In this document: positions 1-64,000 of the stretch, in pieces | How the letters are laid out: each line of letters begins with the position of its first letter | Position numbering within the stretch: position 1 is the first letter of the stretch | Sequence record: AP018932 | Reading direction: 5' to 3' (one strand) | Length of the DNA stretch: 64,000 bases | Source of the DNA: Escherichia phage KIT03 | The notes under the pieces: model-generated | The model's input: the letters and a program-made list of their open reading frames with translations, nothing else | The model's database searches: none | Told to the model about the DNA's origin: nothing | Position numbers and translations under genes: made by a program

Positions 1-2178
1 TTAGGCCGCAAGGGCCTTCATAGTTTTAGCGATTTGGGAAACTTCATCATCACTTAAAGAGTTGCGATATCCGATGAAGTCGGAAACAATACGGAATTTC
101 TTGGTAAACTCAGCAACCATTTTATCACTGTTTTTTGAAGCATTATTTGATAATACATCAAAAAGATTAGTTACTGTCCAGATATCATGACCGATGGTAT
201 CTTTTCCACCATTAAAATATACACCACGCAATGAACTAACTATATTAGCGAGTCGTGTATATTCTTCAGAAACTTCATCTGTACTGAAGTACTTCATCAT
301 AAAATCTAGCTCAGGATACTTGATAATTTTATCAATATATCGTTGAGCTGAACTTGAATAACCTACATACTTATCATAATCTACATCATCAAAAGCATCT
401 ACATATAAATCACGCAAAGCTTCAAAAATACATTGGCACTGACCGAGTTCTTTTACCTTTTTCTGTAAAAGCGGACGAATAACATAAAATTCATTAATGC
501 CAATAAGATTAGCCATACGAATCAAAATATTCATAGATGGATGACAAAGTGATGTAGTACCATCCATAGAGAAAATATCAGAACGATGCATATACGCTAC
601 ATAACCAGTAATTTCATCTGCTTCTGACGTAAGTGTAAATAGTTCCTCTTTTTCCCATCGCCCATCTTTAATTTCAAATTTAAATGCTGTAGCAGCTTTA
701 GGACGAGGAGCTTTACTTTTAACTACCTTTGGAATATAGCTTTTAACTAAAGTTTCAATTTCTGACAGATAATGAATGTTAACTTCATCACTTTCAAACA
801 TTGCCATAATATCAGGTAGTAAATCAATCTGCGATTCTACTTCCGGATTAATAAACAGAAGACGCTCATTGTGATGAATATTCAAAGTGTTATTAAATTC
901 ACTATCATCTAGCGCATGTGCTAATCCACGGACAATATTAACACGATTTTTAATATTATCAATAACGATATTAATTTTTGTTGTATTAATACCAAACAGA
1001 CGATAACTTGATGCAACGGCTGAAGTTTCATGACTTTGCTTAATGCGTTTCAGTCGAGGGTCAAGATTTACTTCATACACCACGCCTGCATTACATAACT
1101 TACTGTCAGGTTCAAACATGCTCTGCATCTTTTTATATGACAGATTTTTAGTCGTGAATTTGACTGAATTACTAATCATATAATCTCGAGCAGAATACCC
1201 CATCTTCATCAATTCACGATATGTGTGACGGGGAGATGTAGATTCTTTAAATCGTTTTACATCTTCATTAAATGCTTTCTCACTAAGCTCTTTAACTCGT
1301 TCAATAATATTTTTACGAGTACGATCATCCAATGAAAGAGCTTCACGTGATGGAGCAATATCAAGTGAACCCATTGGAAACTTAATGTAATTCACTTCAT
1401 TGCGAATGCTTAGCCAGTTACGGTCTCTAATAACACCATCGATAGGATAAACAATACCACCATAGATAGCATATAATCCACCACGATCAGGCCAGTATCT
1501 TTCTGGATTTACACCGTAATAGTCATCAAAATCCGGAAAATAATCAATTTCACGGTCAAGACCATTAATAATAGCTAAATCTTTGAACGGTCGCATGATA
1601 TAAGAAACTTCATAAGCAAAGTTGCTAAAATCTTTTTCTTCAACTGGAACTACAATTTCAATACCAGTTTTATCATCTGGACCCATTTCTTTCACGAATG
1701 TAGGTTTAATTTGTGGACCATCGCCATCCATGTAAGCTACATAACCACGAATTTCACCTTTATGATACGAAGTAATACTAAATGTATCAGTATAACTAAA
1801 CGGAGATTTAGAACCTAAACCAAATCCGCCAATGAAATCGTTAGATTCAGCCTTAGATGAACTGAAGTATGAATTATACAAACCAGGAGAATTATCATCA
1901 CCCTGAATATCAAAATCACTCATACCCGGACCAAAATCTCGGCAAACAAATCGTGGATCTAAACGTCCAGGAACTTGAATGATAAATTTTTCAGGATTTC
2001 CATTGAGAGCATGGGCATCAATCATGTTGGTAATCAATTCACGAACAACTGCGCGAATTTTGTTTGTATACAAATCAGATGACAGAATTTTAAATACTTT
2101 AGGAGATGCTGTGATGCTAAATGCTTTTGATTTAGAACCATTACCAAGAATTGTTTCTTTTTCAGTGGTGATAATCAT
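1..2178 (-). CDS. rIIA: rIIA membrane-associated protein (725 aa)
   Basis: 725-aa ORF, same length as T4 rIIA as recalled; ATPase-like N-terminal motifs; stop codon at window pos 1-3; first gene of the T4-like early block. Confidence 0.88.
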
Positions 2179-2188
2179 AATTTCCTCA

Positions 2189-2392
2189 TTAATTCATATT
2201 ACGCTTAATAACTTCAGCAACTTCTAGTAGTTCATCTTTAGTTGCGGTGTCGGATTGAATTTTATCTCTAATATCTTTAAAGCGGTTTTTAAATTCTTCG
2301 GCTTCTCCCATATCGAAAAAGCGTTGAATGATTCTATATTCTCGATGAACTGCTTTATCAAAAAGTTCTAAATTTACTTTATATGATTTCAT
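2189..2392 (-). CDS. small hypothetical protein (rIIA.1 position), 67 aa
   Basis: ORF directly upstream of rIIA, early promoter immediately upstream at 2418-2447. Confidence 0.55.
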
Positions 2393-2417
2393 TCCAATAT
2401 CCTCATTTGCCCAATTA

Positions 2418-2447
2418 ATTATACCACATCCTTGTGGTAAAGTAAAC
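2418..2447 (-). promoter_or_regulatory. T4 early-type promoter (GTTTAC -35, 18-nt spacer, TGGTATAAT extended -10)
   Basis: minus-strand reading GTTTAC-n18-TATAAT preceded by TG; plus-strand gtaaac at 2442-2447 and attata at 2418-2423. Confidence 0.6.
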
Positions 2448-4267
2448 TACTGGCTCATCCATTCTTTACGAAGGTCAGCATTATCTCCCATGAGCATTTC
2501 AAAAAGCTCTTTCCAGTTCTCAGGAAGTTTAACAACATCATATACTGGGTTTTGAATCATCTCACGATATTCAGATTTTTCCAAAGAGCCAAGTCCCTTA
2601 ATATAACGGATGCTATGTTTAGGTAGAGCATCTTTGGCACTCTCATATTCAGCGACTGTATAAAACCATTCTTGTTTTTTACCGACCTGAGCGATGATTA
2701 CAGGAGTTTTGACAAAGCGAATTCTTCCTTGTTCAAACAGTTCTGGCCAATTACTAAAAAATCCGAGCAGAGAAGGATAAATGCTTCCTAAACCATCATG
2801 GTCAGCATCGGTCATAATAGCAATATTATGATAATTCAAGTTTTCAGCTTTTTCACCAAGAACTAATCCAGTGATTGCGCAAATATCAAACAGTTCTTTG
2901 TTTTTAAGCATATCAGCATATGACATACCCCAACTGTTGAGAACTTTACCACGCAATGGATAACCACCATGAAGTTCTTTATCACGAACATCAATAAGAT
3001 ATCCGATAGCAGAATCACCCTCAGTCAAGAAAAGAGTAGTGTCAGCATCTTTACCGCAAAGATTCGCTTTGATATGTTTATGAACCTTAGCTTTAGAAGC
3101 CTTTTTAGCTGCTTTAGTTTCTGCTGCTTTTTCTGCTGCTAATTTACGTGCTAAAGCAGCTTCAATAATCGGCATTAAAATTGCTTCATTATTTAGAATA
3201 GCGCGTGAAATCTTTTTAGCATCAAGTTGAATATGACTACGAATTTCACCAAAAGGAGAAGTAAGTCGTTCTTTAGTTTGAGAATCAAATCGCATGTTTT
3301 TCATATCACGGACAAACATAACGATAGTCAAACATTCTTTGACACGTGCTTTAGTTACATCAATTTTGAACTTACGTTTGATTTGTGGAATAAGGTCTTC
3401 ACAAATATCATCCATAACACAGTCAATGTGATGGCCGCCATTCTTAGTGTGAATGTTATTCACATAAGTTAATTGACGAAATCCATCCGGTGAACGACCA
3501 ACCGCAATAGAACAATTTTCTTGTTCTTGAACAATAGCATGTTCATCATACTGCCGTGCATATTTCTTAAAATTGCCCTGAACCTTTTTACCATTAAAAG
3601 TAAATTGAATATCAGGATAAACAACAGCAAGTGTCTGGAGACGATCTAGTGTAATGTCAAGATAAACTTGGGACAGCTCATTAGTTTCAAATGACATAAA
3701 ATCAGGAATGAAAGTAACACGGGTTCCTTTCCATTTTCCTGGAATAGTTTCCCAGGATTTATTTTCCATGCCATTTGAACAACGAACTACAATATTATTT
3801 TGACCATCGCCAGTTTCACCGACAAACATCACAGAAAAAATGTTAGTTAAACTAGAACCAACACCATTCATACCACCGGTGACACGTTCTTTATCATCAC
3901 CAAAGTTACCACCTGCTTTTGGAATAGTCCATGCAGCAACAGGACCAGGAATTTCTTCACCGGTAGGTGTTTTAACCATTGCCTGTGGAATACCGCGACC
4001 GTTATCTTCAACTGTTACCTGATTATTTTTAATGGTAACATTAATTTTATTTGCGAATTTAAACTTAGTACGAATACCTTCATCGACTGAGTTATCGATA
4101 ATTTCATCAATAAGCTTAACAAGACCAGGTACATACTGAACACTTTCCCATTTACCAAACAGAAAGCGCTCATGCATTTCATTAGCAGAAGAGCCAATGT
4201 ACATGCCACTACGCTTTTTGATATGTTCAATATCGCTCAGAATTTTAATTTCATTCTTAATCATCAC
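2447..4267 (-). CDS. 39: DNA topoisomerase II large subunit, GyrB-like ATPase; single fused ORF covering T4 gp39 plus gp60
   Basis: 606-aa ORF with GyrB-type ATPase N-terminus and TOPRIM-like C-terminus; uninterrupted, unlike split T4 genes 39/60. Confidence 0.88.
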   Translation of the reverse strand: MMIKNEIKILSDIEHIKKRSGMYIGSSANEMHERFLFGKWESVQYVPGLVKLIDEIIDNSVDEGIRTKFKFANKINVTIKNNQVTVEDNGRGIPQAMVKTPTGEEIPGPVAAWTIPKAGGNFGDDKERVTGGMNGVGSSLTNIFSVMFVGETGDGQNNIVVRCSNGMENKSWETIPGKWKGTRVTFIPDFMSFETNELSQVYLDITLDRLQTLAVVYPDIQFTFNGKKVQGNFKKYARQYDEHAIVQEQENCSIAVGRSPDGFRQLTYVNNIHTKNGGHHIDCVMDDICEDLIPQIKRKFKIDVTKARVKECLTIVMFVRDMKNMRFDSQTKERLTSPFGEIRSHIQLDAKKISRAILNNEAILMPIIEAALARKLAAEKAAETKAAKKASKAKVHKHIKANLCGKDADTTLFLTEGDSAIGYLIDVRDKELHGGYPLRGKVLNSWGMSYADMLKNKELFDICAITGLVLGEKAENLNYHNIAIMTDADHDGLGSIYPSLLGFFSNWPELFEQGRIRFVKTPVIIAQVGKKQEWFYTVAEYESAKDALPKHSIRYIKGLGSLEKSEYREMIQNPVYDVVKLPENWKELFEMLMGDNADLRKEWMSQ

Positions 4268-4316
4268 TTATCCTCGTTTGGTTTCGGGAATATTATACTC
4301 CGGCATTCATAAAGCT

Positions 4317-4334
4317 AAAGGCCCGAAGGCCTTT
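4317..4334 (-). terminator. stable hairpin, UUCG tetraloop in mRNA (7-bp stem)
   Basis: plus aaaggcc-cgaa-ggccttt; immediately after stop of upstream ORF. Confidence 0.55.
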
Positions 4335-4603
4335 TATTTAAAACGAATAGTTGAATCCTTAAAGAACAGCCCAGAACATACTGTTCCTTCTACTTTCTGC
4401 CCGGTAGGTCCAACAGCACGAAATCCAGTATGTTGGAAATCATTTTCAGAGCAACCGAACCAGTTATATCCAGTGATTTCAATATTCGTAAAACCACTTG
4501 ATGATAAAATTTTAGTTGCATTATCAGCATCAGTACATCCTACTAAAAATACTGCTAATACTAATGCTGCGATAGAACGATTAACATATTTCATAATTTT
4601 CAC
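4334..4603 (-). CDS. predicted lipoprotein (signal peptide with LVGC lipobox), 89 aa
   Basis: N-terminal hydrophobic segment followed by Cys; RBS; position equivalent to T4 39.1/39.2. Confidence 0.55.
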   Translation of the reverse strand: MKIMKYVNRSIAALVLAVFLVGCTDADNATKILSSSGFTNIEITGYNWFGCSENDFQHTGFRAVGPTGQKVEGTVCSGLFFKDSTIRFK

Positions 4604-4974
4604 TTAAATTTAATGGCTTGAAGAAGACTAATAATTCTCAAACGGCTTCTTTCATCTTTAACTGTAAAAGAAAGAGGGTCGCCAGATTTCATAGTAATAG
4701 TGCATTCAAAATCAAAATCTTCTGTGACTTCTTCGAAGAAGTCAAATTCTTCATCATAAATTAGAACACTACTTTGCAGACTGTGAAGAGTTTTTCCAGC
4801 ATTTCTGCTAACTGCTGTACTAATCATTGTAACATTATGACCTTTCATATCTTCAACGATAAATTCACTAGTCAATATTACAGCATTAATAGAACTATTC
4901 CTATTACTAGCAGAAAGTAGAAATTTCTTTTCTTCGCCTTCGCGAATACGATACTTCTTACCAATTTTAAACAT
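4600..4974 (-). CDS. hypothetical protein, 124 aa
   Basis: ORF with ATGA stop/start overlap to downstream gene. Confidence 0.5.
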   Translation of the reverse strand: MFKIGKKYRIREGEEKKFLLSASNRNSSINAVILTSEFIVEDMKGHNVTMISTAVSRNAGKTLHSLQSSVLIYDEEFDFFEEVTEDFDFECTITMKSGDPLSFTVKDERSRLRIISLLQAIKFK

Positions 4975-4976
4975 AA

Positions 4977-5153
4977 TTACCCTTTAAGTAAGTCGTAAAA
5001 TCCACCATTCACATGCTTAGGAGCAGAAGGCCGACGAGTAGACAAACGATGACATTTAGGACAAACATCATTTTCTCGTTCAGAAATCTTTTTAATTTTT
5101 TCATATTCATGCCCGCAATCTTCGGATTGGCATTTATAATCATACATTGGCAT
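4977..5153 (-). CDS. small zinc-ribbon protein (two CxxC pairs), 58 aa
   Basis: translated by hand: MPMYDYKCQSEDCGHEYEKIKK...VCPKCHRL; not in ORF track (<60 aa); tightly packed between flanking genes. Confidence 0.5.
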   Translation of the reverse strand: MPMYDYKCQSEDCGHEYEKIKKISERENDVCPKCHRLSTRRPSAPKHVNGGFYDLLKG

Positions 5154-5155
5154 AA

Positions 5156-5581
5156 TTATTCCTTAAAATGTGCTTTCAGCATCTGATACAAAGACCATGC
5201 CTGTTCATTATTTTCAATAGTAACTTTCATGACCGGGAATTCTGTGAAATCTTCTATTTGTTCTTGCTCTTTCTCTTCCTGCTCTTGCTCTTCGGCTGCC
5301 TGGTATGGATTTTCCACTTCATCAAAGAACGCAGCTTCGCTCGTTGAAAGCCAGATAAAATCTTCATCCAAAATATCTTTACCAGAAGATAACGCCAATT
5401 TTCCACTAGATGTCACAATTTTAGTAGGACGACCAAGATAGTCAATATCTGTAACTCTAAAAGGTTCCATACCAAGACGACGTGCATAAATTCCATTTTC
5501 AGTATGGTCCTTGATAAAATTTTCTTGAGCTTGTTTATTTTTAAATTGATACCATTTATTAACTTCAAATTTAGTAGCCAT
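5156..5581 (-). CDS. hypothetical protein, 141 aa; possible goF homolog by length and position
   Basis: 141 aa equals recalled T4 goF length; acidic [11 protein letters not shown] stretch. Confidence 0.5.
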
Positions 5582-5796
5582 TAATAAGTTTCCTTCCAGT
5601 AAGTTGTGCCATCTTCAGTAATTTCACGAAATACACCGTAAATTGGTTGTTTATCGCCGACTTTCTCATACACATAAACCGAAGTCAAGTGAGTAAACTT
5701 AGCAGTGTGTTCCTTTTGAACTACTACCAAATATGGATCAAATAATACATCTTCAAATTCGTCATTAGTGCAATTCTGAACAATTTTACGTTTCAT
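5581..5796 (-). CDS. hypothetical protein, 71 aa; possible cef homolog by length and position
   Basis: 71 aa equals recalled T4 cef length; overlapping stop/start with upstream gene. Confidence 0.45.
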
Positions 5797-5809
5797 TACA
5801 ATTTCCTCA

Positions 5810-6079
5810 TTAATTGAACAGTGGAGCGATGCGTTTCAGAAGAGTAGCAGCACCTTTAGCGAATTTTACATCATGAAAAACAGTTTCTTCTTCCGTTACA
5901 ACACGAGCTTTAATGTTTTCACAATCCCAATTTTTGCGAACAATCTTCAAAAGCTGCAGTAAATCTTTGCATTCAGCAATATCGATAACACATCCACGAG
6001 AATCTTCCATTATCGCACGATAACCGTAAGCCATACCATAATCGTTGAAAGATTGTTCGATGATAATTAAGTTTTCCAT
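5810..6079 (-). CDS. hypothetical protein, 89 aa
   Basis: ATG at 6077-6079 preceded by GGAGAATAAA leader shared with two other genes; ORF-track start at 6091 is a TTG extension. Confidence 0.5.
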   Translation of the reverse strand: MENLIIIEQSFNDYGMAYGYRAIMEDSRGCVIDIAECKDLLQLLKIVRKNWDCENIKARVVTEEETVFHDVKFAKGAATLLKRIAPLFN

Positions 6080-6122
6080 TTTATTCTCCAAGTTGTTTTC
6101 TGTATCAGTAGTTGATATTGAT

Positions 6123-6152
6123 ATAGTACCATAATCAACTACTGATGTATAT
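6123..6152 (-). promoter_or_regulatory. probable early promoter (TGGTACTAT extended -10; -35 poorly matched)
   Basis: -10 and leader nearly identical to promoter cassettes at 25398 and 52555. Confidence 0.35.
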
Positions 6153-6176
6153 AGTTTTATGAAAAAATTTTAAACT

Positions 6177-6674
6177 TTATGCACAGCGAGCTTTGCTATA
6201 GTGTTTAATCCAACTTTCAGGAATGACTTTGTATGTTCCTAAAAATACCGCGTTGTACAACTTAACGCCATCTTCTACCCACTGATCGGTGATGTATGCA
6301 CACATAGCGCGAGTACGGTGTTTTTGAACAACCCCTTCCTCATCTTCAGTAAATTCGAATTCATAAGGAGCAACGAACTTAATAGCTTGACCGAGTTTCC
6401 ACTTAAAGTCTACACCTACGTGCGAAGTATCAATCGTTTCAATTCCTTTAGCAGGAACAGCTTTCAAAAACGCAGACTCAAGAAATTTCGCACGAACATA
6501 GCCAAACTGAGGTTTAGATTTTCCATCTTTAGGAATGATACGCACTTTTACTTCAGAATCTTCATCTTTAACACCGTGTTTAAGCTGAATGCTTACAATT
6601 TCGACCAATTTTCCTGCTGCTTTAGAACGGGATTTATCAGATACACGAGCAATTTCACCAATATTAATAATCAT
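6177..6674 (-). CDS. hypothetical basic protein, 165 aa; possible MotB-like; paralog of next gene
   Basis: C-terminal ITDQWVEDGVKLYNAVF resembles VTDQWFEDGVELLNVVH of 6751-7287. Confidence 0.5.
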   Translation of the reverse strand: MIINIGEIARVSDKSRSKAAGKLVEIVSIQLKHGVKDEDSEVKVRIIPKDGKSKPQFGYVRAKFLESAFLKAVPAKGIETIDTSHVGVDFKWKLGQAIKFVAPYEFEFTEDEEGVVQKHRTRAMCAYITDQWVEDGVKLYNAVFLGTYKVIPESWIKHYSKARCA

Positions 6675-6750
6675 AGTTATCTCTCACTTGTTAAAAAGAT
6701 TTTATACTCCACGGGACCAGAGTATAATGGTCCCAAGAGTTTGTAAACTA

Positions 6751-7287
6751 TTAATTTAAAATAGCTACCACCGCACTACGAGGTACTACACTAAAATCAC
6801 CTGCATGAACAACGTTCAGAAGTTCAACACCATCTTCAAACCACTGGTCAGTTACCCAACCACAGACCGAAATAAATGGAGTCTTGATAGCTACCGCATG
6901 AGTTAGAAGGTCAGTAGGATCGCATTCTTGAAAGAGGATGAACTCTGCTTCATAAACCAGGATTTTCTCTATTTTGTTATTGTCTAAACGACGACCGTGG
7001 ACAATATAAGATTTAGTAAACCATTTACTTTTTTCAAAATCTTCAACAATAAATTCGCCTTCGCCAAAAACATCAGTCAGAGTTTTATGGCCGGAAATCA
7101 AGGCATTAGTTTTAATTTCAGGTTCAACCAGTTTGTAGGTTTTGCCAATTTCGATGGTCCGAGCAGTCATAAATGTTTCCTTAATTTCTAATGGTTTAAC
7201 AAGGGTGCCGTACATGCTTGCTATATCCATATCAAACGGTTTATCTACAGGATTCGGTGTGTATTTAGGATTATAATTAAATTTCAT
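6751..7287 (-). CDS. hypothetical protein, 178 aa; paralog of 6177-6674
   Basis: shared C-terminal motif with neighbour. Confidence 0.5.
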   Translation of the reverse strand: MKFNYNPKYTPNPVDKPFDMDIASMYGTLVKPLEIKETFMTARTIEIGKTYKLVEPEIKTNALISGHKTLTDVFGEGEFIVEDFEKSKWFTKSYIVHGRRLDNNKIEKILVYEAEFILFQECDPTDLLTHAVAIKTPFISVCGWVTDQWFEDGVELLNVVHAGDFSVVPRSAVVAILN

Positions 7288-7289
7288 AA

Positions 7290-7802
7290 TTATTTCATTT
7301 CAATAAAATCTATGAGTTCAGCATGCGATTTGCGGAACATTACTTGGTGCCCGCCAATGATAACTTCATCTTCAGGAACTTCATAAATCGCAATGTACAT
7401 TCCACGATCTTTTAAGTCTTCACGCTCTTCTCGGGTGAACCATCTCATCATATCATATTCACTAGCGAAAGCAAAATGATATAATGAAATAAGCCACAAT
7501 GGAATATAATTTTCAAATTGTGAATAATCTTTATTCCATTTAGTTTTAATAGCATCATTAGCATTTTCAACTAATAACTTATCATCGTGTGGAATAGGAA
7601 TACTTTCATGGCTTTCATAATTATCGCTATGATGATGAAATGACGATGAATTAATACCGCAAAATTTTAGCCAAGTTCGAGTTTTCATAGAATCAAATCC
7701 ACGATAAGGAGTTGATTGAACGCATAACTCTTGCCTAATTTTCACTATACCACTATCATCATTTAATGCGCTAAACGATGATTCAACACGATAAATTTTC
7801 AT
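7290..7802 (-). CDS. hypothetical protein, about 170 aa
   Basis: start moved to ATG at 7800-7802 (GAGGA RBS) because ORF-track start 7841 lies inside the promoter. Confidence 0.5.
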   Translation of the reverse strand: MKIYRVESSFSALNDDSGIVKIRQELCVQSTPYRGFDSMKTRTWLKFCGINSSSFHHHSDNYESHESIPIPHDDKLLVENANDAIKTKWNKDYSQFENYIPLWLISLYHFAFASEYDMMRWFTREEREDLKDRGMYIAIYEVPEDEVIIGGHQVMFRKSHAELIDFIEMK

Positions 7803-7829
7803 TTTATTATCCTCAGTAGCTATGGTGTT

Positions 7830-7859
7830 ATAGTACCACAACTAACCGAGGAAGTAAAC
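7830..7859 (-). promoter_or_regulatory. T4 early-type promoter
   Basis: GTTTAC-n18-TACTAT with TG extension. Confidence 0.55.
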
Positions 7860-7865
7860 AACTTT

Positions 7866-8549
7866 TTATCGTTTTGTTGGAAGAGATAGAGGATCGCATT
7901 CTTCCTCTGATGGAGCATCTTCAAGACCCATAGCATAACGCAAAGCATACTTCATCATCAGGATGTCTTTCGCACAGTCATGAATAGAATCATGCGCAAC
8001 GAATCCATCTAAAGTTCCTTTTGGAAGAGGACACGTGGTCATATCACGAACAAGGAGAAGTGCTTCAATTCTGGTACGAATATCACGCTGATTCCAAAAT
8101 TTACAAGGTTCTAACTTAAATGTATCAAGCTCATTCTCGGAAACGCCGTTAAGACGTTGAATATCGCGAATGAGATCGACTAAAATTGGAAAATCAAACG
8201 ACATTCCACGGCACCAGCCTTGAGATTTCCAAGGATCGATATTATGCGCATTGATGTAATCGTTGAATTTTGCAATACCATCAATGGTGCTTACATCTTC
8301 ATCGGATGGTGCAATATTTTTTCTAGCTTCAGGCGATTGATTTTTCCACCATTCAATAGTGCTTTTAGTAAAAAGACGGTGTCCTTTTTGACTTTTTAAG
8401 TCAAATTTAATTTTAATGCCACGTGAAACTAGTTCATCGAATGTTTCAACAACTTCTGGGTTAGGGTCAAAAGCAATTACAGCCAAATCAATAACAGCTG
8501 CTTTTTCACCACTTCCCATCGTTTCAAAATCTATAATAAAATCAAACAT
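7866..8549 (-). CDS. dexA: exonuclease A, DEDDh 3'-5' exonuclease
   Basis: 227 aa equals recalled T4 DexA length; N-terminal DFET exonuclease motif. Confidence 0.8.
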   Translation of the reverse strand: MFDFIIDFETMGSGEKAAVIDLAVIAFDPNPEVVETFDELVSRGIKIKFDLKSQKGHRLFTKSTIEWWKNQSPEARKNIAPSDEDVSTIDGIAKFNDYINAHNIDPWKSQGWCRGMSFDFPILVDLIRDIQRLNGVSENELDTFKLEPCKFWNQRDIRTRIEALLLVRDMTTCPLPKGTLDGFVAHDSIHDCAKDILMMKYALRYAMGLEDAPSEEECDPLSLPTKR

Positions 8550-8791
8550 TAAACTTTCCTCGCTAAATCGCGAATTTGACCTACAGTATAATCTTGGATA
8601 TAAACTTTATTAATAGGCTCATCAATAAATTTTGCCATAGATTCAATATCTTTTTGTATCTCTTCAAGACTGTATACTATCTTTAAAGCTTTTTCGCGAA
8701 TAGTAATATTTTCAGGACTAGAATTTTCCTCAATGACAGCTTTAACATTTGTCATAAGAGATTTAAACTGATACCAACTTAATTCAATCAT
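8549..8791 (-). CDS. hypothetical protein, about 80 aa
   Basis: internal Met chosen to avoid 56-nt overlap with upstream ORF. Confidence 0.4.
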   Translation of the reverse strand: MIELSWYQFKSLMTNVKAVIEENSSPENITIREKALKIVYSLEEIQKDIESMAKFIDEPINKVYIQDYTVGQIRDLARKV

Positions 8792-9044
8792 TAATAACCG
8801 CCTTATAAAGATGGTTAATTTCACCCAAAATATAATCACTGATTGTGACAGTTTTCACTTCGCCGCAAAAGAATTCTAACGCAATCAAATCTCGTTCAAT
8901 TTCTTCTAATTGAAGCATTAACTTGCCTGATTCAATTTTCACGTTTTTGCGATTTTTACTATAAGCTATTTCATAAATTTCGCTCACTTTATCTTGAAGC
9001 AGATAAAACTGATCTTTAGTTATTTCCACGAATAGCTTCCTCAA
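8784..9044 (-). CDS. hypothetical protein, 86 aa
   Basis: ORF in dexA-dda interval. Confidence 0.45.
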   Translation of the reverse strand: MRKLFVEITKDQFYLLQDKVSEIYEIAYSKNRKNVKIESGKLMLQLEEIERDLIALEFFCGEVKTVTISDYILGEINHLYKAVIND

Positions 9045-9276
9045 ATTTAATCAGCAGCTTACAGACACTTTCATCTAGCGTAATTACCGTGTCTGTATTA
9101 CTGTGATATGATTGTTTTTCAATTCGTTTAATTGCTAGTATAGTATCACTTATAAGATAAAGCTTATGAAGGAGCTCAGCTCCTGTTACCATAACATCGA
9201 GATTATCTTGCTTATCAGTATGCTTCCTTATACCATCTATTAGACGATTTAAATATTTTGAATTGATGTTAATCAT
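9016..9276 (-). CDS. hypothetical protein, 86 aa
   Basis: ORF in dexA-dda interval. Confidence 0.45.
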   Translation of the reverse strand: MININSKYLNRLIDGIRKHTDKQDNLDVMVTGAELLHKLYLISDTILAIKRIEKQSYHSNTDTVITLDESVCKLLIKFEEAIRGNN

Positions 9277-9282
9277 ATAGCC

Positions 9283-10602
9283 TCACACATAAAACACATC
9301 ATAACGACCACGTGTTACACCAACATAAAGAAGCTGCTGAGCTAGTTCAGCATCTGCATAATGAATACAAGGCGTATAAATGAAAGCACGGTCTACAGAC
9401 ATACCCTGAGCTTTATGGAATGTTGATGCAGGAAGTGCTTTCACTTTACTGAACTGTGATTTAGCATCCCAAAAATCACTCCATGGAGCTTTTCCGCCTT
9501 TGTTCCAATTTTTATAAGTTTCTGCCGTTTTACCTAAAAATAGGTTAAACTTATATAGCTCTTCATCAGATGAAATTATTTTAATCTTTTCACGATAATA
9601 TTCATCATCGCCGTAAGTTTCTACTGTTAAGTCCCAATGACGAATTAGATATTCTCCAGGAACACCACGAGCTTTAACAAACGTTGATGTATACTCTGCT
9701 TCTATAATACGAACTAATTGTCCGTTATTAAAAATAATTTCTGATACAGGCTTTCCATCAATTTTATATGTTTTAATTAACGGTTCTTGCATTACAATAA
9801 TTTCACCAACGATAAAATCTTTATCAGTTTCAAAAATCTTTTTGCGAATAATATTGTTTAACTTATCAACAGATTTATTCGTAAATGCCATTACGCGATT
9901 TTCAAACAAATCATCTAGTGATTTGACGATTGAAAAATAATTTACCATAAAATCGCGTAAAGCGGTATCACCAATAAATCCACGTACTCCATGCCCGTCA
10001 ACAACTTTATCATAAATCCACTTACCGTTGCGAACATCAGTAGCTACATCAATAATAGGAGCATTACTGCGTTTAACTTCAGTGAGTTCACACTGATAAA
10101 AATCTTTGTGTGTAAAGAATGGACTGATATAAGCAGTATTTTCTCCTGGGTCAACAGGTCTAATTTGCTTATTATCGCCTATTCCAATTATAGTACACCA
10201 CGGTGGGATAGTTGAAAGCAAAATTTTGAAGAGCTTTCTATCATACATTGACACTTCGTCGCAGATTAATACCCTGCATTTAGCTAAATCTGGTACTTCC
10301 TTCTGTTCAAAAAGAACGTTTTCTTCATATGTTACTGGGTTAATTTTAAGAATACTGTGAATAGTACTCGCTTCTTTCCCCGACAGTTTTGAAAGAATCT
10401 TTTTAGCTGCATGTGTAGGAGCTGCCAAAATGATACCAGTTTCGCCCGTAGATATTAAAGCTTCAATGATGAACTTAGTAAGAGTAGTCTTACCAGTACC
10501 AGCAGGTCCATTAATAGTTACATGATGTTTCTTTTCTTTAATAGCCCTCATAACGATGTTAAAGGCATTTTTCTGACCTTCGGTCAAATCATCAAATGTC
10601 AT
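9283..10602 (-). CDS. dda: Dda DNA helicase (SF1)
   Basis: 439 aa equals recalled T4 Dda length; Walker A GPAGTGKT. Confidence 0.88.
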   Translation of the reverse strand: MTFDDLTEGQKNAFNIVMRAIKEKKHHVTINGPAGTGKTTLTKFIIEALISTGETGIILAAPTHAAKKILSKLSGKEASTIHSILKINPVTYEENVLFEQKEVPDLAKCRVLICDEVSMYDRKLFKILLSTIPPWCTIIGIGDNKQIRPVDPGENTAYISPFFTHKDFYQCELTEVKRSNAPIIDVATDVRNGKWIYDKVVDGHGVRGFIGDTALRDFMVNYFSIVKSLDDLFENRVMAFTNKSVDKLNNIIRKKIFETDKDFIVGEIIVMQEPLIKTYKIDGKPVSEIIFNNGQLVRIIEAEYTSTFVKARGVPGEYLIRHWDLTVETYGDDEYYREKIKIISSDEELYKFNLFLGKTAETYKNWNKGGKAPWSDFWDAKSQFSKVKALPASTFHKAQGMSVDRAFIYTPCIHYADAELAQQLLYVGVTRGRYDVFYV

Positions 10603-10910
10603 CGTAAATTCCCTGCAATTGGTATACTAACAATACGCCCAGTATCTAAAATTCGCCGATATAATCTTTGTGTGTCTACATCAGGCTTAACGTGTTTAAC
10701 TTCTATTTTATTAAACCAAAACTTGCGTGGAGTTTTAACTAATCTTGGAATTCCCATACCTAAAGCTAGTCGATACTGCTCTTTAAGAGTGGTAAATACT
10801 CTATCAGCAATCTCCCTTTCAAAAAATACAGCAGGACGATGTTCATCAAGAGGAACAGGCACCGCAAATCCATCTTTATCTCTATACACTATCGCATATA
10901 CATAAACCAT
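10599..10910 (-). CDS. hypothetical protein, 103 aa (dda.1 position)
   Basis: ORF with overlapping stop/start. Confidence 0.5.
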   Translation of the reverse strand: MVYVYAIVYRDKDGFAVPVPLDEHRPAVFFEREIADRVFTTLKEQYRLALGMGIPRLVKTPRKFWFNKIEVKHVKPDVDTQRLYRRILDTGRIVSIPIAGNLR

Positions 10911-10911
10911 A

Positions 10912-11658
10912 TTATCCTCGGATAAGTTTAAAAATTGAACAATTTAGCGGGTATCCTCTTTTCAGTTTAAGTTTATCAATAAAAGACAAGTTTTGATACC
11001 GCTCTACACCTTGAATAATTTTATCACACATATCATATTGCATTTCTGCTTCTGACAACTTTTTCACAATTTTCCAATCTGAGCCTTTAAGAAGAACGTT
11101 CAGTTTAACAACTTCAGCACCTTCTGCTATACGAGAACCATCAATACGAGCTTTAAGTGCTATAATCCTTAGCTTAATGTCAGAGGTCTGTTTTGATTTA
11201 GAAAGCTGAGAAATGTGCTCAATTCGGTTTTCACGTTTTTTCTGTATAGCTTTAATTTGATTATAAGTCTTTTTGATTTTAGCCCATTTCTTTTCATCTA
11301 AATTTAGTTTATGAACTTTTTTCGCAGATGAACGACCAATTCGCAAAGCAAATAAATCACGCTTTTCAATCAACTCTTCTAAAGTATAATCAGAACGAAA
11401 TGTATTATACTTTTTCTTTACTGCAATAACATTCCCTTTAATATATCCAACGTTATTATCAAAACGTTCTAATGATAATTTCTCTCCTTCAATACGATTA
11501 TCAAAAGGTTCTCCCGAGTAAGCGCAAACTTTTTGATCTAAAATATTCTTAATGTAATTGAAGTCTAAGTTAAAATCTTTAGAACGTCTTTTTGCAGATG
11601 CCTGAGTATGCTCTAAACGACGTTTAATTTTACGAATTTGATTATTAGACAGTTTCAT
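10912..11658 (-). CDS. srd: Srd-like protein, 248 aa
   Basis: length and position between dda and modA match recalled T4 srd. Confidence 0.5.
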   Translation of the reverse strand: MKLSNNQIRKIKRRLEHTQASAKRRSKDFNLDFNYIKNILDQKVCAYSGEPFDNRIEGEKLSLERFDNNVGYIKGNVIAVKKKYNTFRSDYTLEELIEKRDLFALRIGRSSAKKVHKLNLDEKKWAKIKKTYNQIKAIQKKRENRIEHISQLSKSKQTSDIKLRIIALKARIDGSRIAEGAEVVKLNVLLKGSDWKIVKKLSEAEMQYDMCDKIIQGVERYQNLSFIDKLKLKRGYPLNCSIFKLIRG

Positions 11659-11693
11659 ATTTTTCTCACATCTTACGGACGATTGACTACTAT

Positions 11694-11723
11694 ACTATAA
11701 CATTTTTACCTTAGCTTGTAAAC
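11694..11723 (-). promoter_or_regulatory. T4 early-type promoter
   Basis: GTTTAC-n18-TATAGT. Confidence 0.5.
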
Positions 11724-11780
11724 AACTTTATGTAAAAATGCTTTAAAAATTTCATGGTATAATGAATCTAAGTCCTTCCA

Positions 11781-12383
11781 TTATAGATTAAATCCTTCAA
11801 AATCAAGAGTATAGATAGTGTATGTTGAATACTTTTTATACTCATATCTATCTGCAATTCTAAATACACTTCCAGCTGGTATCATTACTTCTTGTTCATC
11901 TGAAACTAATTCCATATTACGATAACGATGGCTATCCGGAAACTTAAAGTTTGGATTGTATTCTTTACAGCGTAGAGCTTTTATAGCATACTCCTGGAAA
12001 TTGAATACCATAGGAGCTTTGAATTCAAAAATAACCTGTGTGTTATACTCTAAACCGGAAGCAAAATGTAAAGCTATATTTTTATCATATGAAGCTGATA
12101 CGACTTTATCAAATGTAATAATATCAATTCCTTGATTTAACACCTGCTTAGTCTCAGCTGGAACACCTCTCCAAAGAGGTTTATCGTTTGGAACCAAACG
12201 AGATTTGATTATTTCATTTAACCAAGTATGGTCATCTGGCTTATTAGTAATACAATGAATTAAAAGTTCAATTTCAGATAAATTAAACCCTTCAGAAAGT
12301 AATTCTTCACGAATAGAAGCACGCACCGATGCATCCATTGATTTTATTTTAAAATCTTTTAGTTGCATTACTGAGTATTTCAT
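11781..12383 (-). CDS. modA: ADP-ribosyltransferase ModA
   Basis: 200 aa equals recalled T4 ModA length; tandem with 207-aa paralog. Confidence 0.7.
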   Translation of the reverse strand: MKYSVMQLKDFKIKSMDASVRASIREELLSEGFNLSEIELLIHCITNKPDDHTWLNEIIKSRLVPNDKPLWRGVPAETKQVLNQGIDIITFDKVVSASYDKNIALHFASGLEYNTQVIFEFKAPMVFNFQEYAIKALRCKEYNPNFKFPDSHRYRNMELVSDEQEVMIPAGSVFRIADRYEYKKYSTYTIYTLDFEGFNL

Positions 12384-13003
12384 TCAACTACCTCAATATC
12401 ATAAACTTTAAATGTTCCAAATGAATCGTGTAATTTTTCTTTTGAAATAGAAGTTATTTTATACTTTCCAATTGGAATCATCCATTCTTGTTCATGCACA
12501 GTCATCATTAAGTTATCAGTACGCTCTGAATCTAACCCATCAGTATCTTCATATGTATACTTAAACTCAGTATTAGGAGAAGAAAGTATAATATCGCTGA
12601 TATGGTCAGAGTAATTAAAAGCTTTATCAGTTTTTAAGCGAAGTATTGTTTCAGTGAAATATTCAGCATAAGAAAAAGAACACGCTGTATGCAAACTAGT
12701 AGTAAATGAATCTACCCTGTTCGTTGAAAACACTTCTCCAACTTGTAAATCTTTAATGAGTTCTTTTGTCGATTTTGATATACCACGATATAACTGATAA
12801 GGCGATTTAGTTAAATGCTTTTTAATGATTTTATTCAACTGTCTGTGAAGAGCTTCATTCTTTTTGGCTTCCATACATTGCCAAAGAATTGATTGTTCAA
12901 AATCAGTAAACTTTTCACAAACCTTTTTATACATATCATATTGAAAATCAACGCTTTCAGCTTTTATAGATAACTGTTCAACATCTGCAAGATTAATAAT
13001 CAT
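12380..13003 (-). CDS. modB: ADP-ribosyltransferase ModB
   Basis: 207 aa equals recalled T4 ModB length; paralogous to modA. Confidence 0.7.
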   Translation of the reverse strand: MIINLADVEQLSIKAESVDFQYDMYKKVCEKFTDFEQSILWQCMEAKKNEALHRQLNKIIKKHLTKSPYQLYRGISKSTKELIKDLQVGEVFSTNRVDSFTTSLHTACSFSYAEYFTETILRLKTDKAFNYSDHISDIILSSPNTEFKYTYEDTDGLDSERTDNLMMTVHEQEWMIPIGKYKITSISKEKLHDSFGTFKVYDIEVVE

Positions 13004-13019
13004 GATAGCCTCCGTATAC

Positions 13020-13049
13020 TTCAGAAGCTATCATATCATTGTTAGAAAG
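13020..13049 (-). promoter_or_regulatory. T4 early-type promoter
   Basis: GTTTAC-n18-TATGAT with TG extension. Confidence 0.5.
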
Positions 13050-13070
13050 GAAAGTAAACAACTTTTTGAA

Positions 13071-13253
13071 TTATTTTGCCCAGGGAGCCCAGGGCGGAGG
13101 GTCAAGATGGTATGAAGCTAGTTCTTCTAGAAGAGCATCTGGGGCTTCAATTCCATAATTCTGTAATACTATACGGTACTCTTTCTTATAATCACTAGAA
13201 TCATTCTGGATATTCGTAGAATGATTATCTTCTAACATCTCAAATAAATCCAT
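13071..13253 (-). CDS. hypothetical protein, 60 aa, Pro/Trp-rich C-terminus
   Basis: ORF; short GC-rich 3' end cccagggagcccagggcgg. Confidence 0.4.
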   Translation of the reverse strand: MDLFEMLEDNHSTNIQNDSSDYKKEYRIVLQNYGIEAPDALLEELASYHLDPPPWAPWAK

Positions 13254-13261
13254 ATTAATTC

Positions 13262-13732
13262 CTAGCGGTAAAAACCAAAATAACGGTTAGTTTCAATAAT
13301 CTTTCTTTCTTCTTCGGACATTCTCCAGCGTAGTCCAACATCAAAATGAGCCCAGACCATCTTAACAAATGCATTTATATCTTTAATATCTTCAATAATG
13401 AATGTTTTACTTTTAGAAGGTTGACTCGCTAATTTAACTTTATCGTCTTCAAACAGGTCAAAAAGACCATATTCATGAGCTCTTTTATAGCCTTTAATAG
13501 TTAAAGCTTCAGAAGAAGAAAATGGTGAATCAGTATTCTGCAAAATATCTTCAGTATGCTTTATAATTAGAATAACATTTTCTGGATATTTTCTTTCTTT
13601 TATATCTTTAATTAAAATATCCGGATTTTCTGCTAAAGGAATAATTAATGAGCACTCTTTATCAAGTGTATTTACCGATTTACCTTCTTTAGACATAAAT
13701 TCTATTGAATAATGTTTTGCTACTTCAATCAT
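13262..13732 (-). CDS. hypothetical protein, 156 aa
   Basis: ORF. Confidence 0.5.
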
Positions 13733-13890
13733 GTGATTTCCTCTTGCCTACTAATGGGCCGTCAGGAATTTTGTTTTCCTGGATATATTTCTCATTTTCT
13801 TCCATCATTTTACTGCCAATTTTAAGAAGCAAATCCAATGCTTCATTTGCTTTAGCCTTGGCCTCTTCTAACGTCATATCTCTGTTCATG
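13726..13890 (-). CDS. small hypothetical protein, 54 aa
   Basis: hand-translated [37 protein letters not shown]...; fills gap between flanking ORFs. Confidence 0.4.
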
Positions 13891-14089
13891 ATTTATCCCC
13901 ATAGATGTCTCTCATCAATTTAAGCGCTGAGCGTTCTAATTTCTTTTCTTTCTCAACGCTAATCATTGATTTCATCCATTCTTCTGATTCGTTCTGCATT
14001 TCTTTATTTGCCTGTTCAACCCAACCATCATCAATGTACATTGAGTTTGGTCTATTGAACCATTCAAACATTTTCTTCAGAACTTTCAT
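13886..14089 (-). CDS. hypothetical protein, 67 aa
   Basis: ORF. Confidence 0.45.
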
Positions 14090-14561
14090 TTGTTTTACCT
14101 AAAACAACAGTAGGAGCATCATCAAATTCATGAATTTTTAGCAAATTTGGATGTAAACTATTCCATACAGAAGAAATAAAGTATGATAAAGCATCTTCAC
14201 TCACAATTATAAATTTATTTCCTTTATCTATTTTCCAGCTATATACTGAATCATACGAATAGAAAGATAGAGGATTATCATTATATTGTTCTGCGCTAAC
14301 ATTAATGTATTCGGATTTAGTAAATGCTTCAATTGCTCTAAACGGAATATTTGGTACAGTTTCAATAATTCCGATCTTTTTAAGTTTTATTTCAGCATCT
14401 TCTGGAACTGGCATTGAAACGAAATTTTCTACGAGATACATTGGGTCACAATAACCCTTATCAATCATTACTGCTACTGTAATTGGAACATCTTTAGCAA
14501 ACGACATGCTATTACTGCTAATATACATTTCAAACAAAATCGCTTCCATAATTTTCCTCAA
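14064..14561 (-). CDS. hypothetical protein, 165 aa
   Basis: ORF. Confidence 0.5.
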
Positions 14562-14899
14562 TCACAAGATGTAGATGAACAACTAGAATCACAAGAACTT
14601 TCACATGAATCACCCGTCCACACATGAACAGGAACATTAGTATCATATGAATCAGAACTAGACTGTGTATTCTGCGTATTAGATGATGTAGTAGGTGTTG
14701 ACCAGCGCCAAGGATTTTTATAATATTCCTGGGCTTCTTCATAAGTCATAGTAACTGCTTCTACTGTTCCATCTCCCATATAAACATATTCAACTACAGT
14801 TAAAGGGAGGTAGTCATTTGAAATAGGAACTACACCTTCTCCGGGAGTTGTAGAGAAAAAATCCGTAAAGAAACTTTTAAACCAATTAAAGATAAACAT
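14558..14899 (-). CDS. hypothetical protein, 113 aa, Cys/Ser-rich C-terminal tail
   Basis: C-terminus [19 protein letters not shown]. Confidence 0.5.
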
Positions 14900-15105
14900 T
14901 ACAAAAAGCCTCTCTTGAATTCGACTTGCTTCTCGCCATAATCATATCGAATCTCTGCATTAAATTCGACAGAACCATCTGCGTACATCATAAATGAATG
15001 CACAACAACTTCTGTAGACCATGGCTGCAGTTCATATTTCTTCATTACATGCCGTGAAATGATAATATCTAAATCTTCATTTGGTTTAATCCAGCGATTT
15101 AACAT
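14899..15105 (-). CDS. hypothetical protein, 68 aa
   Basis: ORF. Confidence 0.45.
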   Translation of the reverse strand: MLNRWIKPNEDLDIIISRHVMKKYELQPWSTEVVVHSFMMYADGSVEFNAEIRYDYGEKQVEFKRGFL

Positions 15106-15174
15106 AGTGCTCTCCTCTATAAGATAATTCTATTATACCATACTCATTTTGATATGTAAACTGCAAAAACGAAA

Positions 15175-15197
15175 AAAGGAACCCCGAAGGATTCCTT
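15175..15197 (-). terminator. hairpin with UUCG loop directly after soc stop
   Basis: plus aaggaa-ccccgaagga-ttcctt. Confidence 0.5.
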
Positions 15198-15202
15198 AAA
15201 TT

Positions 15203-15460
15203 TTAACCACCAATACCTGGAGTTGGCGTAACAGTCCAAAGACCTTCATTAGCAGTGATCCATTCAGTACGCTGATTTTCTTCATATACTGTAGAATATG
15301 CTGCTTTTTCAGAAGGGAATGTCTGATAATGAGCACCAGAAATTTTGTGAACATCAGAATAAAGAGGGAAAGCTACAGAAATTTCTTTACCCTGAATTGT
15401 ACCACCATCAACTGCTTGGTCAAATGTTTTGATATTAACATAACCGCGAGTACTAGCCAT
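15203..15460 (-). CDS. soc: small outer capsid protein Soc
   Basis: 85-aa ORF beginning MASTRGYVNIKTF with FPLYSDVHKISGAHYQTFPSEKAAYSTVYEENQRTEWI, matching recalled T4 Soc. Confidence 0.9.
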   Translation of the reverse strand: MASTRGYVNIKTFDQAVDGGTIQGKEISVAFPLYSDVHKISGAHYQTFPSEKAAYSTVYEENQRTEWITANEGLWTVTPTPGIGG

Positions 15461-15476
15461 GTAATTCTCCTTTTAT

Positions 15477-15686
15477 TTAAATTACATGATTATTTATAAT
15501 AAATTCTCGCGGAACGTTAAAATATCCGATTTTAGTTAATATAACAACATCACCATTAATAATTACCGGAGAATAATCTTCTGAAGCATTAAATTTCCAA
15601 TGGGCTCTAATATTATATCCATCAGAACCAAATGCTCGACTAGCCGTTCTCCCGGCTTTTTGCCATGCATAAAAATCAAATTTCAT
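15477..15686 (-). CDS. hypothetical protein, 69 aa
   Basis: ORF. Confidence 0.45.
   Translation of the reverse strand: MKFDFYAWQKAGRTASRAFGSDGYNIRAHWKFNASEDYSPVIINGDVVILTKIGYFNVPREFIINNHVI
15491..15498 (-). promoter_or_regulatory. late promoter TATAAATA for soc
   Basis: exact TATAAATA on minus strand about 30 nt upstream of soc ATG, followed by AAGGAGA RBS. Confidence 0.6.
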
Positions 15687-15886
15687 TTTGAATGCTCTAT
15701 AATTAATTTTAAGGCTTCTTCACGCACCAACTTGTCTAATGGTATATGCCCAGTTTTAATTGTGTAAGCTTTGTGGAGCTGATTAGATAAGAGCTCGTAT
15801 GTGAGCTCTTTGTCATAATCTTTAAATAGCTGGTCAATACGTTTCTTGCGGGCTTTCTTAAGCTGGCGTTTATTTAAACGAGCCAT
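15683..15886 (-). CDS. hypothetical protein, 67 aa
   Basis: ORF. Confidence 0.45.
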   Translation of the reverse strand: MARLNKRQLKKARKKRIDQLFKDYDKELTYELLSNQLHKAYTIKTGHIPLDKLVREEALKLIIEHSK

Positions 15887-16404
15887 TAATAGCCTCTGTC
15901 TTGACGAGCGAAGTTTTCAGCATTTTTCAGATAATAAAGTTTAAATATTTCTTCAGCTGACATTCCAAGAGCAATAAATTTATTCATGAAAAAGTGAAAT
16001 TGGTCAATCAGTTCAAATTTAATTTCAAGCTGATCTTCAGGAGATAAGTCTTGAATTTTCTTGGATTGCATTTCAGAATAACGTTTCTTCCAAGGTTTCC
16101 ATACAGCAGAAGCTTCTTTTTCACCATTACTCATACCACCAAGAGAAGTATATAGCTCGCGAGTTTCGTCTGCGATATAATCGTCTTGGTTTCGCAGCCA
16201 AGCAAGAACTTCTCCTGCAGTTTCAAGTGAATCAGGATGACGATTTGTTTCTGGTTTATCATTAGCCAAACGAATCTGTAAATGCCGCTGCATGTCAAGC
16301 ATAACCTGCAATGGGTCAATACTGTGCATAATATACTCAGCATATGCACGATTTGCTTTATCAACACCTTCGATCAAATGAGCACATTCGTTAAAGTAAG
16401 CCAT
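15886..16404 (-). CDS. 56: dCTPase/dUTPase gp56 (MazG-like)
   Basis: start set to ATG at 16402-16404 (172 aa, close to recalled T4 gp56 171 aa); ORF-track N-terminal extension is antisense of a plus-strand ORF. Confidence 0.75.
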   Translation of the reverse strand: MAYFNECAHLIEGVDKANRAYAEYIMHSIDPLQVMLDMQRHLQIRLANDKPETNRHPDSLETAGEVLAWLRNQDDYIADETRELYTSLGGMSNGEKEASAVWKPWKKRYSEMQSKKIQDLSPEDQLEIKFELIDQFHFFMNKFIALGMSAEEIFKLYYLKNAENFARQDRGY

Positions 16405-16438
16405 TATTTTTCCTTTCAATTCATGGGTTAGTAGATTA

Positions 16439-16462
16439 ATTATACAATAAATATATAAAGCA
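16439..16462 (-). promoter_or_regulatory. middle (MotA-type) promoter for gene 56
   Basis: minus strand TGCTTTA - 11 nt - TATAAT. Confidence 0.5.
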
Positions 16463-16475
16463 ATAAGGAGGACAT

Positions 16476-16676
16476 ATGGTACAAAAATTAATGGCACTTG
16501 TTAATGCCATAAAAGGTAATAAAAAACGTATAGCTTTTACTATTTCTGCTATGGTAGGAATTTTACTCTGGAACTTTATTTTATCACCAATTGCAATTGC
16601 ACATGGTGTTAATATTCCAGTAGTTACTCTTGATACATTCGTAGATCTAGCATTTGCTTTAGTTGGGTTAATTTAA
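16476..16676 (+). CDS. small hydrophobic protein, 66 aa, on the opposite strand
   Basis: AAGGAGG 4 nt before ATG; two hydrophobic segments; sits in the otherwise non-coding 56-61 interval. Confidence 0.4.
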   Translation: MVQKLMALVNAIKGNKKRIAFTISAMVGILLWNFILSPIAIAHGVNIPVVTLDTFVDLAFALVGLI

Positions 16677-17701
16677 ATCTTAGCATATTTAGATAGCCGC
16701 ATTTTAGCCATCAACCCCTGGGCAATATTATTTTTCATATATTCCATAATTTGTTCAGGGGTTGCACCTTCCTTTCTAATCATATCATTGACATCTTTTG
16801 ATTTCCAGGGAGATTTATCCCAAAACATAACCCTTTCTCCTGCATCAACTAATTTAGTCATTCGCTTGATAGTGTCAGGGTGACGAGGTTCATTATCTAA
16901 AACCCACACTCGTCTATCTTTAAATGGAACAACTTCTAGGTCTAATTGACCGCCAGTAATGGCTATACCATTTTCAATAAAAAGTGAATCGATAGGTCCT
17001 TCTAGAACATATACATCACCATCTTTAACTCGTTCAACACCGTAAATTTTTGTTGCCTCAGGATAAGCTTTAATGGTGATATATTTTTGAGGAGCATCTT
17101 TCTTTAATGCACGTCCTTGAAAAGACTCAGCTTTTCCATTAGCATTATAAATTGGAATAACAAGACGAGGCTCAGGAATTTCCTTTTTGTATGTTCCTGG
17201 TGCTATGCTATTAACTAATTTAGGCCATTCGGTTGTAAACCAAAGATATTTCCATTTATCCTTTGGAATACAACGAGCTTTTACGTATTTTATAATTGGA
17301 TGGTCTTCCGCCAGTTTATCTAATCTAACACATGACGGAAGAGATTTAATTATTTTCTTCTCAGGTTGTTTAGGAAGTTCTTTAGGTTTTTCTACTGGAC
17401 GACTTTTACCTTTTTCTTTTCTTATTTCAAAGATATACTCACGATATAAATCGGGTTCAAACTCCTTTAAATATATTCCGATTGGTGCATGATAGTTACA
17501 GTTATAACAATGAATATTTCCTTCATTATTATCACCATAATACCATCCACGAGCTTTATTTTGGTCGGTTTTTGAATCTCCACAAACAGGGCATCTAAAC
17601 CGCAATTTAAAAGTTGAACTATTATTTACTTGTGTGAATTTAGGTAAATGAGCTAATGCACGGTATGCAAACTCATTATCAATCCAAGGTATTGATGACA
17701 T
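16673..17701 (-). CDS. 61: DNA primase gp61
   Basis: 342 aa equals recalled T4 gp61 length; N-terminal zinc ribbon CPVCGDS...CYNC. Confidence 0.9.
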   Translation of the reverse strand: MSSIPWIDNEFAYRALAHLPKFTQVNNSSTFKLRFRCPVCGDSKTDQNKARGWYYGDNNEGNIHCYNCNYHAPIGIYLKEFEPDLYREYIFEIRKEKGKSRPVEKPKELPKQPEKKIIKSLPSCVRLDKLAEDHPIIKYVKARCIPKDKWKYLWFTTEWPKLVNSIAPGTYKKEIPEPRLVIPIYNANGKAESFQGRALKKDAPQKYITIKAYPEATKIYGVERVKDGDVYVLEGPIDSLFIENGIAITGGQLDLEVVPFKDRRVWVLDNEPRHPDTIKRMTKLVDAGERVMFWDKSPWKSKDVNDMIRKEGATPEQIMEYMKNNIAQGLMAKMRLSKYAKI

Positions 17702-17702
17702 T

Positions 17703-17868
17703 TTTACTCTTCTTTTTCTTTAGATTCCTCTTTTTTCTTTTTAGGAATCTGTTCAGGACCTTTATTTACTACAGCACCCGACGTTGTTCCAGTAGAGATA
17801 TTTTCAGGATTACCACCTGAATCTCCAGCTACCATATCTTCTTTGATAAATTCTTTATATGTTTTCAT
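17703..17868 (-). pseudogene. small ORF with capsid-targeting-sequence-like N-terminus (MKTYKEFIKE), interrupted by a frameshift in an A4 run
   Basis: frame from ATG 17868 stops at 17752; removing one A restores a 54-aa ORF ending next to the gene 61 start. Confidence 0.3.
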
Positions 17869-17910
17869 ATTAACCTCTATTCATAAAAGCATTAAAAATT
17901 TGGTCATCAA
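17861..17910 (-). repeat. about 45-nt direct repeat, copy 1 (3' end of gene plus junction)
   Basis: catattaacctctattcataaaagcattaaaaatttg... nearly identical to 18221-18269. Confidence 0.7.
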
Positions 17911-18226
17911 TCAATGGAATAGCAACTTTTTCTGCATCATTTAGCAAATCATTAATTTCATCAGATAGCATAACACATGTATCTTTATTTCCTGTAATTG
18001 TTACTGCGCAATTACGAACATTTTCTTTATTAAATTTTAGGTTAATATTTTCGTAATGAAAATCCTTTAATGCTGAATATATTTTTAAAATAAAATTGTC
18101 TTTTACTACAATAAACCCAACCTCACTATTAAAACGTGGCTCATGGAAACTGTAATAAACCTTTTCATCTATAAAATCGTATGAAATTTTTTCCATTTTT
18201 AAATATGAAAATTCAGAACTATACAT
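17870..18226 (-). CDS. hypothetical protein, 118 aa, C-terminus DDQIFNAFMNRG
   Basis: ORF; shares C-terminal tail with next gene. Confidence 0.5.
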   Translation of the reverse strand: MYSSEFSYLKMEKISYDFIDEKVYYSFHEPRFNSEVGFIVVKDNFILKIYSALKDFHYENINLKFNKENVRNCAVTITGNKDTCVMLSDEINDLLNDAEKVAIPLIDDQIFNAFMNRG

Positions 18227-18269
18227 ATTAACCTTTATTCATAAAAGCATTAAAAATTTGATCGTCAAT
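18221..18269 (-). repeat. about 45-nt direct repeat, copy 2
   Basis: matches 17861-17910 with 3 mismatches. Confidence 0.7.
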
Positions 18270-18854
18270 AGAAACTTTTACTTTAGGCTGTTCTTCAAAC
18301 GGTAATTCATATCCACATATTACAATTTTGTGATCGATACCAAAATGCACAGAAGCAATATGATTAATGTTATTTTCAGTAAAGTCTAAATCAACATCAA
18401 TATCTTTTTGACCACAGCCCAAAGGATAAATAATGCGAGTAATTCGATTATCTTTAACAAAGATTCCACCGACATACTCTGTGCTGAGTTTAAAGTCTAC
18501 ACGCCGACGAAATGAAAAATATTCAGGCTCTTTATGAGCTCGGCTCATAGGACACAACGAGTAACTAGAATAAGAGATGTCAAATCCTACACCTTCAATA
18601 TGAGCCAAAGTATTACGATTAAACCAATTATAATCGTACGCCAAATCCATTAGATTATAATATGTAAAAGGCACCGGATTAACATCATTAGTCACAAGCA
18701 TGTAATTAGCAACTGCTATAATTTCATTGTTTTTAACGAATACAAACCGTGATTGATGCGAATGACCTGGACCCGCGTTTTCACGATTAATGATATAACA
18801 CTGGGCACCTTTATATTTGTATGTATCTTTGCACTTGTGCATTTGATAGAGCAT
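18228..18854 (-). CDS. hypothetical protein, 208 aa, C-terminus DDQIFNAFMNKG (T4 61.2 position)
   Basis: ORF; paralogous tail. Confidence 0.55.
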   Translation of the reverse strand: MLYQMHKCKDTYKYKGAQCYIINRENAGPGHSHQSRFVFVKNNEIIAVANYMLVTNDVNPVPFTYYNLMDLAYDYNWFNRNTLAHIEGVGFDISYSSYSLCPMSRAHKEPEYFSFRRRVDFKLSTEYVGGIFVKDNRITRIIYPLGCGQKDIDVDLDFTENNINHIASVHFGIDHKIVICGYELPFEEQPKVKVSIDDQIFNAFMNKG

Positions 18855-19147
18855 TATTCACCTACCACTTCAGCGATGATATTTTTATTATTAAAGTTTT
18901 TATCGCAATATAGAACATAATTATACTGCATTACACCACCAGACTTAAGCTGTTTTTGCACTTCAGCTTTCATTTCAGGACGATCACGCTCAACGATATT
19001 CATAATATCTGCTTCAATTTGGGTTTCAACTTCAGTCTGATCTGCAGTCATAGACCACTCACACAAATCTTTGTCATAACCCGCCATAGCAGGCTGAGCA
19101 GCGCAAGAAGATAAAGCAAAAATTGCAGCAAAGATAAATTTTTTCAT
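18854..19147 (-). CDS. sp: Spackle periplasmic protein
   Basis: 97 aa with cleavable signal peptide; length and position match recalled T4 sp. Confidence 0.7.
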   Translation of the reverse strand: MKKFIFAAIFALSSCAAQPAMAGYDKDLCEWSMTADQTEVETQIEADIMNIVERDRPEMKAEVQKQLKSGGVMQYNYVLYCDKNFNNKNIIAEVVGE

Positions 19148-19175
19148 GATAATCTCCTCAGTAGTTTATGTTTAT

Positions 19176-19205
19176 ATAATATCTCAATTTCCAATAAAAG
19201 TAAAC
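19176..19205 (-). promoter_or_regulatory. T4 early-type promoter
   Basis: GTTTAC-n18-TATTAT. Confidence 0.45.
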
Positions 19206-19207
19206 AG

Positions 19208-19465
19208 TTATTTTAAAACTTCTGCATAATCACATGTTACAAACTGTTTCTCTAGTTTAATAATTTTACGAAAGTATCTTTTGCATTGACGAATCTGCCG
19301 CTTCGTAGGGCGCACAGCAAACTTAATAAATTCCACTCGACCAAATGGAGGGCTTTCTTCTGCCGGAATATCTAACACCAATTCCCACGTATCTGCAACA
19401 AGTGCTTTGAATTGAGTATTTTTCCTGACGTTATACGGAGTAGGTTTAAATAAAACGATATGCAT
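19208..19465 (-). CDS. hypothetical protein, about 85 aa (61.4 position)
   Basis: ATG at 19463-19465 with GAGGA RBS; ORF-track start is a TTG extension overlapping dmd. Confidence 0.45.
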   Translation of the reverse strand: MHIVLFKPTPYNVRKNTQFKALVADTWELVLDIPAEESPPFGRVEFIKFAVRPTKRQIRQCKRYFRKIIKLEKQFVTCDYAEVLK

Positions 19466-19466
19466 A

Positions 19467-19649
19467 TTATCCTCGGCAATCCACTTCACATACTTTCTTA
19501 TCATCAATGAAAGCTTTAACTAGCGCTTTATTAACTTCAGCATATTGAGTAGTAGCCCATTGAACGTCATCTTTCATCATTGTGATTTCTTTAGTAAACA
19601 TGCTTTCGTTCTTAAACCACCCCATAAAAACTACCTTTACCAATTCCAT
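19467..19649 (-). CDS. dmd: Dmd, antitoxin against RnlA/LsoA
   Basis: 60 aa equals recalled T4 Dmd length; position just upstream of sp and downstream of gene 41. Confidence 0.65.
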   Translation of the reverse strand: MELVKVVFMGWFKNESMFTKEITMMKDDVQWATTQYAEVNKALVKAFIDDKKVCEVDCRG

Positions 19650-19678
19650 AACAATCTCCTCATTTAACCAACAAGACT

Positions 19679-19708
19679 ACTATACCATAGTCTTGTCGGC
19701 TTGTAAAC
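19679..19708 (-). promoter_or_regulatory. T4 early-type promoter
   Basis: GTTTAC-n18-TATAGT with TG extension. Confidence 0.55.
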
Positions 19709-21135
19709 TAAAATTTTAATTCATTCGCTAAAGCATCTAACTGAGCTCGAGCAGATTCGTTTCTTTGATAGCGATTCTGTTCAGCCTGAATCTGCTGTGA
19801 ACCTGCTACTTCACTCACTTCGGTTGGAGTAGAATCTTGCTCAATTTCTACCCATTTCTGATTTCCTTTTTGAACACCCATCAAAAACTTATTCCATTTG
19901 TTCTTATCACCATATCGTGATTTGATTTGCTTAATGAGTTGTTGTTCAGCAGCTGCTAGCTCCTCGGTTTCAATGACCGCAAGCATAAAATCGGCTGTTG
20001 CTGGAAGACCGGCAGATTCTGCAATATCGCTCATGTTAACATCAGAAGAGTCCCAAGCTTGCTTACCAACCTGTGCTGCAGTCCAAAGAACAGTTTCGGT
20101 TTCAACAGCAAGAGCACGCAATTCTTCTGCGATGGCTTTAACAGTTGTGTAACTATTTTCTGAATAAACTCTGATGCGGCAAGATTTACAAATACCTAGA
20201 TAGTCGACAATAATGATTGTTGGAACAAAATTCTTCTTGAGCTTTAATTCATTTAAAAGTGATCGAAATGTATTAGCGTCTGCTCCACCAGTAGGATATT
20301 GCTTAACGATTAAACGACCGAGAGTAGATTTCTCACGCCATTTTTCCATTTTTCCTTTATACTCGGCATAAGAAATATGTCCATCATCAATATCGTCAAG
20401 AGAAACATCGAGCATGTTAGCATCAATACGTTTAGCACAGACTTCTTCTGCCATTTCCATGGAGATATAAAGAACGTTATGACCAAGCTGCAAATAATCT
20501 GCTGCTAATGAACAAAGTCCTAATGATTTACCAACGTTAACGCCAGCCATTAAAACGTTCAGTGTTCCAGTCTCAGCTCCGCCTTTAGTAATTTTATTTA
20601 GAATTTTGAGTCTAAATGGAACCTTACGAGCTTTATTCATATAAGATAGCCAGCGTGCTTCGTAGTCATCCATCCAATCATGACCAACGTAGCTATCAAA
20701 TGAAATTGATAATGCTTGACGCATGATGTCAGGAATAGCACCAACATCCGGCATTTTCTTATTTCGTTTTTCCGGAGGAAGCTCAGCATTAGTTTGAATT
20801 TCAATTATTTTAGACGTAGCATTAAACATCGCCCTTTGCTGAACATATTTTTCTGTTTCTTTTACTAACCAGTTGTGGTCTTCTGGAGAATCAGCCAGTT
20901 TTGAAATAAGTGTTTTTACACCAGAATATTCTGTTTCAGTAAATGAACTATTTTCTAATGCAACATTTAACGCATTAATAGATGGAACGCTATGATACTC
21001 ATTAACATGAGATTTAATTAATTTGAATGTATTTTTAGCTGGACCACTTTCAAAATATTCTGAATCCATATATGGCCAAACTTTTGAAAAATAAGCTTGA
21101 TCAAATATGAGATGAGAAAGAATAATTTCTACCAC
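19708..21135 (-). CDS. 41: replicative DNA helicase gp41 (DnaB family)
   Basis: 475 aa equals recalled T4 gp41 length; Walker A GVNVGKS. Confidence 0.9.
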   Translation of the reverse strand: MVEIILSHLIFDQAYFSKVWPYMDSEYFESGPAKNTFKLIKSHVNEYHSVPSINALNVALENSSFTETEYSGVKTLISKLADSPEDHNWLVKETEKYVQQRAMFNATSKIIEIQTNAELPPEKRNKKMPDVGAIPDIMRQALSISFDSYVGHDWMDDYEARWLSYMNKARKVPFRLKILNKITKGGAETGTLNVLMAGVNVGKSLGLCSLAADYLQLGHNVLYISMEMAEEVCAKRIDANMLDVSLDDIDDGHISYAEYKGKMEKWREKSTLGRLIVKQYPTGGADANTFRSLLNELKLKKNFVPTIIIVDYLGICKSCRIRVYSENSYTTVKAIAEELRALAVETETVLWTAAQVGKQAWDSSDVNMSDIAESAGLPATADFMLAVIETEELAAAEQQLIKQIKSRYGDKNKWNKFLMGVQKGNQKWVEIEQDSTPTEVSEVAGSQQIQAEQNRYQRNESARAQLDALANELKF

Positions 21136-21144
21136 ACTTACTCC

Positions 21145-21507
21145 TTAAAAGAATTTAAATTTTTTCTTTGACCTTTTATTAAATGCATCTTGTAATTGCA
21201 TTGTAATACATTTTTCTACATGAGGAGCTAACTCAGCTTTTCTTTCTTGGTCAAGAACAGCAAAGTCCATTACGACTTTTCCATCAACCCAATTTAATTT
21301 TGTCACATACACAATGTGTGTAGAACCATCTTCTAGTTTAATGACAATCTCCTGGATAACATTTTCCATGGCAGATTTAATTATCTTAAGAGACTCATTA
21401 AAAAGACGTTCTTTTCTTTCTTCTTCCCCCTCCGAAGAGGGGGATTCATCGATAATTTCTAGATCTAAATCTAAATCATCTTTATTCATTAAATTCTTCC
21501 ATATCAC
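21145..21507 (-). CDS. 40: gp40-like protein
   Basis: about 115-120 aa ORF between 41 and uvsX; start may be an internal Met. Confidence 0.55.
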   Translation of the reverse strand: MIWKNLMNKDDLDLDLEIIDESPSSEGEEERKERLFNESLKIIKSAMENVIQEIVIKLEDGSTHIVYVTKLNWVDGKVVMDFAVLDQERKAELAPHVEKCITMQLQDAFNKRSKKKFKFF

Positions 21508-22663
21508 TTAACTGCTCAAGGTCAGTTTCTAAATCAGCAGCTGATTTACTTTTACTTTCTGGAGATTTAAATTTTTCAACCTTTGAGTTAATCAATTCAT
21601 CAACTTCAGCTTCAACAATTTCATTACTATCAATAGCACCTAACTGATAAGCACGTTTAATAGCATCTCGGAATGGTTGATGCTTAAATAAAGGACCCCA
21701 GAATGTAGTGCAGTTGGTATCTTTTGCACGCCAAGATTTTTCTTCGCGAATCATCTCGCCGGTTTCTTCATCAAGAAATTCACGAGCATACCAACCATTT
21801 TTAGGTTTTACCACGAATCCTAATTCTAGAGCCATATCTAACAATCCAGAATAAGGATCGATACCGCCGTCAAATTTAACATCAATAAAGAATTTACTTT
21901 TTTCTTTAACGGTACGAGATTTTTCTACATTTAGAACAAATTGATACCCTTGAAGATCAGAACCATCTTTAATCTGACGTTTACCGATAATGAATACGGT
22001 ATCAGCCGAATACATTACGCCTGTACCACCTGTCATCACGGTTTTACTAAACATTTCAATTGTTTCAATTGTATGGTTAACCGCAACACATGGAATGTTT
22101 TTAATACTAAAATAAGGAGTAACAATACGGAATAATGACTTCAGTGATTTAGCACGAGTCATATCTGCCACAGATTTTTCATTCAAGGCATCTTCCGTTT
22201 CTTTCTTAGAAGCCATATTACCAATTGAGTCGATGAATACAATAACTTTTTCACCACGCTCAATAGCTTCAAGCTGATTCACCATATCAATTTTCAGCTG
22301 TTCAACTGACTGAATTGGTGTATGAATTACTCGTTCCGGGTCAACTCCCATGGATCGCAAATAAGCTGGAGTAATACCAAATTCGCTATCATAGAATAGA
22401 CATACCGCGTCAGGATATTTGTTCAAATACGCCGCAACCATAGTCAAAGACATATTTGATTTAAAGTGTTTAGAAGGACCTGCAAAAATGGTTAAACCAG
22501 ACTGCATACCACCATCAATCGCACCAGAAATAGCGATATTAAGCATTGGGATTTTTGTACGAATTACATCCTTTTCATTAAAGAATTTAGATGTAGTCAG
22601 TTCAGCAGTCATTTTAGAAGTGGAAGCTTTAATCAAACGGGATTTTAAATCTGCAATAGACAT
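21482..22663 (-). CDS. uvsX: UvsX recombinase (RecA-like)
   Basis: 393 aa; RecA fold motifs. Confidence 0.9.
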   Translation of the reverse strand: MSIADLKSRLIKASTSKMTAELTTSKFFNEKDVIRTKIPMLNIAISGAIDGGMQSGLTIFAGPSKHFKSNMSLTMVAAYLNKYPDAVCLFYDSEFGITPAYLRSMGVDPERVIHTPIQSVEQLKIDMVNQLEAIERGEKVIVFIDSIGNMASKKETEDALNEKSVADMTRAKSLKSLFRIVTPYFSIKNIPCVAVNHTIETIEMFSKTVMTGGTGVMYSADTVFIIGKRQIKDGSDLQGYQFVLNVEKSRTVKEKSKFFIDVKFDGGIDPYSGLLDMALELGFVVKPKNGWYAREFLDEETGEMIREEKSWRAKDTNCTTFWGPLFKHQPFRDAIKRAYQLGAIDSNEIVEAEVDELINSKVEKFKSPESKSKSAADLETDLEQLSDMEEFNE

Positions 22664-22740
22664 TCATTTTTTCCATAGGCATCATTATATTTTCCTCACT
22701 GGTTAAAGATAGAGTAATTATAACACAATAAATTTAGGCA

Positions 22741-23589
22741 TTAATCAACTGCTATTGGATGAATAGCATTAAACTTATGAAACGCTTCTGATTTTTCTTT
22801 GCGCGAAACACACATGCGAAGAACCTTTAATGGCTCGTCTTCTTCACCCAACGATTTTCTCTTTTCAATATTCGATGTTTTCCAACGAGCTTGCTCTGGA
22901 AACTCTCTATTGATTTGCTCAAGAGCTCTATTATGTTTTGAATTACTACGAATTGAACTGCACCCGCCCGGAGCCTGTGCTTTTCCAGATACAACCAGAT
23001 ATTTGAACAAGGCCAAATGCGGATAACCTTGATTAATTAAATTGAGAAATGCATACATATCTTCGCATAAATCAATTTTTCCATACCCAATTTGTTCTGT
23101 TGTAAGTTTCCCGAGGTCATACCAAGTATTCGTGAATCCATATGAATTTTCACGATAATTACCCCAAGATGAAGTAATTTTAAAAATAGGTAGACGAGCA
23201 TGACCGTGATAATACCCGCAATCCATGGCATCTTCCACGTATTGAATCAATTCATAGAACTGTTCACGAGTTAATTGATTAATTTTATCTACACAGCGAC
23301 GATCATCTTTCTTTCGCATTGAACTCATACGAATAGTAGTATCATCATCAATCATCCAGATTCGTTGACCTGCATACATATCAGTAATTGCTTTACGAGT
23401 ACCAGCAATTCCATTAACATCATCAGGAATAGTTATAATTTTGGCTTTAGACCCGTAAGCGTCATAATAAGCTTTTTCTTCGTGTTCACGTACTACAATA
23501 TGAGGTTCATAATCAGTCGGAAACATATCAAGGGCAGAAACTGCCCCTACGCGTTGATAGCTTGGAATTACGAATTGAATCATTTCCAC
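22741..23589 (-). CDS. DNA glucosyltransferase, 282 aa, at the T4 beta-gt position; possibly T2/T6-type
   Basis: ORF between uvsX and 42; shorter than recalled T4 beta-gt (351 aa). Confidence 0.5.
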   Translation of the reverse strand: MEMIQFVIPSYQRVGAVSALDMFPTDYEPHIVVREHEEKAYYDAYGSKAKIITIPDDVNGIAGTRKAITDMYAGQRIWMIDDDTTIRMSSMRKKDDRRCVDKINQLTREQFYELIQYVEDAMDCGYYHGHARLPIFKITSSWGNYRENSYGFTNTWYDLGKLTTEQIGYGKIDLCEDMYAFLNLINQGYPHLALFKYLVVSGKAQAPGGCSSIRSNSKHNRALEQINREFPEQARWKTSNIEKRKSLGEEDEPLKVLRMCVSRKEKSEAFHKFNAIHPIAVD

Positions 23590-24320
23590 TCACCATTATA
23601 ATCTTTTTTCACAATATGAGTTTCGCCAGTATTCCACCAATGATCAACCAAGTAAAAATGACGAGAATATACATGAAGACTTCCAACATTCCATATAATA
23701 GAACCTGCTTTATACTGACGAGTTGAATCACCTGCATTCAAATCAGATACTAATTTATCTAGTACGTATTTTTGCCATGCATAATCATTACGGAATCCGA
23801 AGACCACGTCATTTGAACGCATGCTTACTACTGCATTGACTTTCTTATCACGAATCAGGTATTGTACTGTATTCGTACACATGAAATCTGACATACCATC
23901 TTTATTGTAGTCAAATTGCATGGATGGACGAGTATAAATCATGATACCGCGTCGAGAATCAGGATTTTGACCAAGTTCAGCTAAACACATATCATATTGG
24001 GCATAGTTATCTTCTGACCAGATGGCCCAACCATAATTCGAATTAATTTCGCCTTTAGAAGATGCTACCTGTTGCCAAATCTTCGGTGTTTCACCTGGAA
24101 TATCTTTAACAAACAAACTTTTAGATTTATACCATTCAAGTTCACGCTGAATGTATTCATCATTAAGAGCGCCAAAAATAAATGGTTCATCTGCTACAAA
24201 TGATGCGCCAATAATTTCAATAGTTTTAACGCCAGTTTTATCAACTACGAAATCTTTTTCCTTTAATGCAAGCCCCAAATGAAGACGGATTTCTTCAACT
24301 GTCATAGAGTCACTAATCAT
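23580..24320 (-). CDS. 42: dCMP hydroxymethylase gp42
   Basis: 246 aa equals recalled T4 gp42 length; thymidylate-synthase-like. Confidence 0.88.
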   Translation of the reverse strand: MISDSMTVEEIRLHLGLALKEKDFVVDKTGVKTIEIIGASFVADEPFIFGALNDEYIQRELEWYKSKSLFVKDIPGETPKIWQQVASSKGEINSNYGWAIWSEDNYAQYDMCLAELGQNPDSRRGIMIYTRPSMQFDYNKDGMSDFMCTNTVQYLIRDKKVNAVVSMRSNDVVFGFRNDYAWQKYVLDKLVSDLNAGDSTRQYKAGSIIWNVGSLHVYSRHFYLVDHWWNTGETHIVKKDYNGEWK

Positions 24321-24473
24321 TTAAACCTCAATTGATACATTCATATTTAACTTGTAACAGTAATAAACCCCAACCTATAATAAGTGTCGGAATCATACAA
24401 GGAACCGTTACGCTATAGTATATACTTATTATAATCATCAAGATTAAAAGCAATACTGCTAAAATTTTGCTTT

Positions 24474-24725
24474 TCATTCCTTCTCTCTGATGATAATTAC
24501 TTGATTCGGTTGTGCAGATTTTTTAGTTTCACCCGCAATTGACCAAATAAATGTAATAAACCAACCAATAATTGACCAATTAAACAGTAAAGATGTGAAA
24601 AAGATTCCTACTGTCGATTTTGACCCACGCATCAAGGCGATGAACCACGGAAGCATGTATATAATGATAGCCAACACGCCTGAAACTAAAACCATAAAAA
24701 TTGAACCTGCTACTAAAGTTTCCAT
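24474..24725 (-). CDS. imm: Imm superinfection immunity membrane protein
   Basis: 83 aa with two hydrophobic segments. Confidence 0.75.
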   Translation of the reverse strand: METLVAGSIFMVLVSGVLAIIIYMLPWFIALMRGSKSTVGIFFTSLLFNWSIIGWFITFIWSIAGETKKSAQPNQVIIIREKE

Positions 24726-24732
24726 CTTTTCC

Positions 24733-25113
24733 TCACTTAGTCAAATTTTTTACGCATGAATTATAAGAATTCACTACATACTCCATCGGAGCATTTTTAC
24801 CAGTACGCCATTGGTAATTATTAGCCCAATTAGCCCAAAGTTCGGCGCAGTAGTTTTCAATTTTTTCTTCGCGTGTAATTACATCCGAATTACGATATGC
24901 TTGAGCAGATTCATCTGGACGAATAGCTTCGTCAAAATTCGCCTGCATTTGTTCTACTGTCTGTTTTGGAGCTTCTTTATAACACTTGACATTAGGATTA
25001 TAAAACTTGCTTGAACAGTTTACAATTTTTCCTACATCAGACTGATTTACTACCGGTCCTTGAGCCACACAACCAGTAAGACCTAATGCAATAACCAAAA
25101 TAGCGATTTTCAT
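24733..25113 (-). CDS. predicted lipoprotein, 126 aa
   Basis: signal peptide with LTGC lipobox. Confidence 0.55.
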   Translation of the reverse strand: MKIAILVIALGLTGCVAQGPVVNQSDVGKIVNCSSKFYNPNVKCYKEAPKQTVEQMQANFDEAIRPDESAQAYRNSDVITREEKIENYCAELWANWANNYQWRTGKNAPMEYVVNSYNSCVKNLTK

Positions 25114-25123
25114 AATAATTTCC

Positions 25124-25360
25124 TCAAATGCAAGTAGTAATTACTCCAGTAGTGCTTATGCAGGTATTACCCATTTGCACACCTAAAGATCCATTTGTAT
25201 TCACATGAAGATTATCATCAATTTTAACTGATATTTTACCATTAGTGTGAATAACGGTGCTAGATTTAATCACAGGTTGAGTATCATTTTCAACACTAAT
25301 AAATGGAACTGCTACTAATGCAACTAAACAAACTGCTAAACATCCCATAACAATTTTCAT
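25124..25360 (-). CDS. secreted/membrane protein, about 78 aa
   Basis: ATG at 25358-25360 after GGAGAATAAA leader; N-terminal signal-like segment. Confidence 0.5.
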   Translation of the reverse strand: MKIVMGCLAVCLVALVAVPFISVENDTQPVIKSSTVIHTNGKISVKIDDNLHVNTNGSLGVQMGNTCISTTGVITTCI

Positions 25361-25397
25361 TTTATTCTCCAAATCTGTATCAGTAGTTGATAGTTGT

Positions 25398-25427
25398 ATA
25401 GTACCATAGAAGAACAGGGATGTAAAC
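25398..25427 (-). promoter_or_regulatory. T4 early-type promoter in a promoter-stem-loop cassette
   Basis: GTTTAC-n18-TACTAT with TG extension. Confidence 0.6.
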
Positions 25428-25512
25428 AGTTTTGTGAAATTTTTTAGGGAATTCTAAAGGTCCAGAATCATCTGTTTTTCATAAGTATAGATTTATATTA
25501 CTTGTATGAAAA

Positions 25513-25530
25513 AGGGACCCGGAGGTCCCT
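25513..25530 (-). terminator. hairpin with UCCG loop 13 nt after gene 43 stop
   Basis: plus agggacc-cgga-ggtccct. Confidence 0.55.
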
Positions 25531-25542
25531 AGATTTATTCTA

Positions 25543-28239
25543 TCAGCCAAACAGGAAGTCTAACGAAGCTTTTTCTTCATAGTCCATACCAGCCGATTCA
25601 CACATGCCTGCAAGCGGTTTAACAAACGATTTTTGGAACAAAGTTGAGTAGTCAATCCAAGACAGTACGTCAGAACGAATTTCTTTTGGAAGTTCTGTAC
25701 CCGACGGCCAAGCAATGCATTTGTCACCAAATGGATTTCCTTCACGCAATGGAAGAACCATTACTTTATTTCCATCCAAAATTGGAGCTACACCTAAACC
25801 GCTAACAGCTCGACGATAAGTTAGCACACCACGAATATGGAACGGGCATTTAAATCCTGGCCAACCTTTATCATCATATTTCGCTATATCGTTCGCAGTT
25901 TTTACTTCAGCAATAACTTTATAGTCAAGTTGACGATATTCTTTCTCGAAGTTCTTATAATATTCTTGAACAGACTCTTCGCCTTCTTGAAGAATACGAC
26001 GGATACTTTCTTCAAGAGCTTCTTGGACCGCTTTAGGCGTTGAACTCTGCTGAGTTTCCATACCCATGATTTTTAGATGCGGTTCAGCAAATCGCTTATC
26101 TTCCATATCATAAACGTTCAGAGCATAACGCTTTTTCGCTTTCCAAAATCCACCAACGCCCTTTGAACCAAGTGGAGGGCAAGAAATAGCTTCACGGTCC
26201 ATATGCATCAGATGCTCGCGGTTATTCATATAATCACATAACTCACGATATGCAACATCAATCATAGGTTCCATCTTTTTCTTACCGAACTGATTCATGA
26301 ATTCAACTAAATCGTTCTGCTCTTTGAATCGGTCAAGACCAACTTTTTCAATAACTTTATCTACACAAACATATACCGAATCAGTATCACCTGCTGCGAT
26401 GAAATCTTCGCCATTAGTTCCACATACTTTATTCAGATACTCATTAATTTTACGAGCAATCCACTGAATACCGACTTGACCAAAAATTGTAATAGCAGTA
26501 GCATTTCGCAAATCATAGTAGCGGAAATGAATATTACCAAGAGCACCGTAAAGGCTGTTAATAAGAATTTTACGGTTCAGCTGATTTGTATTAGCAAGTG
26601 TAGCCGCTTTTTCACATTCTTCAATCAAACTATTGAGAACAGATTCAGTATAATTCGATAGTTCATTTAAGAAATCATCACTGAACTTAACATATCGTTC
26701 AACTTCCGGTTTAGTTGAACAAGACCCTGCGCCTTTCATAATAATCTTTTTAATAGCTTCGGCATTCATTTCTTCAGCGAACATTTTCTTTTTCCAATCT
26801 TTACGCTGGAAAAATACTTTAGCGATTTCCTTTGGAATGATACCTTCTTGATGCTTATCATACATCCATCCATTCGGAGAACAAGAATATTCATCACTCG
26901 GTTTAGGAGCTGTTCCTGCGATATATTCATGAATTGGATGAACTTTAAACTGACCACGAATAGTCTCAGGACTAATGTTAACCTGACGAATAATGCTAGG
27001 ATACAGAGACGTCAAGTCAAAACTCATAATATATCGACGAGCAATTGGTTTAGGTTCAAATACAAATGCACCCGGAAAACTTTGTTTAACGTGCGAACCT
27101 TGTTGAGGAATAACCTTATGTTCACCTTTCAATGAGTTAAAAATAATAGCATCCCAAGTTTTAATAGGACTCATTACACCAGAAAAAGGCATTTTAGCAT
27201 AATAAGACATACTTAAAACTAGATCGATAAACCCGCGAATTTTATCAATTGCTTGAACTGATTCTACGTCAATGATGTTATAACTAATGTATCGTTGATG
27301 ATTAGTCTCACGAAGTTTATTAATAGGACCGTCGTATGGTAATTTACCTTTTTTGGTTTCATGCTGAGCAACTGATTCCAAAGAGAATGACGGCAAATTA
27401 GTAAATGCGAATTTCTTATACAAATCTAAATAATCAAGAATAGATACGCCATCAATAGAATAAATTTCTTTGCTACCGTACATATTTTGAATTAGTTTAG
27501 ATTTTACTCGACCGATTGGAGAGAAACGTTTCATACTGCGTTCACCGAGAACCATTTTAACACGATTCATGATATACGGAACGTCAAATCCCTCAATATT
27601 CCAACCAGTAAAAATAGCAGGTCGTTTCTGTTCCCAGAGATTGATATATTCCATGAGCATATCACGCTCATTATCGAATGGCATATAAATTACTCGGTCA
27701 AGAATTTCTTGAGGAACTTCATCACCACCTTCACAGTCAAGCTTAGCAGCTAACTTTGCATCCCATTTTGATACTGAACCATACATTGAATTCAAAAGGT
27801 CGAAAACATAAAAACGATCATCAATTGAATCGTAATGAGTGATAGCATCAATTTCATATTCAGCTTTCATTGGGTCAGGAAATTTATCACCAGTAACCTC
27901 AATGTCACAGTTAGCTACACGAACAAATTTTCGGTCATAAACAATTTCTGAACCGTATGTATCACTGATATAAGCGAGTTTAAAATCGTTCATACCGAGA
28001 GCTTCGAGACCGATGTCTTCCATTCGCTTCATCCAATCTCGAGCATCTTTCATTGATGGAAATTTTTGAGGAGCGCAATTTTTACCATAGATGTCTTTGT
28101 ACTTTGACTCTTCCTTACAATGTCTAAACATAGTTGGAAGATATTCTACTTCACGAGTACGTTCCTTTCCGTTTTCATCAATATAACGTTCAACAATGTT
28201 ATTTCCGACTGTTTCAATAGAGATATAAAATTCTTTCAT
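25543..28239 (-). CDS. 43: DNA polymerase gp43 (family B)
   Basis: 898 aa equals recalled T4 gp43 length; exonuclease and polymerase motifs. Confidence 0.95.
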   Translation of the reverse strand: MKEFYISIETVGNNIVERYIDENGKERTREVEYLPTMFRHCKEESKYKDIYGKNCAPQKFPSMKDARDWMKRMEDIGLEALGMNDFKLAYISDTYGSEIVYDRKFVRVANCDIEVTGDKFPDPMKAEYEIDAITHYDSIDDRFYVFDLLNSMYGSVSKWDAKLAAKLDCEGGDEVPQEILDRVIYMPFDNERDMLMEYINLWEQKRPAIFTGWNIEGFDVPYIMNRVKMVLGERSMKRFSPIGRVKSKLIQNMYGSKEIYSIDGVSILDYLDLYKKFAFTNLPSFSLESVAQHETKKGKLPYDGPINKLRETNHQRYISYNIIDVESVQAIDKIRGFIDLVLSMSYYAKMPFSGVMSPIKTWDAIIFNSLKGEHKVIPQQGSHVKQSFPGAFVFEPKPIARRYIMSFDLTSLYPSIIRQVNISPETIRGQFKVHPIHEYIAGTAPKPSDEYSCSPNGWMYDKHQEGIIPKEIAKVFFQRKDWKKKMFAEEMNAEAIKKIIMKGAGSCSTKPEVERYVKFSDDFLNELSNYTESVLNSLIEECEKAATLANTNQLNRKILINSLYGALGNIHFRYYDLRNATAITIFGQVGIQWIARKINEYLNKVCGTNGEDFIAAGDTDSVYVCVDKVIEKVGLDRFKEQNDLVEFMNQFGKKKMEPMIDVAYRELCDYMNNREHLMHMDREAISCPPLGSKGVGGFWKAKKRYALNVYDMEDKRFAEPHLKIMGMETQQSSTPKAVQEALEESIRRILQEGEESVQEYYKNFEKEYRQLDYKVIAEVKTANDIAKYDDKGWPGFKCPFHIRGVLTYRRAVSGLGVAPILDGNKVMVLPLREGNPFGDKCIAWPSGTELPKEIRSDVLSWIDYSTLFQKSFVKPLAGMCESAGMDYEEKASLDFLFG

Positions 28240-28297
28240 AGATATTCCTTAGTTTATAGCCCGAGTTATTAGGCTCTTGATATATTATACTCCAAAT

Positions 28298-28315
28298 AAG
28301 GGGCCGAAGCCCCTT
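28298..28315 (-). terminator. hairpin with UUCG loop between regA and gene 43
   Basis: plus aaggggc-cgaa-gcccctt. Confidence 0.55.
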
Positions 28316-28317
28316 GC

Positions 28318-28686
28318 TTAATTACCAATCGTGTATTTAGGAACGAGTTTCCATTCATGTTTTTGTTTAAAAGAAATAACTCGGAAGTTATTAGTTAAAT
28401 CTTTCATAAAAGTTCTTTGACCAGGAACGATTTCAATCAGTCCCCAATCTTCTAACAGCCATGCAATCGAATCACGACGAACTTCATCTTCTTCTGTCAT
28501 TTCAACTTGGCGACCATCCATACGAAGCATTTCTTTAAAATGAACGATATAGTATAGTCCTTTTTTCTGAAGAATATGACAGGACTGATACAGAACTTTA
28601 TCTTTATTATTAGCAATTCCCATACGAGTCAAAGTTTCTTTTACTTTCAGAAAATCTTCAGGTTTTTTAAGAGTAATTTCAATCAT
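28318..28686 (-). CDS. regA: RegA translational repressor
   Basis: 122 aa equals recalled T4 RegA length; position between 62 and 43. Confidence 0.8.
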   Translation of the reverse strand: MIEITLKKPEDFLKVKETLTRMGIANNKDKVLYQSCHILQKKGLYYIVHFKEMLRMDGRQVEMTEEDEVRRDSIAWLLEDWGLIEIVPGQRTFMKDLTNNFRVISFKQKHEWKLVPKYTIGN

Positions 28687-28687
28687 T

Positions 28688-29251
28688 TTACCATTCCAAT
28701 GCTAGTTTTTTGAGTTGTTTCTGTTCTTTTACGTTCTTAGTCACTTCTTTCAAAAAATCATCCGTGACTAAACCTTTAAGTTCTTTTAATACTAAAGGAA
28801 GTTTTCCATTTTTAGTAAGAATTGATTTATAGTTAATTGCATCATTTGTATTAACTTGATACCGCTTAGCAAGTAACTTAATAATCAATACTTCGGTGGA
28901 ATCTTCAACTAGTTTTGCCCATTTACCATATCTTTTACCACGAGGAACTGCAGCCATTAGATAATTAAAATGAGCTTCATCACTTAAACCTGATCCAATT
29001 AAATTCATAGCATATACAGCTGGCATGCACTCTGGAAATTGTGATAATGCATTTTCAACCATGAATTTTGAATAATCTTTTTGAGCAATAGAGCATTTAG
29101 TTTTATTATTGATAGCTCCAATTATTTCAAAAAATTCATTTTCAGCTTTTTCTTTAAAAGAATCAGCAGCGGATTGGACAGCTGTCCAATCTTTTGAATA
29201 CCAAGCAACTTGATGCTCGTTTAATTGAATATCATCTTCAAATAAGCTCAT
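28688..29251 (-). CDS. 62: clamp loader subunit gp62
   Basis: 187 aa. Confidence 0.85.
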
Positions 29252-29252
29252 A

Positions 29253-30227
29253 TCACTTCCACTGCATTTCGCATGCTAATTGAATGAAAAGATAAGCTAA
29301 ATGCAATTCAGTATTAGCTGCAATACCATGATACTGATTATTTTCGCCGACAATTTCGTACATACGAATAATACTCTGTGGAGTTACACGTGAATAGATT
29401 TCTTCGGCAAGTTTACCAACAAACCAAGAATAATCTGCTGCATATTTTGGTGCTAAAGCTCTGAGTTGTTTAACATCTTTATTTTTGAGAGACTCAAGAA
29501 CATCATCAATAGCACCACGATCGTTAGTAACCAGTGATAAAATACCAGCATCCAAAACACCTTTAGATGAATAACTATCGAGCTCGCCAATAGTTTTACG
29601 AAAATCAGGAAAATTCTTTTTAACCAAAGCTGCTACAACTTTCATATCAGCTATAGCAATTCCTTCATGCTTACAGATTTCAGTCAACCGACGAATCATC
29701 TGCTTCATCATTTCAATTTTATCTTCATCGGTCGGTTGACCGAATGTAATAACTCGGCAGCGTGACTGAAGCGGTTTAATAATACCATCAATATTGTTAG
29801 CAGTAATAATAATACTACAGTTTGAACTATAAGCTTCCATAAAGGAACGAAGATGTCGCTGAGACTCTGCTAGCCCTGAACGGTCAAATTCATCAATAAC
29901 GATTACTTTTTGACGACCATCAAATGAAGCTGCACTCGCAAAATTAGTTAAAGGACCACGAACGAAATCAATTTTACAGTCTGATCCATTTACAAACATC
30001 ATATCAGCATTTACATCATGACACAATGCTTTTGCTACAGTTGTTTTACCTGTTCCTGGAGAAGGAGAATGAAGAATAATATGTGGAATTTTACCTTTAC
30101 TTGTAATAGATTTAAAGGTTTCTTTATCAAAGGCGGGAAGAATACATTCATCGATAGTAGATGGACGATATTTCTGTTCAAGAATGTGTTCTTTTTCATT
30201 TACGGTAATCATAATTTCCTCATTCAA
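29253..30227 (-). CDS. 44: clamp loader ATPase gp44
   Basis: 324 aa; Walker A SPGTGKTT. Confidence 0.9.
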
Positions 30228-30246
30228 GTTTTAGTGTAAATTATAA

Positions 30247-30260
30247 AGGGCCGAAGCCCT
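30247..30260 (-). terminator. short hairpin with UUCG loop between genes 45 and 44
   Basis: plus agggc-cgaa-gccct. Confidence 0.45.
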
Positions 30261-30263
30261 CTA

Positions 30264-30950
30264 TTAAAAATCGTGGGTAGAATCAGCTTCAAGAGCTACT
30301 ACATAATTCGCATGTTCACCTTCAAATTTAGCAGCGCCTTGTTTACCTTTTGCCCAGAGCAGAAGTTTATAATTTCCTGGTTGCATTTTCATATTTGCCA
30401 TATTGATAATGAAATTAAATGTATTTTCACCATCATAATCACCAAGAGTCAAAGAATATTTAACACGGGTCAGAGCAGAATCTTCTACTTTATTAAAACC
30501 GTTAATTACGATTTTACCTTCTTTTACCGTGATAGCAATTGTATCAATTTGCAGACCACGAGATACACGCAACAGTTGTTGAAGGTCTTCAGCTTTAATT
30601 TCAGTAACAACAGATGCTACCGGGAATGGAATTGGTTTATTAGGAGCAACTACTGTACTCGGATCGGCTGCTGGCCAAAAAATTGTTGAACGAGCATCAG
30701 CAATTTTAATATTTCCATCTTCTGACTGGGAAATTTCTGCATCATCATTAACTAGAGACAGAATACCGAGAAAACCGTTCAAATCGTAAATTGCTACATC
30801 AAAATCAATAACGTCAGAAATATTTGCTTCCGCATAAGTTGTACCATTAACTGCGCGAGTCATAATAAATTGACCGGATTTAAGCATAATACCGGAGTTA
30901 ATAGTAGCGAAATTTTTAAGCAGAGCAGTAGTATCTTTAGACAGTTTCAT
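30264..30950 (-). CDS. 45: sliding clamp gp45
   Basis: 228 aa equals recalled T4 gp45 length. Confidence 0.9.
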   Translation of the reverse strand: MKLSKDTTALLKNFATINSGIMLKSGQFIMTRAVNGTTYAEANISDVIDFDVAIYDLNGFLGILSLVNDDAEISQSEDGNIKIADARSTIFWPAADPSTVVAPNKPIPFPVASVVTEIKAEDLQQLLRVSRGLQIDTIAITVKEGKIVINGFNKVEDSALTRVKYSLTLGDYDGENTFNFIINMANMKMQPGNYKLLLWAKGKQGAAKFEGEHANYVVALEADSTHDF

Positions 30951-30981
30951 GTAATTTCCTTCAATTCAAATGAGATTTAAT

Positions 30982-31004
30982 TTTATAACTAATTTAATAA
31001 AGCA
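30982..31004 (-). promoter_or_regulatory. probable middle promoter for gene 45
   Basis: minus strand TGCTTTA about 11 nt upstream of TATAAA. Confidence 0.4.
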
Positions 31005-31005
31005 A

Positions 31006-31395
31006 TTAACGATTAAAATCAGCCGCAATTGTTTCCGCAACAATTTGAGCAGCAATAATTAGACGTTCATCTGCATTACCACAATAATCATCTTCAAGGC
31101 GTTCACCACATGAAGTCATAATAAATTTAGCACCAGCATTTAGGGATTCTGTAGTATGTTTGCGCATTAGTTCAATCCATTTATTACTTACTTCACGATC
31201 GATAGCTTCATAATACGCATGACGAGCAGGTGCAGATTTAATTTTATTCTGAATAACTTCCATTGCGTTATCAGAAAGAGACAAAACCCATGCTCGACGA
31301 ATTTTATTTTGGTTTTGTGGATTTGATTCAGAACGCACGTGTTTTGGCTGAATATCTTTTACATCAACAGTATAATTCACAGTAATTTTAGTCAT
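31006..31395 (-). CDS. rpbA: RNA polymerase binding protein RpbA
   Basis: 129 aa equals recalled T4 RpbA length. Confidence 0.65.
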
Positions 31396-31404
31396 AATAC
31401 ACCT

Positions 31405-31593
31405 TTAGTCATAATAATCAGTAACAGTCCAAGCTTCATTTCTATTGGACATTATTTTTGTATATTCTGCTTTAAATGCATTCCTAAGCATAGATTCAGT
31501 AACTATATGCTCTTCATTAGAAAAATTATTTCTCAGAATATATCGTTTTATTTCAGGAATAGTTAATAGATGCTGTCCAGTTGAATATTCCAT
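31405..31593 (-). CDS. hypothetical protein, 62 aa
   Basis: ORF. Confidence 0.45.
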   Translation of the reverse strand: MEYSTGQHLLTIPEIKRYILRNNFSNEEHIVTESMLRNAFKAEYTKIMSNRNEAWTVTDYYD

Positions 31594-31648
31594 GTTTTTC
31601 CTCCATAGAGATTATACTCTAATAAATTAAAGCATAATCTCTTATAAA

Positions 31649-33331
31649 TTAAACCATTACAGTAAATCGACCAACTTTCTTCATTTGAAGATGCTGACCA
31701 TATTCTTGTGGGTCATGGTCTTTATGCGAAATTATAAAAACATTAGTGTTTTTCATTGAATTTATAATATTAGCTACACCTTTAATACCTTCGGCATCAA
31801 ATGACCCATCAAACACTTCATCAAGAATTAATGTACTAATACTAACACCAGATACGATAGAAGCAATATCACGCCAAGTAAATAAAAGAGCAATATCGAT
31901 TCGTGCCTTTTCACCTTCACTAAATGAAGCATAACTAAAATCTTCACGACCACGGGATTTAATTGTCTCATTAAATTCTTCATCTAATGTAAACACATAA
32001 TCCGCTTCCATTATTTTAAGATAATGGTTAATCTGCTTATTGAATAATGGAATGTACTTTTTAATAATAGCACCTTTAATACCAGAATCTTTGAGCATAT
32101 CAGTCAAAATTCCTCGGTGGTATTTTTCCATTACTAAATTAGTTTTTGTCTTAACAATTTTATCAAGTTCTTCTTGAAGCAGTGCTATTTCATCAGCATG
32201 GTCAATAAACTCAGAAGATGCTTTTTCTATAGCTGCTTTAACTTTTTTAGCTTTATCTACCGTCGTGATTAGAGATTGCTTTTTATTGCGAATATCATTT
32301 GCCAACGACTGCTGGGTTTTAATATTATCTCGGTATTCATCAACAAGAACTTTTAAATTATCACGATGTGTTGAAAGCTGTTCAAACGAATGCGTGCATT
32401 CAGAAACTTTATCTTTAATTTTAGAAACAACTTTATCACCGGAACTTAATTGTGACAAGCAGGTTGGACATAATCCACCTTCGTGATACATATTAATGAC
32501 TTTATTATACGAGTCAATTTTTGATTTAATTAAAACTGCTTCTTGACCGATTTTATTAAATGCATCAGTCGGGTCTTCATCCAAAACAATATTAACTAAT
32601 CTTTCATTAGCTTCTTCTATTTCCGATTTTAGCGTTCTAGCTTCTTTTGCCAAATCATCATACATATTTTGTAGACGAGTAAGGTTGTCACCCGTTAATT
32701 TTTTCTGGCGTTCAACGTTATCATTATATATTTTAATTTGTTGGATAATACTATCTTTTTTAACATCAAGCACTTGGTTTTGTGAATTTAATTCACGTAT
32801 TAGCGCTTTATTAAGCTTATCCATTTCAGCTAATGTTCCTACCTCAAGCAGGTCTTCCACAAGCTTTCTTCGCGCAGGGGTCGACAAACCCATGAAAGGG
32901 GTATACCCTGCTGTACCAAGGACAACAATCTGCTTGAAACTGGCATATGACATTCCGATAAGCTGTTCAAATTCTGCTTGGAAATCTTTACTGCTGGCAG
33001 ATTCATTAAGACGTGTACCGTTAACGGTGATTTCGAAAACGTTTGGTTTTTGTCCTCTTTTGATATAATACTTTTTCTCATCATATTCCATCCACAGTTC
33101 AACTAAAAGTTCTTTCTTATTTGTGCTGTTTATTAATTGACCTTTCTTTACATCACGAAATGGCTTGCCAAAAAGCCCAAATGTGATGGCTTCTAACATA
33201 GTAGACTTACCACCGCCATTTCGGCCAGTAATAAGAGTTTTTTGAACCTTATCTAATTGAATGTCAACTCCATTTTGACCAACTGACATTATATTTTTAT
33301 ATTTTACTCTATTAAGTTTAAATGATTTCAT
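31649..33331 (-). CDS. 46: recombination endonuclease subunit gp46 (SbcC/Rad50-like)
   Basis: 560 aa equals recalled T4 gp46 length; Walker A GRNGGGKST, long coiled coil. Confidence 0.9.
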   Translation of the reverse strand: MKSFKLNRVKYKNIMSVGQNGVDIQLDKVQKTLITGRNGGGKSTMLEAITFGLFGKPFRDVKKGQLINSTNKKELLVELWMEYDEKKYYIKRGQKPNVFEITVNGTRLNESASSKDFQAEFEQLIGMSYASFKQIVVLGTAGYTPFMGLSTPARRKLVEDLLEVGTLAEMDKLNKALIRELNSQNQVLDVKKDSIIQQIKIYNDNVERQKKLTGDNLTRLQNMYDDLAKEARTLKSEIEEANERLVNIVLDEDPTDAFNKIGQEAVLIKSKIDSYNKVINMYHEGGLCPTCLSQLSSGDKVVSKIKDKVSECTHSFEQLSTHRDNLKVLVDEYRDNIKTQQSLANDIRNKKQSLITTVDKAKKVKAAIEKASSEFIDHADEIALLQEELDKIVKTKTNLVMEKYHRGILTDMLKDSGIKGAIIKKYIPLFNKQINHYLKIMEADYVFTLDEEFNETIKSRGREDFSYASFSEGEKARIDIALLFTWRDIASIVSGVSISTLILDEVFDGSFDAEGIKGVANIINSMKNTNVFIISHKDHDPQEYGQHLQMKKVGRFTVMV

Positions 33332-33346
33332 TTTGTATCCAATTGT

Positions 33347-34201
33347 TCACAATGAAGAAAATTCTTTAACTAAAGCCTGTAATGAAGCCTCTATTGGATA
33401 TCCATTCTTAACTAACATTTTCCTAAACATTACATGTTTAGGACGATTATATGATATCCACAATTCATACAATTTATCTTTATTATCCCAATGATAGCCT
33501 TTTCGTCGAGATGCTATATGAGCTTTTCTAATCTCCGGATTTTTCCAACTAGCAGCTACTGAATTTGATATAGCTATTTTATATTCAGGTTTTGATAAAG
33601 CAGCACGAACAGCCTTTTGGTGTTTAATTTTATTTTCTTCGTTATTAAACCATTCCCTTGAAGCCATTGAAATTTTTTGTTTTGTTTTAAAATTATTTAA
33701 TCTTTCTTTATTATCTTTCCTATTTTTTGCTACTGAAAAATATTTTAATGCCCTTTCTCTAGCAGCATTTCTATTTTGCGGATTTGAATAATACTGTTGA
33801 AGCCTTTTTGATATTGTGTCACTTACATCTTGTTTTATAAAACTATACTCAGCAGCTATTAAATCAACTTCGGCTAAAGATAAATTTTTATATGTTTTTC
33901 CTGACATCATTCTATTTAAAGCATTTAGCATTTTTCCATTTTTACCTTTTGCTAATAAGAAGTGTGCTTTAAAATGATTAAAATGACTTAAATTAACTAA
34001 ATTCCATGTAGATTTTAAATATTCAGGAAATATTGATTTAGGAAGCACGTGGTGTGCTTCCGTTTTACCTGGAGTTTTAACAGTTGAATTCACAGAAATA
34101 AAATTAATGTAAGACTTGGCGTCTTCTTCACTCAACGCTAATTTTTCAACTAATTCCTTTATTAAAAATTCATCATTAATGTCAAGTTTAAAATTCTTCA
34201 C
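33347..34201 (-). CDS. free-standing HNH homing endonuclease, 284 aa
   Basis: HH...N...H motif (EAHHVLPKSIF...NLVNLSHFNHFKAHF) and basic C-terminal DNA-binding region. Confidence 0.65.
   Translation of the reverse strand: MKNFKLDINDEFLIKELVEKLALSEEDAKSYINFISVNSTVKTPGKTEAHHVLPKSIFPEYLKSTWNLVNLSHFNHFKAHFLLAKGKNGKMLNALNRMMSGKTYKNLSLAEVDLIAAEYSFIKQDVSDTISKRLQQYYSNPQNRNAARERALKYFSVAKNRKDNKERLNNFKTKQKISMASREWFNNEENKIKHQKAVRAALSKPEYKIAISNSVAASWKNPEIRKAHIASRRKGYHWDNKDKLYELWISYNRPKHVMFRKMLVKNGYPIEASLQALVKEFSSL
33347..34201 (-). mobile_element. homing endonuclease gene inserted between genes 46 and 47
   Basis: T4 has only small ORFs here (recalled); N-terminal motif duplicated in next ORF. Confidence 0.5.
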
Positions 34202-34404
34202 AAAAGATTCCTTTTAATGTATCTTTTAGACCATTCTATCATATCATCATAATCTAAAAAGTATTCATCAAATTCAGCCATGCAAACAACGCCTTGTGCT
34301 GCTTTTGATGTGATATAAATTATTCCAACATATCTAGAATCTTCTTCGGTATAATCAATATTTGCTATGAATTCATCATTAATGTCAAATGTCGAAAACT
34401 TCAT
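34198..34404 (-). CDS. hypothetical protein, about 68 aa, starts MKFSTFDINDEF
   Basis: internal Met chosen; N-terminus resembles that of the HNH gene. Confidence 0.4.
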   Translation of the reverse strand: MKFSTFDINDEFIANIDYTEEDSRYVGIIYITSKAAQGVVCMAEFDEYFLDYDDMIEWSKRYIKRNLL

Positions 34405-34648
34405 AGTATGCATCCTTAATACAAGATACAGCCATATCTCGTAATGATTTAGGTGTGTCATTATCTAAAATGTTGAAGTTAAAAGATACAGCCCAGTCAG
34501 TGCAGACTGTAACCTTTTTAATACAATTATCTTCAACCTCTAACGGTTCAAACCAATATTCAATAATTTCTTTATGCCCAATATCATCTTTTACTTCGCA
34601 TTCAAAATGCTGACTCATCATAACATTTTTAAATTCATCAAAAGTCAT
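34385..34648 (-). CDS. hypothetical protein, 87 aa
   Basis: ORF. Confidence 0.45.
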   Translation of the reverse strand: MTFDEFKNVMMSQHFECEVKDDIGHKEIIEYWFEPLEVEDNCIKKVTVCTDWAVSFNFNILDNDTPKSLRDMAVSCIKDAYYEVFDI

Positions 34649-35664
34649 TGTGTTGCCTCTACATATAGCTGATTTGCATATTGAATAAGTGCTTCACGGT
34701 CAGAATCAGTGATGTCTGGAATTGCATTAATATACTCTTCCATTAATGTCTGAAGCGATTGGACTTCAACTTCTTCACTGTCATCTGACTCGACAGAGTT
34801 ATCAATCTTTGACACAACTCGTAATGAATGCACAACTTTCTCTAGTTCAGATTCAAACTTCGTCAGATTTTTGTCTACTTCAGTTACTATAACACGTACT
34901 GATAGATTTGTAAAATCTTTATAGTCAATTTTTCCTTTAAATGGATAATGAATTCTACGATGCCAGGTAGTGTTGTTTGGAATAAATTCCATTCGTTCTG
35001 TTTCTGTATCAAACATCCAGAACCCGCGAGGGTCATTCTCGTCACCTGCAGTTAGTGTCCATGGTGTCCCAATATATCTGACGTTAGCAGCCTCAGAGAT
35101 AGTATGGAAGTGACCAGACCACACTTCTTTATAAGTCTTAAGGAAATCAGGTTCAAGACCGTGAGATTTCATTCCTTTATAAAAATAAAATCCATTCAGT
35201 TCCCAGTGACCAACACAAAAAGAAGCAGATGAAGTTTTGATGTGTTCAAGAATTTCACCAGTATTTTCTTCACACATCCAAGGAATTAAATCAATTAAAC
35301 ATCCGTCAAAATCTACTGTAGTAGGCTTATCATATACTTTAACATTAGGATATTTAGCCAAAAGTTCAGTAGAAGCATTTGGGGTTAAAGTATTTTTAAA
35401 GTGCATATCATGGTTTCCTACAACGGTATGTAGTGTAATACCAGCATCATCAAGCATCTGAACTATTTCACGAGCGAACTCCATAGTTTTATGCGTGATC
35501 GCTTTTCGCACATCAAAAATATCGCCGTATTGAATCCATGTAGTAATTCCATTTTTCTTAGAATATTCTATTGCTTGTTTAATTCCATCCAACTGAATGG
35601 ATTGAATCCACTCATCATCGGCTTTAACACCTAAATGCCAATCACCTAAATTTAAAATTTTCAT
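34645..35664 (-). CDS. 47: recombination nuclease subunit gp47 (Mre11-like)
   Basis: 339 aa equals recalled T4 gp47 length; phosphoesterase motifs. Confidence 0.9.
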   Translation of the reverse strand: MKILNLGDWHLGVKADDEWIQSIQLDGIKQAIEYSKKNGITTWIQYGDIFDVRKAITHKTMEFAREIVQMLDDAGITLHTVVGNHDMHFKNTLTPNASTELLAKYPNVKVYDKPTTVDFDGCLIDLIPWMCEENTGEILEHIKTSSASFCVGHWELNGFYFYKGMKSHGLEPDFLKTYKEVWSGHFHTISEAANVRYIGTPWTLTAGDENDPRGFWMFDTETERMEFIPNNTTWHRRIHYPFKGKIDYKDFTNLSVRVIVTEVDKNLTKFESELEKVVHSLRVVSKIDNSVESDDSEEVEVQSLQTLMEEYINAIPDITDSDREALIQYANQLYVEATQ

Positions 35665-35801
35665 ATATCAAGAACCGTCATTGAAATGCAAAATAAAATT
35701 AATGAAATAAATCCATCTGGAGTGCTAAAGAACCCAATCCAACACGCTCTGGTGAATAGATAAAATGCGAGAAAAAGTATCACATATCCAAGAAATATCA
35801 T
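35661..35801 (-). CDS. small hydrophobic protein, 46 aa
   Basis: hand-translated MIFLGYVILFLAFYLF...; GGAG RBS; stop overlaps gene 47 ATG. Confidence 0.4.
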   Translation of the reverse strand: MIFLGYVILFLAFYLFTRACWIGFFSTPDGFISLILFCISMTVLDI

Positions 35802-35824
35802 TATATCAAACTCCGTATAAAGCT

Positions 35825-35842
35825 AAAGGGCCGAAGCCCTTT
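35825..35842 (-). terminator. hairpin with UUCG loop at a-gt stop
   Basis: plus aaagggc-cgaa-gcccttt. Confidence 0.55.
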
Positions 35843-37043
35843 ATTTTGTAATAATGTCAAACTGTTCTTTAAAGCAGAAGCTTGAATCTTGATGCTGATA
35901 CAAAAATTCATAAGCTTTTTCACGTTCGCGGTCATAAAGAGTTCGGTCAGATGACAGTTCTTTAATACGTTCAAATGTTGATTCCATGTCATTTTCATCA
36001 AACCAAATGATACCGCTATCATGCGAGGTCAAAGGAGTATTATCAACACGGAATTTTAAATTTTCGCCAGTAGATTTCCAAAATACCGGAATTGTTCCAC
36101 ATGCACCAAGCTCGAGATGAGTATATTCTAAAGAACGTTGTAGATATTTTTTATCCAACTTACTCAACTGATAACCAAAACCGGATTTACTCATACGTTC
36201 AAGCATTTCGCTATTTACATAACGGTCAAGAATTTGCGTTGGCAAATTAGGAGCAATTTTAATTTGGTCTACTTGATGAAGACGATAATACTCGTATGGA
36301 ATTCCTTTTTCTTTAATAGGAATGAACGCTGGAGAACGTTCCAGACCTTCCATAATAGTACTTAGTCCTGCAGGTTTAAGATGTTTTTCGTGAAAATCAA
36401 ACATCTGATAAAAACCTTTCCATGTAGTCGTACGACCAATCCAACGGTTGATATTCATGTTAATTTCAGAAACATCTTTCCAGTAGGTTGATCGAACCTT
36501 CGCAATATCCATAGGAGGCTGAAAGTTATATACGGTCGGTGCTTCTTCAATATCATCAAACAGAGAAACAGTTTCTGGATACCACTCTTTCATCAGAACT
36601 TTATTAAAATCACCATTATCAGAATGGCTAAAAATAACATCAGCTCGACGAACAGTTTCTTCTAATCCCAAATTTCGGCGCAAAGAAAGAGAAGAATGGT
36701 CATGTTGATAAACTACAACACGAACCGAAGGTTTAATGTTATCAATAATTTTTTTATAGTTATTAATAGTGTCTTCTTCTACTGAAGTAGCAGGAACTGA
36801 ATTGATAATTAGAATATCACAATCATTTACCAGCTTAAGTGTTTTATCGTATTCTTTTGCCAATAAAACCGGAATTGAAAATGATTTATAATCATGCGCG
36901 CAATTACGAGTAAATGATTTATCTTTAGCATAAACCAAAGTTACTTCATGACCATTTTTAATAAACCAATCACGCTGCTCGAGAGAAAATTTAGTTACGC
37001 CGCAACCTTCAAGACCTCGAGCCATAAAAATACATACTTTCAT
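35841..37043 (-). CDS. a-gt: alpha-glucosyltransferase
   Basis: 400 aa equals recalled T4 alpha-gt length. Confidence 0.85.
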   Translation of the reverse strand: MKVCIFMARGLEGCGVTKFSLEQRDWFIKNGHEVTLVYAKDKSFTRNCAHDYKSFSIPVLLAKEYDKTLKLVNDCDILIINSVPATSVEEDTINNYKKIIDNIKPSVRVVVYQHDHSSLSLRRNLGLEETVRRADVIFSHSDNGDFNKVLMKEWYPETVSLFDDIEEAPTVYNFQPPMDIAKVRSTYWKDVSEINMNINRWIGRTTTWKGFYQMFDFHEKHLKPAGLSTIMEGLERSPAFIPIKEKGIPYEYYRLHQVDQIKIAPNLPTQILDRYVNSEMLERMSKSGFGYQLSKLDKKYLQRSLEYTHLELGACGTIPVFWKSTGENLKFRVDNTPLTSHDSGIIWFDENDMESTFERIKELSSDRTLYDREREKAYEFLYQHQDSSFCFKEQFDIITK

Positions 37044-37067
37044 TTAATATCCTCATTGTTTTGGTTT

Positions 37068-37091
37068 ATTTTACCAAAAATTTATAAAGCA
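37068..37091 (-). promoter_or_regulatory. middle (MotA-type) promoter for a-gt
   Basis: minus strand TGCTTTA - 11 nt - TAAAAT, then GAGGA RBS. Confidence 0.5.
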
Positions 37092-37093
37092 AT

Positions 37094-37113
37094 ATAGGAG
37101 CCGAAGCTCCTAT
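37094..37113 (-). terminator. hairpin with UUCG loop (8-bp stem)
   Basis: plus ataggagc-cgaa-gctcctat. Confidence 0.55.
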
Positions 37114-37286
37114 CCGCATAATACACCATACAGAGGCTCATTAGAGCTTCTAAATTTTATACGCTTATATGTTATAGTTCCTTCTGCTTTAGCTTTATCA
37201 TGAGACTCTTTAAAGCGTCTCATCATTTCTACTTTAGAGGAACGAATTTTATTATAATCTATTTCAGAAGTCTGGATGTTCATCTT

Positions 37287-37493
37287 TCACAGTTGCCACC
37301 ATTTTTTAACTTGATAAGAATCAACCCACACTTTCATATTAGGGTCTGCTCTTACAATAGGAGGATTAACTTCTTTAATTGAACTATCATGGTATTCTTT
37401 TTCAGAAATTTTCACACAAAGATGACCATTCAAAGATTCAGTAAATCCTGCATTAATTTTAAGACGCTTGAATTTTACGTGTGTAAGCATCAA
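37287..37493 (-). CDS. hypothetical protein, 68 aa
   Basis: ORF. Confidence 0.45.
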   Translation of the reverse strand: MMLTHVKFKRLKINAGFTESLNGHLCVKISEKEYHDSSIKEVNPPIVRADPNMKVWVDSYQVKKWWQL

Positions 37494-37776
37494 TCATATC
37501 CTCAATCTGCGATCTAGTAGTCTTCCAAAGAATACTGATAAGTTCATCGTTATATGGCTGTTTTAGAATATCCCGACTTTTCTTGATAGCATATTCGTAT
37601 TGAGCAAAATTATTGTTTTCAGCTGCGATCTGAGCGTGCTTATAAAGACGATTCAGTTCGCGTTTGTTTTTAGACAATAACTTATTTGCTTTTCTTTCTG
37701 CTTCAAGACGGTTCTTTTCTTCAATAGAAGAAATAAGCTTTTCCACTTCATCATTAATTTCGGGTTTATCAGTCAT
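37459..37776 (-). CDS. hypothetical protein, 105 aa
   Basis: ORF. Confidence 0.5.
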   Translation of the reverse strand: MTDKPEINDEVEKLISSIEEKNRLEAERKANKLLSKNKRELNRLYKHAQIAAENNNFAQYEYAIKKSRDILKQPYNDELISILWKTTRSQIEDMIDAYTRKIQAS

Positions 37777-37777
37777 A

Positions 37778-37996
37778 TTATTTCTCTAATATAAAATAAA
37801 AATCATCATCTGTTAAATGATACCGATAGTTTAATTCTACACCATTAGATTTAAAAGCGGTATCATACGGATTTTCTGGATCAATATCAATGTCAAGAGC
37901 TAAAACTTCCCTGAGATACATTTTAAGTAAATAGGGAATAGCTTCAACTTCAGGTATTTCTTCCAAGAATCCGGAGAGGTTAATCGTTAGCCTCAT
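37778..37996 (-). CDS. hypothetical protein, 72 aa
   Basis: ORF. Confidence 0.45.
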
Positions 37997-38543
37997 ATAA
38001 AAAATCCAAACTAGGAGAATCGTCTACAACACTTTTCTTTTCAGCCCCCGGTGTTCTATAGGTTGATTCTTCGTAATGCGTCATTTTATCGTAGATGTCT
38101 TGAATAAAAGTTTCATCTACTAACGCAACCATATCGTCGTCACGACTGTCATAGACATTGTGAACGAAGTAACTATATTTCTTTGCAACTTCCTTACGTT
38201 CTTTTTTAATACGCTGGACGAATGCATTAAAACAAGCTTGAGTTATATATGCATGTGGGTTTTTATATTTCGTTTCATCAAAATTATGAAGCCCCTTAAT
38301 AGAAGCTTCTATACCATCTGCAATCATTTCTTGTTTCCAAGACTGGGTGTATCCTGAAAAGTTGAAACGTTTAGATAAGCCTTCTGCAATAAGCATAATG
38401 GCTAATCCGATAGTATCATTCTGACGAACTACTTTATTTGGGTCTTTATTATTTGCTAATTCTGTTTTCCAATCAATAATAGCTTGTAAAAGCTCTTTAT
38501 TGTTTACGTAATTATATTTAGGCTTAGTTTCTGACATTTTCAC
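37980..38543 (-). CDS. 55: late transcription sigma factor gp55
   Basis: 187 aa; position between a-gt block and nrd genes. Confidence 0.8.
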
Positions 38544-38615
38544 CTCTTAGCTCAATTCATAGATCTATTATATCATAATATTTGAAGATCTATCTTAAAG
38601 CACAGAGGATATCAG

Positions 38616-38885
38616 TTATCTAAGTAAACAGTATGCTTGGAATACTTTCTCCATCATCTTTTTAAATTCATGAATATCTATATAATGACTAGTTAGATCA
38701 GCATGATATAAAAAGTCTAAAAACTTTTCATGTGTACTAACATATTCACTTTCATTTAATTCAGAAACATGACTTTCCCAATATCCAACACCAGTCTTAT
38801 TTGGGAAAAATGAAATTTTCATGTATTGGTCAACATAGAAAATGCCATAATTTTCAATAGTAATAGAAATATTAATAAATTTCAT
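38616..38885 (-). CDS. hypothetical protein, 89 aa
   Basis: ORF. Confidence 0.45.
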   Translation of the reverse strand: MKFINISITIENYGIFYVDQYMKISFFPNKTGVGYWESHVSELNESEYVSTHEKFLDFLYHADLTSHYIDIHEFKKMMEKVFQAYCLLR

Positions 38886-39097
38886 ACATTCATCAACTTA
38901 GCCGCTTCGAGAGCTGCATCTAGTGAATCAAATTGATCGACATATTCAATCAGTTTGCCGTAATTAGCGTATAACCACCATTGGCTAAATTCATACTCAA
39001 GGATAAATCCATTTCCTTCAATTTGAGTTAAACCAATGCCATTTGTATTTACTTCATACCCAGCAAGACGTAAATCGTTAATAAGAGCTTCGTTCAT
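38882..39097 (-). CDS. hypothetical protein, 71 aa
   Basis: ORF. Confidence 0.45.
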   Translation of the reverse strand: MNEALINDLRLAGYEVNTNGIGLTQIEGNGFILEYEFSQWWLYANYGKLIEYVDQFDSLDAALEAAKLMNV

Positions 39098-39099
39098 AA

Positions 39100-39426
39100 T
39101 TATACCTTAGTAATTTTCAGGTCTGCAAATTTTTTCTTGCGTTGATTTTTCATACGACGAATAGTTTTATCGGAAATTTCATGCTTTTGATAAGCTTTAG
39201 ATTCTGCGCCAAAAGCTTTAACATCAAATTCTGACAAGATATATTGAACCAACAATTCACGGACAGTATTTCGTCCAATCTTCTGATCATTCTGTTTCAT
39301 CGTCTGATGAAGCTCTTTTTCCCATTTATCCAAAATTTGAGGAGTTACAATATCGCCTTTTTCTAGCAGAGAAACTACTTTATCATATGCATAAGAATTG
39401 ATGGCGTTTTTAATTTGAATAGTCAT
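39100..39426 (-). CDS. hypothetical protein, 108 aa
   Basis: ORF. Confidence 0.5.
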   Translation of the reverse strand: MTIQIKNAINSYAYDKVVSLLEKGDIVTPQILDKWEKELHQTMKQNDQKIGRNTVRELLVQYILSEFDVKAFGAESKAYQKHEISDKTIRRMKNQRKKKFADLKITKV

Positions 39427-39464
39427 ACATTATCCTCAATTGCGTTAAAATTTTATTATCCAAA

Positions 39465-39480
39465 AAGGGCCGAAGCCCTT
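39465..39480 (-). terminator. hairpin with UUCG loop
   Basis: plus aagggc-cgaa-gccctt. Confidence 0.5.
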
Positions 39481-39679
39481 AGCTAAACTGTTTGGCACCC
39501 TTCCAGCCTTCGTACATCATTGCGGCTGATATTAATATTGCTCCTGCGCATTTTGAATATTTGTGATTCCAAAACCAGTTTAGAAAAACTTCGTCATCAA
39601 TACCTTGGGCTATCATATTTTCAAAGAATTGACGACGAGCTTCAGCAATTCGTTGCGATAATTTAGATTCAGGATTCAT
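39479..39679 (-). CDS. hypothetical protein, 66 aa
   Basis: ORF. Confidence 0.45.
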   Translation of the reverse strand: MNPESKLSQRIAEARRQFFENMIAQGIDDEVFLNWFWNHKYSKCAGAILISAAMMYEGWKGAKQFS

Positions 39680-39811
39680 TTAAATTTTCCAGTTACCATT
39701 TTCATCAATGAATTTAATCCAATCATTTACTGACCACTTGGTCGTATCGCCCTTTGGAGCAACATTTAAAGTGTATAATCCTTGTTTAAAAAGCATGCGT
39801 TTGATATTCAT
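39680..39811 (-). CDS. small hypothetical protein, about 43 aa
   Basis: internal ATG with GAGGA RBS; avoids overlap. Confidence 0.35.
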   Translation of the reverse strand: MNIKRMLFKQGLYTLNVAPKGDTTKWSVNDWIKFIDENGNWKI

Positions 39812-39818
39812 ATTTTCC

Positions 39819-40112
39819 TCAGCTGTAACGATAGCACTCGTTTGATTTGCGCTTAGCAACTCGTTGAGAAGTATTGTAATCAAAATCATCGTCAATGTAA
39901 ACTGATTTTTTCAACTTTCTTACTTCACCGCGTAATTGGCGATTTAGCTCATCTTTAACTTCTGAATCGATGCCTTTCATTCTACGCCATTTATCTGAGC
40001 GAAAAATGTTTTCAACCATATCTTTATGACTTACACCATCAGGAGCTTTACGCTTTCCGAAATAGTCATAATCACGTACTTTTAAATCTTTACGACGATA
40101 CGTTTTACCCAT
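39819..40112 (-). CDS. basic hypothetical protein, about 97 aa
   Basis: ATG at 40110-40112 with AAGGAAA RBS. Confidence 0.45.
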   Translation of the reverse strand: MGKTYRRKDLKVRDYDYFGKRKAPDGVSHKDMVENIFRSDKWRRMKGIDSEVKDELNRQLRGEVRKLKKSVYIDDDFDYNTSQRVAKRKSNECYRYS

Positions 40113-40281
40113 GGAGTTTAATTTCCTTAGCAACTGAACTAAATACAGCACGATCACAAATCATCTGTTTATTCCATTTAAGTACAGTATAATGAACATC
40201 TAGATCATCTACTGCTGTAACAATAACAATATGTCCGTTAACACGATAATACTGATCCTTTTTAATCTCTTTATCAACCAT
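40105..40281 (-). CDS. small hypothetical protein, 58 aa
   Basis: hand-translated MVDKEIKKDQYYRVNGHIVIV...; GAGGA RBS. Confidence 0.45.
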   Translation of the reverse strand: MVDKEIKKDQYYRVNGHIVIVTAVDDLDVHYTVLKWNKQMICDRAVFSSVAKEIKLHG

Positions 40282-40311
40282 ATCAAATCCTCAAAGGCAA
40301 TTCATATGTTA

Positions 40312-40341
40312 ATAATACCACAGTTTGAACTTCTTGTAAAC
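40312..40341 (-). promoter_or_regulatory. T4 early-type promoter
   Basis: GTTTAC-n18-TATTAT with TG extension. Confidence 0.5.
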
Positions 40342-40420
40342 AACTTTGTGAAATTATTTTAGGGAACGATAAGAAGGGAACGATAGCTTAGAATGGTAAT
40401 ATACAGAATGCGAGAAAGAA

Positions 40421-40438
40421 AGGCCCAGAGGGCCCGTC
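40421..40438 (-). terminator. GC hairpin followed by U-tract after nrdH-like gene
   Basis: plus ggccc-aga-gggcc, then T-rich on minus strand. Confidence 0.5.
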
Positions 40439-40747
40439 TTAGTCTTCTATGATATCTCTATCATATCCAAGTGAAATGAGAGTTTCTTTGAAGTGTTTAA
40501 TGTTCTTTTGTCTAGAATCATTGATGAAAATGACTGGATAACGAATGTTAAGAGATGTGAATCCAGCGCGTTTAGCAAGAGATACAATCAGTGGACGATC
40601 ATACTCAATCTTACCATTATTTGTAAGAACTTTATAGAAAGTAAAAGGAGCATTGAGCTCCTTTAGAAGTTTTGTAACTGATTGACATCCAGGACAACGA
40701 CCTACTTCATCTGGAATTCCATAGACTTCAATCTTGTTTTGTTTCAC
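40439..40747 (-). CDS. nrdH: glutaredoxin-like protein NrdH
   Basis: 102 aa with CPGC active site. Confidence 0.65.
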   Translation of the reverse strand: MKQNKIEVYGIPDEVGRCPGCQSVTKLLKELNAPFTFYKVLTNNGKIEYDRPLIVSLAKRAGFTSLNIRYPVIFINDSRQKNIKHFKETLISLGYDRDIIED

Positions 40748-40749
40748 AA

Positions 40750-40986
40750 CTATTCCTTACTAAGAGCAGCATTCAGCTTGTTAGTAATTTTATCCAGACG
40801 CTCATTGAATTCGCTAGAAGATAGTCCTTTTTCTGGAGAAATCAAACTAATCACGAAAAATATAGCAATAAAAGGAATAAGGAAAATAGCTCCAACTGCC
40901 ATAAACAAAAAGAATGTTACGGTTGTAAGAAAATCAGCTAAACCTTTACGAAATTTATACATATTTACCCTTAATTGATTAACCAA
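40750..40986 (-). CDS. small membrane protein, 78 aa
   Basis: central hydrophobic stretch. Confidence 0.45.
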   Translation of the reverse strand: MVNQLRVNMYKFRKGLADFLTTVTFFLFMAVGAIFLIPFIAIFFVISLISPEKGLSSSEFNERLDKITNKLNAALSKE

Positions 40987-41076
40987 GCATTGATAAGCAC
41001 TAAACTATATTGCGAATAAAATTCTGGACCAAAATGAAAAATCATATCATTTATAGTGTCCATAATATAATTCAAT

Positions 41077-41547
41077 TTAATCATGTTTCCACACCCCATC
41101 GGTATTTGACCAAAGTCGCTGATTATCTGATCCTCGCCACAGCTTTTTGGTCGGAAGATTTTTCTCATACTTCCCATCAATAATAACATCAACATATTTA
41201 AGCATTTCTAGTTGTTTAATATCTTCAAATTTATATCCTGTCCACAACCAAATGCTTTTATTGGGATAAAAATTTTTTACTGTTTGAACAATGCAATGAA
41301 CAACATCTCGGTTATCAGGATAGAGAGGGTCTCCTCCAGTTATAGTTAATCCTTCTATATAATCATTATTCAAACATTCAATTAATTGTTCTAGTGTTTC
41401 ACCAGTGAATGGAACGCCATTTCTAGCGTTCCATGTTGATTTATTATAACACCCTTCACATTTATGCAAACAACCTGTAACGAAAAGAACGACCCTGCAT
41501 CCAGGGCCATTCACAAAATCGCAAGGATAAAATCTATCATAATTCAT
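41077..41547 (-). CDS. nrdG: anaerobic ribonucleotide reductase activating protein NrdG (radical SAM)
   Basis: 156 aa; CxxxCxxC cluster GCLHKCEGCYN. Confidence 0.85.
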   Translation of the reverse strand: MNYDRFYPCDFVNGPGCRVVLFVTGCLHKCEGCYNKSTWNARNGVPFTGETLEQLIECLNNDYIEGLTITGGDPLYPDNRDVVHCIVQTVKNFYPNKSIWLWTGYKFEDIKQLEMLKYVDVIIDGKYEKNLPTKKLWRGSDNQRLWSNTDGVWKHD

Positions 41548-43361
41548 TGGTGTTTAACCCTATGCATGATTTCTTTATTTTTGCCGAGATTAAATCCACG
41601 TTCGTTCGGATTTCCCAAATAACCACAAGTTCTTCTTATTGTGTTCATCTTTTTAGGATCAGTTTCTCCACAAATAGAACAAACAAACCCGTTTTCAGTA
41701 GGAGTCATTTCATGGGTACTTCCACACGTAAAACATTTATCTACTGGCATGTTAACACCAAAATAATCTAAATGTTGTGCAGCATAATCCCATACAGCCT
41801 CAAGACCTTTTAGGTTATTTTTCATATCAGGAAGTTCAACATAAGAAATGTGACCGCCTGTCGCAATGAAATGATATGGGGCTTCGCGAGAAATCTTTTC
41901 AAACGGAGTAATATTTTCTTCTACTGAAACATGGAAACTATTAGTGTACCATCCTTTATCAGTAACATCCTTTACACTTCCATATTTTTCAGTATCAAGT
42001 TTACAGAAGCGATAACAAAGGTTTTCAGCGGGAGTAGAATACAAGCTAAAAGCAAAACCAGTTCTTTCAGTCCACTGCTTAAGACGAGCATTCATTTTAG
42101 TCAAAATTTCCTGTCCAATATCACGACCGACAAGAATATTCAATTCGTGAATACCAATGTATCCTAGGGACACTGAACTTCTACCGTTTTTAAATAACTC
42201 AATTATGTCGTCATCAGGTTTAAGACGAACCCCGAATGCACCTTCTTGGTAAAGAATAGGAGCAACAGTCGCTTTAACTCCTTTTAAGGAACTAATTCTA
42301 CACATCAAAGCTTCAAAACACAAATCCATTCGTTCATTGAACAATTCGGCAAATTTCTGTTCATTGAATTGTGTTCCAATATAAGAATCTAGTGCAATGC
42401 GAGGAAGATTCAGTGTTACAACACCAAGATTATTACGTCCATCAAGAATTTCATTACCAGTCGAATCTTTCCATACACTCAAGAAACTACGGCAACCCAT
42501 TGGAGAAACAGGAATAGATGAACCGGTGATAGCTTTATTGTTCTTAGCTGAAATAATATCAGGATACATTCTTTTGCTTGCACACTCTAGAGCAAGCTGC
42601 TTAATATCATAGTTCGGATCGTCTTTATAAAGATTAACACCTTCTTCAACGAACATAACAAGCTTAGGGAAAATAGGAGTTATCCCATCGCGACCAAGGC
42701 CTTTAATGCGATTTTTCAGAATTGCTTTCTGAATCATTCGTTCAGTCCAGTCAGTTCCCGTACCAAATGTAATTGTTACAAAAGGCGTTTGTCCGTTTGA
42801 ACTAAAGAGAGTATTTACTTCATATTCATACGCTTGGAATGCGTCGTATACGTCTTTTTCTGTTTTAGATTGGGCATAATTCAACGCATCAGCGATTTGC
42901 CATTTTTCTGCATCCTCAATATGTTTTGCATAGGTGCGTTTAACATAAGGTGAAAGTACTTTATCTACATTAGCAAAAGTCGTTCCGCCATATTGATGGG
43001 AAGCAACTTGCGCAGTAATTTGTGCCATAATTGCAGTAGCAACACCGATTGATTTAGGAGTTTCAATCTGCGCATTACCAAGCTTAAATCCGTTCTCAAG
43101 CATTCCTTTTAAATCTACTAAACAACAATTAGTAAATGGAAGAGCAGGGGAATAATCAATATCATGGAAATGAATAATTCCGCTTTCATGCGCTTTCATA
43201 ATAAAAGACGGGACCATATTTTTGGCAATGTGTTTAGACACAATACCAGCCATAAGGTCCCGTTGAGTTGGAAAAACACGAGAATCTTTATTAGCATTCT
43301 CGTTTAAAAGGTCTTTATTAGTTTTATGAATCAATCCTTCAATTTCTTTTTCAATTGTCAT
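41544..43361 (-). CDS. nrdD: anaerobic ribonucleoside-triphosphate reductase NrdD, uninterrupted
   Basis: 605 aa; C-terminal zinc ribbon and glycyl-radical motif. Confidence 0.9.
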   Translation of the reverse strand: MTIEKEIEGLIHKTNKDLLNENANKDSRVFPTQRDLMAGIVSKHIAKNMVPSFIMKAHESGIIHFHDIDYSPALPFTNCCLVDLKGMLENGFKLGNAQIETPKSIGVATAIMAQITAQVASHQYGGTTFANVDKVLSPYVKRTYAKHIEDAEKWQIADALNYAQSKTEKDVYDAFQAYEYEVNTLFSSNGQTPFVTITFGTGTDWTERMIQKAILKNRIKGLGRDGITPIFPKLVMFVEEGVNLYKDDPNYDIKQLALECASKRMYPDIISAKNNKAITGSSIPVSPMGCRSFLSVWKDSTGNEILDGRNNLGVVTLNLPRIALDSYIGTQFNEQKFAELFNERMDLCFEALMCRISSLKGVKATVAPILYQEGAFGVRLKPDDDIIELFKNGRSSVSLGYIGIHELNILVGRDIGQEILTKMNARLKQWTERTGFAFSLYSTPAENLCYRFCKLDTEKYGSVKDVTDKGWYTNSFHVSVEENITPFEKISREAPYHFIATGGHISYVELPDMKNNLKGLEAVWDYAAQHLDYFGVNMPVDKCFTCGSTHEMTPTENGFVCSICGETDPKKMNTIRRTCGYLGNPNERGFNLGKNKEIMHRVKHQ

Positions 43362-43831
43362 TTTAAACTCTTTCTAAGCTGCTTCTTAAATGAAGCTATT
43401 AATTGTGTTTTGGTGTCAGATTCATTATATTCAAATCCTCTTTGAAGCATCTCAGCCATCATTTCCTCTTTTCCTAAACGAGAAAATTCCTTTGATTTAT
43501 CTCCAACAAAGTTAGGGTGAATATTATTTTGGGTGTAATCGGATTTTAAATAAGTAAGTAAATTTTCTAACCATTCAAGATAATCAACACCTTGCCCCTT
43601 TAAGCCAGAACGATTAAATTTATGTTTCATTTGACCTTCTGCGGCATTGCAGAGATTACAAAGCAATCCACGCACCTTTCCTGCTTTTGGTCCATTTAAT
43701 TCATGGTCATGATCAAGATGATTAGCTTGAACATCAGGATTTAGTTCTCGTTGGCAAATTAAGCATTTACCGTTTTGTGCATCATAAAATTTCTGTTTTT
43801 CTTCTTTGTATAATTTGCCAGTCAATAACAT
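43358..43831 (-). CDS. 49: endonuclease VII (Holliday junction resolvase) gp49
   Basis: 157 aa; CLICQ and CNLCN zinc motifs, HLDHDH. Confidence 0.85.
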   Translation of the reverse strand: MLLTGKLYKEEKQKFYDAQNGKCLICQRELNPDVQANHLDHDHELNGPKAGKVRGLLCNLCNAAEGQMKHKFNRSGLKGQGVDYLEWLENLLTYLKSDYTQNNIHPNFVGDKSKEFSRLGKEEMMAEMLQRGFEYNESDTKTQLIASFKKQLRKSLK

Positions 43832-43872
43832 AATAAACCCTTACCTTAAATAGATAAGGGTATTTATTATTT
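43832..43872 (-). promoter_or_regulatory. hairpin sequestering the gene 49 RBS, with near-consensus late promoter
   Basis: mRNA CCCUUA...UAAGGG stem includes the SD; ATAAATA just upstream. Confidence 0.4.
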
Positions 43873-44049
43873 TCAAGTATTGTAAAACATTCGATGCAAT
43901 CGCTTATATTGTCGAATCATCTTTTTAGTAGGACGAGAATAAGTTCCTATACAAGTGGTCATATTAGGGTCAGTAGGACTTCCTTTAATAAAAAGTTTCC
44001 AAACCTTACCACCATTTAACTTTTCAGTATAAATTAATTCGGTTTTCAT
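43873..44049 (-). CDS. small hypothetical protein, 58 aa
   Basis: hand-translated MKTELIYTEKLNGGKVWKLF...; TAATG overlap with upstream gene. Confidence 0.45.
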   Translation of the reverse strand: MKTELIYTEKLNGGKVWKLFIKGSPTDPNMTTCIGTYSRPTKKMIRQYKRLHRMFYNT

Positions 44050-44495
44050 TAAAACGCTCGGTCAGAAAAAGAAATTTGAGTTTCAAGCCATTCAATATAT
44101 TCTGCCGCGGCTTGCATTAAATTTCCTTCGTAATCATCAATATCTTTTTTCAACGCCGATTTAGATAATGCATATGAAATGCGTTCACCCTGAAATCCAG
44201 CTTTAGGTTTATGAATAACTTGATCAATTCGTTCTACGACTTCTTCAATTTCGCCATTTTCTGCGGATTCAGTATTCCACAAGCACCAATATGTAATTGG
44301 CTTATCATAGATGTTAATAATCTTTCCATCAGAAAGTTCAATTTCAATAATTCCAGTATCAGGTTCTATATCATCTTCGCATTCTTTTGCAAGTTCACGA
44401 ACTTTAAAGACAGTACCTGCACTAAGTTCCGGCCAGTAATTACACAGCCCTTTATCAGCACGATTAATTCTAAACCACTTATCTACTGCAATCAT
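44049..44495 (-). CDS. hypothetical protein, about 148 aa; position of T4 pin
   Basis: ATG start chosen over ORF-track TTG. Confidence 0.45.
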   Translation of the reverse strand: MIAVDKWFRINRADKGLCNYWPELSAGTVFKVRELAKECEDDIEPDTGIIEIELSDGKIINIYDKPITYWCLWNTESAENGEIEEVVERIDQVIHKPKAGFQGERISYALSKSALKKDIDDYEGNLMQAAAEYIEWLETQISFSDRAF

Positions 44496-44618
44496 ACCCC
44501 ATCTCCATATCAATTAAGTCATTTATCGTCGGTTCATTATATACTGTTTCTTCATCAGTATAAACCGGTTCTTCCGGCTCTGGCTCTACTGTTTCCCATC
44601 TAGCCGCCCACCAAGGTT

Positions 44619-44929
44619 TTATAGCGTAATCCATTCTCGTACTGTCTGAGTTACTACACGTTCACGGGGCTCGACTAGTTCAACAGTCGGAACTGCATAA
44701 TACCAGTCAGAATGATAAGAACCTGACCGAGATTCATTTACAGACACATGAACGTTATGTTTTGGACTAAAATAAACACACTGACGATATTGGCATTTGC
44801 CGTCTTGCACCCAGTCTTCTATTTCGACAGGTTTAAGATAATCCGAAAAATCGAAATCATAATTTCTGAAAATGCGTCATGGTCTTCGATGATTTCACTC
44901 AGAACTGCATCAACATCTAATTTATTTTC
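44619..44929 (-). pseudogene. ORF of about 103 aa split by a frameshift in a T4 homopolymer run
   Basis: ATG frame 44929-44807 and downstream frame to 44619 overlap; one extra T at 44869-44872 would fuse them. Confidence 0.3.
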
Positions 44930-44948
44930 AATAGTCATTTGTCACCAA

Positions 44949-45158
44949 TTAATTTCGCAATTTATTAAGTTCTTCATAATCAATCCAGGATTCTAGTCCT
45001 GATGGCAAATCAGATTCAATTTCCCAAAGAAGCTCTTCAATTTTCTGAAGACGATCTAATTCTTCGGCTGGAATAGTAACCATTGACGGAGTTCTTGATA
45101 CACTAATATCGTAAATCATATTTACCCCAGTTTGACCATGCAATCGCCATATTTCCAT
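44949..45158 (-). CDS. hypothetical protein, 69 aa
   Basis: ORF. Confidence 0.45.
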   Translation of the reverse strand: MEIWRLHGQTGVNMIYDISVSRTPSMVTIPAEELDRLQKIEELLWEIESDLPSGLESWIDYEELNKLRN

Positions 45159-45337
45159 TTAGAAATAGACTTTTCACCGTTAGAATAATAAACTTCGAGT
45201 TTAGCACGATTATTTTTAATTTGAATAACCTTTGCTGTCATCAAAGTTCCATACCCGTAATAAACTGCAACCTCATCACCTACATATACCGCGCTTCCGC
45301 GGTAGTCATGGATATAATCAGTTCCTTCGAGCATCAT
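45122..45337 (-). CDS. hypothetical protein, 71 aa
   Basis: ORF. Confidence 0.45.
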   Translation of the reverse strand: MMLEGTDYIHDYRGSAVYVGDEVAVYYGYGTLMTAKVIQIKNNRAKLEVYYSNGEKSISKWKYGDCMVKLG

Positions 45338-45597
45338 TTAAAGTATTCCCGCAATTGGTCAAATCCACCAATATGACTTCCATCAGGAGCAAATACTTGT
45401 GGCATTGTCAAACCAATTTGAGTATCACGACCTAGTTTCGTCAGAAGCTCAGCGATTTTCTCATCATCAAAAACACCTTTTTCCGGCATAATGTTGATAA
45501 ACTCAAACGGCTGTTTCTTCACAGTCAAAAGACGTTTTGCATTATCGCAATACACACATTTATGGATGCTGCTATCATAACCATATACTTTAAACAT
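45334..45597 (-). CDS. nrdC: thioredoxin/glutaredoxin NrdC
   Basis: 87 aa with CVYC active site. Confidence 0.8.
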   Translation of the reverse strand: MFKVYGYDSSIHKCVYCDNAKRLLTVKKQPFEFINIMPEKGVFDDEKIAELLTKLGRDTQIGLTMPQVFAPDGSHIGGFDQLREYFK

Positions 45598-45598
45598 A

Positions 45599-45841
45599 TT
45601 ATTCCTTAATTCCTAGTACTTGTTTAAAAGTCTCGTCGTAATCAAGACTTTGACCTGTTTGTTCTTTATGTTTGTATATAATATCACTTACTTCTGATAG
45701 CATATTTTTATATGAACGAGTTATAGCAGATTTAAGCACGCTATATCTATCAGGAAATTTACCGTGTTCATTATAATACGCTATTGCTAATTCACGGACT
45801 GCCTTTTCAGCAGTCTCCATATATTCTTTACGCTTTGTCAT
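45599..45841 (-). CDS. hypothetical protein, 80 aa
   Basis: ORF. Confidence 0.45.
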
Positions 45842-46148
45842 TTTCTTCTCGGTTAAATCGGTGTTTACAATGACGGCATTTATAACGAAGATTACTAGTC
45901 TGCCAATGGACTAATTGAACCTGTTCAGTACCACATTTTGGGCAGTTCGGAACATTCTTAGAAGCCCTTTCGCGACGTTCAACCATAACCATAATAGCAT
46001 CCCAGGCTGGAGGTTTAAAATCTAAATCATCACAACCATGAATCTTTCCGCGCATTTCCAGATCGTCTTCTTCACCAGCCATAATAATAATTTTAATTAG
46101 ACTGGAATTACTTGAAGCTGCAATATCTTCTAATAGACGCTTTTTCAT
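45828..46148 (-). CDS. hypothetical protein with C-terminal zinc ribbon, 106 aa
   Basis: CPKCG...CRHCKH. Confidence 0.5.
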
Positions 46149-47074
46149 TTCAATACCTCAATAGCATTACGTAAACCATTTGCTTTTGCATTAAGAGCTT
46201 TTAACAATTTAGTGTGTTCGGCAATCTGAGCTTCAACTTCAACTAGTCGAGATTTGAGGTATTCACGTTCTTCGCTCAAGTTATCAATCTTTTCTACTTT
46301 AGGCTCTTTTACAACTGTCTTATATGTATTAGGGTTCTTCAGTTTAATTAAAATGCGTGAACTGTATAACATTGAACCATTATCTTCGGTTTCGTCATAC
46401 ATTTCTACTACGTCCATGATTTTTAACATCATGCGGAGTTTATAAGACAACGAACGAATAGTTTTGTTGTGCTTATTAATTTCTTTAGCTGTCATGGTGC
46501 CGAGATTACGTGAGTAATAATAAGGAACCTGGATATTAATTAATACTGATGAACCACCTGGCTTGTGTGTTACTTCATCAGCAATAACCCAATCCTTAAC
46601 ATGAACTGTATTTGTACGGTCATCGCCCGCGGTAAATAGTTTACGAGCATGCTTAAAAAGCATATTCACTTGGTCATTGAATTGACAAGCGAACTTATCA
46701 GCAAATTTAGTTTCAGGAATGGTAGATAACCAATCAGCCAAATGGGTCTTTTTAACATCATTAACAATAGTAAATTCAACCAAATCAGTTATAGATGTCT
46801 CAGATTTAATAAAGCTCGGCTTCATAAAGTTTTTAATGTTATCGCGAGCTACAGTAGAAGATAACATACGAGAACGTTTAAACCATTGAAGCAAATTGCC
46901 CAACGAATGAGAATAAGCGTTTTGAGTATCTTTACAGATATGATTTTCCTGGCCAACATATTGAAGGAAATCACGAAGAATATTATTGATTACTGCTCTG
47001 TGTCCGATCTGATAATTACGGTGTTTAGTAATAAGACTGTCAAAATAATCAATATAATGTTTACGAGTTTTCAT
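46145..47074 (-). CDS. coiled-coil protein, 309 aa, member of a four-gene paralog array
   Basis: starts MKTRKHY; C-terminal heptad-rich region. Confidence 0.6.
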   Translation of the reverse strand: MKTRKHYIDYFDSLITKHRNYQIGHRAVINNILRDFLQYVGQENHICKDTQNAYSHSLGNLLQWFKRSRMLSSTVARDNIKNFMKPSFIKSETSITDLVEFTIVNDVKKTHLADWLSTIPETKFADKFACQFNDQVNMLFKHARKLFTAGDDRTNTVHVKDWVIADEVTHKPGGSSVLINIQVPYYYSRNLGTMTAKEINKHNKTIRSLSYKLRMMLKIMDVVEMYDETEDNGSMLYSSRILIKLKNPNTYKTVVKEPKVEKIDNLSEEREYLKSRLVEVEAQIAEHTKLLKALNAKANGLRNAIEVLK

Positions 47075-47126
47075 GTTCTTCTCACTTGGTTAATGATTTA
47101 TACTCCGAGCCATCCTTGGCTTTAAA

Positions 47127-48128
47127 TTACTTAATTAACTGTAAAGCTTGTTCTAGACGATCAAGACGATTAACAGATTCTTCCCAAATCCTTTTAGCCT
47201 GCTCATATTCTTTCTGCGCTTTATTAGAAATTTCTAGAACTTCTTTATAAGCTTTTTCTAGTGCAATAACTTCTGGACGAATTTCTACCGGTTCAGGTGA
47301 ATCATCAAGATTATCCATTAGTTCCTCAAGGGTAGTTTCTTCTTTAGGAGTATTCACAATTTCATCACATTTTTGTTGATAAATTTCTTTATCAGTCGGT
47401 GAGTACGCGCACTTTAATTCACGAAGGCTAATTACAATTTTATATCCTTCCCAACCGCATATATTCTTAAAAGGATATGTATGAATATTTTCTACTGTTT
47501 CCATACAAAGTAATGCAGTCTCTAACTGACGAGTTATAGTGCTAGCAATTGAGAAAAATTTATTAATATTCTTTTGGCTAGCGTTTGGTGTAAAAAATCC
47601 ATAATTCACAAAAATAGCTACTTTATTTTCATCAAGCTCATATTCTTTTACGATAATCATATCAGAAGCCAAAGGATGAATTTGACGATAATCGCCATAA
47701 CATAATTTAGAAGCTGATTTTAGAATTTGTCCTTTGAAAAGTTTGAAATTACTAATCCAACGACGAGTAAAAATATTCTCAGGGTCTTCTTTATTATTAA
47801 GATGATAAGAATTAACATCACCGAACCAATTATATCCTACTACATCTTTAGTTCGTTTAATTTCTTTCCCAAAATTACCAAGAATATCCCGATTAACCAA
47901 ATATGAAAGAAGACGAGACTCTTTAAAGGTTTTCTTGATAACATCTTTATCTACACGGCTAGAAATTTTACGAATTTCATGAATAAATTTAGTAGAAGAA
48001 ACAATACTTGCATCAACACTATTGAGCCATTGATTGATAATAGAAAGAACGATATTTTGACCAAACATCGGTATAGCTTTATCATCAATAACGCTATTGA
48101 ATGATTTGATATATTCGTTACGAGTCAT
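47127..48128 (-). CDS. coiled-coil protein, about 333 aa, paralog array member
   Basis: ATG at 48126-48128 with GAGGAG RBS; ORF-track start lies in promoter. Confidence 0.6.
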   Translation of the reverse strand: MTRNEYIKSFNSVIDDKAIPMFGQNIVLSIINQWLNSVDASIVSSTKFIHEIRKISSRVDKDVIKKTFKESRLLSYLVNRDILGNFGKEIKRTKDVVGYNWFGDVNSYHLNNKEDPENIFTRRWISNFKLFKGQILKSASKLCYGDYRQIHPLASDMIIVKEYELDENKVAIFVNYGFFTPNASQKNINKFFSIASTITRQLETALLCMETVENIHTYPFKNICGWEGYKIVISLRELKCAYSPTDKEIYQQKCDEIVNTPKEETTLEELMDNLDDSPEPVEIRPEVIALEKAYKEVLEISNKAQKEYEQAKRIWEESVNRLDRLEQALQLIK

Positions 48129-48156
48129 AATAATCTCCTCAGTAGAAAGTAAGAAC

Positions 48157-48186
48157 ATTATACCACATCCTTGTGGCAATGTAAAC
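48157..48186 (-). promoter_or_regulatory. T4 early-type promoter
   Basis: GTTTAC-n18-TATAAT with TG extension; near-identical to promoter at 2418. Confidence 0.6.
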
Positions 48187-49205
48187 TAGTTCAGTGCATT
48201 TAGTGCATTGTTCAGTTTAGAACGTTGCTTCGTAAGATTTTTGACTTTTTCTTGAGCTTTTTCCAACATCTTTTCAGCTTCTAGCACTTCATTGGTCGCT
48301 TTAACGAGTTCATCATCTACTGCCTTGATAGACTTCTCAATCGCATCCGCGTGCCATTTTTCAACAGGTTTAAGACTCGGATTTTCAACAGGAAGAAAAT
48401 TCACTTTATTGAATTTCCATGCATCATTATTACCTGAACTATACATCCAAAATTTAGGATCGTTTGATAAGTAATTGGATAAATTTAAGTTATCTTGCAC
48501 TTCCTGCTTTTTCTCTTGCGGGACTTCGTCCTTTCTCAAAAAATCGTATTTAAATGAAACGATCATATCAAGTTCATATGATGTTGTATCTAACTTAAAT
48601 CGTTCAAAACGAGGTAAAATCTTAGATTGAACAGCAGCAACAACATCCATATACTTAAATGCTTCTGTCAACTGCGATTTAAGGCATTCGCAAATTGAAA
48701 GAGAATTTTTTGTATTAGGTTTAAAGCTAATTCGTGCAGTTCTATTATTTTCTTTTAATGGTCTTACTTCCATCTGAAGAGTATAACCATCAAATTTCAG
48801 GTTCTTTAAGTTAATATCAGAACCTTTTAATCGACTCGCAGTTGATAAAATTTGCTTTAATTGTCTACGGAATAGAGCAATAAATCTCCATTCAATACGA
48901 TAATGATTTGGATTGAAAAATCCAGATGATAAATCGACCTTACTTTGACCAACGCCTTGAACAAATAGAGGATTTTTATAATCAATAGTTTTACAGAAAT
49001 CGGTGAGCTGCTCACGAGCAGTCATTTGTGTAATATATCCCGCTTTATCAAAATGACGTAACCATTCACTGCTATTCATATACTTAAAGTGAATGGAACT
49101 ATTAACTCTATCAGGGTCTAAATTATTTTGGCACAAAAATGTCATAACATTACGGGTATAGCTGGCATTACGAACCATATCTTCAATTTGAGAACGAGTT
49201 TTCAT
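48186..49205 (-). CDS. coiled-coil protein, 339 aa, paralog array member
   Basis: starts MKTRSQIED; C-terminal coiled coil. Confidence 0.6.
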   Translation of the reverse strand: MKTRSQIEDMVRNASYTRNVMTFLCQNNLDPDRVNSSIHFKYMNSSEWLRHFDKAGYITQMTAREQLTDFCKTIDYKNPLFVQGVGQSKVDLSSGFFNPNHYRIEWRFIALFRRQLKQILSTASRLKGSDINLKNLKFDGYTLQMEVRPLKENNRTARISFKPNTKNSLSICECLKSQLTEAFKYMDVVAAVQSKILPRFERFKLDTTSYELDMIVSFKYDFLRKDEVPQEKKQEVQDNLNLSNYLSNDPKFWMYSSGNNDAWKFNKVNFLPVENPSLKPVEKWHADAIEKSIKAVDDELVKATNEVLEAEKMLEKAQEKVKNLTKQRSKLNNALNALN

Positions 49206-49213
49206 AGTGTTCC

Positions 49214-50122
49214 TTAAGATTTAAGTAAATCAACAATTTTAATTAACTTTTCACGCTCAGATTTAGCTTTACTACTCAATCCAGATAGTCTGAAAATTTC
49301 ATCGTCATACTGTTGAATAGAAATATTCAGCTCTTCAATTTGCTTATTAAAATAATCAATTTGCTCAGAATGTTTTTCATTACTGCGAACTGGTACAGGG
49401 TTTGTAGGCAATTTAGTTGAACTGGATTCATCCGGGCGATAAATTAAAATACAACTTGAACCAATTGGACATTTTGCACCAGATGAATATTCTAACGTTC
49501 CAGCTTCTTTTAAAACTTCAAAAGCTAAACAGAGATGATGCCCCATATTAACATAATCTGTAGAGCGAGCTCTGATATAATAATCATCGCCGCGAATACT
49601 AAATTTAAAGCATTTAAGGTCTTCTGTATTATTGGTCTTAAAAATCATTTGTTTATCTAGACCTTTAGCTAATCGAGCGCCTAATGCTAATAATCGTCGT
49701 TGATTTTCCCACAAATCCGCAATCATTTGATCGAATGACAATTTCGGCATTAGTCTACCATAAAGGTCATATCCTTTATTATAATTACGAAGGATTTCAC
49801 TCGCGTTAATACGAGACAACGCTCCAATTTTATTAAGGGCTTTCATAATGCGATTAGATAAACCCATTCCAGACCCGTTTGTTCGCTGTAAATGTTTTTC
49901 TAATCCAAATCCAATATCAACTTTAAACTTATCTAAAATTTCTGCATGAACATCTCTGTCAATAACATTCAAATCCAAAGTTGGGTTAAATCTATGAAAA
50001 AATTTATCTGGCTCTCCACGACGAAGTACAGTCCATTCATTCATTTTTTTATTAACTAAAGATTTAATTACTGTATTGACATTATTAATTACTACTGACA
50101 TATTTTCCTCACTCAATTTCAA
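49214..50122 (-). CDS. coiled-coil protein, 302 aa, paralog array member
   Basis: C-terminal coiled coil. Confidence 0.6.
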   Translation of the reverse strand: MKLSEENMSVVINNVNTVIKSLVNKKMNEWTVLRRGEPDKFFHRFNPTLDLNVIDRDVHAEILDKFKVDIGFGLEKHLQRTNGSGMGLSNRIMKALNKIGALSRINASEILRNYNKGYDLYGRLMPKLSFDQMIADLWENQRRLLALGARLAKGLDKQMIFKTNNTEDLKCFKFSIRGDDYYIRARSTDYVNMGHHLCLAFEVLKEAGTLEYSSGAKCPIGSSCILIYRPDESSSTKLPTNPVPVRSNEKHSEQIDYFNKQIEELNISIQQYDDEIFRLSGLSSKAKSEREKLIKIVDLLKS

Positions 50123-50516
50123 TTTTACTAAATACGCAGAATATGATGGAAAAGACTATATAAGCACCGCATACAGATTGAACTAATACCATTCCAAAGA
50201 ACCAAACAATATTATCAAACAATGTCTGTTTTACGTCGAAAGGACGTAAACTTACAGTAATATTATCGCCTTTTTCTATTGATGAATACATCTCTGGGGA
50301 AATATATTCGCTAAATCTATAACCGTCTTTGAGTTCATATACGGCAATAAACGATAAACTAGACCCCTTTCCTTGAGTTCCTATAAGGGTATTAACTACA
50401 GTAACATCATAATCTTTATAATGCATATAATCATTAATTGCGTAATAACCATATGCAACTACTACGCATAAACAACATATCAATAAATTCAATCTTTTAA
50501 TTATCAACTGTTTCAT
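50109..50516 (-). CDS. membrane protein, 135 aa
   Basis: hydrophobic N- and C-terminal segments. Confidence 0.5.
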   Translation of the reverse strand: MKQLIIKRLNLLICCLCVVVAYGYYAINDYMHYKDYDVTVVNTLIGTQGKGSSLSFIAVYELKDGYRFSEYISPEMYSSIEKGDNITVSLRPFDVKQTLFDNIVWFFGMVLVQSVCGAYIVFSIIFCVFSKIEIE

Positions 50517-50552
50517 AATAATCTCAATTAAAAGGGCTTAGAACCATTATAC

Positions 50553-50585
50553 CATCCTTGGTATAAAGCGGTTATGCGAGTACCG
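50553..50585 (-). promoter_or_regulatory. possible extended -10 promoter (TGGTATAAT), weak -35
   Basis: minus-strand TGGTATAAT. Confidence 0.3.
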
Positions 50586-51099
50586 TCTTTAACCGTTCTT
50601 CAAACTTCCGAAGAGTGTTCTGGCGTTCAGCTCTTTGCTTTTTGTAAGTTTCAATACGCTCTGAAATGAGAGTGTATCGTTCATTTACTGATTCTTTCAT
50701 AAAATCAGGAATTTCACGAGAAGCTTTAATCTCGTCAAATTTATCAATAACAGCTTGCTCTTCAGCAATTAAGTTATCATACATCAAAATATCTTTCTTG
50801 ATGAACTCAATATCTTCTTGAGTTACACGAGATAATTTAGATGCTTTATCCTTTTTGTACTGTTCGTTAGTATCACGAGACCAGTGTAATGTACGATTTT
50901 TATTCGTATTCTTATAAATTTCTACAATACCAATCTCATCAATAATAACGATCCAATTCCAACGAGATTTGTAAATTTGTCCTCCGTCAACCGTGATTTC
51001 ACCTCCGATTGAGATGTCATTAAAGAACTTGCTTTGTGCTTCAGATTTAAATTTACCATCATTGTAGTTTACTAAGTTGAAAATATCTTTAGCATTCAT
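50572..51099 (-). CDS. hypothetical protein, about 175 aa
   Basis: ATG at 51097-51099 with GGAGGA RBS. Confidence 0.5.
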   Translation of the reverse strand: MNAKDIFNLVNYNDGKFKSEAQSKFFNDISIGGEITVDGGQIYKSRWNWIVIIDEIGIVEIYKNTNKNRTLHWSRDTNEQYKKDKASKLSRVTQEDIEFIKKDILMYDNLIAEEQAVIDKFDEIKASREIPDFMKESVNERYTLISERIETYKKQRAERQNTLRKFEERLKTVLA

Positions 51100-51119
51100 T
51101 TTCTGTTCCTCCGTAGTTG

Positions 51120-51149
51120 ATAGAGTAATAATACCACAGAGGAACAGTC
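51120..51149 (-). promoter_or_regulatory. T4 early-type promoter
   Basis: GTTTAC-n18-TATTAT with TG extension. Confidence 0.5.
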
Positions 51150-51159
51150 TTGTAAACAA

Positions 51160-51462
51160 CTAAAAGAAACTTCTTTCACAATTTTTTCCACTGAACCATG
51201 CGCTCACTGCTTTCTTAGTCTCAGGAGCAGTATTATCCATAAACCATTCAAAGGCAGCCTTTTTATGATTCTGGAGGGCTTCTCGGGCTTTAATCTGCTC
51301 ACGGTCTATTAACACTAACATATGAGCCTTTCTTGTCACCATGGGCTTTGAATATTCCCAATCATTTGTCCATCGCATCGTTGTTGCGAATTGAAGTACA
51401 GCTTCTTTAATTTTAGTTTCGTAAATTTCACGAGCCTTTGAGTATAACATTACTACCTCCAT
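51160..51462 (-). CDS. hypothetical protein, 100 aa
   Basis: ORF. Confidence 0.5.
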   Translation of the reverse strand: MEVVMLYSKAREIYETKIKEAVLQFATTMRWTNDWEYSKPMVTRKAHMLVLIDREQIKAREALQNHKKAAFEWFMDNTAPETKKAVSAWFSGKNCERSFF

Positions 51463-51551
51463 TTACCAGTTTAATTCTAGTCATCTTTTTGATGGCAGTC
51501 CATATAATCTATTTCTGAACTGCCTTTTTATCTTAGAAGGCCTCTTATGAA

Positions 51552-52520
51552 TTATTTCAGAAGAGTAACCTCAGCGATTTCTTCCCAACCGTTTTTGTCG
51601 GTCATAATAAAGTCAGCAAGATAAAGAGCAGTACGCAGTGAAACATTGCGTAAACGATTAACATTGACTTTCATCCATGATAATGCTTTATAAGTTTCTT
51701 CATCAGAAAGACCGCGCTTTTGCATCATGTCAGTTGAAAGAATAACATCTTCAACCCTGACCATAATTTCTTCATTAGTGTGAACACCCAAATCCAAATA
51801 AACTGAGCGGGACACTAATGCTTGTAAATGTGGAGCAAGTTTAGTACCACGGTCTAATTCGCGGTCAATGTCAACGTTTGTGATAAAAACAATCGTTCCT
51901 TTAAATTCAAACTCACGCTCAATGCCTTTTTCTTCTAAGTAAGAAGATGCAGTGCTCCAGCAGACTTTACGGGTCTCTCCAGTGTCCAGAGCAGCTTTCA
52001 GAAGATTAAGAATGTCCATATCAGAGAAAACATCCACATCATCAATCAAAAGGACAGAATTCTCTTCACGATTATTCCAAAGCTGCTCATAAAGACCAAT
52101 ACCAGAGATTTTACCATTAATGCTTTTATATTCAATGTATCCAATATCATTTGCTTTATTTAAAGCTTTATCTAAAGAATACGTTTTACCAATACCCGCC
52201 GCACCAGAGATAATTAATGAACGAATGTTTCCGTTAATAATACCATTCGTCATCATTCCCATAACATTAAATCTTTTATTAATGCGGGTTTTCATATCTT
52301 CATATGATTCTTTAACTTCTTCAACTTTTACACCATCATATGAAATGTCTGATTTGTAAACCCAAACACCGCGACGTTTACCGTCAATTTCAACAAAAAC
52401 TTTACCATCTCCTTGTGCATCTACTGGGGCATTATCAGGGAACCACTCACCTAAGAGTTCAAAAGTTCCAGAGATTTCTTTGCCAAAGTAGATACCCTTA
52501 TTGATAGTTACAGTTTTCAT
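51552..52520 (-). CDS. P-loop ATPase (AAA-like), about 322 aa
   Basis: Walker A GAAGIGKT, Walker B LLIDDVD; ATG at 52518-52520 after GGAGAATAAA leader. Confidence 0.6.
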   Translation of the reverse strand: MKTVTINKGIYFGKEISGTFELLGEWFPDNAPVDAQGDGKVFVEIDGKRRGVWVYKSDISYDGVKVEEVKESYEDMKTRINKRFNVMGMMTNGIINGNIRSLIISGAAGIGKTYSLDKALNKANDIGYIEYKSINGKISGIGLYEQLWNNREENSVLLIDDVDVFSDMDILNLLKAALDTGETRKVCWSTASSYLEEKGIEREFEFKGTIVFITNVDIDRELDRGTKLAPHLQALVSRSVYLDLGVHTNEEIMVRVEDVILSTDMMQKRGLSDEETYKALSWMKVNVNRLRNVSLRTALYLADFIMTDKNGWEEIAEVTLLK

Positions 52521-52554
52521 TTTATTCTCCAAATCTGTATCAGTTGATAGTTGT

Positions 52555-52584
52555 ATAGTACCATAAAGCTTTATGCTTGTAAAC
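52555..52584 (-). promoter_or_regulatory. T4 early-type promoter in a promoter-stem-loop cassette
   Basis: GTTTAC-n18-TACTAT with TG extension. Confidence 0.6.
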
Positions 52585-52613
52585 AACTTTGTGAAAAATT
52601 TTTGAAATAAAAA

Positions 52614-52633
52614 AGGGAGCCCGAAGGCTCCCT
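52614..52633 (-). terminator. hairpin with UUCG loop (8-bp stem) plus U-tract
   Basis: plus agggagcc-cgaa-ggctccct. Confidence 0.6.
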
Positions 52634-52634
52634 A

Positions 52635-53648
52635 TCATTTATAATAACTTCGATGGTTTTCAAGATAGACCTTCTCAAGGAAGTCATCCCAGAAACCCAT
52701 GTCTACTTTTTGCTGCATACCGTTCTTAGAAGCTTCAGTAGATGCTGCTTCTACTTGATCGACCACATCTTCCAAAAACTCTTGAACTGTTTTAAATGGA
52801 TGTTTACCCAACTTCACGTCGAGAATAAATGGAGCGTCTTGAAGTGGATAAACTAAGTCACCAGTTTTGTAAATTTCCAATAGTTGAAGTCCACCACGAC
52901 AGGCATGGCTCAGAGCTTTCCAGTCAATACCTTCATTGGCTTCGGCCTTACGAGCACGTTCACCATATTCAGCATCTAATTTGTTCAGTGACTGCTTAAG
53001 CTCAATAAGAGAAAGCGTTGTCTGATATTTACGACCCAACACAGTGTAGAACGTTTGTGGACCTGTTTTCTCATGATTATGGAACACCCATTCACAGAAT
53101 TCGTTTTCTGGAAGACGATGCTTAATATCTTCAATTTTAGTGCGACGTTGTCCTTGTGTTCCATCTTCTCGGTAGACATTCCGTTGATCAGGAATTTGAT
53201 TAATTACTTTCAACACATCACGTAATGCAGCTAGACGAGAACCTTTAACACCATATTTAGAAGCTTGCTTGCGAACATATCCTAAATAGGATTTCATGTT
53301 AGTCGTATAAAAACGAGAACGGTTGTCTTGAATAAACTTCCACACATCAGGCAAATCAGATTTAACTACTAGCTCAGGTGGAGTGTGAAGCATATCCAAT
53401 GCTACGGTTTCACCATCTGCTGCTAATTTAAAGAAATACTTAAGACTATACAATTCATGGTCAATATCATCTTTAGTGTTTTTAGATGATGTGTTGTTAG
53501 TGTTTTTACTCATATGCTCTTTAACATTTCCGATAAGAATATCGCGAGCAGGAGGAACAAAAATTTCTTTAAAATCTACATCAGATTCTGGGGTAGAAGT
53601 TCCATAAAGATGACTACCAAAATAGCTTTTCATTACTGTTTTCATCAT
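52635..53648 (-). CDS. predicted nucleotidyltransferase (Pol-beta-like fold), 337 aa
   Basis: N-terminal GS...SDVDF motif (YFGSHLYGTSTPESDVDF). Confidence 0.55.
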   Translation of the reverse strand: MMKTVMKSYFGSHLYGTSTPESDVDFKEIFVPPARDILIGNVKEHMSKNTNNTSSKNTKDDIDHELYSLKYFFKLAADGETVALDMLHTPPELVVKSDLPDVWKFIQDNRSRFYTTNMKSYLGYVRKQASKYGVKGSRLAALRDVLKVINQIPDQRNVYREDGTQGQRRTKIEDIKHRLPENEFCEWVFHNHEKTGPQTFYTVLGRKYQTTLSLIELKQSLNKLDAEYGERARKAEANEGIDWKALSHACRGGLQLLEIYKTGDLVYPLQDAPFILDVKLGKHPFKTVQEFLEDVVDQVEAASTEASKNGMQQKVDMGFWDDFLEKVYLENHRSYYK

Positions 53649-54106
53649 TCAGCCTTATATTCAATAACAGGACATACTTTAGCTTTACGAGCTTTTAAAA
53701 ATTCAACGATAATCGATTTCTTGGGTTGAATAGGAGGTAAACCTTTATTTTTCCTATCAATGTTTTCTACGTGTAAAGCATAATCCTTTTTCCATTTATA
53801 ATCTTTATATTTTTCACGCAAATGTACAGGAATAACAAATGAACTGATAATAAGTAAAACAACCAAAAGCGCAAGTATAAATGCTGATGGAAGCAAAGTC
53901 CATAAACTACCGAAAATAAGCCAACGCTGTAGGCTTTCTGCACAAATAATTGTTAGCCCTACGAGTATAGCACACCCGAAAATAGAAACGAAAAATGTAG
54001 GAATGGCAATAGACCAAAAATATGCGCATAGTGTCTTAGGTCGTTGCCATTCATCGTTAAACAATTTGAATAATTTATAGTGCCAAGAGTTTTCATTAAT
54101 AATCAT
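53645..54106 (-). CDS. membrane protein, 153 aa
   Basis: two long hydrophobic segments. Confidence 0.5.
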   Translation of the reverse strand: MIINENSWHYKLFKLFNDEWQRPKTLCAYFWSIAIPTFFVSIFGCAILVGLTIICAESLQRWLIFGSLWTLLPSAFILALLVVLLIISSFVIPVHLREKYKDYKWKKDYALHVENIDRKNKGLPPIQPKKSIIVEFLKARKAKVCPVIEYKAE

Positions 54107-54108
54107 AA

Positions 54109-54630
54109 TTATCCTTTCATTGAAGGCGTAACGGTTGTTAAATACTTAATCATAGCTTCAGCTTCTGATTTTGATAATGAAATTTCTCCATTGTTTTGAC
54201 GAATAGAAATAAAATCCGGATGACGGTCACCACCAGCTTTTAAAACACACATATAAGTATCAACTTCGCCTTCAATATTTGAAATGATTGAAGCAGTTCC
54301 ACATGAATGTGGTTTTTGATAAATCAATGCAGCTTTTCTTCCACCGTTTGACTGTTCATAAACTTTTAACACATCAAACAAATCGCTTCTTTTATCAATA
54401 GCTAAGATGTTGTTTTCATCTTCAATGTTAAATCCTTCGGATACTTCATAAAGTGTCACCCATAAATCACCTATATCGATAGTAGCATTTCCTTTTCCAC
54501 GACTTTCAAGAATATGACAAATTTTCTTGATTTCGTCATAACTCATTTTAATAATATCATCTCCTTGAATAAGGAAGATGTCATTTTTAAATTCAACACG
54601 AATTAAACCACTTCCACTTGAAATAAACAT
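54109..54630 (-). CDS. hypothetical protein, 173 aa, paralog of next gene
   Basis: C-terminal SEAEAMIKYLTTVTPSMKG resembles DEAIALKTYLDSVIPTMISK. Confidence 0.5.
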   Translation of the reverse strand: MFISSGSGLIRVEFKNDIFLIQGDDIIKMSYDEIKKICHILESRGKGNATIDIGDLWVTLYEVSEGFNIEDENNILAIDKRSDLFDVLKVYEQSNGGRKAALIYQKPHSCGTASIISNIEGEVDTYMCVLKAGGDRHPDFISIRQNNGEISLSKSEAEAMIKYLTTVTPSMKG

Positions 54631-54636
54631 ATTTCC

Positions 54637-55194
54637 TCACTTTGAAATCATAGTTGGAATGACAGAATCAAGATAAGTCTTTAGCGCAATAGCTTCGTCT
54701 TTGGTAAATGTGACAATATGCGATCGAAAATCATCAATTTGACGAATAGTTAAGACATCTCCATCTTCATAACATTTTGATACGTTTAAAACAGTTTCAT
54801 CATTCTGATTGCAAGCGTTAGTAATAATAGCATTGCAATTTTTAAACCATTTTAAACTATGTTTTCTTTCATTAGAATAATAAAAATATTTAATCTTATC
54901 TATAAAACTGTCCCAATGAATAACTGATAGGCATATTGACTCGCTTTCAATATTAAATCCTGGGCATGAAGAATAAAAATGAATTTTATGCTCATCATTA
55001 ATGCTTACAATTTTATCAGTATAAGGATTTTCAATTTGGGTTAAATGAATGATTTCACTAGGCGTAAAATACATCATATCATCTTCTTGCGTCAAACGAT
55101 ACATATTATTTACTTTTTCTATAGCTAATTCACCAAAAAGTGAACTAACTTCTAATACTAATCGTTTCATATTGATTCTCTTCGACTCACTCAC
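54637..55194 (-). CDS. hypothetical protein, 185 aa, paralog of previous gene
   Basis: shared C-terminal motif; probable GTG start with AGGAG RBS. Confidence 0.5.
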   Translation of the reverse strand: MSESKRINMKRLVLEVSSLFGELAIEKVNNMYRLTQEDDMMYFTPSEIIHLTQIENPYTDKIVSINDEHKIHFYSSCPGFNIESESICLSVIHWDSFIDKIKYFYYSNERKHSLKWFKNCNAIITNACNQNDETVLNVSKCYEDGDVLTIRQIDDFRSHIVTFTKDEAIALKTYLDSVIPTMISK

Positions 55195-55361
55195 AATTAC
55201 ATACTCCTTTGAATAATATCAATAATGTTGTTCACCAGATTATAAGTAAACATTGGGTAATTATATTGAATCATCACATACACAACAAACAAAACTTTCA
55301 TTCTCTTCTCCTTGGCAGTTGACAAGATTACTATATCATAACCTTGCCAACTTGTAAACCA

Positions 55362-55535
55362 TTAAATGACGTTTTCAATAAAATTCTGAAGCTTTGTGTG
55401 AGCATCAACCATGATTTTCATTTCTTCCTTTGCGAAAGCTGTACCTCTTTCCCGAGCAGAATACTCATAGTCAGAAACTGCATTAGCATATTCTTCAATT
55501 AGCTTCATTAAAAACATCTGCTTTTCAGTTTTCAT
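55362..55535 (-). CDS. small hypothetical protein, 57 aa
   Basis: hand-translated MKTEKQMFLMKLIEEYANAV...; GGTGG RBS. Confidence 0.4.
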   Translation of the reverse strand: MKTEKQMFLMKLIEEYANAVSDYEYSARERGTAFAKEEMKIMVDAHTKLQNFIENVI

Positions 55536-55719
55536 TATTCCACCTAATCATTTCAAGATATTGAACTAACTTAGCTTTGGATTTATCCAAATCCTTTTTA
55601 GCTGCTTCTATACCGTCGTATGAATATCCTTCACAATGCTCAACTGCTAATTGGTATGAATCTATTTCAATATCACGTGCTAATTTAATGATTTTTTCAA
55701 ACTGTTCACGTGTTAGCAT
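55525..55719 (-). CDS. hypothetical protein, 64 aa
   Basis: ORF. Confidence 0.45.
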   Translation of the reverse strand: MLTREQFEKIIKLARDIEIDSYQLAVEHCEGYSYDGIEAAKKDLDKSKAKLVQYLEMIRWNNEN

Positions 55720-55721
55720 AA

Positions 55722-55904
55722 TTAAACTCTCGTATTATGATCGATAATTTCATCAAGAAACATATCTAACGCTTCTAAAGCATTATCAACTTTAGCTTCA
55801 AGTTCTTCAATACCTGATAAGGCAAAGTTAATGCGTTCCTCATCTGCTTTGCGAATTGAAGCCACTAATTCCTTGATTTTATCCGCTTGCTCTACACTAA
55901 TCAT
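55722..55904 (-). CDS. hypothetical protein, about 60 aa
   Basis: internal Met start. Confidence 0.4.
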   Translation of the reverse strand: MISVEQADKIKELVASIRKADEERINFALSGIEELEAKVDNALEALDMFLDEIIDHNTRV

Positions 55905-56092
55905 TATTCCACCACATATGAAAGAGAGAATATTGCACACGCCATATGAGTTGCAGCTTCATCACACATACTATAGCGTTTCTTAAGAAATTCTACAAGT
56001 TCTTCACTAGTAACTTCATCCATGTCGACGAAAAAATCACCATTAATGATGACGTAGATGTTTCCTTCTTGATTGAGTGCTTCAATTTTCAT
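55904..56092 (-). CDS. hypothetical protein, about 62 aa
   Basis: ATG at 56090-56092 with GAGGAG RBS. Confidence 0.45.
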
Positions 56093-56120
56093 GATGTTCT
56101 CCTCTTTATCCGATAGTTGT

Positions 56121-56150
56121 ATAGTATCACAGCTCAAACGGAAAGTAAAC
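56121..56150 (-). promoter_or_regulatory. T4 early-type promoter
   Basis: GTTTAC-n18-TACTAT with TG extension. Confidence 0.55.
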
Positions 56151-56166
56151 CGGTAAAATGAAAAAA

Positions 56167-56182
56167 GTCTCCCGAAGGAGAC
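56167..56182 (-). terminator. hairpin with UUCG loop plus U-tract
   Basis: plus gtctcc-cgaa-ggagac. Confidence 0.55.
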
Positions 56183-56187
56183 TAATG

Positions 56188-56574
56188 TTATTCGAGGGAA
56201 AGAAGATACTTACTCTGATAAAACATCCCAGTAATATCATCTATCGTGCTTTGAATGGCTGGAGGCATTTCTTTATAAATGCTGTTAGATTGGTCTAGTA
56301 TGCGATCAATCATTTTAATTGTGTCGGTAGGAAGTTTACTGGCATCTGGAATTGAAGGTGTGTATTTTCTACCAGAATACCCCAAATATTGCTCACCAAA
56401 TTTATCAATCAAATCTGGCAACTCGGAGAAAATAAAATCGTATGCTTTATGTCTAGCATAACTTTTAGTTTCAAAATGTGCAGAATGAAAATAAGCTTGT
56501 GCAGCCATTAATAAACCTAAGTATTCATCTGCCTTTGAAGGTTTTCCACTTTGTGAAAAGTCGCTGAATTTCAT
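56188..56574 (-). CDS. hypothetical protein, 128 aa
   Basis: ORF. Confidence 0.5.
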
Positions 56575-56864
56575 TCAGTCTCCAATTTAATGTTCATAAT
56601 TCTAGCGTATGATTGTGCCATCTCCGCGCCTCGCTCTATACATTCAAAATCAGAAGAGCACGGGTCATTTTTATAGGTCGTTCTCATAAAACTATAGAAT
56701 TGTTCAGACGATTCTACGCTTTTATTTTCAAAAAGCATATAAACGTGCCTAATACCAGATTCCATAAATTTATCAAAATGAGGATCGACATTCGCTTCAA
56801 TCGATGGAGATAAAACAAATGACAATCCTAGCATGGCAAAAAGTGCCGTTGCTTTTAAGGCCAT
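56571..56864 (-). CDS. rI: lysis inhibition regulator RI-like periplasmic protein
   Basis: 97 aa with N-terminal signal anchor; position upstream of tk as in T4. Confidence 0.55.
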   Translation of the reverse strand: MALKATALFAMLGLSFVLSPSIEANVDPHFDKFMESGIRHVYMLFENKSVESSEQFYSFMRTTYKNDPCSSDFECIERGAEMAQSYARIMNIKLETE

Positions 56865-56876
56865 AAAGGCCTCCTA

Positions 56877-57089
56877 TCATTTTTGTCCTGTATTTACTTT
56901 ATGCCGATGCACGGCCTTAACTTTATCAAGGTATTTTTCAAAATTTCGCAATCTAGTATAGTCTGCCGGAGATTGGTTGAGTGATACTTCTCGACGCAAA
57001 GCTGAAATGATATTTCCAACTTCCCTACGAATTTCATCTAATTGAAGAACAGTAAGATTGCGAAGTTGCTTTTCAGTTAATTGTAGCAT
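56877..57089 (-). CDS. hypothetical protein, 70 aa
   Basis: ORF with AAAGGGG RBS. Confidence 0.5.
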
Positions 57090-57114
57090 ATATACCCCTT
57101 TAGTTAGATAAACC

Positions 57115-57122
57115 TATTTATA
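57115..57122 (-). promoter_or_regulatory. late promoter TATAAATA
   Basis: exact TATAAATA on minus strand about 26 nt upstream of the 57089 ATG. Confidence 0.55.
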
Positions 57123-57131
57123 ACTTTTGCA

Positions 57132-57713
57132 CTAACCGAGCTTTTTAGTTAATTCATTCCAATGTTTTCTACACAAAGAAACATAAATTTCATCACCAAT
57201 ACAGATTTGATTACCTTCTTTAACTGGTGTTCCATCTTCCATTAATCGAGCTGTCATAATCGCTTTTTTGCCACAATGACAAACTGCTTTTAGTTCAATA
57301 AGTTTATCAGCAATCGCTAAAAGTTCTTTAGAACCTTCAAATAATTTTCCGGCGAAATCAGTCCTTAATCCATAAGCCATAACAGGAACATTATATGTAT
57401 CAACAATTCGACTCAATTGATGCACTTGTTCAGTTTTTAAAAACTGAGCTTCATCTACAAATACACAATGAATATCTTTTTGTGCTTCAGCCCATTTATA
57501 GAACTCGAAAATATCCATATCATCTGTAATAATATTCGCTTCCTGTTTAATTCCAATGCGAGAAACGACTTCACAGACAGAATCGCGAGTATCAATAGCA
57601 GGCTTAAGAACTAATACACCCATTCCGCGTTCTTTATAATTATGCGCAGCAGTCAAAAGAGAAGCAGATTTTCCAGCATTCATTGCTGCATAAGTAAAAA
57701 TTAAACTCGCCAT
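57132..57713 (-). CDS. tk: thymidine kinase
   Basis: 193 aa equals recalled T4 Tk length; Walker A AMNAGKSA, C-terminal zinc cysteines. Confidence 0.85.
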   Translation of the reverse strand: MASLIFTYAAMNAGKSASLLTAAHNYKERGMGVLVLKPAIDTRDSVCEVVSRIGIKQEANIITDDMDIFEFYKWAEAQKDIHCVFVDEAQFLKTEQVHQLSRIVDTYNVPVMAYGLRTDFAGKLFEGSKELLAIADKLIELKAVCHCGKKAIMTARLMEDGTPVKEGNQICIGDEIYVSLCRKHWNELTKKLG

Positions 57714-57722
57714 ATCACCTTC

Positions 57723-57908
57723 TTAAAGCGTATTCACATAAGCTATTAATTCATTTTCTTTCTTATCAAACCGATCAGCAAATTCTTCCTGCTGTTCAGG
57801 AGATAGCGGGCCGTATTCATCATAAAAGGTGTTTGCTTCTGTATGCTCATCTAGAAGTTCATGGATAAGCTCAAACAATTTATCTTTTTGTTCTTTGCTT
57901 AGGCTCAC
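57723..57908 (-). CDS. hypothetical protein, 61 aa
   Basis: ORF. Confidence 0.45.
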   Translation of the reverse strand: MSLSKEQKDKLFELIHELLDEHTEANTFYDEYGPLSPEQQEEFADRFDKKENELIAYVNTL

Positions 57909-58077
57909 AGTATGTCAATCCCCAAAAGTTTTAAAATGACTCGTTTCTGATTCATAACCGCTACGATTGAATGACCGTTGGGGTCTTTTTGACCTGATCC
58001 AATTATAAATCCTTTTTGCGCAGAAAGTTTAATCAAAACATCAAGTTCACGTAATAATTGATATTTTAAATCATCAT

Positions 58078-58305
58078 TCATTTTGGTTTACCTTCTTTAA
58101 CGAAATCAGGATAAGGATAAAATCCTGAATAAAATCCTTCACCTTTATGATTGATGCATCTTTTATTAGAACAATAGCACCAATAATCGAAATCACAAGC
58201 CATTTCATCATTACATAAAGCAAAAACAACAGGCCACTTACACTTTTCACAGTGGGCATTTTTAAGAATACTAGTTTGGCTCATAACCATGTAACCTTTA
58301 AGCAA
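58078..58305 (-). CDS. cysteine-rich small protein, 75 aa
   Basis: multiple CxxC-like pairs. Confidence 0.45.
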   Translation of the reverse strand: MLKGYMVMSQTSILKNAHCEKCKWPVVFALCNDEMACDFDYWCYCSNKRCINHKGEGFYSGFYPYPDFVKEGKPK

Positions 58306-58493
58306 TATTCTTCTACATGTTGTTTACGACCTTTCTTATCAATAAAGGTATATTCAACGAATGTTCCAATGTAGTCTTTATCTACATCATGTGGACTATT
58401 AATTGGACATTTAGTACGGCAAATGCGTTCCCATTGACGAATAATTACTGCTTTGTTTTTAGGATCAAACGGATGTGGGTAATGCACTTTCAT
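58281..58493 (-). CDS. hypothetical protein, 70 aa
   Basis: ORF. Confidence 0.45.
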   Translation of the reverse strand: MKVHYPHPFDPKNKAVIIRQWERICRTKCPINSPHDVDKDYIGTFVEYTFIDKKGRKQHVEEYCLKVTWL

Positions 58494-58944
58494 AATCCAC
58501 CACTATTAAATCAATATCAGGAGTAAACATGTCGATTAATTTAGAAACCTTATCCCAATCGCCGCCAGCAATACCACAACCTATGCGTGGAATGTAAATT
58601 ACCGGTTTAAACAAAAGGGTTTCTGCCTGTAGATTTAATTCTATCATGCAGTTTACTAAAGCACCATAATCAAGATTAGGACCTGGTTCGTATTGCGTAT
58701 ACAAGTTATAACATATGCCAAAACCATTAGGTTTATGTTTAAAAACAATAGACATATCGCCTAATTTATCACGAGAACCGTACTCAGTAGTGGTTTTATC
58801 TATTTCTAAAATTTTGGGATAGGCTCTTGCTAATTGACCAGCTACACCACTGCCCATTGTATGAAAACAGTTACACCCGTGCGCAATAATATTACCTTCA
58901 AGAAAGAGGGCGACAATATCGCCCTTGATATATTTTACAATCAT
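58465..58944 (-). CDS. macro-domain protein (ADP-ribose binding/hydrolase fold), 159 aa
   Basis: N-terminal GCNCFHTMGSGVAGQL glycine-rich motif typical of macro domains. Confidence 0.55.
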   Translation of the reverse strand: MIVKYIKGDIVALFLEGNIIAHGCNCFHTMGSGVAGQLARAYPKILEIDKTTTEYGSRDKLGDMSIVFKHKPNGFGICYNLYTQYEPGPNLDYGALVNCMIELNLQAETLLFKPVIYIPRIGCGIAGGDWDKVSKLIDMFTPDIDLIVVDYESALPTSV

Positions 58945-59282
58945 CTAGTACTCAATCCTCGATTATAAGAATCTACCAAACGGTCAACCATTGAATGACA
59001 AGCGGCTTTATCTTTCTCCTCCGCAACTGAACATTCTAAGGTATTCCACTTTTTAGCATATCGTTTTAACAATGTATCATTTTTGTATCTGCTTGATTTA
59101 TCTCTTTCTCCGTCTTTATATGCATATATTAATTTCTGCGCAAATTCAGCTTGACATGCTTTATTTTTCCCGCAATAATCCGCTGCAGTACGGTTTACAT
59201 ATTCTCTAATTTCAGTATATGATGTATCTGCTAACGCAGAAAATGAAATTAATCCTATACATAAAACCAAAATTTTAGTCAT
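58941..59282 (-). CDS. secreted protein, 113 aa
   Basis: cleavable signal peptide; conserved Cys pairs. Confidence 0.5.
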   Translation of the reverse strand: MTKILVLCIGLISFSALADTSYTEIREYVNRTAADYCGKNKACQAEFAQKLIYAYKDGERDKSSRYKNDTLLKRYAKKWNTLECSVAEEKDKAACHSMVDRLVDSYNRGLSTR

Positions 59283-59820
59283 TTACTATTTCCAAAAGTT
59301 TATTATTTTTAAGGTAATTAGCCTTTTCTAGGACTTCAGAAGCATATTTAGAACCTGCTTTAACATTCCATCCCGAATTATAAGAGGATATTGCTTTTCT
59401 TATATCGCCCTTATGTATATTTAACCAATAAGAAAGTTCAATGTACGCCCAGGAAGCTGAATTGGATCGTTTATTCAACATTCTTTTTATTTCAGCATCG
59501 GTCATATTATAACCAAGTTCCTTAACTCTTGCTCGCATAGTAGGCAAATAATTTTGGAACATTCCGTAGGCGTGATGCTTTGGTTTAGATTTTAAATTAA
59601 CTCCACCAGAGCTTTCTTGCCATAAAATAGCAGCCATTATATGACCTAATCCGCTCTTGTGGATATTTTTGTGTGTTTTATATTTTCCATCCTTAGAAAA
59701 CTGTTCCCCGAATTGATACGCGTAACGCATGTTATCGAGTTGGACATTACTGAAAGTATGCTCGGAGCTATGTGCCATCATAGAAATGGCCAATAGACCA
59801 GCGAGTAGTGCTTTTCTCAT
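59275..59820 (-). CDS. secreted lytic transglycosylase-like protein, 181 aa
   Basis: signal peptide; WQESSGG and GMFQ motifs. Confidence 0.55.
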   Translation of the reverse strand: MRKALLAGLLAISMMAHSSEHTFSNVQLDNMRYAYQFGEQFSKDGKYKTHKNIHKSGLGHIMAAILWQESSGGVNLKSKPKHHAYGMFQNYLPTMRARVKELGYNMTDAEIKRMLNKRSNSASWAYIELSYWLNIHKGDIRKAISSYNSGWNVKAGSKYASEVLEKANYLKNNKLLEIVND

Positions 59821-59827
59821 GTTTACC

Positions 59828-64000: not shown

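Follow-up and report, generated by a model that had tools for sequence, protein, structure and literature searches.

A 46-nt repeat at two gene junctions of a T4-like phage is probably the footprint of a C-terminal peptide common to AdfA and a putative single-domain paralog

AdfA is among the few characterised phage inhibitors of the DarTG defence. An R164H change in RB69 AdfA enables binding and neutralisation of DarT1, and T4-like alleles naturally have His at this position. Neutralisation of DarT1 has been published only for RB69 AdfA(R164H) and for T4 AdfA supplied in trans. The gene equated with adfA in T4 is 61.2 (PMC9391042, PMC11825919). In experimental evolution T4 acquired tandem amplifications and deletions in the dmd-tifA locus, next to adfA, via homologies of 6-10 bp (Srikant et al., eLife 2022, PMC9391042), and this region, comprising dmd, tifA/61.4 and adfA, was named the 'anti-TA island' by the same authors.

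The window, by which we mean the whole stretch of DNA analyzed (64 kb), is the start of a T4-like (Tequatrovirus) genome. The ORF listing places the region considered here within an early-gene block, with every gene on the minus strand. In gene order these are gp41 (19708-21135, 475 aa), dmd (19467-19649, 60 aa), a 61.4/tifA-like ORF (19208-19507, 99 aa, Pfam DUF7279), sp (spackle, 61.3; 18854-19147, 97 aa, Pfam PF25676 with E=2.8e-45), a 208-aa gene (18228-18854, phrog_3781), a 118-aa gene (17870-18226, phrog_4122), 61.1 (17704-17868, 54 aa, phrog_1823) and the gp61 primase gene (16673-17701, 342 aa). The product of 61.1 is identical to T4 gp61.1 in 52 of 54 residues. At the far end a hydrophobic ORF of 66 aa on the plus strand (16476-16676) shares 4 nt with the 3' end of the primase gene; its equivalent in the T2 record is annotated as similar to RB69ORF029w.

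The locus resembles the T4 anti-TA island (PMC9391042) in its neighbourhood, in its small, early, translationally coupled genes that counter toxin-antitoxin defences, and in a gene content that appears to vary by short-homology recombination. It differs in two respects. The homology in the window consists of 46 nt coding for a conserved peptide, whereas chance microhomologies of 6-10 bp were used in the published work; the longer stretch makes a far better substrate for recombination. In addition, the polymorphism occurs naturally and is stable, with three haplotypes spread over hundreds of isolates, and is not a product of laboratory selection.

The 208-aa gene is identified as adfA, the ortholog of T4 61.2 and of RB69 adfA, by several lines of sequence comparison. 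Its product matches Pfam PF23813, 'Anti-DarT factor A', over the full length (E=8.8e-134; score 443.9 bits, curated cut-off 27), the alignment running from residue 1 to 208 and from profile position 1 to 211. Identity is 92.8% with T4 gp61.2 and 69.7% with RB69-type AdfA, and the order sp-61.2-61.1-61 matches that of T4. The original prediction had placed this gene at the T4 61.2 position and tentatively suggested a link to AdfA; the profile match, the identity, the synteny and the literature all bear this out. His165 of the window protein is the equivalent of RB69 AdfA residue 164 (NINHIAS here and NINRIAS in the RB69 type), the numbering offset having been confirmed from the published primer start MHKNAPFK. 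A sequence search found no relative of AdfA in the PDB.

AdfA itself appears to be composite. When its N half (residues 1-100) and C half (101-194) were compared without the tail, hhalign gave P=4.9e-4 over 70 columns, the likeness being centred on an FVK(D/N)N-I motif. The family of the 118-aa protein, below called the short family, also resembles the N half (hhalign P=0.0012). Because of these two matches, AdfA appears to consist of a domain of about 100 aa, internally duplicated, and a tail, and the short gene looks like one copy of that domain followed by the same tail.

The repeat search identified a direct repeat of 46 nt at 17866-17911 and 18224-18269, with 43 of 46 positions identical and a start-to-start spacing of 358. 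With up to three mismatches allowed, the 64-kb window has exactly two occurrences of the 46-mer, and the 100 dinucleotide-preserving shuffles have none. No other DNA-level similarity between the 118-aa and 208-aa genes was found by this search beyond the repeat. On the minus strand each copy comprises the last 13 codons of one gene, its TAA, a single T and the start codon (ATG) of the gene that follows. In gene orientation it reads ATT GAY GAY CAA ATT TTT AAT GCT TTT ATG AAT A(G/A)A GGT TAA T ATG, and the encoded tail peptide is IDDQIFNAFMN(R/K)G. The C-terminus of the 118-aa ORF is IDDQIFNAFMNRG and that of the 208-aa ORF is IDDQIFNAFMNKG, each followed directly by the stop codon.

In copy 1 the 13 terminal codons of the short gene (17873-17911, coding for IDDQIFNAFMNRG) are followed by the TAA at 17870-17872, the 1-nt spacer at 17869 and the 61.1 ATG at 17866-17868; the start of 61.1 is thus coupled to the tail of the upstream 118-aa gene. 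A Shine-Dalgarno sequence, GAGG, is located at 17874-17877 inside the Arg-Gly codons (AGA GGT), 5 nt ahead of this ATG. Copy 2 is built likewise from the 13 terminal adfA codons (18231-18269, coding for IDDQIFNAFMNKG), the TAA at 18228-18230, the spacer at 18227 and the ATG of the short gene at 18224-18226; its Shine-Dalgarno sequence, AAGG (18232-18235), falls in the Lys-Gly codons and is the weaker one. In both copies, therefore, the Shine-Dalgarno sequence of the following gene is formed by the two final codons (AGA/AAA GGT). Reading both copies confirmed what had been described from the DNA at the outset, namely two minus-strand ORFs ending in DDQIFNAFMN(R/K)G and a repeat that spans the stop codon, a short spacer and the next ATG. 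The repeat itself had been correctly noticed, and its length was corrected from 45 to 46 nt. Upstream of this pair the stop codon of sp, the upstream neighbour of adfA, overlaps the adfA start (TAATG). In the region 19208-19649 the tifA/61.4-like ORF adjoins dmd; with the T4-equivalent ATG (19463-19465) the dmd stop lies 1 nt upstream, and if that ATG is used the junction has the same stop, 1-nt and ATG coupling as the adfA, short-gene and 61.1 junctions.

The repetition could be explained by conservation of what the DNA encodes. We compared the tail in about 30 loci of three gene families from T4-, T2-, RB69-, VR25- and IME341-like phages and from several uncultured T4-like contigs of about 170 kb. 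DDQIFNAFM is invariant in all of them, the C-terminal peptide of the family being (I/V)DDQIFNAFM(N/K)(R/K)G. Six of the DDQIFNAFM codons have synonymous variants (GAT/GAC at both Asp, CAA/CAG, ATT/ATA, GCT/GCA/GCC and TTT/TTC), and the stop codon that follows is TAA or TGA. Since the peptide is invariant and the codons vary, selection acts on the tail at the peptide level. The stop, 1 nt, ATG arrangement precedes four different downstream genes, namely 61.1, the short gene, the tifA-like gene and RB69 ORF033c. We consider it likely that the 46-nt repeat is the footprint of a conserved peptide and a coupling junction, and no leftover of a recent duplication.

The main alternative is that the 3' ends owe their DNA identity to recent tandem duplication or to gene conversion that is still going on, so that recombination and not selection on the peptide maintains the repeat. 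The tails are 93% identical in genes whose bodies have no DNA-level similarity, the same Asp wobble variants (GATGAC, GACGAT, GATGAT) are found in the tails of both paralogs in different phages, the two tails of one metagenomic locus (L029, described below) are one nucleotide apart, and T4 readily recombines at short homologies. However, 9 of 11 degenerate codons are the same where 6.3 were expected from the identical residues and the window's own codon usage (P=0.085). This identity is not significantly above the codon-bias expectation; it is no evidence of recent duplication, and neither recent duplication nor gene conversion is needed to account for it. Orthologous tails of other genera keep the peptide and change the codons, and in every locus the K/R codon is tied to the downstream gene, which shows any homogenisation to be incomplete. 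Finally, the bodies of the short protein and AdfA are only about 30% identical, from which it follows that the duplication is old. Recent duplication or conversion is therefore unlikely. The view that the repeat reflects tandem duplication or module exchange was broadly right, inasmuch as paralogs and three haplotypes are found; the DNA repeat in itself is not a signature of it.

A conserved peptide could also be a portable module carried by unrelated proteins, in which case the 118-aa gene would be no true paralog of AdfA. Much of the apparent similarity does reside in the tail. BLASTP aligned the 118-aa protein with AdfA residues 109-208 at 36% identity over 106 aa (E=1e-9), and found nothing significant when the last 14 residues were removed from both proteins. 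The PF23813 score of the short protein, 32.8 bits against the cut-off of 27 for residues 22-118 aligned to profile positions 113-211, derives mostly from the tail. An exhaustive search added two divergent members of the short family, P0022 (48% identity) and P0024 (40%), which match PF23813 through their tails alone (23 and 26 bits). AlphaFold2 models of both proteins, built from shallow family alignments, had mean pLDDT values of 56.8 and 44.0, too poor for a comparison of folds.

Comparisons from which the tail had been removed argue against this reading. A Smith-Waterman score of 54 between the 118-aa protein and AdfA was reached by only 3 of 2000 shuffles. Comparison of the family alignments with hhalign gave P=0.0024, and P=3.4e-4 over 59 columns once P0022 and P0024 had been added, in a register collinear with the tail-anchored alignment. 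The core shared by the two families consists of the motif VG-I-VKDN-I---Y followed by (F)-x-(K/E)-N-(V/I), with VG-I-VKDN-I-I-Y common to both bodies, and under this alignment the first three predicted strands coincide, at low model confidence. At roughly 7-10 bits the signal from the bodies is weak. Confinement of the similarity to the tail, which would have spoken against the initial reading, is thus not observed. With confidence that is good though incomplete, we regard the 118-aa protein as a distant paralog of the C-terminal half of AdfA; a portable tail on an unrelated protein appears distinctly improbable.

The short gene is accordingly placed within the already known AdfA family as a single-domain form. 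Like AdfA (T4 gp61.2, RB69 AdfA, PF23813) it has a recognizable, if weak, C-terminal domain, the invariant tail and a score above the Pfam cut-off. Unlike AdfA it has one domain and not two, belongs to a PHROG of its own (4122) and has no counterpart of AdfA residues 1-105, and so does not have the two-domain architecture of about 208-216 aa. In the BLASTP and hhalign alignments the residue equivalent to AdfA 164 is Asn72 (NVRNCA against NINHIA); P0022 and P0024 have Asp at this position, and neither has His or Arg. Within Tequatrovirus the short proteins are 73-96% identical to each other, and they are 44-50% identical to their Gaprivervirus counterparts. No description of the short paralog was found in the literature searched, and the genomic context of P0024, the most divergent homolog, was not found in IMG/VR. 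Two much larger proteins, P0023 (1370 aa, E=5e-9) and P0025 (968 aa, E=5e-4), matched residues 47-105 or so of the 118-aa protein in 6-7 short stretches; this similarity is probably compositional (N/K-rich).

A third family with the same tail was found in other T4-like phages. Gaprivervirus VR25 (L014, 1562-2360) has sp, a 145-aa tail-bearing gene (VR25_038), a 119-aa short paralog with the tail and a tifA-like gene. A 146-aa counterpart is present in an IME341-like phage (L008, 369-809), and the family was also seen in other T4-like contigs of about 170 kb. As in the window, these 145/146-aa genes directly follow sp and end in (I/V)DDQIFNAFM(N/K)R(G/D), then stop, 1 nt and ATG, and in VR25 the tails stand in tandem in the same way. 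The VR25 arrangement indicates that tandem tail-bearing genes are old and not confined to Tequatrovirus. Unlike the AdfA and short families, their bodies have no significant sequence similarity to either (P>=0.08); the 146-aa protein matches PF23813 only via its tail and the VR25 145-aa protein matches no Pfam family, which are points in favour of a portable tail. We also considered the VR25 145-aa and 119-aa pair as the product of fission or fusion of AdfA; this was unsupported, since homology of the 145/146-aa proteins to AdfA or the short family is not significant.

The repeat spans gene junctions, recurs before four different downstream genes and has last codons that act as a ribosome-binding site, and yet it is very improbable that it is a nucleic-acid element such as an RNA hairpin, a terminator or promoter, or a recombination site like the T4-type PeSL cassettes. 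Folding at both junctions is no better than that of shuffled sequence (z about +0.6 for each), terminator-like sites were not detected, and both copies are free of promoter-like sites on the coding (minus) strand. Synonymous changes accumulate in the tail across genera while the peptide is invariant, and an RNA role is plausible only for the Shine-Dalgarno sequence, the stop and start codons and their immediate surroundings, some 15 nt in all.

We favour, as the probable explanation of the repeat, two old AdfA-family paralogs with a shared C-terminal peptide and coupling junction, and its distribution among phage records is informative on how the locus varies. The whole 118-aa gene is contained in 297 of 654 region-matching phage records; the remaining records match only its first 41-42 nt, which correspond to the tail of their own adfA or of a related gene. 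Junction-specific queries of 201 nt split the records into three haplotypes: adfA followed by the short gene as in the window (156 records), adfA followed directly by 61.1 as in T4, with adfA only (233 records), and sp followed by the short gene without adfA as in T2 (141 records), all counts being based on the GenBank phage collection, which is dominated by Tequatrovirus and contains duplicate records. The first and third classes add up to 297, which is also the count of records that contain the complete short gene. Pattern scans of IMG/VR and of metagenomes yielded few loci (9 and 3). Nearly half of the matching records (about 300 of 654, nearly all Tequatrovirus and including T2) thus carry a single-domain AdfA-like gene, and the repeat coincides with the boundary of this common presence/absence polymorphism.

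The T4 junction between 61.2 and 61.1 is nucleotide-identical to the junction between the short gene and 61.1 in the window. Therefore the adfA-only and adfA-plus-short haplotypes differ by exactly one repeat period, 358 nt, a difference such as unequal recombination between the tails may have produced. The adfA tail ahead of the short gene was of the K type (AAAGG) in 5 of 5 independent contigs, and the tail ahead of 61.1 was of the R type (AGAGG) in every locus examined, so that the last codons travel with the downstream gene. The metagenomic T4-like contig OIWM01000017.1 (L029, about 7000-7420) carries a T4-type 3' allele of adfA (SEKQSKVNVS) ahead of the K codon and the short gene, and a single nucleotide differs between the tails; judged from these alleles, the contig looks like a recombinant between haplotypes.

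The T2-type locus (T2, MH751506.1; L013, 1686-2514) contains sp, a 12-nt spacer TTAGAGGTTAGT, the 118-aa short gene and 61.1, with no full-length adfA. The sequence following the sp stop is TTAGAGGTTAGTATG, and the spacer resembles a remnant of the tail-end ribosome-binding site (AGAGGTTAATATG). Neither a simple microhomology deletion nor a simple tail-mediated event reproduces the sequence of the sp-to-short junction, which counts against a tail-to-tail recombination route at this point. T2 has been described in published work as 'naturally lacking an adfA homolog', and the short paralog appears to have been overlooked there. T2 delta-adfN cannot plaque on DarTG1 cells, and since this phage has the short gene only, the short protein at its native level does not seem to neutralise that DarT1. 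The evidence is not decisive, because the same failure holds for T4 despite its DarT1-active AdfA.

On the explanation by two old paralogs, the history of the locus may be outlined as follows. An AdfA-type domain would have been duplicated in tandem repeatedly, within adfA as well as in the form of a separate gene. The 46-nt homology would now serve as a substrate for the efficient short-homology recombination of T4, which may add or remove the short-gene cassette and reassort the short gene with different alleles of adfA.

The likeliest role of the short protein is that of a second toxin-binding counter-defence factor of the anti-TA island. We infer such a role because the ORF is conserved intact, lies in that island and can replace adfA, as in the T2 type. 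The protein corresponds to the half of AdfA that holds the DarT1 specificity residue and has Asn there instead of His or Arg; its target would probably be a DarT variant or another toxin, different from that of AdfA.

A bolder suggestion, which we regard as possible and rather doubtful, is that the 13-residue tail functions as a peptide in its own right, for docking or for inhibition, with the fast-evolving AdfA-type domains conferring specificity and the tail DNA providing homology for swapping. The one conserved partner of the tail could be a surface common to DarT-family toxins, or else a replication factor of phage or host. We compared the tail with the gp45-clamp-binding C-terminus of gp43, which in the window ends in SLDFLFG, and judged the likeness by eye to be unconvincing. 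If the suggestion is correct, the tail DNA would let T4-like phages swap, stack and drop cassettes (AdfA, short and 145/146-aa) downstream of spackle; the result would be a small combinatorial counter-defence locus in which the short paralog would neutralise a toxin other than E. coli DarT1. The absolutely conserved C-terminal peptide in all forms points to where function may reside, and the three natural haplotypes are ready material on what selection acts on in the two genes.

Two further observations were made in the course of the comparison. The annotation of Shigella phage Shf125875 (L003, Mosigvirus; 1501-1583) gives a truncated adfA. A frame shift occurs at an A-run, beyond which the conserved tail is encoded, unannotated, in another frame; the shift is either a mutation or a sequencing error. 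In three uncultured T4-like contigs of about 170.5 kb (L020, L023 and L024; about 3012-3060) TGA replaces TAA at the tail junction (GGTTGATATG), and the tails have several synonymous changes and the same peptide.

Follow-up and report, generated by a model that had tools for sequence, protein, structure and literature searches.

The slot downstream of gene 42 in Escherichia phage KIT03 raises the question of which glucosyltransferase it encodes and which sugar decoration the phage DNA would carry as a result. In phage T4 this slot holds the beta-glucosyltransferase gene b-gt, the product of which takes UDP-glucose as donor and forms a beta linkage on the hmC DNA of the phage. The locus was analysed in a stretch of 64,000 nucleotides from sequence record AP018932, referred to here as the window. 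An earlier note on this DNA had described a 282-aa ORF between uvsX and gene 42, had found it shorter than T4 b-gt and unlike it, and had proposed an enzyme of the T2/T6 type that adds a second glucose. The gene order in the window is 41, 40, uvsX, ba-gt, 42, imm, imm.1, 43, as in T2 and T6, and the synteny of gene 42 is shared with T4, T2 and T6. The locus consists of the following features:

21482..22663, minus strand: uvsX recombinase, downstream flank of the locus (ORF; 90% DNA identity to T4 uvsX; annotations in related records)
22741..23583, minus strand: CDS of beta-glucosyl-HMC-alpha-glucosyltransferase (ba-gt / ggt / TAGT, PF20691), 280 aa from ATG
23580..24320, minus strand: gene 42, dCMP hydroxymethylase (Pfam Thymidylat_synt, E = 1.1e-15; 95% DNA identity to T4 gene 42)

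The ORF and its position agree with the earlier description, except for the start. In the ORF listing of the window the frame runs from 22741 to 23589 on the minus strand and yields 282 aa from a GTG at 23589. An ATG at 23583, two codons downstream of this GTG, overlaps the TGA stop of gene 42 (23582-23580) by 4 nt as ATGA and is preceded by a Shine-Dalgarno-like GGTGAG; the DNA around the start reads GGTGAGTGGAAATGATTCAA. Three T2 genome records annotate a CDS of 843 nt and 280 aa with the identical 4-nt overlap with gene 42. Because of the ATGA overlap, the GGTGAG and the T2 annotation, the gene most likely spans 22741..23583 and encodes 280 aa, and the GTG start, considered as an alternative, is less likely in view of the overlap and the T2 annotation. 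The T2 gene resembles that of the window in its length of 280 aa, its slot between gene 42 and uvsX, its ATGA overlap and its partner genes, alpha-gt and gene 42.

Scans of 22500-24600 for sigma-70 promoters and terminators gave sites no more numerous than in shuffles. Only one hairpin in this region resembles a terminator (23549-23529), and it lies within the coding region. It reads GGGGCAG-TTT-CTGCCCT (23529-23549, minus strand), occupies ba-gt codons 12-18 just upstream of Met20, and does not vary between T2, T6 and the window. Folding of 23515-23600 gave a non-significant z of -1.8, and the hairpin is probably incidental.

The protein was identified by sequence comparison. Over its full length of 280 aa it shares 98% amino acid identity with the ggt/ba-gt products of T2 and of T6 (AP018814), and 255 of 261 residues are identical to the product of a second T6 record, MH550421. 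PHROG 842, ‘beta-glucosyl-HMC-alpha-glucosyltransferase’, was matched with E = 1.7e-89 over profile positions 3-269 of 270, and Pfam PF20691 (TET-associated glycosyltransferase, TAGT) with 38.8 bits (gathering score 27.5) and an alignment spanning profile positions 2-205 of 205. A scan of the protein against NCBIfam matched no family. An identical 280-aa protein has been deposited for Escherichia phage KIT03 (BBG28564.1), under the name beta-glucosyl-HMC-alpha-glucosyltransferase. It is also found unchanged on 19 contigs, called independent, and its 90%-identity cluster has 485 members. The alpha-glucosyltransferase gene is present in the window as well:

35841..37043, minus strand: alpha-glucosyltransferase (a-gt), intact, 400 aa (91% identity to T4 a-gt over 400 aa; PF11440 AGT, E = 4e-237)

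The 98% identity, the PHROG 842 and PF20691 matches, the T2/T6 locus and the presence of alpha-gt all support the earlier proposal of a second-glucose enzyme. We are highly confident that the gene encodes a T2/T6-type beta-glucosyl-HMC-alpha-glucosyltransferase (a glucosyl-DNA beta-glucosyltransferase of the TAGT family), that it acts in the pathway as proposed, and that the phage lacks a T4-type beta-gt, none being found in the 64-kb window.

The alternative that the locus position itself suggests is a diverged or truncated T4-type enzyme adding a single beta-glucose to hmC, since this is where T4 has b-gt. Everything else speaks against it. T4 b-gt is 351 aa long, as the earlier note had given it, and thus longer than the ORF whether 282 or 280 aa is taken. 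BLASTP between the two proteins gave only chance scraps (best E = 3.3), so the lack of resemblance noted earlier was borne out; homology to T4 b-gt over the full length is absent, and the 98% match to T2 and T6 was found instead. With T4 b-gt as query, tblastn over all 64 kb of the window returned nothing better than E = 1.5, and no homologue of beta-gt was found in the window, which is part of the genome. PF09198, matched by T4 b-gt at E = 9.4e-98, has no match in the ba-gt protein even at E <= 10. T4 b-gt has the GT-B fold (PMC13216743); the modelled ba-gt protein does not show its two Rossmann domains and is predicted to be GT-A. The DNA segment, too, has no T4 homology. On these grounds a T4-type identity was refuted, its probability being next to nil. 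The two enzymes share the slot downstream of gene 42 but differ in acceptor, which is the hydroxyl of unmodified hmC for T4 b-gt and the 6-OH of an existing alpha-glucose for ba-gt.

Conservation within the family was assessed on an alignment of 81 homologues with a mean column identity of 24%. At E <= 1e-3, an exhaustive HMMER search had retrieved 339 representative clusters, a number that fell to 63 at <= 1e-10 and to nine at <= 1e-30. Residues R11, D80, D175 and G207 are invariant in the alignment, and I6, P7, R63, D79, D81, G186, G206, R212 and P229 are at least 90% conserved. The window protein keeps every one of these positions, including R11, D79-D80-D81, D175, G206-G207 and R212. Two groups of codons are of particular relevance:

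23341..23349, minus strand: codons D79-D80-D81 (GAT GAT GAT), DxD-type motif (D80 invariant; D79 and D81 in 80/81 homologues)
23059..23064, minus strand: codons E174-D175 (GAA GAT) in LCEDMY (D175 in 81/81, E174 in 67/81 homologues)

The AlphaFold model of the protein has a GT-A fold with a pLDDT of 95. A sequence search of the PDB gave only chance matches (E >= 0.75), with no solved close relative and no solved structure of any TAGT member among them. The fold matches inverting GT-A (GT2-like) enzymes, for example WrtF (9omh), AvpGT (9jma), TarP (6h1j), TarS (5tze) and BcsA (4p00), although the sequence identity of these enzymes to ba-gt is only 8-15% and their acceptor is a lipid, polysaccharide or protein, whereas that of ba-gt is a sugar on duplex DNA.

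In T2 and T6, gp42 makes hmC at the nucleotide level, alpha-gt puts an alpha-glucose on hmC in the DNA, and ba-gt attaches a second glucose through a beta-1,6 bond; the resulting gentiobiosyl-hmC represents 72% of hmC in T6 and 5% in T2 (PMC6024577, PMC13216743). By analogy, gene 42 of KIT03 would make hm-dCMP for incorporation into the phage DNA, and alpha-gt would add an alpha-linked glucose to part of the hmC residues, providing the acceptor of ba-gt. With UDP-glucose, the 280-aa GT-A-fold enzyme would then place a second glucose, beta-1,6, on the alpha-glucose to form alpha-gentiobiosyl-hmC. A UDP-alpha-glucose donor and a beta-linked product together mean that the reaction would invert the configuration. 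By comparison with GT2-like GT-A enzymes, D79-D80-D81 may be the DxD site holding the metal and UDP(-glucose), and D175, in E174-D175, is a candidate for the catalytic base activating the acceptor 6-OH (cf. the ‘ED’ motif of inverting GT2); both catalytic roles are putative.

The predicted catalysis by ba-gt on DNA with alpha-glucosyl-hmC draws its support from the close match to the characterised enzymes and from LC-MS of sister phages. Tequatrovirus phages of the Durham collection with alpha-GT and a TAGT, the latter in a slot syntenic with T4 beta-GT, contained alpha-glucosyl-hmC and alpha-gentiobiosyl-hmC, and beta-glucosyl-hmC was absent (PMC13390438). The predicted KIT03 DNA, similar to that of T2/T6, would contain hmC, alpha-glucosyl-hmC and alpha-gentiobiosyl-hmC, and no beta-glucosyl-hmC because the phage, judging from the window, lacks a T4-type beta-gt. 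The proportion of gentiobiosyl-hmC is not predictable from the sequence: the T2 and T6 enzymes are almost the same, yet the values are 5% in T2 and 72% in T6.

Two other readings concern the activity rather than the family of the enzyme. As the TAGT family is broad, with many of its 339 clusters at only 20-30% identity, and as homologues are accompanied by alpha-GT, by beta-GT or by neither (PMC13216743), specificity varies across the family, and an enzyme with another sugar donor, or with unmodified hmC or beta-glucosyl-hmC as acceptor, could be imagined. The 98% identity to biochemically characterised T2/T6 enzymes, together with a shared gene context that includes alpha-gt, makes this very unlikely; differences from T2/T6 are few, and in the window copy none affects a conserved family position. 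Slightly less probable still is that the gene, though present, yields little or no activity, which would leave the DNA essentially with alpha-glucosyl-hmC and hmC only. Damage to ba-gt is evidently tolerated in reference stocks, where the following lesions were found:

T6 MH550421, 4951-4953 (window 23554-23556): CAG to TAG, amber at ba-gt codon 10
T6 AP018814, 635-1474 (window 23341-23349): one GAT of the D79-D80-D81 motif missing, 279 aa
T2, all three records (8093-8095 in L005, also L006 and L007; window 23551-23553): R11H at the family-invariant Arg

The window copy carries none of these lesions: its ORF is of full length, no conserved residue is missing, and the sequence recurs unaltered on the 19 contigs mentioned above. 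A T2/T6-type enzyme that adds the second glucose therefore remains the preferred reading.

Upon comparison of the proteins, five substitutions were counted from the window to T2 (R11H, K46R, K92R, I101V and P251S) and six from the window to T6 (Y40N, K46R, D55G, K92R, I101V and R106H). The deposited T2 and T6 records are altered at conserved positions, unlike the ba-gt of the window. Codon 10 is CAG in T6 AP018814, CAA in the window and TAG in T6 MH550421; in the latter record ba-gt is annotated as 261 aa from Met20, a product in which the first beta-strand and the invariant R11 would be missing. The amber mutation and the loss of an Asp from the DDD motif, in two laboratory stocks of T6, are independent and probably disabling, and they suggest a loss of ba-gt during laboratory passage and a gene that may be dispensable or even selected against on laboratory E. 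coli. The gene hit by these lesions is the one behind the gentiobiosyl-hmC that is the hallmark of T6.

Among 15 sampled members of the 90% cluster, R11 was present in all, and the pattern WMIDDDT was matched in 14, the one without a match being P0171 (phage EP01). In a scan of IMG/VR with the N-terminal coding sequence, H11 (T2-like) had no matches and R11 had three, too few for a frequency. A tentative reading, which we consider rather doubtful, is that the ba-gt sequence does predict the extent of gentiobiosylation, R11H being a hypomorphic change responsible for the 5% of T2 versus the 72% of T6, with the T6 lesions pointing to a gene that is dispensable or selected against in the laboratory. 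If the part on R11H were true, the R11 allele of the window, as in T6 and the 15 relatives, would give a high, T6-like level of gentiobiosyl-hmC.

The replacement at the locus was delimited by blastn of window positions 21000-25500 against T4:

22652..23597, no strand assigned: segment without T4 DNA homology, 946 bp

On the uvsX side, homology to T4 extends to 22651, within the 5' end of that gene; on the other side it begins again at 23598, at the 3' end of gene 42. The T4 counterpart measures 1941 bp (5557-7497 of the T4 sequence L001) and carries segA and b-gt; segA, a homing endonuclease gene, accompanies b-gt in T4 and is absent at the window locus. With a GC content of 0.371 and a GC3 of 0.253, the 946-bp segment is like the neighbouring genes, and a recent horizontal acquisition of the window cassette was rejected on this composition. 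At the T4 locus, b-gt, adjoined by the GIY-YIG homing endonuclease gene segA, has a GC content of 0.309, below that of its surroundings. The low GC of T4 b-gt and the presence of segA, set against the neighbour-like composition of the window cassette, hint that the arrangement in T4 was acquired more recently.

The earlier note had treated the content of the locus as unusual, and here it has to be corrected, as the state is a common one. Megablast with the 849-base query found the gene at 90-99% identity in 478 phage records. These are mostly from Tequatrovirus phages of Escherichia, Shigella and Yersinia, and the majority label the gene beta-glucosyl-HMC-alpha-glucosyl-transferase or ‘glucosyl transferase’. 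DNA of the T4-type b-gt was found in 29 phage records only, essentially T4 and its close kin. From 478 versus 29 records it follows that T4 is the exception at this locus and that ba-gt is the usual gene there in T4-like coliphages. Phages Aplg8, ECML-134, T6, CM8 and PP01 share about 97% identity with the window over a stretch of 24 kb. Some labels in the databases were found to be wrong: in RB55 (KM607002) and RB59 (KM607003) the T4-type b-gt is named ‘beta-glucosyl-HMC-alpha-glucosyl-transferase’, and in phage Ge15 (PP359696) the TAGT gene is named ‘alpha-glucosyl-transferase’.

Two further ORFs of the window were observed at sites that differ from T4:

33347-34201, minus strand: ORF of 284 aa, flanked by genes 46 and 47, at the site of 46.1 and 46.2 in T4
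25124-25372, minus strand: ORF of 82 aa between imm.1 and gene 43, in a segment without T4 homology (25114-25346)

The first matched PHROG 655, ‘homing endonuclease’ (E = 8e-45), as well as a family of HNH endonucleases, while Pfam gave no match at 1e-3. It probably represents the insertion of a mobile endonuclease, which T4 lacks at that site. The second matched PHROG 4189, a family of unknown function, and starts with a hydrophobic stretch resembling a signal peptide or transmembrane segment. T2 has an ORF at the same position, ‘RB51ORF048’, alike in size and position.

For the window itself, the gain is a correct annotation only. The gene is a known one in its usual place and commonest form; the identical protein had been deposited, and the gene was discussed in papers of 2018 and 2026. 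The feature is therefore ordinary, already known and published. For annotators, alpha-gt with a TAGT is the norm in Tequatrovirus phages, and the alpha-gt with beta-gt of T4 is the exception. The glucosylation of T-even phages is textbook biology that was re-examined in 2026 papers, and the biological function of TAGTs is ‘yet to be defined’ according to the authors of the NAR 2026 paper. Which sugars decorate the phage DNA is determined by the ba-gt gene, and this decoration governs the sensitivity to host defences that recognise glucosylated hmC, for instance type IV restriction of the GmrSD/BrxU type, the Brig1 glycosylase and CRISPR-Cas.

Follow-up and report, generated by a model that had tools for sequence, protein, structure and literature searches.

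Between genes 46.1 and 46 of Escherichia phage KIT03 (sequence record AP018932), a T6/RB51-like Tequatrovirus, lies an open reading frame (ORF) of 284 aa with a GTG start codon (33347..34201; all positions refer to the window, i.e., the whole 64,000-nt stretch of DNA that was analyzed, and all features discussed here are on its minus strand). The ORF is flanked by gene 46.1 (34198..34404), whose 68-aa product belongs to DUF5487 (Pfam, E = 2e-49), and by gene 46 (31649..33331), which encodes a Rad50/SbcC-like recombination nuclease subunit according to the ORF list and the annotations of T4 and T6. All three are encoded on one strand, and the endonuclease gene is free-standing, neither intron nor intein. 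Its GTG shares four nucleotides (GTGA) with the 46.1 stop codon, which suggests translational coupling, and a gap of 15 nt separates its TGA stop codon from the ATG of gene 46 downstream.

The first-pass annotation of the window had noticed this ORF because of an HNH-type motif (EAHHVLPKSIF...WNLVNLSHFNHFKAHF), which is present as described, and had named only two small ORFs between genes 47 and 46 of T4, which correspond to 46.1 and 46.2 in the T4 annotation. RefSeq records, including that of T6, already label the ORF “homing endonuclease”. A census from 2010 lists one “other HNH” gene apiece in T2, T6, and RB51 and gives no locus; this is probably the same gene. A literature search found no papers that describe the gene or an enzymatic or genetic test of its protein. 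The endonuclease is one more Mob-type homing endonuclease, a new, uncharacterized protein of a well-known phage type.

Homology assigns the protein to the T-even Mob family of HNH free-standing homing endonucleases. It matches PHROG 655 (“homing endonuclease”; E = 7.8e-45) and the non-curated PHROG 12434 (“HNH endonuclease”; E = 4e-15). In a BLASTP search, residues 47–281 were 30% identical to T4 MobD (E = 2e-18; 243 columns), with the HNH motifs aligned; the alignment spans the HNH motif, the basic repeat region, and a C-terminal module (HW.D.D.LY.LWI..NRPK...GYP). MobC-like proteins are approximately 35% identical, and the tblastn matches comprise genes annotated as mobD, mobC, or Mob-like. 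The catalytic core (residues 47–84, TEAHHVLPKS...WNLVNLSHFNHFKAHFLLA; 33950..34063) was delimited by family alignment, AlphaFold2, and BFVD Foldseek. Residues H50, H51, N67, H76, and H80 are invariant in an alignment of eight family members from five loci, and the sequence follows the residue order of the HNH superfamily, HH...N...H...H (EAHHVLP...WNLVNL...H76...H80). The AlphaFold2 model of the N-domain (mean pLDDT 83) has strands at residues 47–51 and 68–72 and a helix at residues 73–86, a beta-beta-alpha unit modeled at pLDDT 85–92. In BFVD, the fold matches retrieved by Foldseek are Mob-like endonucleases and HNH homing endonucleases, among them T4 MobC; in a Foldseek search, the full-length model yielded only noise against the PDB because its C-terminal 140 residues are modeled at low confidence.

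Searches of Pfam and NCBIfam returned no HNH family at E ≤ 1, and a sequence-profile search of the PDB gave no significant match. The best profile for the motif peptide alone was AHH (E = 0.15), and T4 MobD itself scores 18.1 bits against Pfam HNH, for which the cut-off is 21.4. Since curated domain searches lack an HNH match, the HNH assignment rests on family homology, motif, and model. Of the profile matches that the first-pass annotation had anticipated, those to homing and HNH endonucleases were obtained with PHROGs 655 and 12434 but not with curated Pfam or NCBIfam HNH families, and the profiles of NUMOD1, NUMOD3, and I-HmuI_NUMOD-like did not match the endonuclease. Only the four MobC-like members of the family alignment match I-HmuI_NUMOD-like (8e-5) and NUMOD1 (4e-3). 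The basic NP(E/Q)...K repeats at residues ~139–235 of the endonuclease resemble NUMOD3 by eye only.

Pairwise alignment with T4 reveals a clean insertion of 870 nt (33314..34183) between codons 6 and 7 of gene 46; the repetition of TTTAAACTT at both ends of the insertion leaves its boundaries free to shift by 9 nt. Positions 34184..34201 and the sequence upstream are identical to nt 1–18 of T4 gene 46 and its upstream region; the identity with T4 ends at 34184. This segment (GTGAAGAATTTTAAACTT) is the original gene 46 start, GTG plus codons 2–6 (MKNFKL), and now forms codons 1–6 of the endonuclease, whose reading frame begins at the gene 46 Shine-Dalgarno sequence (AAGGA, 34209..34213). At the other end of the insert, alignment and sequence identify a rebuilt gene 46 start (33314..33331; ATGAAATCATTTAAACTT, MKSFKL) preceded by a weak GGA Shine-Dalgarno sequence (33338..33340). 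The first 18 nt of gene 46 are therefore present twice, flanking the insert; the two copies are identical at 13 of 18 positions, and their last 9 nt (TTTAAACTT) match exactly. Because the 3' end of the insert brings a new ATG and the first codons, gp46 is restored with a single substitution (N3S), so that gene 46 is both interrupted and repaired. The sequence ATGAAATCATTTAAA is the native gene 46 start in RB69-type Mosigviruses.

Endonuclease-negative genomes match the left side only to 34184/34185 and the right side from 33322. The left junction is common to all 70 positive records and the right junction to 69 of them. The first-pass annotation had located the endonuclease gene between genes 46 and 47 and had described a duplicated resident start, that of 46.1. 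The gene does lie in that interval but actually interrupts gene 46 at codons 6/7, and a start is indeed duplicated, but it is that of gene 46 (MKNFKL/MKSFKL), a duplication that had been missed; the comparison with T4 suggested there defines the 870-nt insertion, with the gene 46 start and not that of 46.1 as its flanking repeat. The locus is a natural example of a cassette that takes the ribosome-binding site and start codon of an essential gene and donates a replacement, which bears on the expression of such elements and on why their loss is hard. Candidate alleles of precise loss, which combine a GTGAAGAAT start with GGA GTT, occur in ERS-1 and CJY920.

Directly downstream of the insertion point, haplotype comparison identifies a polymorphic patch with two haplotypes (gene 46 nt 18–66; 33266..33314). 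Type A (T4 and endonuclease-positive phages) and type B (RB14, Ozark) differ at 13 positions in nt 18–63 and at none in nt 64–140, and both are encountered in Tequatrovirus as well as Mosigvirus, with the alleles of ERS-1, L007, and L008 taken from separate comparisons. The KIT03 allele (type A) is present in 69 of 69 endonuclease-positive records; about 360 endonuclease-negative records are type B, and the endonuclease occurs on none of these type-B genomes (0/~360). T4 is type A and lacks the endonuclease. A dinucleotide linked to the endonuclease (33268..33269) gives GGA GTT where T4 has GGG ATT. This distribution suggests that gene 46 is the target gene and that nt 18–63 are the likely target region, with the patch as a putative target/immunity region; the association of the endonuclease with type A could also reflect linkage and shared descent among related, non-independent genomes rather than immunity.

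No TATAAATA late promoter was found, either for the endonuclease or as an internal promoter for gene 46; the single match to a MotA box lacks a correctly spaced -10 element, and sigma-70-like sites occur in numbers that are also seen in shuffled sequence. The endonuclease gene is thus predicted to be a promoter-less cassette on the polycistronic 47-46.2-46.1-46 message. A masking of start sites by RNA structure was considered and rejected, as the starts of the endonuclease and of the new gene 46 are no more structured than shuffles (z = -0.5 for the initiation region). Folding also detected a stable hairpin in the EAHHVLP codons (34041..34061; GGAAGCAC-ACCAC-GUGCUUCC) with a minimum free energy of -13.6 kcal/mol (z = -5.6; 0/200 shuffles as stable). 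It is shared with a MobC-like paralogue within a 52-nt block of 92% identity and is absent from the orthologues in Mosigvirus and Gelderlandvirus.

The endonuclease gene is present in 70 of ~517 Tequatrovirus-like records; orthologues that are 42–44% identical to its product occur in 10 of the 162 records that match the Mosigvirus locus and in one Gelderlandvirus genome. At every occurrence, the gene is located directly upstream of gene 46. A search of IMG/VR with an alignment of the three genera returned no distant relatives. The patchy occurrence (70/~517), together with the PHROG matches and the homology to MobD and MobC-like proteins, bears out the first-pass reading of the ORF as an HNH free-standing homing endonuclease. 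In the 70 positive Tequatrovirus-like genomes, the proteins are at least 97.6% identical and the junctions are shared. Most copies are intact over 284 codons; that of T2 has a frameshift caused by a 2-nt deletion (nt 609–610), and those of RB51 and RB68 are also frameshifted, with a truncated product in RB68. Since the copy of T2 is broken and that of T6 intact, the endonuclease may be relevant to T2/T4/T6 marker-exclusion genetics.

The architecture of the locus differs among the three genera. In Mosigvirus, the endonucleases of pEK20 and AV112 begin with MTKTDYE, which are codons 1–7 of RB69 46.1, and occupy the place of that gene; endonuclease and 46.1 are mutually exclusive alleles in this genus, whereas Tequatrovirus keeps both. 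In Gelderlandvirus, the start of the orthologue overlaps the gene 47 stop codon. Three architectures at one locus, together with a datable relic in Tequatrovirus, allow the history of the element to be reconstructed.

The proposed relic is a 19-nt exact copy of 46.1 codons 7–12 (DINDEF) in the N-terminus of the endonuclease (34167..34185), whose source lies in the resident 46.1 (codons 6–12; 34370..34388). The 19-mer (TTGACATTAATGATGAATT) matches exactly at these two positions and at no other site in the 64 kb even with two mismatches (chance expectation 0.01; two matches in 0/100 shuffles) and is embedded in a direct repeat of 43 nt that is 77% identical. The repeat and the N-terminal echo of 46.1 that the first-pass annotation had noticed near 34170 and 34370 are therefore genuine and not due to chance. 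The two copies are 203 nt apart, with 46.1 between them, and the echo covers only codons 7–12 of the endonuclease. The endonuclease copy is conserved at 19/19 positions in KIT03 and T6, 18/19 in T2, and 17/19 in NRG-P0074 and is therefore drifting rather than being homogenized. The 46.1 copy is likewise present in the endonuclease-negative phages T4 and RB14; the orthologues in Mosigvirus and Gelderlandvirus lack the 19-mer.

The DINDEF echo is most plausibly what remains of a former in-frame fusion of 46.1 to the endonuclease, since the orthologue in Mosigvirus takes the place of the 46.1 body and has seven 46.1 codons at its start. The postulated ancestor (46.1 codons 1–12 fused to the endonuclease, with no intact 46.1) was not found in the phage collection, where all 70 positive records have the KIT03-type left junction and none has the fusion, and exact patterns of such a fusion had no match in IMG/VR or metagenome contigs. 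A possible remnant of the 46.1 C-terminus in the 3' tail of the insert was set aside as unsafe: the likeness is weak and coincides with the Shine-Dalgarno region of gene 46, and an identical tail recurs in the orthologue of Gelderlandvirus, where 46.1 is absent.

A transfer of the element is apparent in the Mosigvirus NRG-P0074. Sliding-window identity and variable-site boundaries delimit a Tequatrovirus-derived patch of ~1.3 kb (33207..34497 in KIT03 coordinates) that runs from the 3' end of 46.2 through 46.1 and the endonuclease gene into gene 46, of which it covers the first ~110–125 nt. In windows inside the patch, identity to KIT03 is 48–50/50; outside, it is 48–50/50 to RB69 and only 30–45/50 to KIT03. 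The edges, in 46.2 and gene 46, are sharp, and the endonuclease gene lies near the center, with transferred flanks of ~310 nt and ~110–125 nt in a recipient genome that is ~30% divergent. The RB69-like background of NRG-P0074 is type B at gene 46 nt 18–63. The patch is read as a natural co-conversion tract. It suggests that the gene has homed recently across the genus boundary, in an exchange that the endonuclease would have driven in nature; in combination with the two-haplotype patch, it yields a precise prediction of the target site.

Taken together, these features argue, with a probability of about 0.8, for a Mob-type HNH homing cassette in gene 46 that homes at the 5' end of this gene and descends from a fusion with 46.1. 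The endonuclease would nick or cut endonuclease-free genomes, most likely those of type B, at the 5' end of gene 46 (~nt 18–66), and recombinational repair from an endonuclease-carrying genome would copy the gene with short flanks, while the type-A polymorphisms would protect the genome of the endonuclease itself. In the ancestor, the endonuclease would have been fused in frame to codons 1–12 of 46.1, much as in Mosigvirus today. Microhomology-mediated (unequal) recombination may then have joined codon 6 of gene 46 from an endonuclease-free genome to codon 7 of 46.1 in the ancestor. The same event would have restored a complete 46.1 upstream and left behind the DINDEF relic and a duplicated gene 46 start. 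Endonuclease copies would subsequently decay, as indicated by the frameshifts in T2, RB51, and RB68, and could be lost precisely via the flanking direct repeat.

Other explanations of the echo fare poorly. The first-pass annotation had proposed that the endonuclease was inserted beside 46.1 and that the insertion duplicated the 46.1 start as a target-site duplication, giving rise to the echoing N-termini. The exact 19-nt repeat is real, and both ORFs start with MK.F..DINDEF, but the insert is not bracketed by these copies, which are spaced 203 nt apart and lie at its left edge or farther upstream. Moreover, codons 1–6 of the endonuclease stem from gene 46 and not from 46.1, the repeat that flanks the 870-nt insert is the gene 46 start, and homing by double-strand-break repair makes no target-site duplications (PMC2988022), which renders this origin very improbable. 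Even harder to sustain is the idea that the echo was kept for a function, for example as a shared enhancer of translation initiation or as a recognition or regulatory sequence to which the endonuclease or another factor binds at both gene starts. Synonymous changes have accumulated in the endonuclease copy of T2 (one) and NRG-P0074 (two) while the 46.1 copy remained constant, the orthologues in Mosigvirus and Gelderlandvirus do without the echo, and the RNA of the initiation region does not fold more stably than shuffled sequence (z = -0.5). These observations outweigh the equivalent placement of both copies, at codons 7–12 from a start codon that overlaps the end of the preceding gene, and the N-terminus of the endonuclease, which is unstructured in the model to approximately residue 9, so that protein folding probably does not depend on DINDEF.

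A fixed, immobile remnant is a somewhat better alternative, albeit still an unlikely one. The gene would be kept only because its deletion removes the translation start of gene 46, and its distribution would reflect vertical descent and ordinary recombination. The frameshifted copies retained in T2 and RB51/RB68 agree with this explanation, as do the identical junctions and the protein identity of at least 97.6% among the 70 positive records, which fit a single origin; embedded host expression signals are also known to favor the retention of endonuclease genes (PMC2988022). Against this stand the intact reading frames of most copies over 284 codons and the short-flank transfer into the ~30% divergent NRG-P0074, which is hard to achieve by unassisted homologous recombination. 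In addition, active target-and-immunity systems are usually marked by a cluster of substitutions like the 13 beside this insertion, which form two haplotypes common to both genera (PMC2790892).

A broader scenario can also be formulated, which is tentative and less likely than not. The lineage may have specialized on the first ~70 nt of gene 46, which encodes the Rad50-like subunit that processes the breaks needed for homing, and may have rebuilt its 5' end repeatedly from the start of an upstream host gene: 46.1 in Mosigvirus, gene 46 plus the 46.1 relic in Tequatrovirus, and the overlap with the gene 47 stop in Gelderlandvirus. Start capture and donation might then be a general route by which promoter-less cassettes gain entry to coding sequence with the host gene left functional, and the haplotypes at nt 18–63 a balanced polymorphism of susceptible and immune alleles maintained by the endonuclease. 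NRG-P0074 would represent natural homing across genera. A review from 2010 considered convincing evidence for homing across genus boundaries to be lacking (PMC2993671); if the broader scenario is true, NRG-P0074 documents such a case.

Among known systems, the closest parallel in organization is MobE of T4, a free-standing HNH homing endonuclease encoded between nrdA and nrdB (Wilson and Edgell 2009, PMC2790892). The mobE gene is promoter-less, and the nicks made by its product lie in the 5' region of nrdB, the downstream gene, inside a polymorphic patch (PMC2790892). Like MobE, the gene-46 endonuclease combines an HNH domain at the N-terminus with a variable C-terminal region, and its gene is promoter-less, oriented like its neighbors, and starts in an overlap with the stop codon of the upstream gene. 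In both cases, the target is in the 5' region of a downstream essential gene, in a patch polymorphic between endonuclease-positive and endonuclease-negative phages; that of MobE was mapped experimentally, whereas that in gene 46 is predicted. The mobility of MobE is accompanied by co-conversion of short flanks, to which the patch in NRG-P0074 is the putative counterpart. By contrast, MobE is encoded between genes, whereas the cassette in gene 46 is embedded in the initial codons of its host gene, takes over the start of that gene, and supplies a replacement. Moreover, mobE contains an internal intrinsic terminator, whereas the internal hairpin of the gene-46 endonuclease lacks a U-tract.

In terms of sequence, the gene-46 endonuclease is nearer to MobD and MobC-like proteins, its closest relatives among characterized families; table 1 of PMC2988022 gives both MobC and MobD as untested for activity. 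Their genes occupy other loci, nrdC.11/mobD.1 in the case of MobD and nrdD/nrdG in the case of MobC-like proteins, and the latter carry C-terminal I-HmuI-type NUMOD-like and NUMOD1 domains that are absent from the gene-46 endonuclease. The endonuclease and 46.1 of Mosigvirus are alternative occupants of one slot, a situation reminiscent of SegH/Hef. In close relatives of T4, SegH/Hef reportedly replace mobC/mobE as alternative cassettes at a single intergenic position (Sandegren et al. 2005). There, the alternation is between two endonuclease genes; in Mosigvirus, it is between an endonuclease gene and a small DUF5487 gene.

The insertion within a coding sequence has its counterpart in phage Aeh1, where an insertion of mobE has divided nrdA into two genes (Friedrich et al. 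2007; see also PMC3045599). In both phages, a free-standing HNH gene is located inside the coding sequence of an essential gene whose function is preserved. Whereas the host protein of Aeh1 consists of two polypeptides that reassemble, only six codons of gene 46 lie upstream of the insert, and these are duplicated; therefore, unlike the product of nrdA in Aeh1, gp46 remains one full-length chain.

Between genes 47 (34645–35664) and 46 (31649–33331), both on the minus strand, the window, which comes from a Tequatrovirus genome ~99% identical to phages CM8, PhiZZ23, RB51, and T6, encodes 46.2 (34385–34648, minus; Pfam T4_Y03C), 46.1 (34198–34404, minus; DUF5487), and an endonuclease ORF of 284 aa with a GTG start (33347–34201, minus). 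The T4 annotation has only 46.2 and 46.1 in this interval, in agreement with the first-pass annotation. The extra ORF is already labelled “homing endonuclease” in T6 and many other RefSeq records; a literature search for this ORF found no paper. The start codon of 46.1 (34404) is ATG in the window and GTG in T4, T6, T2, RB14, and NRG-P0074 (a single A/G difference); some records place the start at an upstream ATG instead (MHTVKFSTF...).

The initial call of an HNH homing endonuclease is supported, and the protein can be placed in the Mob family. It matches PHROG 655 (“homing endonuclease”) over its full length (E=7.8e-45) and PHROG 12434 (“HNH endonuclease”) over its N-terminal 130 residues (E=4e-15), aligns with T4 MobD over residues 47–281 (30% identity, E=2e-18), and shares ~35% identity with MobC-like genes. 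The HNH motif (TEAHHVLPKS...NLVNLSHFNHFKAHFLLAK) aligns with that of MobD (TEKHHIIPSC...NLVLLTAREHFIAHWLLAK), and H50, H51, N67, H76, and H80 are invariant among eight members from five different loci, which corresponds to the classical HH-N-H-H spacing without zinc cysteines. In a confident AlphaFold2 model of the first 120 residues (pLDDT 83), the motif forms two strands (47–51 and 68–72) and a helix (73–86). The model matched Mob-like, MobE-like, T4 MobC, and “HNHc” proteins in a viral predicted-structure library; searches of solved structures gave no informative match, and PDB sequences gave no match to the ORF, even with the family profile. The C-terminal half carries basic NP(E/Q)...K repeats followed by a module common with MobD, and is poorly modelled. 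Pfam and NCBIfam yielded neither an HNH nor a NUMOD match; because T4 MobD itself reaches only 18.1 bits against Pfam HNH (cut-off 21.4), the missing match is a trait of the whole Mob subfamily.

Alignment with T4 reveals how the ORF obtained its start. Identity extends through 46.1 and on through GTGAAGAATTTTAAACTT, the start of T4 gene 46 (MKNFKL); after these codons follows an insertion of 870 nt (33314–34183, minus), and identity returns at AATAGAGTAAAATAT, starting with codon 7 of gene 46. Accordingly, the endonuclease ORF opens with the Shine-Dalgarno sequence, GTG, and six codons of gene 46 itself, and retains the GTGA overlap with the stop of 46.1 that is a property of gene 46 in T4. 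The 3' end of the insert (...TCATTGTGAACAATTGGATACAAAATGAAATCATTTAAACTT) comprises the endonuclease stop, 15 nt of spacer that include a weak GGA, and a new ATG, which with the codons for MKSFKL restores gene 46. On either side of the insert, the gene 46 start is repeated directly but imperfectly over 18 nt (13 of 18 positions identical, with an exact match in the final 9 nt). In AT-rich DNA, a repeat of 9 nt would be insignificant alone; the reading frames and the breakpoints relative to T4 give it its meaning. The left junction is common to all 70 endonuclease-positive records and the right junction to 69, and the match of endonuclease-negative genomes ends exactly at 34184/34185 and returns at 33322. 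The duplication of a resident gene start proposed in the first-pass annotation is thus real, but the duplicated start belongs to gene 46 and not to 46.1.

The C-terminus of the endonuclease in the window (...EFSSL and stop; 33347–33362) lies 15 nt ahead of gene 46. The ends of the orthologues are longer, EFMRKNLSENI in Mosigvirus (L003:2270–2304) and EFDRRILNENL in Gelderlandvirus (L016:2000–2031), and extend 14 nt into gene 46. Part of the spacer in the window, GTGAACAATT, shows a faint likeness to GTGAAAACATTT, with which gene 46 starts in Mosigvirus, and may be a second, older relic, although the similarity is too weak for such a claim.

The N-terminal echo of 46.1 calls for a different explanation. 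A 19-mer (TTGACATTAATGATGAATT) is present in two exact copies in the 64-kb window (34167–34185 and 34370–34388; chance expectation 0.01) and spans codons 7–12 (DINDEF) of 46.1 as well as of the endonuclease, but because the copies do not flank the insert, the repeat was not made by the insertion event. In the window and T6 the endonuclease copy has no mismatch, whereas T2 retains 18/19 and NRG-P0074 17/19 positions; since the 46.1 copy remains unchanged, the endonuclease copy is drifting, as expected of a relic. The first nine residues lie outside the first helix of the AlphaFold2 model and have lower confidence, which fits a borrowed leader.

In Mosigvirus (pEK20, AV112), an endonuclease with 42–44% identity occupies the interval from 46.2 to 46, which lacks 46.1; the endonuclease is present in 10 of the 162 records matching the locus, and endonuclease-negative Mosigviruses (RB69, JS09, WFK) have 46.1 at the same place. 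Its start, ATGACGAAGACTGAYTATGAAA (MTKTDYE), consists of RB69 46.1 codons 1–7 in their RB69 position, where they overlap the end of 46.2; therefore, the Mosigvirus endonuclease is fused in frame to the 46.1 start and replaces the body of 46.1. The Gelderlandvirus genome UoN_LG358_1 encodes a 43–44% identical orthologue directly between 47 and 46 (L016:1189–2031); 46.2 and 46.1 are absent, and the stop of gene 47 and the start of the endonuclease overlap in an ATGA.

For Tequatrovirus, the simplest history would begin with an ancestor in which 46.1 codons 1–12 were fused to the endonuclease. Unequal recombination at the level of microhomology, or a repair event with the left end resected only to gene 46 codon 6, would then have linked ...AAACTT, from a genome free of the endonuclease, with GACATTAAT... 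from the fused ancestor. The product would match exactly the arrangement seen: complete 46.1, codons 1–6 of gene 46, 46.1 codons 7–12, endonuclease, and new gene 46 start. The step from the fused ancestor to the Tequatrovirus arrangement is an inference from sequence comparison; the predicted intermediate was not found in the phage collection, IMG/VR, or metagenome contigs.

Mobility is suggested by the mosaic genome of NRG-P0074, a Mosigvirus. In 50-nt windows, it shows 48–50/50 identity to RB69 across gene 47 and most of 46.2, then 47–50/50 to the window from the last part of 46.2 across 46.1 and the endonuclease into gene 46, where it reverts to RB69-like after ~110–125 nt; beyond the patch, identity to the window is only 30–45/50. 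Judged from these alignments, the foreign patch spans 1.3 kb, with short flanks on either side of a nearly central endonuclease gene, as expected after homing with co-conversion. According to a 2010 review of T4 genomes, convincing evidence of such movement between genome clusters was lacking (PMC2993671). A terminator-like hairpin on the coding strand of 46.2 (34487–34511, minus; 9 pairs, then UCUUUUAACU) adjoins the left edge of the patch (~34496–34499).

In or ahead of the endonuclease ORF, there was no late promoter, no convincing MotA-dependent promoter, and no excess of sigma-70-like sites, and neither its start region nor that of the new gene 46 showed unusual RNA structure. The gene is presumably read from a message starting upstream of gene 47; the overlap of its GTG with the 46.1 stop makes coupled, low-level translation probable, as has been proposed for mobE (PMC2988022). 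Several copies have decayed: a 2-nt deletion (nt 609–610) splits that of T2 into ORFs of 204 aa and 85 aa, and those of RB51 and RB68 are also broken. The T2 copy is probably the single putative endonuclease gene (class “other HNH”; locus not given) listed for T2 in a 2010 census.

The EAHHVLP codons contain a perfect 8-bp hairpin (GGAAGCAC-ACCAC-GUGCUUCC; 34041–34061, minus; −13.6 kcal/mol, z=−5.6), which scores terminator-like on the plus strand; MobE, for comparison, has an internal terminator. The hairpin lies inside a 52-nt block with 92% DNA identity to a MobC-like endonuclease gene of phage F25 (L005:1630–1685), whose protein is only ~30–35% identical overall; the Mosigvirus orthologue, which is closer, has neither block nor hairpin. 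The block could result from gene conversion between paralogous endonuclease genes or represent a conserved nucleic-acid structure.

The distribution of gene 46 alleles points to a target. Nucleotides 18–63 occur as two haplotypes, type A (protein ...KYKNIMSVGQNG...; T4 and all endonuclease-positive phages) and type B (protein ...RYQNIMSVGGNP...; RB14, Ozark, AdolfPortmann), with 13 differing positions within 46 nt and none in nt 1–17 or 64–140; the polymorphic patch starts at the insertion point (nt 18). Type A comprises 69 or 70 endonuclease-positive and ~74 endonuclease-negative genomes; none of the ~360 type-B records has the endonuclease. The same protein variants recur in Mosigvirus, with the type-A-like variant in endonuclease-positive genomes and type B in RB69 and JS09. 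By analogy with MobE, we infer a nick or cut by the enzyme at some point within nt 18–70 of type-B gene 46; type A would be the allele that is co-converted and protected. The RB69-like, type-B recipient background of NRG-P0074 fits this reading. Because the genomes are closely related, the association could also be linkage alone.

Within type A, codons 21–22 are GGA GTT in 69/69 positive genomes and GGG ATT in T4; three endonuclease-negative records combine GGA GTT with a T4-type start. Two of them, the Tequatroviruses ERS-1 (L014) and CJY920 (PQ349265.1; gene 46 start of both, GTGAAGAAT), are candidates for precise endonuclease loss by recombination between the flanking TTTAAACTT repeats. Mosigvirus WFK (L011) encodes 46.1 and is endonuclease-negative, yet its gene 46 (nt 1–70) combines the type-A-like patch of endonuclease-positive Mosigviruses with an endonuclease-negative start (ATGAAATCA); it may represent a resistant allele, partial conversion, or the lineage entered by the endonuclease.

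The interest of the locus lies in a tidy start-codon capture, a reconstructable history, and a sharp target prediction. The element is an uncharacterised member of a well-known kind, and its mechanism is not new in kind. The gene 46 patch resembles the situation at MobE, which is promoter-less and nicks the downstream nrdB at nt 122–126, inside a patch polymorphic between mobE-positive and mobE-negative phages (PMC2790892).

Follow-up and report, generated by a model that had tools for sequence, protein, structure and literature searches.

The ribosome-binding-site hairpin of gene 49 (endonuclease VII) in Escherichia phage KIT03 and its conservation among T4-like phages

Ribosome-binding-site hairpins of T4 and the gene 49 locus of KIT03

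Endonuclease VII, the product of gene 49 in phage T4, cuts branched DNA. In the T4 study of Barth, Powell, Trupin and Mosig (1988, Genetics 120:329), long early transcripts of gene 49 are said to hide the first ribosome-binding site (RBS), which favours the product of an internal GUG, and late transcripts starting beside the RBS reportedly yield the 18-kDa protein. The mRNAs of T4 genes e, soc, 49 and I-TevI have the Shine-Dalgarno (SD) sequence and/or the AUG sequestered in a helix, the sequestering is relieved by late promoters located in the 5' strand of the helix, and the T4 element is classed as a translational inhibitor on long transcripts (Uzan and Miller, 2010; PMC3014915). The article by Edgell et al. 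(PMC2988022) credits the same mechanism to the gene 49 paper (Barth et al., 1988); its text prints "39", and its reference list shows that gene 49 was intended. It also describes I-TevI, I-TevII, I-TevIII, segB and mobE of Aeh1, whose RBS is concealed by a helix when early or middle transcripts read through; the late promoter of each lies inside this helix or upstream of it. Like that of gene 49, such hairpins control a DNA endonuclease (PMC2988022); homing endonucleases, however, are nucleases of mobile elements, whereas gene 49 is a conserved phage gene involved in Holliday-junction resolution and packaging.

The window analyzed here, 64,000 nucleotides of Escherichia phage KIT03 (AP018932), comes from a T4-type phage (Tequatrovirus). 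In a megablast search, more than 700 T4-type records matched positions 43300-44600, the best matches being Escherichia and Shigella Tequatrovirus with 98-99% identity. All features described below are on the minus strand. Gene 49 (43358..43831; AUG at 43831-43829) was identified from the ORF list, Pfam and protein identity. Its 157-aa product contains the domains PF02945 Endonuclease_7 (5e-22) and PF09124 Endonuc-dimeris (1.5e-33) and is 100% identical to gp49 from many T4-type/Tequatrovirus records; hence the gene downstream of the hairpin is recombination endonuclease VII, as the earlier note, made from the letters of the window, had proposed.

In the direction of transcription, the minus-strand ORFs are ordered as nrdC-like genes, 49.x ORFs, pin (44049-44513; Pfam PinA), a 58-aa ORF of the DUF7279 family (43873..44049; Pfam PF23945), gene 49, nrdD (41544-43361; a single uninterrupted 605-aa ORF) and nrdG (41077-41547; directly after nrdD). 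According to the ORF list, this series is unbroken from 47074 to 41077, with junctions that are overlapping or tiny. The co-oriented 58-aa ORF ends in a UGA stop codon (43875-43873), 3 nt upstream of the outer helix of the hairpin, and 43832-43872 is exactly the 41-nt intergenic spacer between this stop codon and the gene 49 AUG. Transcripts reading through the 58-aa ORF would carry the whole hairpin. A scan of the upstream region for sigma-70-like promoters gave 19 sites, with 18.6 expected, that is, no early or middle promoter above chance.

The spacer of T4 is base-for-base the spacer of KIT03, including the hairpin, the promoter element, the SD and the start codon, and the 61 nt at 43820-43880 match T2 perfectly (100% identity) and 210 phage records with an identity of at least 99%. 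The gene, the spacer and the neighbors (nrdD downstream and pin upstream in both phages) are those of the T4 gene 49 locus, to which the KIT03 locus is orthologous, and the nested GUG start is also the same. The element has the features of the class of T4 hairpins that combine a late promoter with RBS sequestering, namely a helix holding the SD and AUG, a late promoter in its 5' strand as placed by rule, an open late leader, and covariation. The likeness to T4 gene 49 control, to which the earlier note had pointed, has both a published precedent (PMC3014915) and an identical spacer. Judged from its sequence, the KIT03 element is the already described T4 gene 49 translational control hairpin. 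The gene 49 locus of T4 differs upstream only: in KIT03 the separate 58-aa DUF7279 ORF, missing in T4 itself, stands between pin and the spacer, and T4 is 137 nt shorter. Further downstream, nrdD of KIT03 has no intron, unlike that of T4.

Several other features of the locus were observed. The 137 nt that T4 lacks fall at 43873-44051, and T4 pin is joined in frame to the 16 final codons of the DUF7279 ORF (MIQQYKRLHQMFYNT). By this alignment, T4 pin looks like a deletion fusion, or else KIT03 carries an insertion; the longer pin/DUF7279 arrangement is common to many T4-type records. Two mobile elements of T4, the I-TevII intron within nrdD and mobC between this gene and nrdG, are absent from KIT03. 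Within gene 49, an in-frame GUG (43673-43675; context ..AGKVRGLL..), preceded by GCAGGAAAG, matches the internal start of T4 gp49'; gp49' is annotated in T4 as a nested 105-aa product, and its GUG is conserved in the KIT03 window. The T4 reference records NC_000866 and AF158101 contain no promoter or terminator features at the gene 49 locus, the sole relevant remark there being that gp49' is an internal start product, and a literature search found no genome-wide maps of transcription starts or termination for T4.

The window also contains the corresponding sites of two other T4 genes. Gene e (T4 lysozyme, Pfam Phage_lysozyme; 63044-63538) has TATAAATA at 63565-63572 and a hairpin, AUAAAUACCUUCUAU ... 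AGGAGGUAUUAU (-18 kcal/mol in a 90-nt fold), in which the SD GGAGG, directly in front of the AUG, is paired. The soc gene (Pfam Soc, 2.7e-45; 15203-15460) has TATAAATA at 15491-15498 and, behind it, a stem (CAUGUAAUU/AAUUACAUG) whose pairs include the start codon. Both sites are classical cases of the same mechanism, and the window holds three of the four textbook T4 examples. They share the design of gene 49, with TATAAATA as the 5' side of the helix, the SD and/or AUG on the 3' side, and a location in an early transcription region; however, their sequences and genes are unrelated to gene 49, and the soc stem covers the AUG, not the SD. A candidate second copy of the gene 49 element at 57084-57122 was rejected, as its weak covariance-model match came from the promoter and RBS only and it has no sequestering hairpin. 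At this place, a 70-aa ORF without a Pfam match (56877-57089) is preceded by TATAAATA and AUCU, the SD AAGGGG, and the AUG. The 193-aa ORF just upstream of it is presumably thymidine kinase.

Structure of the hairpin, the late promoter and access to the ribosome-binding site

As minus-strand RNA, the spacer reads ...UGA followed by AAAUAAUAAAUACCCUUAUCUAUUUAAGGUAAGGGUUUAUUAUG. The earlier note had described pairing of CCCUUA (43860-43855) with UAAGGG (43843-43838), the latter serving as the SD. The two hexamers are complementary and pair as claimed, but they form the centre of a helix much longer than the 6 bp noted at first: it has 17 bp in total and reaches the AU of the AUG. UAAGGG lies inside the 3' arm and ends 6 nt before the AUG, which is normal spacing for an SD.

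The core stem, predicted by ViennaRNA, consists of 10 bp, including one G.U pair. Its 5' arm, ACCCUUAUCU (43852..43861), was found in both the MFE and centroid folds, as part of an inverted repeat, and by covariation; the folds place the 5-nt loop AUUUA at 43847..43851 and the 3' arm, AGGUAAGGGU, with the SD in it, at 43837..43846. A 2-nt bulge (43863-43862) separates the core from an outer A/U helix of 7 bp, supported by the folds and an inverted repeat. The 5' strand of the outer helix, AUAAUAA (43864..43870), overlaps the promoter element and is found in T4-type sequences only; two bases of the start codon, its A and its U, belong to the 3' strand, UUAUUAU (43830..43836). The arm pairs of both helices were also reported by the repeat finder.

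The 44-nt element has an MFE of -16.3 kcal/mol vs. -6.1 +/- 2.3 kcal/mol for dinucleotide shuffles (z = -4.53), none of 200 shuffles being as stable, and the 25-nt core by itself folds with -12.4 kcal/mol (z = -4.12). By these folding models the hairpin is real and far above chance expectation. The antisense strand folds more weakly (-12.1 kcal/mol). A search of Rfam yielded seven matches, all far below the gathering threshold (the best, ohsC_RNA, with 24.8 bits vs. 50).

The T4 late promoter consensus TATAAATA occupies positions -13 to -6, with -13 commonly A or T in T4-like phages (PMC1524935). A pattern search for this consensus, with A or T allowed at -13, found the T4-type late promoter element AATAAATA at 43861..43868, its last A being the first base of the core stem; thus, a near-consensus element does abut the stem on its 5' side, as the earlier note had it. 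When the -13..-6 rule (PMC1524935) is applied, a late transcription start is predicted at the A of AUCU (43855), which precedes the AUG by 24 nt. The predicted start falls within the 5' arm, with 6 of the 10 arm bases upstream of it, in agreement with the proposal that late transcripts begin inside the hairpin. In the 64-kb window, WATAAATA is found at six sites on both strands, as compared with 26.1 +/- 5.8 expected, and all 100 of 100 dinucleotide shuffles have more. Since the motif is avoided rather than abundant, a site on the right strand directly before gene 49 is unlikely to be noise. The rarity itself suggests selection against stray late promoters.

Access to the SD was calculated for transcripts with starts from -12 to -700. 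For all 5' ends from 43861 to the start of pin (RNAs of 73 to 725 nt), the mean probability of UAAGGG being unpaired, P(unpaired), was 0.001, while a start at 43855 raised it to 0.54. Starts 1-3 nt downstream of 43855 gave 0.53-0.55, and those 1, 2, and 3 nt upstream gave 0.54, 0.44, and 0.21, respectively. The 27-nt late leader (43855-43829) has an MFE of 0 kcal/mol and no stable structure; it keeps a weak AUCU/AGGU pairing, and the predicted accessibility of the SD is about 0.5, not 1. The comparison of long and short 5' ends thus upheld the claim that a late start would free the RBS, and the instability of the structure that would have spoken against it was not seen.

Conservation and covariation among relatives

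Relatives of the locus were collected by means of gp49 (44 IMG/VR loci with 50-100% protein identity) and supplemented with six more distant GenBank phages. All loci where gene 49 stands behind co-oriented genes have, within 60 nt before the start codon, xxTAAATA and immediately after it a hairpin with the SD and/or AUG in its 3' arm. The distinct contexts span Escherichia, Klebsiella, Acinetobacter, and Aeromonas phages and gp49 identities from 100% to about 45%, and in 47 of 47 xxTAAATA abuts or overlaps the base of the stem. Measured back from the end of the promoter element, the stem begins at 0-5 nt in these 47 contexts, and 6-10 of the 7-15 pairs are lost with the predicted late start. 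The accessibility of positions -14..+3 increased upon the late start in all 47, the mean rising from 0.21 to 0.53.

The stems differ among relatives by compensatory changes. In addition to the T4-type CCCUUA/UAAGGG, we observed GGUUCA/UGAACC, AGUUCA/UGAACU, CACUUA/UAAGUG, CUCUUA/UAAGAG, CAUUCA/UGAAUG, CUAUCA/UGAUAG (Acinetobacter phage AM101), and GAGUCAU/AUGACUC (Aeromonas). An unguided MAFFT alignment covered 28 distinct sequences; 89.6% of its cells were paired vs. 39-52% when the 3' partner was slid by 1-3 columns. Two-sided changes were seen in six of nine pairs, the three basal pairs each occurring as four Watson-Crick types, and the covariation score was reached by none of 500 shuffles. 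MAFFT misplaced the 3' arm of four divergent sequences (L038, L040, L041, and L048), which were counted as they stood, making the estimate conservative. Realignment with a covariance model, a procedure that leans towards structure, agreed with this count (91.2% paired; seven of nine pairs changed on both sides). Nearly every stem contains a G.U pair (1.2 per stem on average), and one column pair is U.G in 22 of 28 sequences. The near-universal G.U pair, together with the weaker antisense fold, indicates that selection acts on the sense RNA.

These data bear on the reading that the hairpin is an inverted repeat that arose by chance in AT-rich DNA, or else a cruciform formed by the DNA, conceivably a substrate of endonuclease VII, in either case without an RNA function. 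The region is indeed AT-rich (23% G+C), short inverted repeats are common in it (the repeat finder reported seven within 300 nt), and endonuclease VII cleaves cruciforms. However, no shuffled sequence folded as well as the natural one, and compensatory changes affect 6-7 of 9 pairs. For a cruciform to extrude, arms of 10 bp around a 5-nt loop are very short. Conservation independent of the strand would have favored a reading at the DNA level, with A.C tolerated as often as G.U, and this was not seen. The conserved G.U pairs would be mismatches in DNA and A.C on the other strand, and work only in the sense RNA, for which reason the candidate role as a cruciform that endonuclease VII targets in its own gene was rejected. 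Covariation and the near-universal G.U pair thus exclude an origin by chance or at the DNA level, and we give this explanation practically no weight.

A second explanation would make the hairpin mainly an intrinsic (rho-independent) terminator of the pin/DUF7279 unit, with only incidental overlap with the gene 49 RBS. Several GenBank records annotate the same hairpin as "terminator" (ARNold), and in KIT03 it was flagged by a permissive terminator scan, with 10 pairs, four of them G-C, and a U-rich tail (UUAUUAUGUU; scan tail TTATTATGTT). Like intrinsic terminators, it combines a stem-loop with a U-rich stretch, and the A-rich and U-rich flanks in T4-type sequences resemble those of a bidirectional terminator. 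However, U runs in the tail do not exceed three, and the tail bases are engaged in pairs of the outer helix. Moreover, the tail is not conserved: at least five T in 8 nt are present in 12 of 33 distinct hairpins and a T run of at least three in 6 of 33, whereas the geometry of promoter, stem, and RBS is retained in all contexts. The hairpin differs from intrinsic terminators in its A/U-rich stem, its interrupted and unconserved U tract, and its position, which is tied to a promoter and an RBS; a terminator needs neither a late promoter in its 5' arm nor an SD or AUG in its 3' arm, lineage after lineage. The T4 literature, too, calls the structure a translational inhibitor (PMC3014915). Termination as the main function is, in our opinion, very unlikely, and the GenBank label on the gene 49 hairpin is probably attached to a mislabelled translational control element. 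The sequence UUUAUUAU after the stem in T4-type sequences means that some termination at the site is possible; still, an additional role as a partial terminator or attenuator in T4-type phages appears unlikely to us.

Stable intercistronic stem-loops often have processing or stability roles, and the gene 49 hairpin could be such an element (for instance, a site for RNase III or RNase E, or a stem protecting the 3' end of the upstream message) instead of a ribosome block. Processing of early transcripts is reportedly discussed in the primary gene 49 paper of Barth and co-authors from 1988. The core stem of 10 bp is, however, short for RNase III, and a role in stability leaves unexplained why the SD/AUG should always be found in the 3' arm, and the late promoter always in the 5' arm. 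As a substitute for ribosome blocking, this function is highly improbable; the two roles are not mutually exclusive and can coexist.

The sequestering hairpin with its late promoter extends to distant relatives and, among the T4-like lineages examined, is lacking in a single one. The structure of gene e was not found in the distant phages Aeh1, 44RR, 25, and 31 (PMC3014915); the gene 49 hairpin, in contrast, is retained in Aeromonas and Acinetobacter phages. The Aeromonas lineage has the promoter variant CTAAATA, the late-promoter variant reported for Aeh1 (PMC1524935), beside a stem of its own; hence both the promoter and the hairpin changed without losing their linkage. In the KVP40-like Vibrio phage PG216 (locus L055, 270-360), neither a TAAATA motif nor a hairpin was found before gene 49, and among the T4-like lineages examined, this is the only one without the cassette. 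The upstream neighbor of gene 49 in PG216 is transcribed divergently, so there is no read-through, and the absence of the cassette there fits a device that silences read-through RNA.

Two distant phages show individual arrangements. In Aeromonas phage AS-gz (L052, ~345-412), the partner of the 5' arm is the AUG together with the opening codons of the gene (AAGAGCAU/AUGCUCUU), and the SD GGAGG is in the loop. In Acinetobacter phage 133 (L050, ~345-403), the SD is split between the stem and the loop, and the AUG is in the stem.

Proposed control of gene 49

The combination of a late promoter and an RBS-sequestering hairpin is, with high confidence, the KIT03 copy of the T4 gene 49 device. The structure, its significance, the covariation, the geometry, and the identity with T4 were computed here, and the operation of the device in T4 gene 49 is taken from the literature; what we infer for KIT03 is the exact late start at 43855, early transcripts that read through, and the biological rationale. 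Gene 49 would stand at the end of a long co-oriented run of early and middle genes. Transcripts initiated upstream would cross the 41-nt spacer and fold the 17-bp hairpin, which would draw the SD UAAGGG and the AU of the AUG into pairs. The 30S subunit would in consequence bind poorly, and little full-length endonuclease VII would be made early. After the onset of DNA replication, RNA polymerase bearing gp55 would recognize AATAAATA at the 5' base of the same hairpin and initiate about 6 nt downstream of this element, at approximately 43855. In the late mRNA, the entire outer helix and 6 of the 10 bases in the 5' arm would be missing; this mRNA would therefore form no hairpin, and its ribosome-binding site would be open. 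The accepted rationale is that endonuclease VII should be low while replication and recombination intermediates accumulate and high for debranching before packaging.

A broader hypothesis may also be considered, in which the promoter, hairpin, and RBS form an ancient cassette of the Straboviridae, a co-evolving unit that tracks lineage-specific late-promoter variants, is missing where there is no read-through, and in T4-type phages acts in addition as a partial terminator or attenuator limiting early transcription of 49-nrdD-nrdG. We consider this full set of propositions rather doubtful; if true, a single element would control both transcription and translation.

The mechanism itself is nothing new, as the element is identical to the T4 one described in 1988. 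A modest addition made here is that conservation of the design, accompanied by clear compensatory changes, reaches far beyond the T-even phages.

Follow-up and report, generated by a model that had tools for sequence, protein, structure and literature searches.

Four consecutive minus-strand genes of Escherichia phage KIT03 (positions 46145-50122 of the window, i.e., the whole 64,000-nucleotide stretch of record AP018932 that was analysed) are orthologues of T4 nrdC.3, nrdC.4, nrdC.5, and nrdC.6 and are best read as a paralogous anti-defence family inside the known T4 anti-defence island. In the explanation that we consider probable, they are paralogues within one phage accessory-protein family (Phage_T4_Y04OP, DUF7235, Phage_T4_Y05B) that arose by ancient duplication and have since diverged strongly; their coiled coils would oligomerise the proteins, and their N-domains would neutralise different host immune proteins. 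Each protein is predicted to begin with a globular N-terminal alpha/beta domain (approximately 220-250 residues), which a variable, probably disordered linker joins to a conserved C-terminal coiled coil (48-56 residues).

Gene identities and database families

The window belongs to a Tequatrovirus and is approximately 97% identical to Ge15, ESh31, and slur03; comparison with the T4 nrdC.x ORFs identified the array as nrdC.3-nrdC.6 by orthology and by synteny with T4 and slur03. A preliminary description of this DNA had reported four consecutive genes of similar size, three of which encode proteins starting with MKTR or MTR, and both observations hold (Table 1). Two gene starts were revised. 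For nrdC.4, ATG 48128 (MTRNEY...), with a GAGGA ribosome-binding site 8 nt upstream, replaces TTG 48179, which falls within a putative TTTACA-17-TATAAT promoter; for nrdC.6, ATG 50101, with GAGGA 5 nt upstream, replaces TTG 50122, which overlaps nrdC.7. The promoter matches the consensus at 11 of 12 positions and was the top site of the scanned region, a resemblance that suggests a promoter function.

Table 1. Coordinates of the array genes, their C-terminal heptad segments, and a putative promoter in the window
Feature	Position	Strand	Description
nrdC.3 orthologue	46145..47074	-	309 aa; T4 Y04O; PHROG 1435, family common to nrdC.4; phrog_1435 E 2e-116
nrdC.3 C-terminal heptad segment, residues 262-309	46148..46291	-	a/d 86% hydrophobic; 2/2000 shuffles
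nrdC.4 orthologue	47127..48128	-	333 aa from ATG 48128; T4 Y04P; Pfam PF26897 Phage_T4_Y04OP
nrdC.4 C-terminal heptad segment, residues 286-333	47130..47273	-	a/d 86% hydrophobic; 4/2000 shuffles
Putative sigma-70-type (T4 early-like) promoter, TTTACA-17-TATAAT, extended TG	48157..48185	-	between nrdC.5 and nrdC.4; consensus only
nrdC.5 orthologue	48186..49205	-	339 aa; T4 Y05A; Pfam PF23882 DUF7235, E 6.9e-122
nrdC.5 C-terminal heptad segment, residues 284-339	48189..48356	-	a/d 94% hydrophobic; 0/2000 shuffles
nrdC.6 orthologue	49214..50101	-	295 aa from ATG 50101; T4 Y05B; Pfam PF26899
nrdC.6 C-terminal heptad segment, residues 242-295	49217..49378	-	a/d 80% hydrophobic; 0/2000 shuffles

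Full-length, significant matches to PHROG 1435 were found for both nrdC.3 (E 2e-116) and nrdC.4 (E 3.5e-168). Assignment of the window genes to PF26897 Phage_T4_Y04OP is indirect, by way of nrdC.4 homologues (40-96% identity) for which a match to this Pfam family has been precomputed. The nrdC.5 protein matches DUF7235 over its full length with 407 bits (gathering threshold 30 bits), and nrdC.6 matches phrog_2257 (E 6.9e-153), with homologues at 96-98% identity that carry PF26899 Phage_T4_Y05B. The family is confined to phages, with 13 matches among 1.84 billion representative proteins; of these, one is a repeat-rich sequence and in two the resemblance is limited to the C-terminal helix of nrdC.5. 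The GenBank label "thioredoxin" on these genes is wrong and was propagated from the locus name nrdC.x; Pfam and NCBIfam gave no thioredoxin or glutaredoxin match in any of the four proteins. No sequence or structural similarity to known anti-defence proteins or solved structures was found. PADLOC defence-system models gave chance-level matches only (BrxC, E 0.0044, on the coiled coil; BrxF, E 0.033), and PDB chain sequences searched with the nrdC.3, nrdC.5, and nrdC.6 profiles (E<=1 or E<=10) returned a single chance-level ribosomal-protein match, for nrdC.5.

Homology among the four proteins

By BLASTP within the array, only nrdC.3 and nrdC.4 showed significant similarity (25% over 226 aa, E 5e-8), and none of the other three proteins exceeds 25% identity to nrdC.5. 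The earlier remark that the central domains have just weak motifs in common is thus accurate for pairwise comparison; profile-profile alignment with hhalign recovers the rest, with probabilities of 98-99% for nrdC.3-nrdC.4 and of 71-82% (local) and 93-95% (global) for nrdC.3/4-nrdC.5. Direct pairwise comparisons of nrdC.6 with single families were weak (probability 0.8-16%, P 0.002-0.07), and PHROGs and Pfam place nrdC.6 in a separate family, as would be expected if only nrdC.3, nrdC.4, and nrdC.5 were true paralogues and nrdC.6 an unrelated look-alike with an independently derived helical N-terminus and C-terminal coiled coil. By contrast, a merged nrdC.3+4+5 profile matched nrdC.6 with probabilities of 88% (local, E 2.9e-6) and 95% (global, P 6.7e-9), at scores of 50.3 and 47.8 versus block-shuffle maxima of 29.6 and 24.9 (z-score approximately 6-10 against column- and block-shuffled nulls); none of the controls (reversed, column-shuffled, or block-shuffled profiles and neighbour genes) came near the merged-profile score. 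The match also holds for the N-domain without the coiled coil (score 33.1; shuffle maximum 22.6). Unrelated neighbour genes gave P 0.03 or worse, including nrdC.8 (P 0.17-0.47 against the four array profiles), which has a helical-looking C-terminal region. In addition, five colinear motifs align across all array families, the heptad registers coincide when counted from the C-terminus, and nrdC.6 adjoins nrdC.5 in every locus examined. Membership of nrdC.6 in the array family is therefore supported by the merged profile, the motifs, matching topology (see below), and synteny, and we regard the look-alike explanation as quite unlikely.

The preliminary description had proposed serial duplication and had staked this on profile-profile similarity among the four proteins, which was found throughout, for nrdC.6 via the merged profile; since similarity drops with distance along the array, the pattern fits serial tandem duplication. 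One of the motifs common to all four families lies within residues 34-82 of nrdC.3, a stretch that resembles Phage_int_SAM_1 (E 0.077) and XerD models (E 0.0013) at scores below threshold and gives P 0.0024 in hhalign against the E. coli XerD N-terminus. These matches would suit a DNA-binding or recombination-associated family with an N-terminal tyrosine-recombinase-type SAM-like core-binding domain and a coiled coil that dimerises it on DNA. However, the scores were 13.7 bits versus a gathering threshold of 22.3 bits for PF02899 and 18 versus 279 bits for XerD, the hhalign probability against XerD was only 12%, the match occurred in just two of seven nrdC.3 alleles, the nrdC.3 profile found nothing in PDB even at E<=10, and the proteins lack a catalytic recombinase domain; we consider such a DNA-binding or recombination-associated role very improbable.

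Predicted C-terminal coiled coils and structures

All four C-termini form 48-56 residues in one unbroken heptad register with at most one Pro or Gly, and 80-94% of a/d positions are hydrophobic versus 18-26% of other positions, a pattern reached by 0-4 of 2000 shuffles. This heptad analysis, together with AlphaFold2 helices for nrdC.5 (residues 283-338, with pLDDT 75-92 across the final 40 residues) and nrdC.6 (residues 242-271 and 277-294), bears out the earlier observation that all four proteins end in heptad-rich, coiled-coil-like segments; continuous heptads, hydrophobic a/d positions, and a long helix nearly free of Pro and Gly together predict a coiled coil. Variability peaks in the linker in nrdC.3, nrdC.5, and nrdC.6 (nrdC.4 being the exception) and is lowest in the coiled coil in nrdC.3, nrdC.4, and nrdC.6 (nrdC.5 being the exception).

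The AlphaFold2 model of nrdC.6 was good (pLDDT 78.5, pTM 0.66), and that of nrdC.5 was poor and of low confidence (pLDDT 51). Both models have the same order of elements, i.e., N-terminal helices, a long helix, β-β-α-β-β, a disordered linker, and a C-terminal helix; furthermore, the sequence-based alignment pairs nrdC.5 helix 99-127 with nrdC.6 helix 123-144, and the independent models agree, which again argues against nrdC.6 being an unrelated look-alike. While a Foldseek search of BFVD with the nrdC.6 model returned no members of the nrdC.3, nrdC.4, or nrdC.5 families, as the look-alike explanation would have it, the nrdC.5 model failed to find itself in BFVD; this database thus appears to lack the nrdC.5 family, so the missing matches are uninformative.

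What Foldseek did return for nrdC.6 were uncharacterised Straboviridae proteins of 304-335 aa (probability 1.0, TM-score 0.42-0.51) from Acinetobacter phages Acj9, Acj61, and fHyAci03, Pectobacterium phage PM2, and Enterobacter phage IME523. Acj9p122 (325 aa), which we presume to be the BFVD entry as it is the sole annotated 325-aa protein near that spot, resembles the array in its coiled-coil-looking C-terminus and in its location, two genes away from gene 49 and nrdH, but its gene stands singly in Acj9 and it has no detectable sequence similarity to the array proteins. A tentative extension, which we consider less likely than not, is that Phage_T4_Y04OP, DUF7235, Phage_T4_Y05B, and these fold-matched Acinetobacter, Pectobacterium, and Enterobacter orphans (one of them syntenic) form one ancient Straboviridae superfamily of modular immune antagonists, in which a fast-evolving target-binding head would sit on a conserved coiled-coil stalk and every paralogue would inactivate a bacterial defence sensor of its own.

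Age, gene content, and selection

The nrdC.6-nrdC.5-nrdC.4 triple was found, with order kept, in nine loci whose divergence exceeds that of the Tequatrovirus alleles and which include at least some from Dhakavirus; nrdC.3 is an extra copy restricted to Tequatrovirus. Because the triple is already present in divergent relatives, the duplications are ancient, and the proposal of a diversifying family is not supported insofar as it implies an ongoing burst. The gene-wide dN/dS of the array genes was 0.05-0.31, indicating purifying selection; nrdC.4 and nrdC.5 are only 3-10x more relaxed than flanking genes, and nrdC.6 is, within its main allele, conserved like ordinary genes. Diversification appears instead as divergent alleles, deletions, and fusions: nrdC.3 occurs in Tequatroviruses as three allele classes (>=90%, ~77%, and ~60% identity), natural deletions and fusions were found in ACG-C40, Manna, and Pinarejo, and in one subgroup of Tequatrovirus nrdC.4 is missing and the alleles of nrdC.5 and nrdC.6 are only 25-33% identical.

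Known and proposed anti-defence functions and neighbourhood

T4 nrdC.5, termed an early gene, counteracts the Dsr1 sirtuin defence and restores infection and plating on dsr1+ cells (PMC9391042; Srikant, Guegler & Laub, eLife 2022). The window protein is 94% identical to T4 NrdC.5 over its full length and shares its length class, syntenic position, and Pfam family; the anti-Dsr1 function was established genetically for the T4 allele, and the window orthologue is known from its sequence. With this result, the suggestion of an arms race with host targets is backed by experiment for nrdC.5; its distant paralogues nrdC.3, nrdC.4, and nrdC.6, which have the same domain layout, need not share its target. 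As their paralogue nrdC.5 switches off a defence, all three are nevertheless good candidates for similar jobs. Genes nrdC.3-6 are non-essential in T4 and Bas37, and the main text and two sampled comparison tables of the HIDEN-SEQ preprint name no conditional phenotype for nrdC.3, nrdC.4, or nrdC.6.

Within the T4 49-nrdC anti-defence island, nrdC.1 counteracts Septu, gp49.2 counteracts OLD, and Bas37_0203, the orthologue of nrdC.8, counteracts Druantia III. These genes resemble the array in neighbourhood, strand, non-essential accessory character, and in encoding orphan proteins without known domains, but their products are small (80-175 aa), single-copy, and unrelated in sequence to the array proteins. 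That three genes only a few kilobases away encode genuine inhibitors, each of a particular defence system, and that presence/absence and allele replacement among near-identical phages is typical of host-range and anti-defence genes, argues against the array proteins being general host-takeover ("monkey-wrench") early proteins that modulate housekeeping (transcription, proteolysis, nucleoid), with an indirect anti-Dsr1 effect of nrdC.5 (e.g., by removing the Dsr1 trigger signal). This alternative, which we judge rather unlikely, draws on the promoter-like site within the array and the early-gene status of T4 nrdC.5, on pin, an inhibitor of host Lon protease encoded in the same region, and on the dispensability of the genes in the laboratory; in addition, we found no published mechanism for nrdC.5.

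An obvious mechanistic analogue for NrdC.5 versus Dsr1 is DSAD1 of an SPbeta-group phage, which neutralises the SIR2-domain, NAD-depleting DSR2 by direct binding, as seen in solved DSR2-DSAD1 complexes (PMC10973363, PMC10981675, PMC11087589). Direct binding is a feature of DSAD1, which differs from NrdC.5 in its target (DSR2, not Dsr1) and in the phylum of its host, and the nrdC.3, nrdC.5, and nrdC.6 profiles found no DSAD1 homology among all PDB chain sequences. Dsr1 is poorly understood, and no phage-encoded protein inhibitor of it other than nrdC.5 was found in the literature searched; a metabolic way of countering DSR1 is provided by the NARP3 NAD+-salvage system. Under the anti-defence reading that we favour, the array genes would be expressed early and the coiled coil would oligomerise the protein, with the divergent N-terminal domains binding and neutralising different host immune proteins stoichiometrically; nrdC.5 would block Dsr1, a NAD-depleting sirtuin defence, and nrdC.3, nrdC.4, and nrdC.6 may act on other defence systems or on Dsr1-like variants.

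Implications

The array is no new kind of system, its locus being already recognised as anti-defence-rich, and the four-way superfamily link among nrdC.3-nrdC.6 is a modest addition to genes that have themselves long been catalogued. The analysis merges three currently separate database families and flags a widespread "thioredoxin" annotation as wrong. Since nrdC.3, nrdC.4, and nrdC.6 share both ancestry and the head-linker-coiled-coil layout with nrdC.5, three uncharacterised T4 genes become testable candidates for anti-defence functions. If the wider Straboviridae superfamily were real, the array would parallel, in phages, the diversifying families of host-range genes known from large eukaryotic viruses, and new anti-defence specificities could readily be drawn from it.

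Identity and position of the array

The ORF listing of the window contains four consecutive ORFs of similar size (295 to 339 aa), all on the minus strand, where the preliminary description had placed a tandem array. Comparison with annotated relatives and the T4 reference, which that description had proposed, identified these genes as orthologues of T4 nrdC.3, nrdC.4, nrdC.5, and nrdC.6, with products of 309, 333, 339, and 295 aa, respectively. They are located downstream of nrdC, nrdC.1, and nrdC.2 and upstream of nrdC.7 to nrdC.11, in DNA that is approximately 97% identical to many Tequatrovirus genomes (including Ge15, ESh31, and slur03; 655 records match). Two gene starts were corrected, as listed with the other features of the region.

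Features of the array and its surroundings in window coordinates
Feature	Position	Strand	Remark
Array, nrdC.3 to nrdC.6	46145-50122	minus	
nrdC.4 start, corrected	48128	minus	ATG preceded by GAGGA; the mechanical ORF list had another start
Sigma-70-type promoter match	48185-48157	minus	TTTACA-17-TATAAT with extended TG; best match in the region; upstream of the nrdC.4 ATG
nrdC.6 start, corrected	50101	minus	ATG with GAGGA 5 nt upstream
nrdC.6 start, as listed	50122	minus	TTG; overlaps nrdC.7
Segment equivalent to the shortened T4 NrdC.6	49214-50101		
SAM-like stretch of nrdC.3	46829-46975		residues 34-82
Segment equivalent to the Sf25 NrdC.6 duplication	49328-49576		
Region labelled 'thioredoxin'	46145-52586		many GenBank records
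nrdC.1	45599-45841		orthologue of the T4 anti-Septu gene
nrdC.8	50572-51099		orthologue of the anti-Druantia type III gene
nrdC.10	51552-52520		weak AAA/STAND-type P-loop NTPase matches

With regard to existing annotation, many GenBank records (e.g., ESh31, SHBML-50-1, and Manna) label nrdC.3 to nrdC.6 as 'thioredoxin', a label that in Manna also covers nrdC.7 to nrdC.11. A domain scan found no thioredoxin or glutaredoxin domain in any of nrdC.2 to nrdC.10, and the annotation looks like a name propagated from the locus label nrdC.x. NrdC.6 of the T4 reference NC_000866 (locus L002) has 275 aa and matches the window protein over residues 1-258 only, a version that would lose most of the coiled coil; since a more recent T4 record agrees with the window protein over all 295 aa, the short version is probably due to a frameshift or sequencing error. 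The P-loop NTPase matches of nrdC.10 (AAA_14, E 5.8e-5; nSTAND3, E 4.9e-4) are all under the curated cut-offs.

Relationship of the four proteins

The four proteins had been described as paralogues whose central domains share weak motifs only, and at the pairwise level the similarity is indeed weak, as BLASTP found no significant pair among the four except nrdC.3/nrdC.4. Profile comparison by hhalign did find significant similarity, which for nrdC.6 was detected through a merged profile that combined the nrdC.3, nrdC.4, and nrdC.5 families; first-round comparisons with shallow profiles did not settle the position of nrdC.6, whereas the addition of loci from other genera and the use of merged profiles did.

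Similarity among the array proteins
Pair	Method	Result
nrdC.3 - nrdC.4	BLASTP	25% over 226 aa, E 5e-8; sole significant pair
nrdC.3 - nrdC.4	hhalign, family profiles	98-99%, E ~1e-14
nrdC.3 - nrdC.5	hhalign, enriched profiles	82% local, 94.5% global
nrdC.4 - nrdC.5	hhalign, enriched profiles	71-86% local, 93-94% global, ~230 colinear columns
nrdC.6 - each single family	hhalign	weak, P 0.002-0.07
nrdC.6 - merged nrdC.3+4+5	hhalign, 80% non-redundant representatives	88% local (E 2.9e-6), 95% global (P 6.7e-9, 265 columns)

The alternative that nrdC.6 is a convergent look-alike fits its weak matches to each single family and has to be weighed against the controls run on the merged-profile comparison. 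A reversed template gave P 0.43 (local) and 0.017 (global), block shuffles peaked at 29.6 (local) and 24.9 (global) as compared to observed scores of 50.3 and 47.8, and in 150 column shuffles the scores of an earlier, weaker merged-profile comparison were never reached. When the coiled coils were removed, the N-domain still scored 33.1, versus a shuffle maximum of 22.6. A joint MAFFT alignment further aligned five colinear motifs across all families, including an N-terminal (K)TR.e.I..F, which is missing in nrdC.6; [FL].K.[GR].[LI][ST]...A...[LI].[ND][FY].K; F....q..lL..A.[RK]L; L..al..M..V; and P..EK.[HY], which leads into the terminal helix. Five neighbouring genes, including nrdC.8 with its helical-looking C-terminal region, gave P >= 0.03 against all four profiles, and nrdC.8 and the other neighbours were rejected as additional family members. 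We thus regard homology of nrdC.3 and nrdC.4 as certain, that of nrdC.5 to these two as strongly supported, and that of nrdC.6 to the other three as well supported, if not final; paralogy of the array as a whole is held with very high confidence.

Common architecture

Coiled-coil-like C-termini, also part of the preliminary description, are real in all four proteins, as judged from heptad statistics and, for nrdC.5 and nrdC.6, from terminal helices in AlphaFold2 models. The last 48 to 56 residues of each protein carry one uninterrupted heptad register, identical in all four when counted from the C-terminus, with 80 to 94% hydrophobic residues at a/d positions versus 18 to 26% elsewhere; this pattern was equalled by only 0 to 4 of 2000 residue shuffles. 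These segments contain approximately 35 to 40% charged residues and no more than one Pro or Gly, and share a terminal motif like [KR]L..[AIV][LIM]..L[KN]. Oligomerisation through the coiled coil may be inferred.

AlphaFold2 models of nrdC.5 (poor, with pLDDT 51 from a 15-sequence alignment) and nrdC.6 (good, with pLDDT 78.5 and pTM 0.66) were built independently of each other and show the same order of elements: N-terminal helices, a long helix (residues 99-127 in nrdC.5 and 123-144 in nrdC.6), a β-β-α-β-β unit (143-218 and 165-221), a low-confidence linker, and a C-terminus formed by one helix of 56 residues in nrdC.5 (283-338) and by two helices in nrdC.6 (242-271 and 277-294). In the hhalign alignment, which is built from sequence, precisely these elements fall opposite each other. 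Foldseek searches of the structure set BFVD matched the nrdC.6 model to uncharacterised proteins of 304 to 335 aa from T4-like phages of Acinetobacter, Pectobacterium, and Enterobacter (probability 1.0, TM-score 0.42-0.51). Among these proteins, Acj9p122 (325 aa), the likely counterpart in Acj9, is encoded at a distance of two genes from gene 49 and nrdH, and its C-terminus looks like a coiled coil; no sequence similarity to the array proteins could be detected, which indicates that the sequence signal in this family decays quickly. The BFVD matches of the nrdC.5 model were weak, with low TM-scores, and did not recover its own family; they were therefore disregarded.

Age and diversification of the array

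Similarity falls with distance in the array, nrdC.3 and nrdC.4 being closer than nrdC.4 and nrdC.5 and nrdC.6 being the most distant, which is what serial tandem duplication, as previously suggested, would give. The duplications themselves are old: homologues of nrdC.6, nrdC.5, and nrdC.4 keep the order of the array, and nrdC.3 is missing, on nine viral contigs that have diverged further than the Tequatrovirus alleles and on two metagenomic T4-like contigs. At least some phages whose nrdC.6 alleles are of this divergent type are named Dhakavirus in source records. The nrdC.3 gene is confined to Tequatrovirus-type records (652 records). When 1.84 billion representative proteins were searched exhaustively with an HMM of nrdC.5, only 13 matches were obtained, with no link to any other family; most matches were T4-like relatives or fragments, one was a repetitive sequence, and two shared only the C-terminal helix of nrdC.5.

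The proposal of a diversifying family holds for allele turnover, deletions, and fusions but not for gene-wide positive selection, which was not found in any of the four genes. Pairwise Nei-Gojobori comparisons of the window with seven Tequatrovirus loci gave gene-wide dN/dS values of 0.05 to 0.31, all below 1 (0.06-0.30 for nrdC.3, 0.17-0.31 for nrdC.4, 0.18-0.25 for nrdC.5, and 0.05-0.14 for nrdC.6). Constraint is clearly relaxed for nrdC.4, nrdC.5, and divergent nrdC.3 alleles relative to the flanking genes nrdC (0.02-0.07), nrdC.1 (0.03-0.09), nrdC.8 (~0-0.04), and nrdC.10 (0-0.12). The linker is the most variable segment in three of the four proteins (the exception being nrdC.4), and the coiled coil is the least variable in all but nrdC.5.

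Diversification is most visible as turnover of alleles and gene content among otherwise near-identical phages. Three nrdC.3 allele classes (>=90%, ~77%, and ~60% identity, with T4 in the 60% class) were found; one Tequatrovirus subgroup lacks nrdC.4 and has nrdC.5 and nrdC.6 alleles that are just 25% and 33% identical. ACG-C40 (locus L014, 4805-5216) has lost nrdC.3 to nrdC.5, leaving an out-of-frame nrdC.5/nrdC.3 remnant, and Pinarejo (L016) has lost nrdC.6. Salmonella phage Manna (L015, 4215-5252) lacks nrdC.5 and carries an in-frame fusion of nrdC.6 (~1-262) to nrdC.4 (251-333) with a junction (DEI) present in both parents. In NrdC.6 of Shigella phage Sf25 (P0113, 378 aa), an internal stretch of 83 residues is repeated in tandem; this stretch runs from the last alpha-beta-beta unit through the linker into the beginning of the coiled coil. 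Two further candidates were rejected as paralogue recombinants: P0111, an nrdC.5::nrdC.3 fusion with the intervening sequence missing, and P0222, a 173-aa ORF (L012) in which an unrelated N-terminus of 120 residues precedes 53 C-terminal residues 100% identical to the window NrdC.5 coiled coil. As the P0222 contig, from a metagenome, is only 803 bp long, too short to separate a domain swap from an assembly chimera, nothing was concluded from it.

Potential function in counter-defence

A T4 clone with deletions was unable to infect ECOR17 owing to the sirtuin defence Dsr1, and T4 nrdC.5, expressed on its own, was enough to restore plating on dsr1-carrying MG1655 (Srikant, Guegler & Laub, eLife 2022; PMC9391042). 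The suggested arms race with host targets is thus supported for nrdC.5. The window NrdC.5 is 94% identical to that of T4 and is most probably an anti-Dsr1 factor; later papers still call Dsr1 poorly characterised, and our literature search found no published mechanism for NrdC.5. Among nearby genes, nrdC.1 inhibits Septu, gp49.2, encoded near the array in T4 and T6, inhibits OLD, and Bas37_0203, which is the nrdC.8 orthologue by position and size in a supplementary gene table, inhibits Druantia III; taken as a whole, the 49-nrdC stretch behaves like an anti-defence island. A transposon study put nrdC.3 to nrdC.6 of T4 and Bas37 in the non-essential class. For nrdC.3, nrdC.4, and nrdC.6, we put the chance of an anti-defence function at about even, and we somewhat favour the view that the array is a paralogous anti-defence family inside the known T4 island. 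Divergent N-terminal heads would then bind different host immune proteins, with the conserved coiled coil oligomerising the inhibitor.

Two other roles were considered beside counter-defence. The array proteins might act indirectly in host takeover, or the family might bind DNA, to which a likeness of nrdC.3 to the N-terminal SAM-like core-binding domain of tyrosine recombinases would point. This likeness, which overlaps a motif common to all four paralogues, is sub-threshold (Pfam E 0.077; NCBIfam XerD-type E 0.0013; hhalign against an approximate XerD N-terminus P 0.0024, probability 12%), and a SAM-like/XerD identity of nrdC.3 was rejected on these scores. Profile searches of the PDB (with nrdC.3, nrdC.5, and nrdC.6), NCBIfam, and PADLOC gave nothing above chance, and no match to a characterised domain, a solved structure, or a model of a defence system was found for any of the four proteins.

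Relation to existing classifications

The four genes have long been catalogued as T4 ORFs and are covered by Pfam and PHROG families of their own: nrdC.3 and nrdC.4 are already grouped (phrog_1435 and PF26897 'Phage_T4_Y04OP'), and PHROGs and Pfam keep nrdC.5 (DUF7235) and nrdC.6 (PF26899 'Phage_T4_Y05B') separate. A phenotype of nrdC.5 has been published. The literature searched held no description of a link between the three database families or of their common head-linker-coiled-coil architecture. The link between these families, together with the common architecture, is a useful yet incremental addition.
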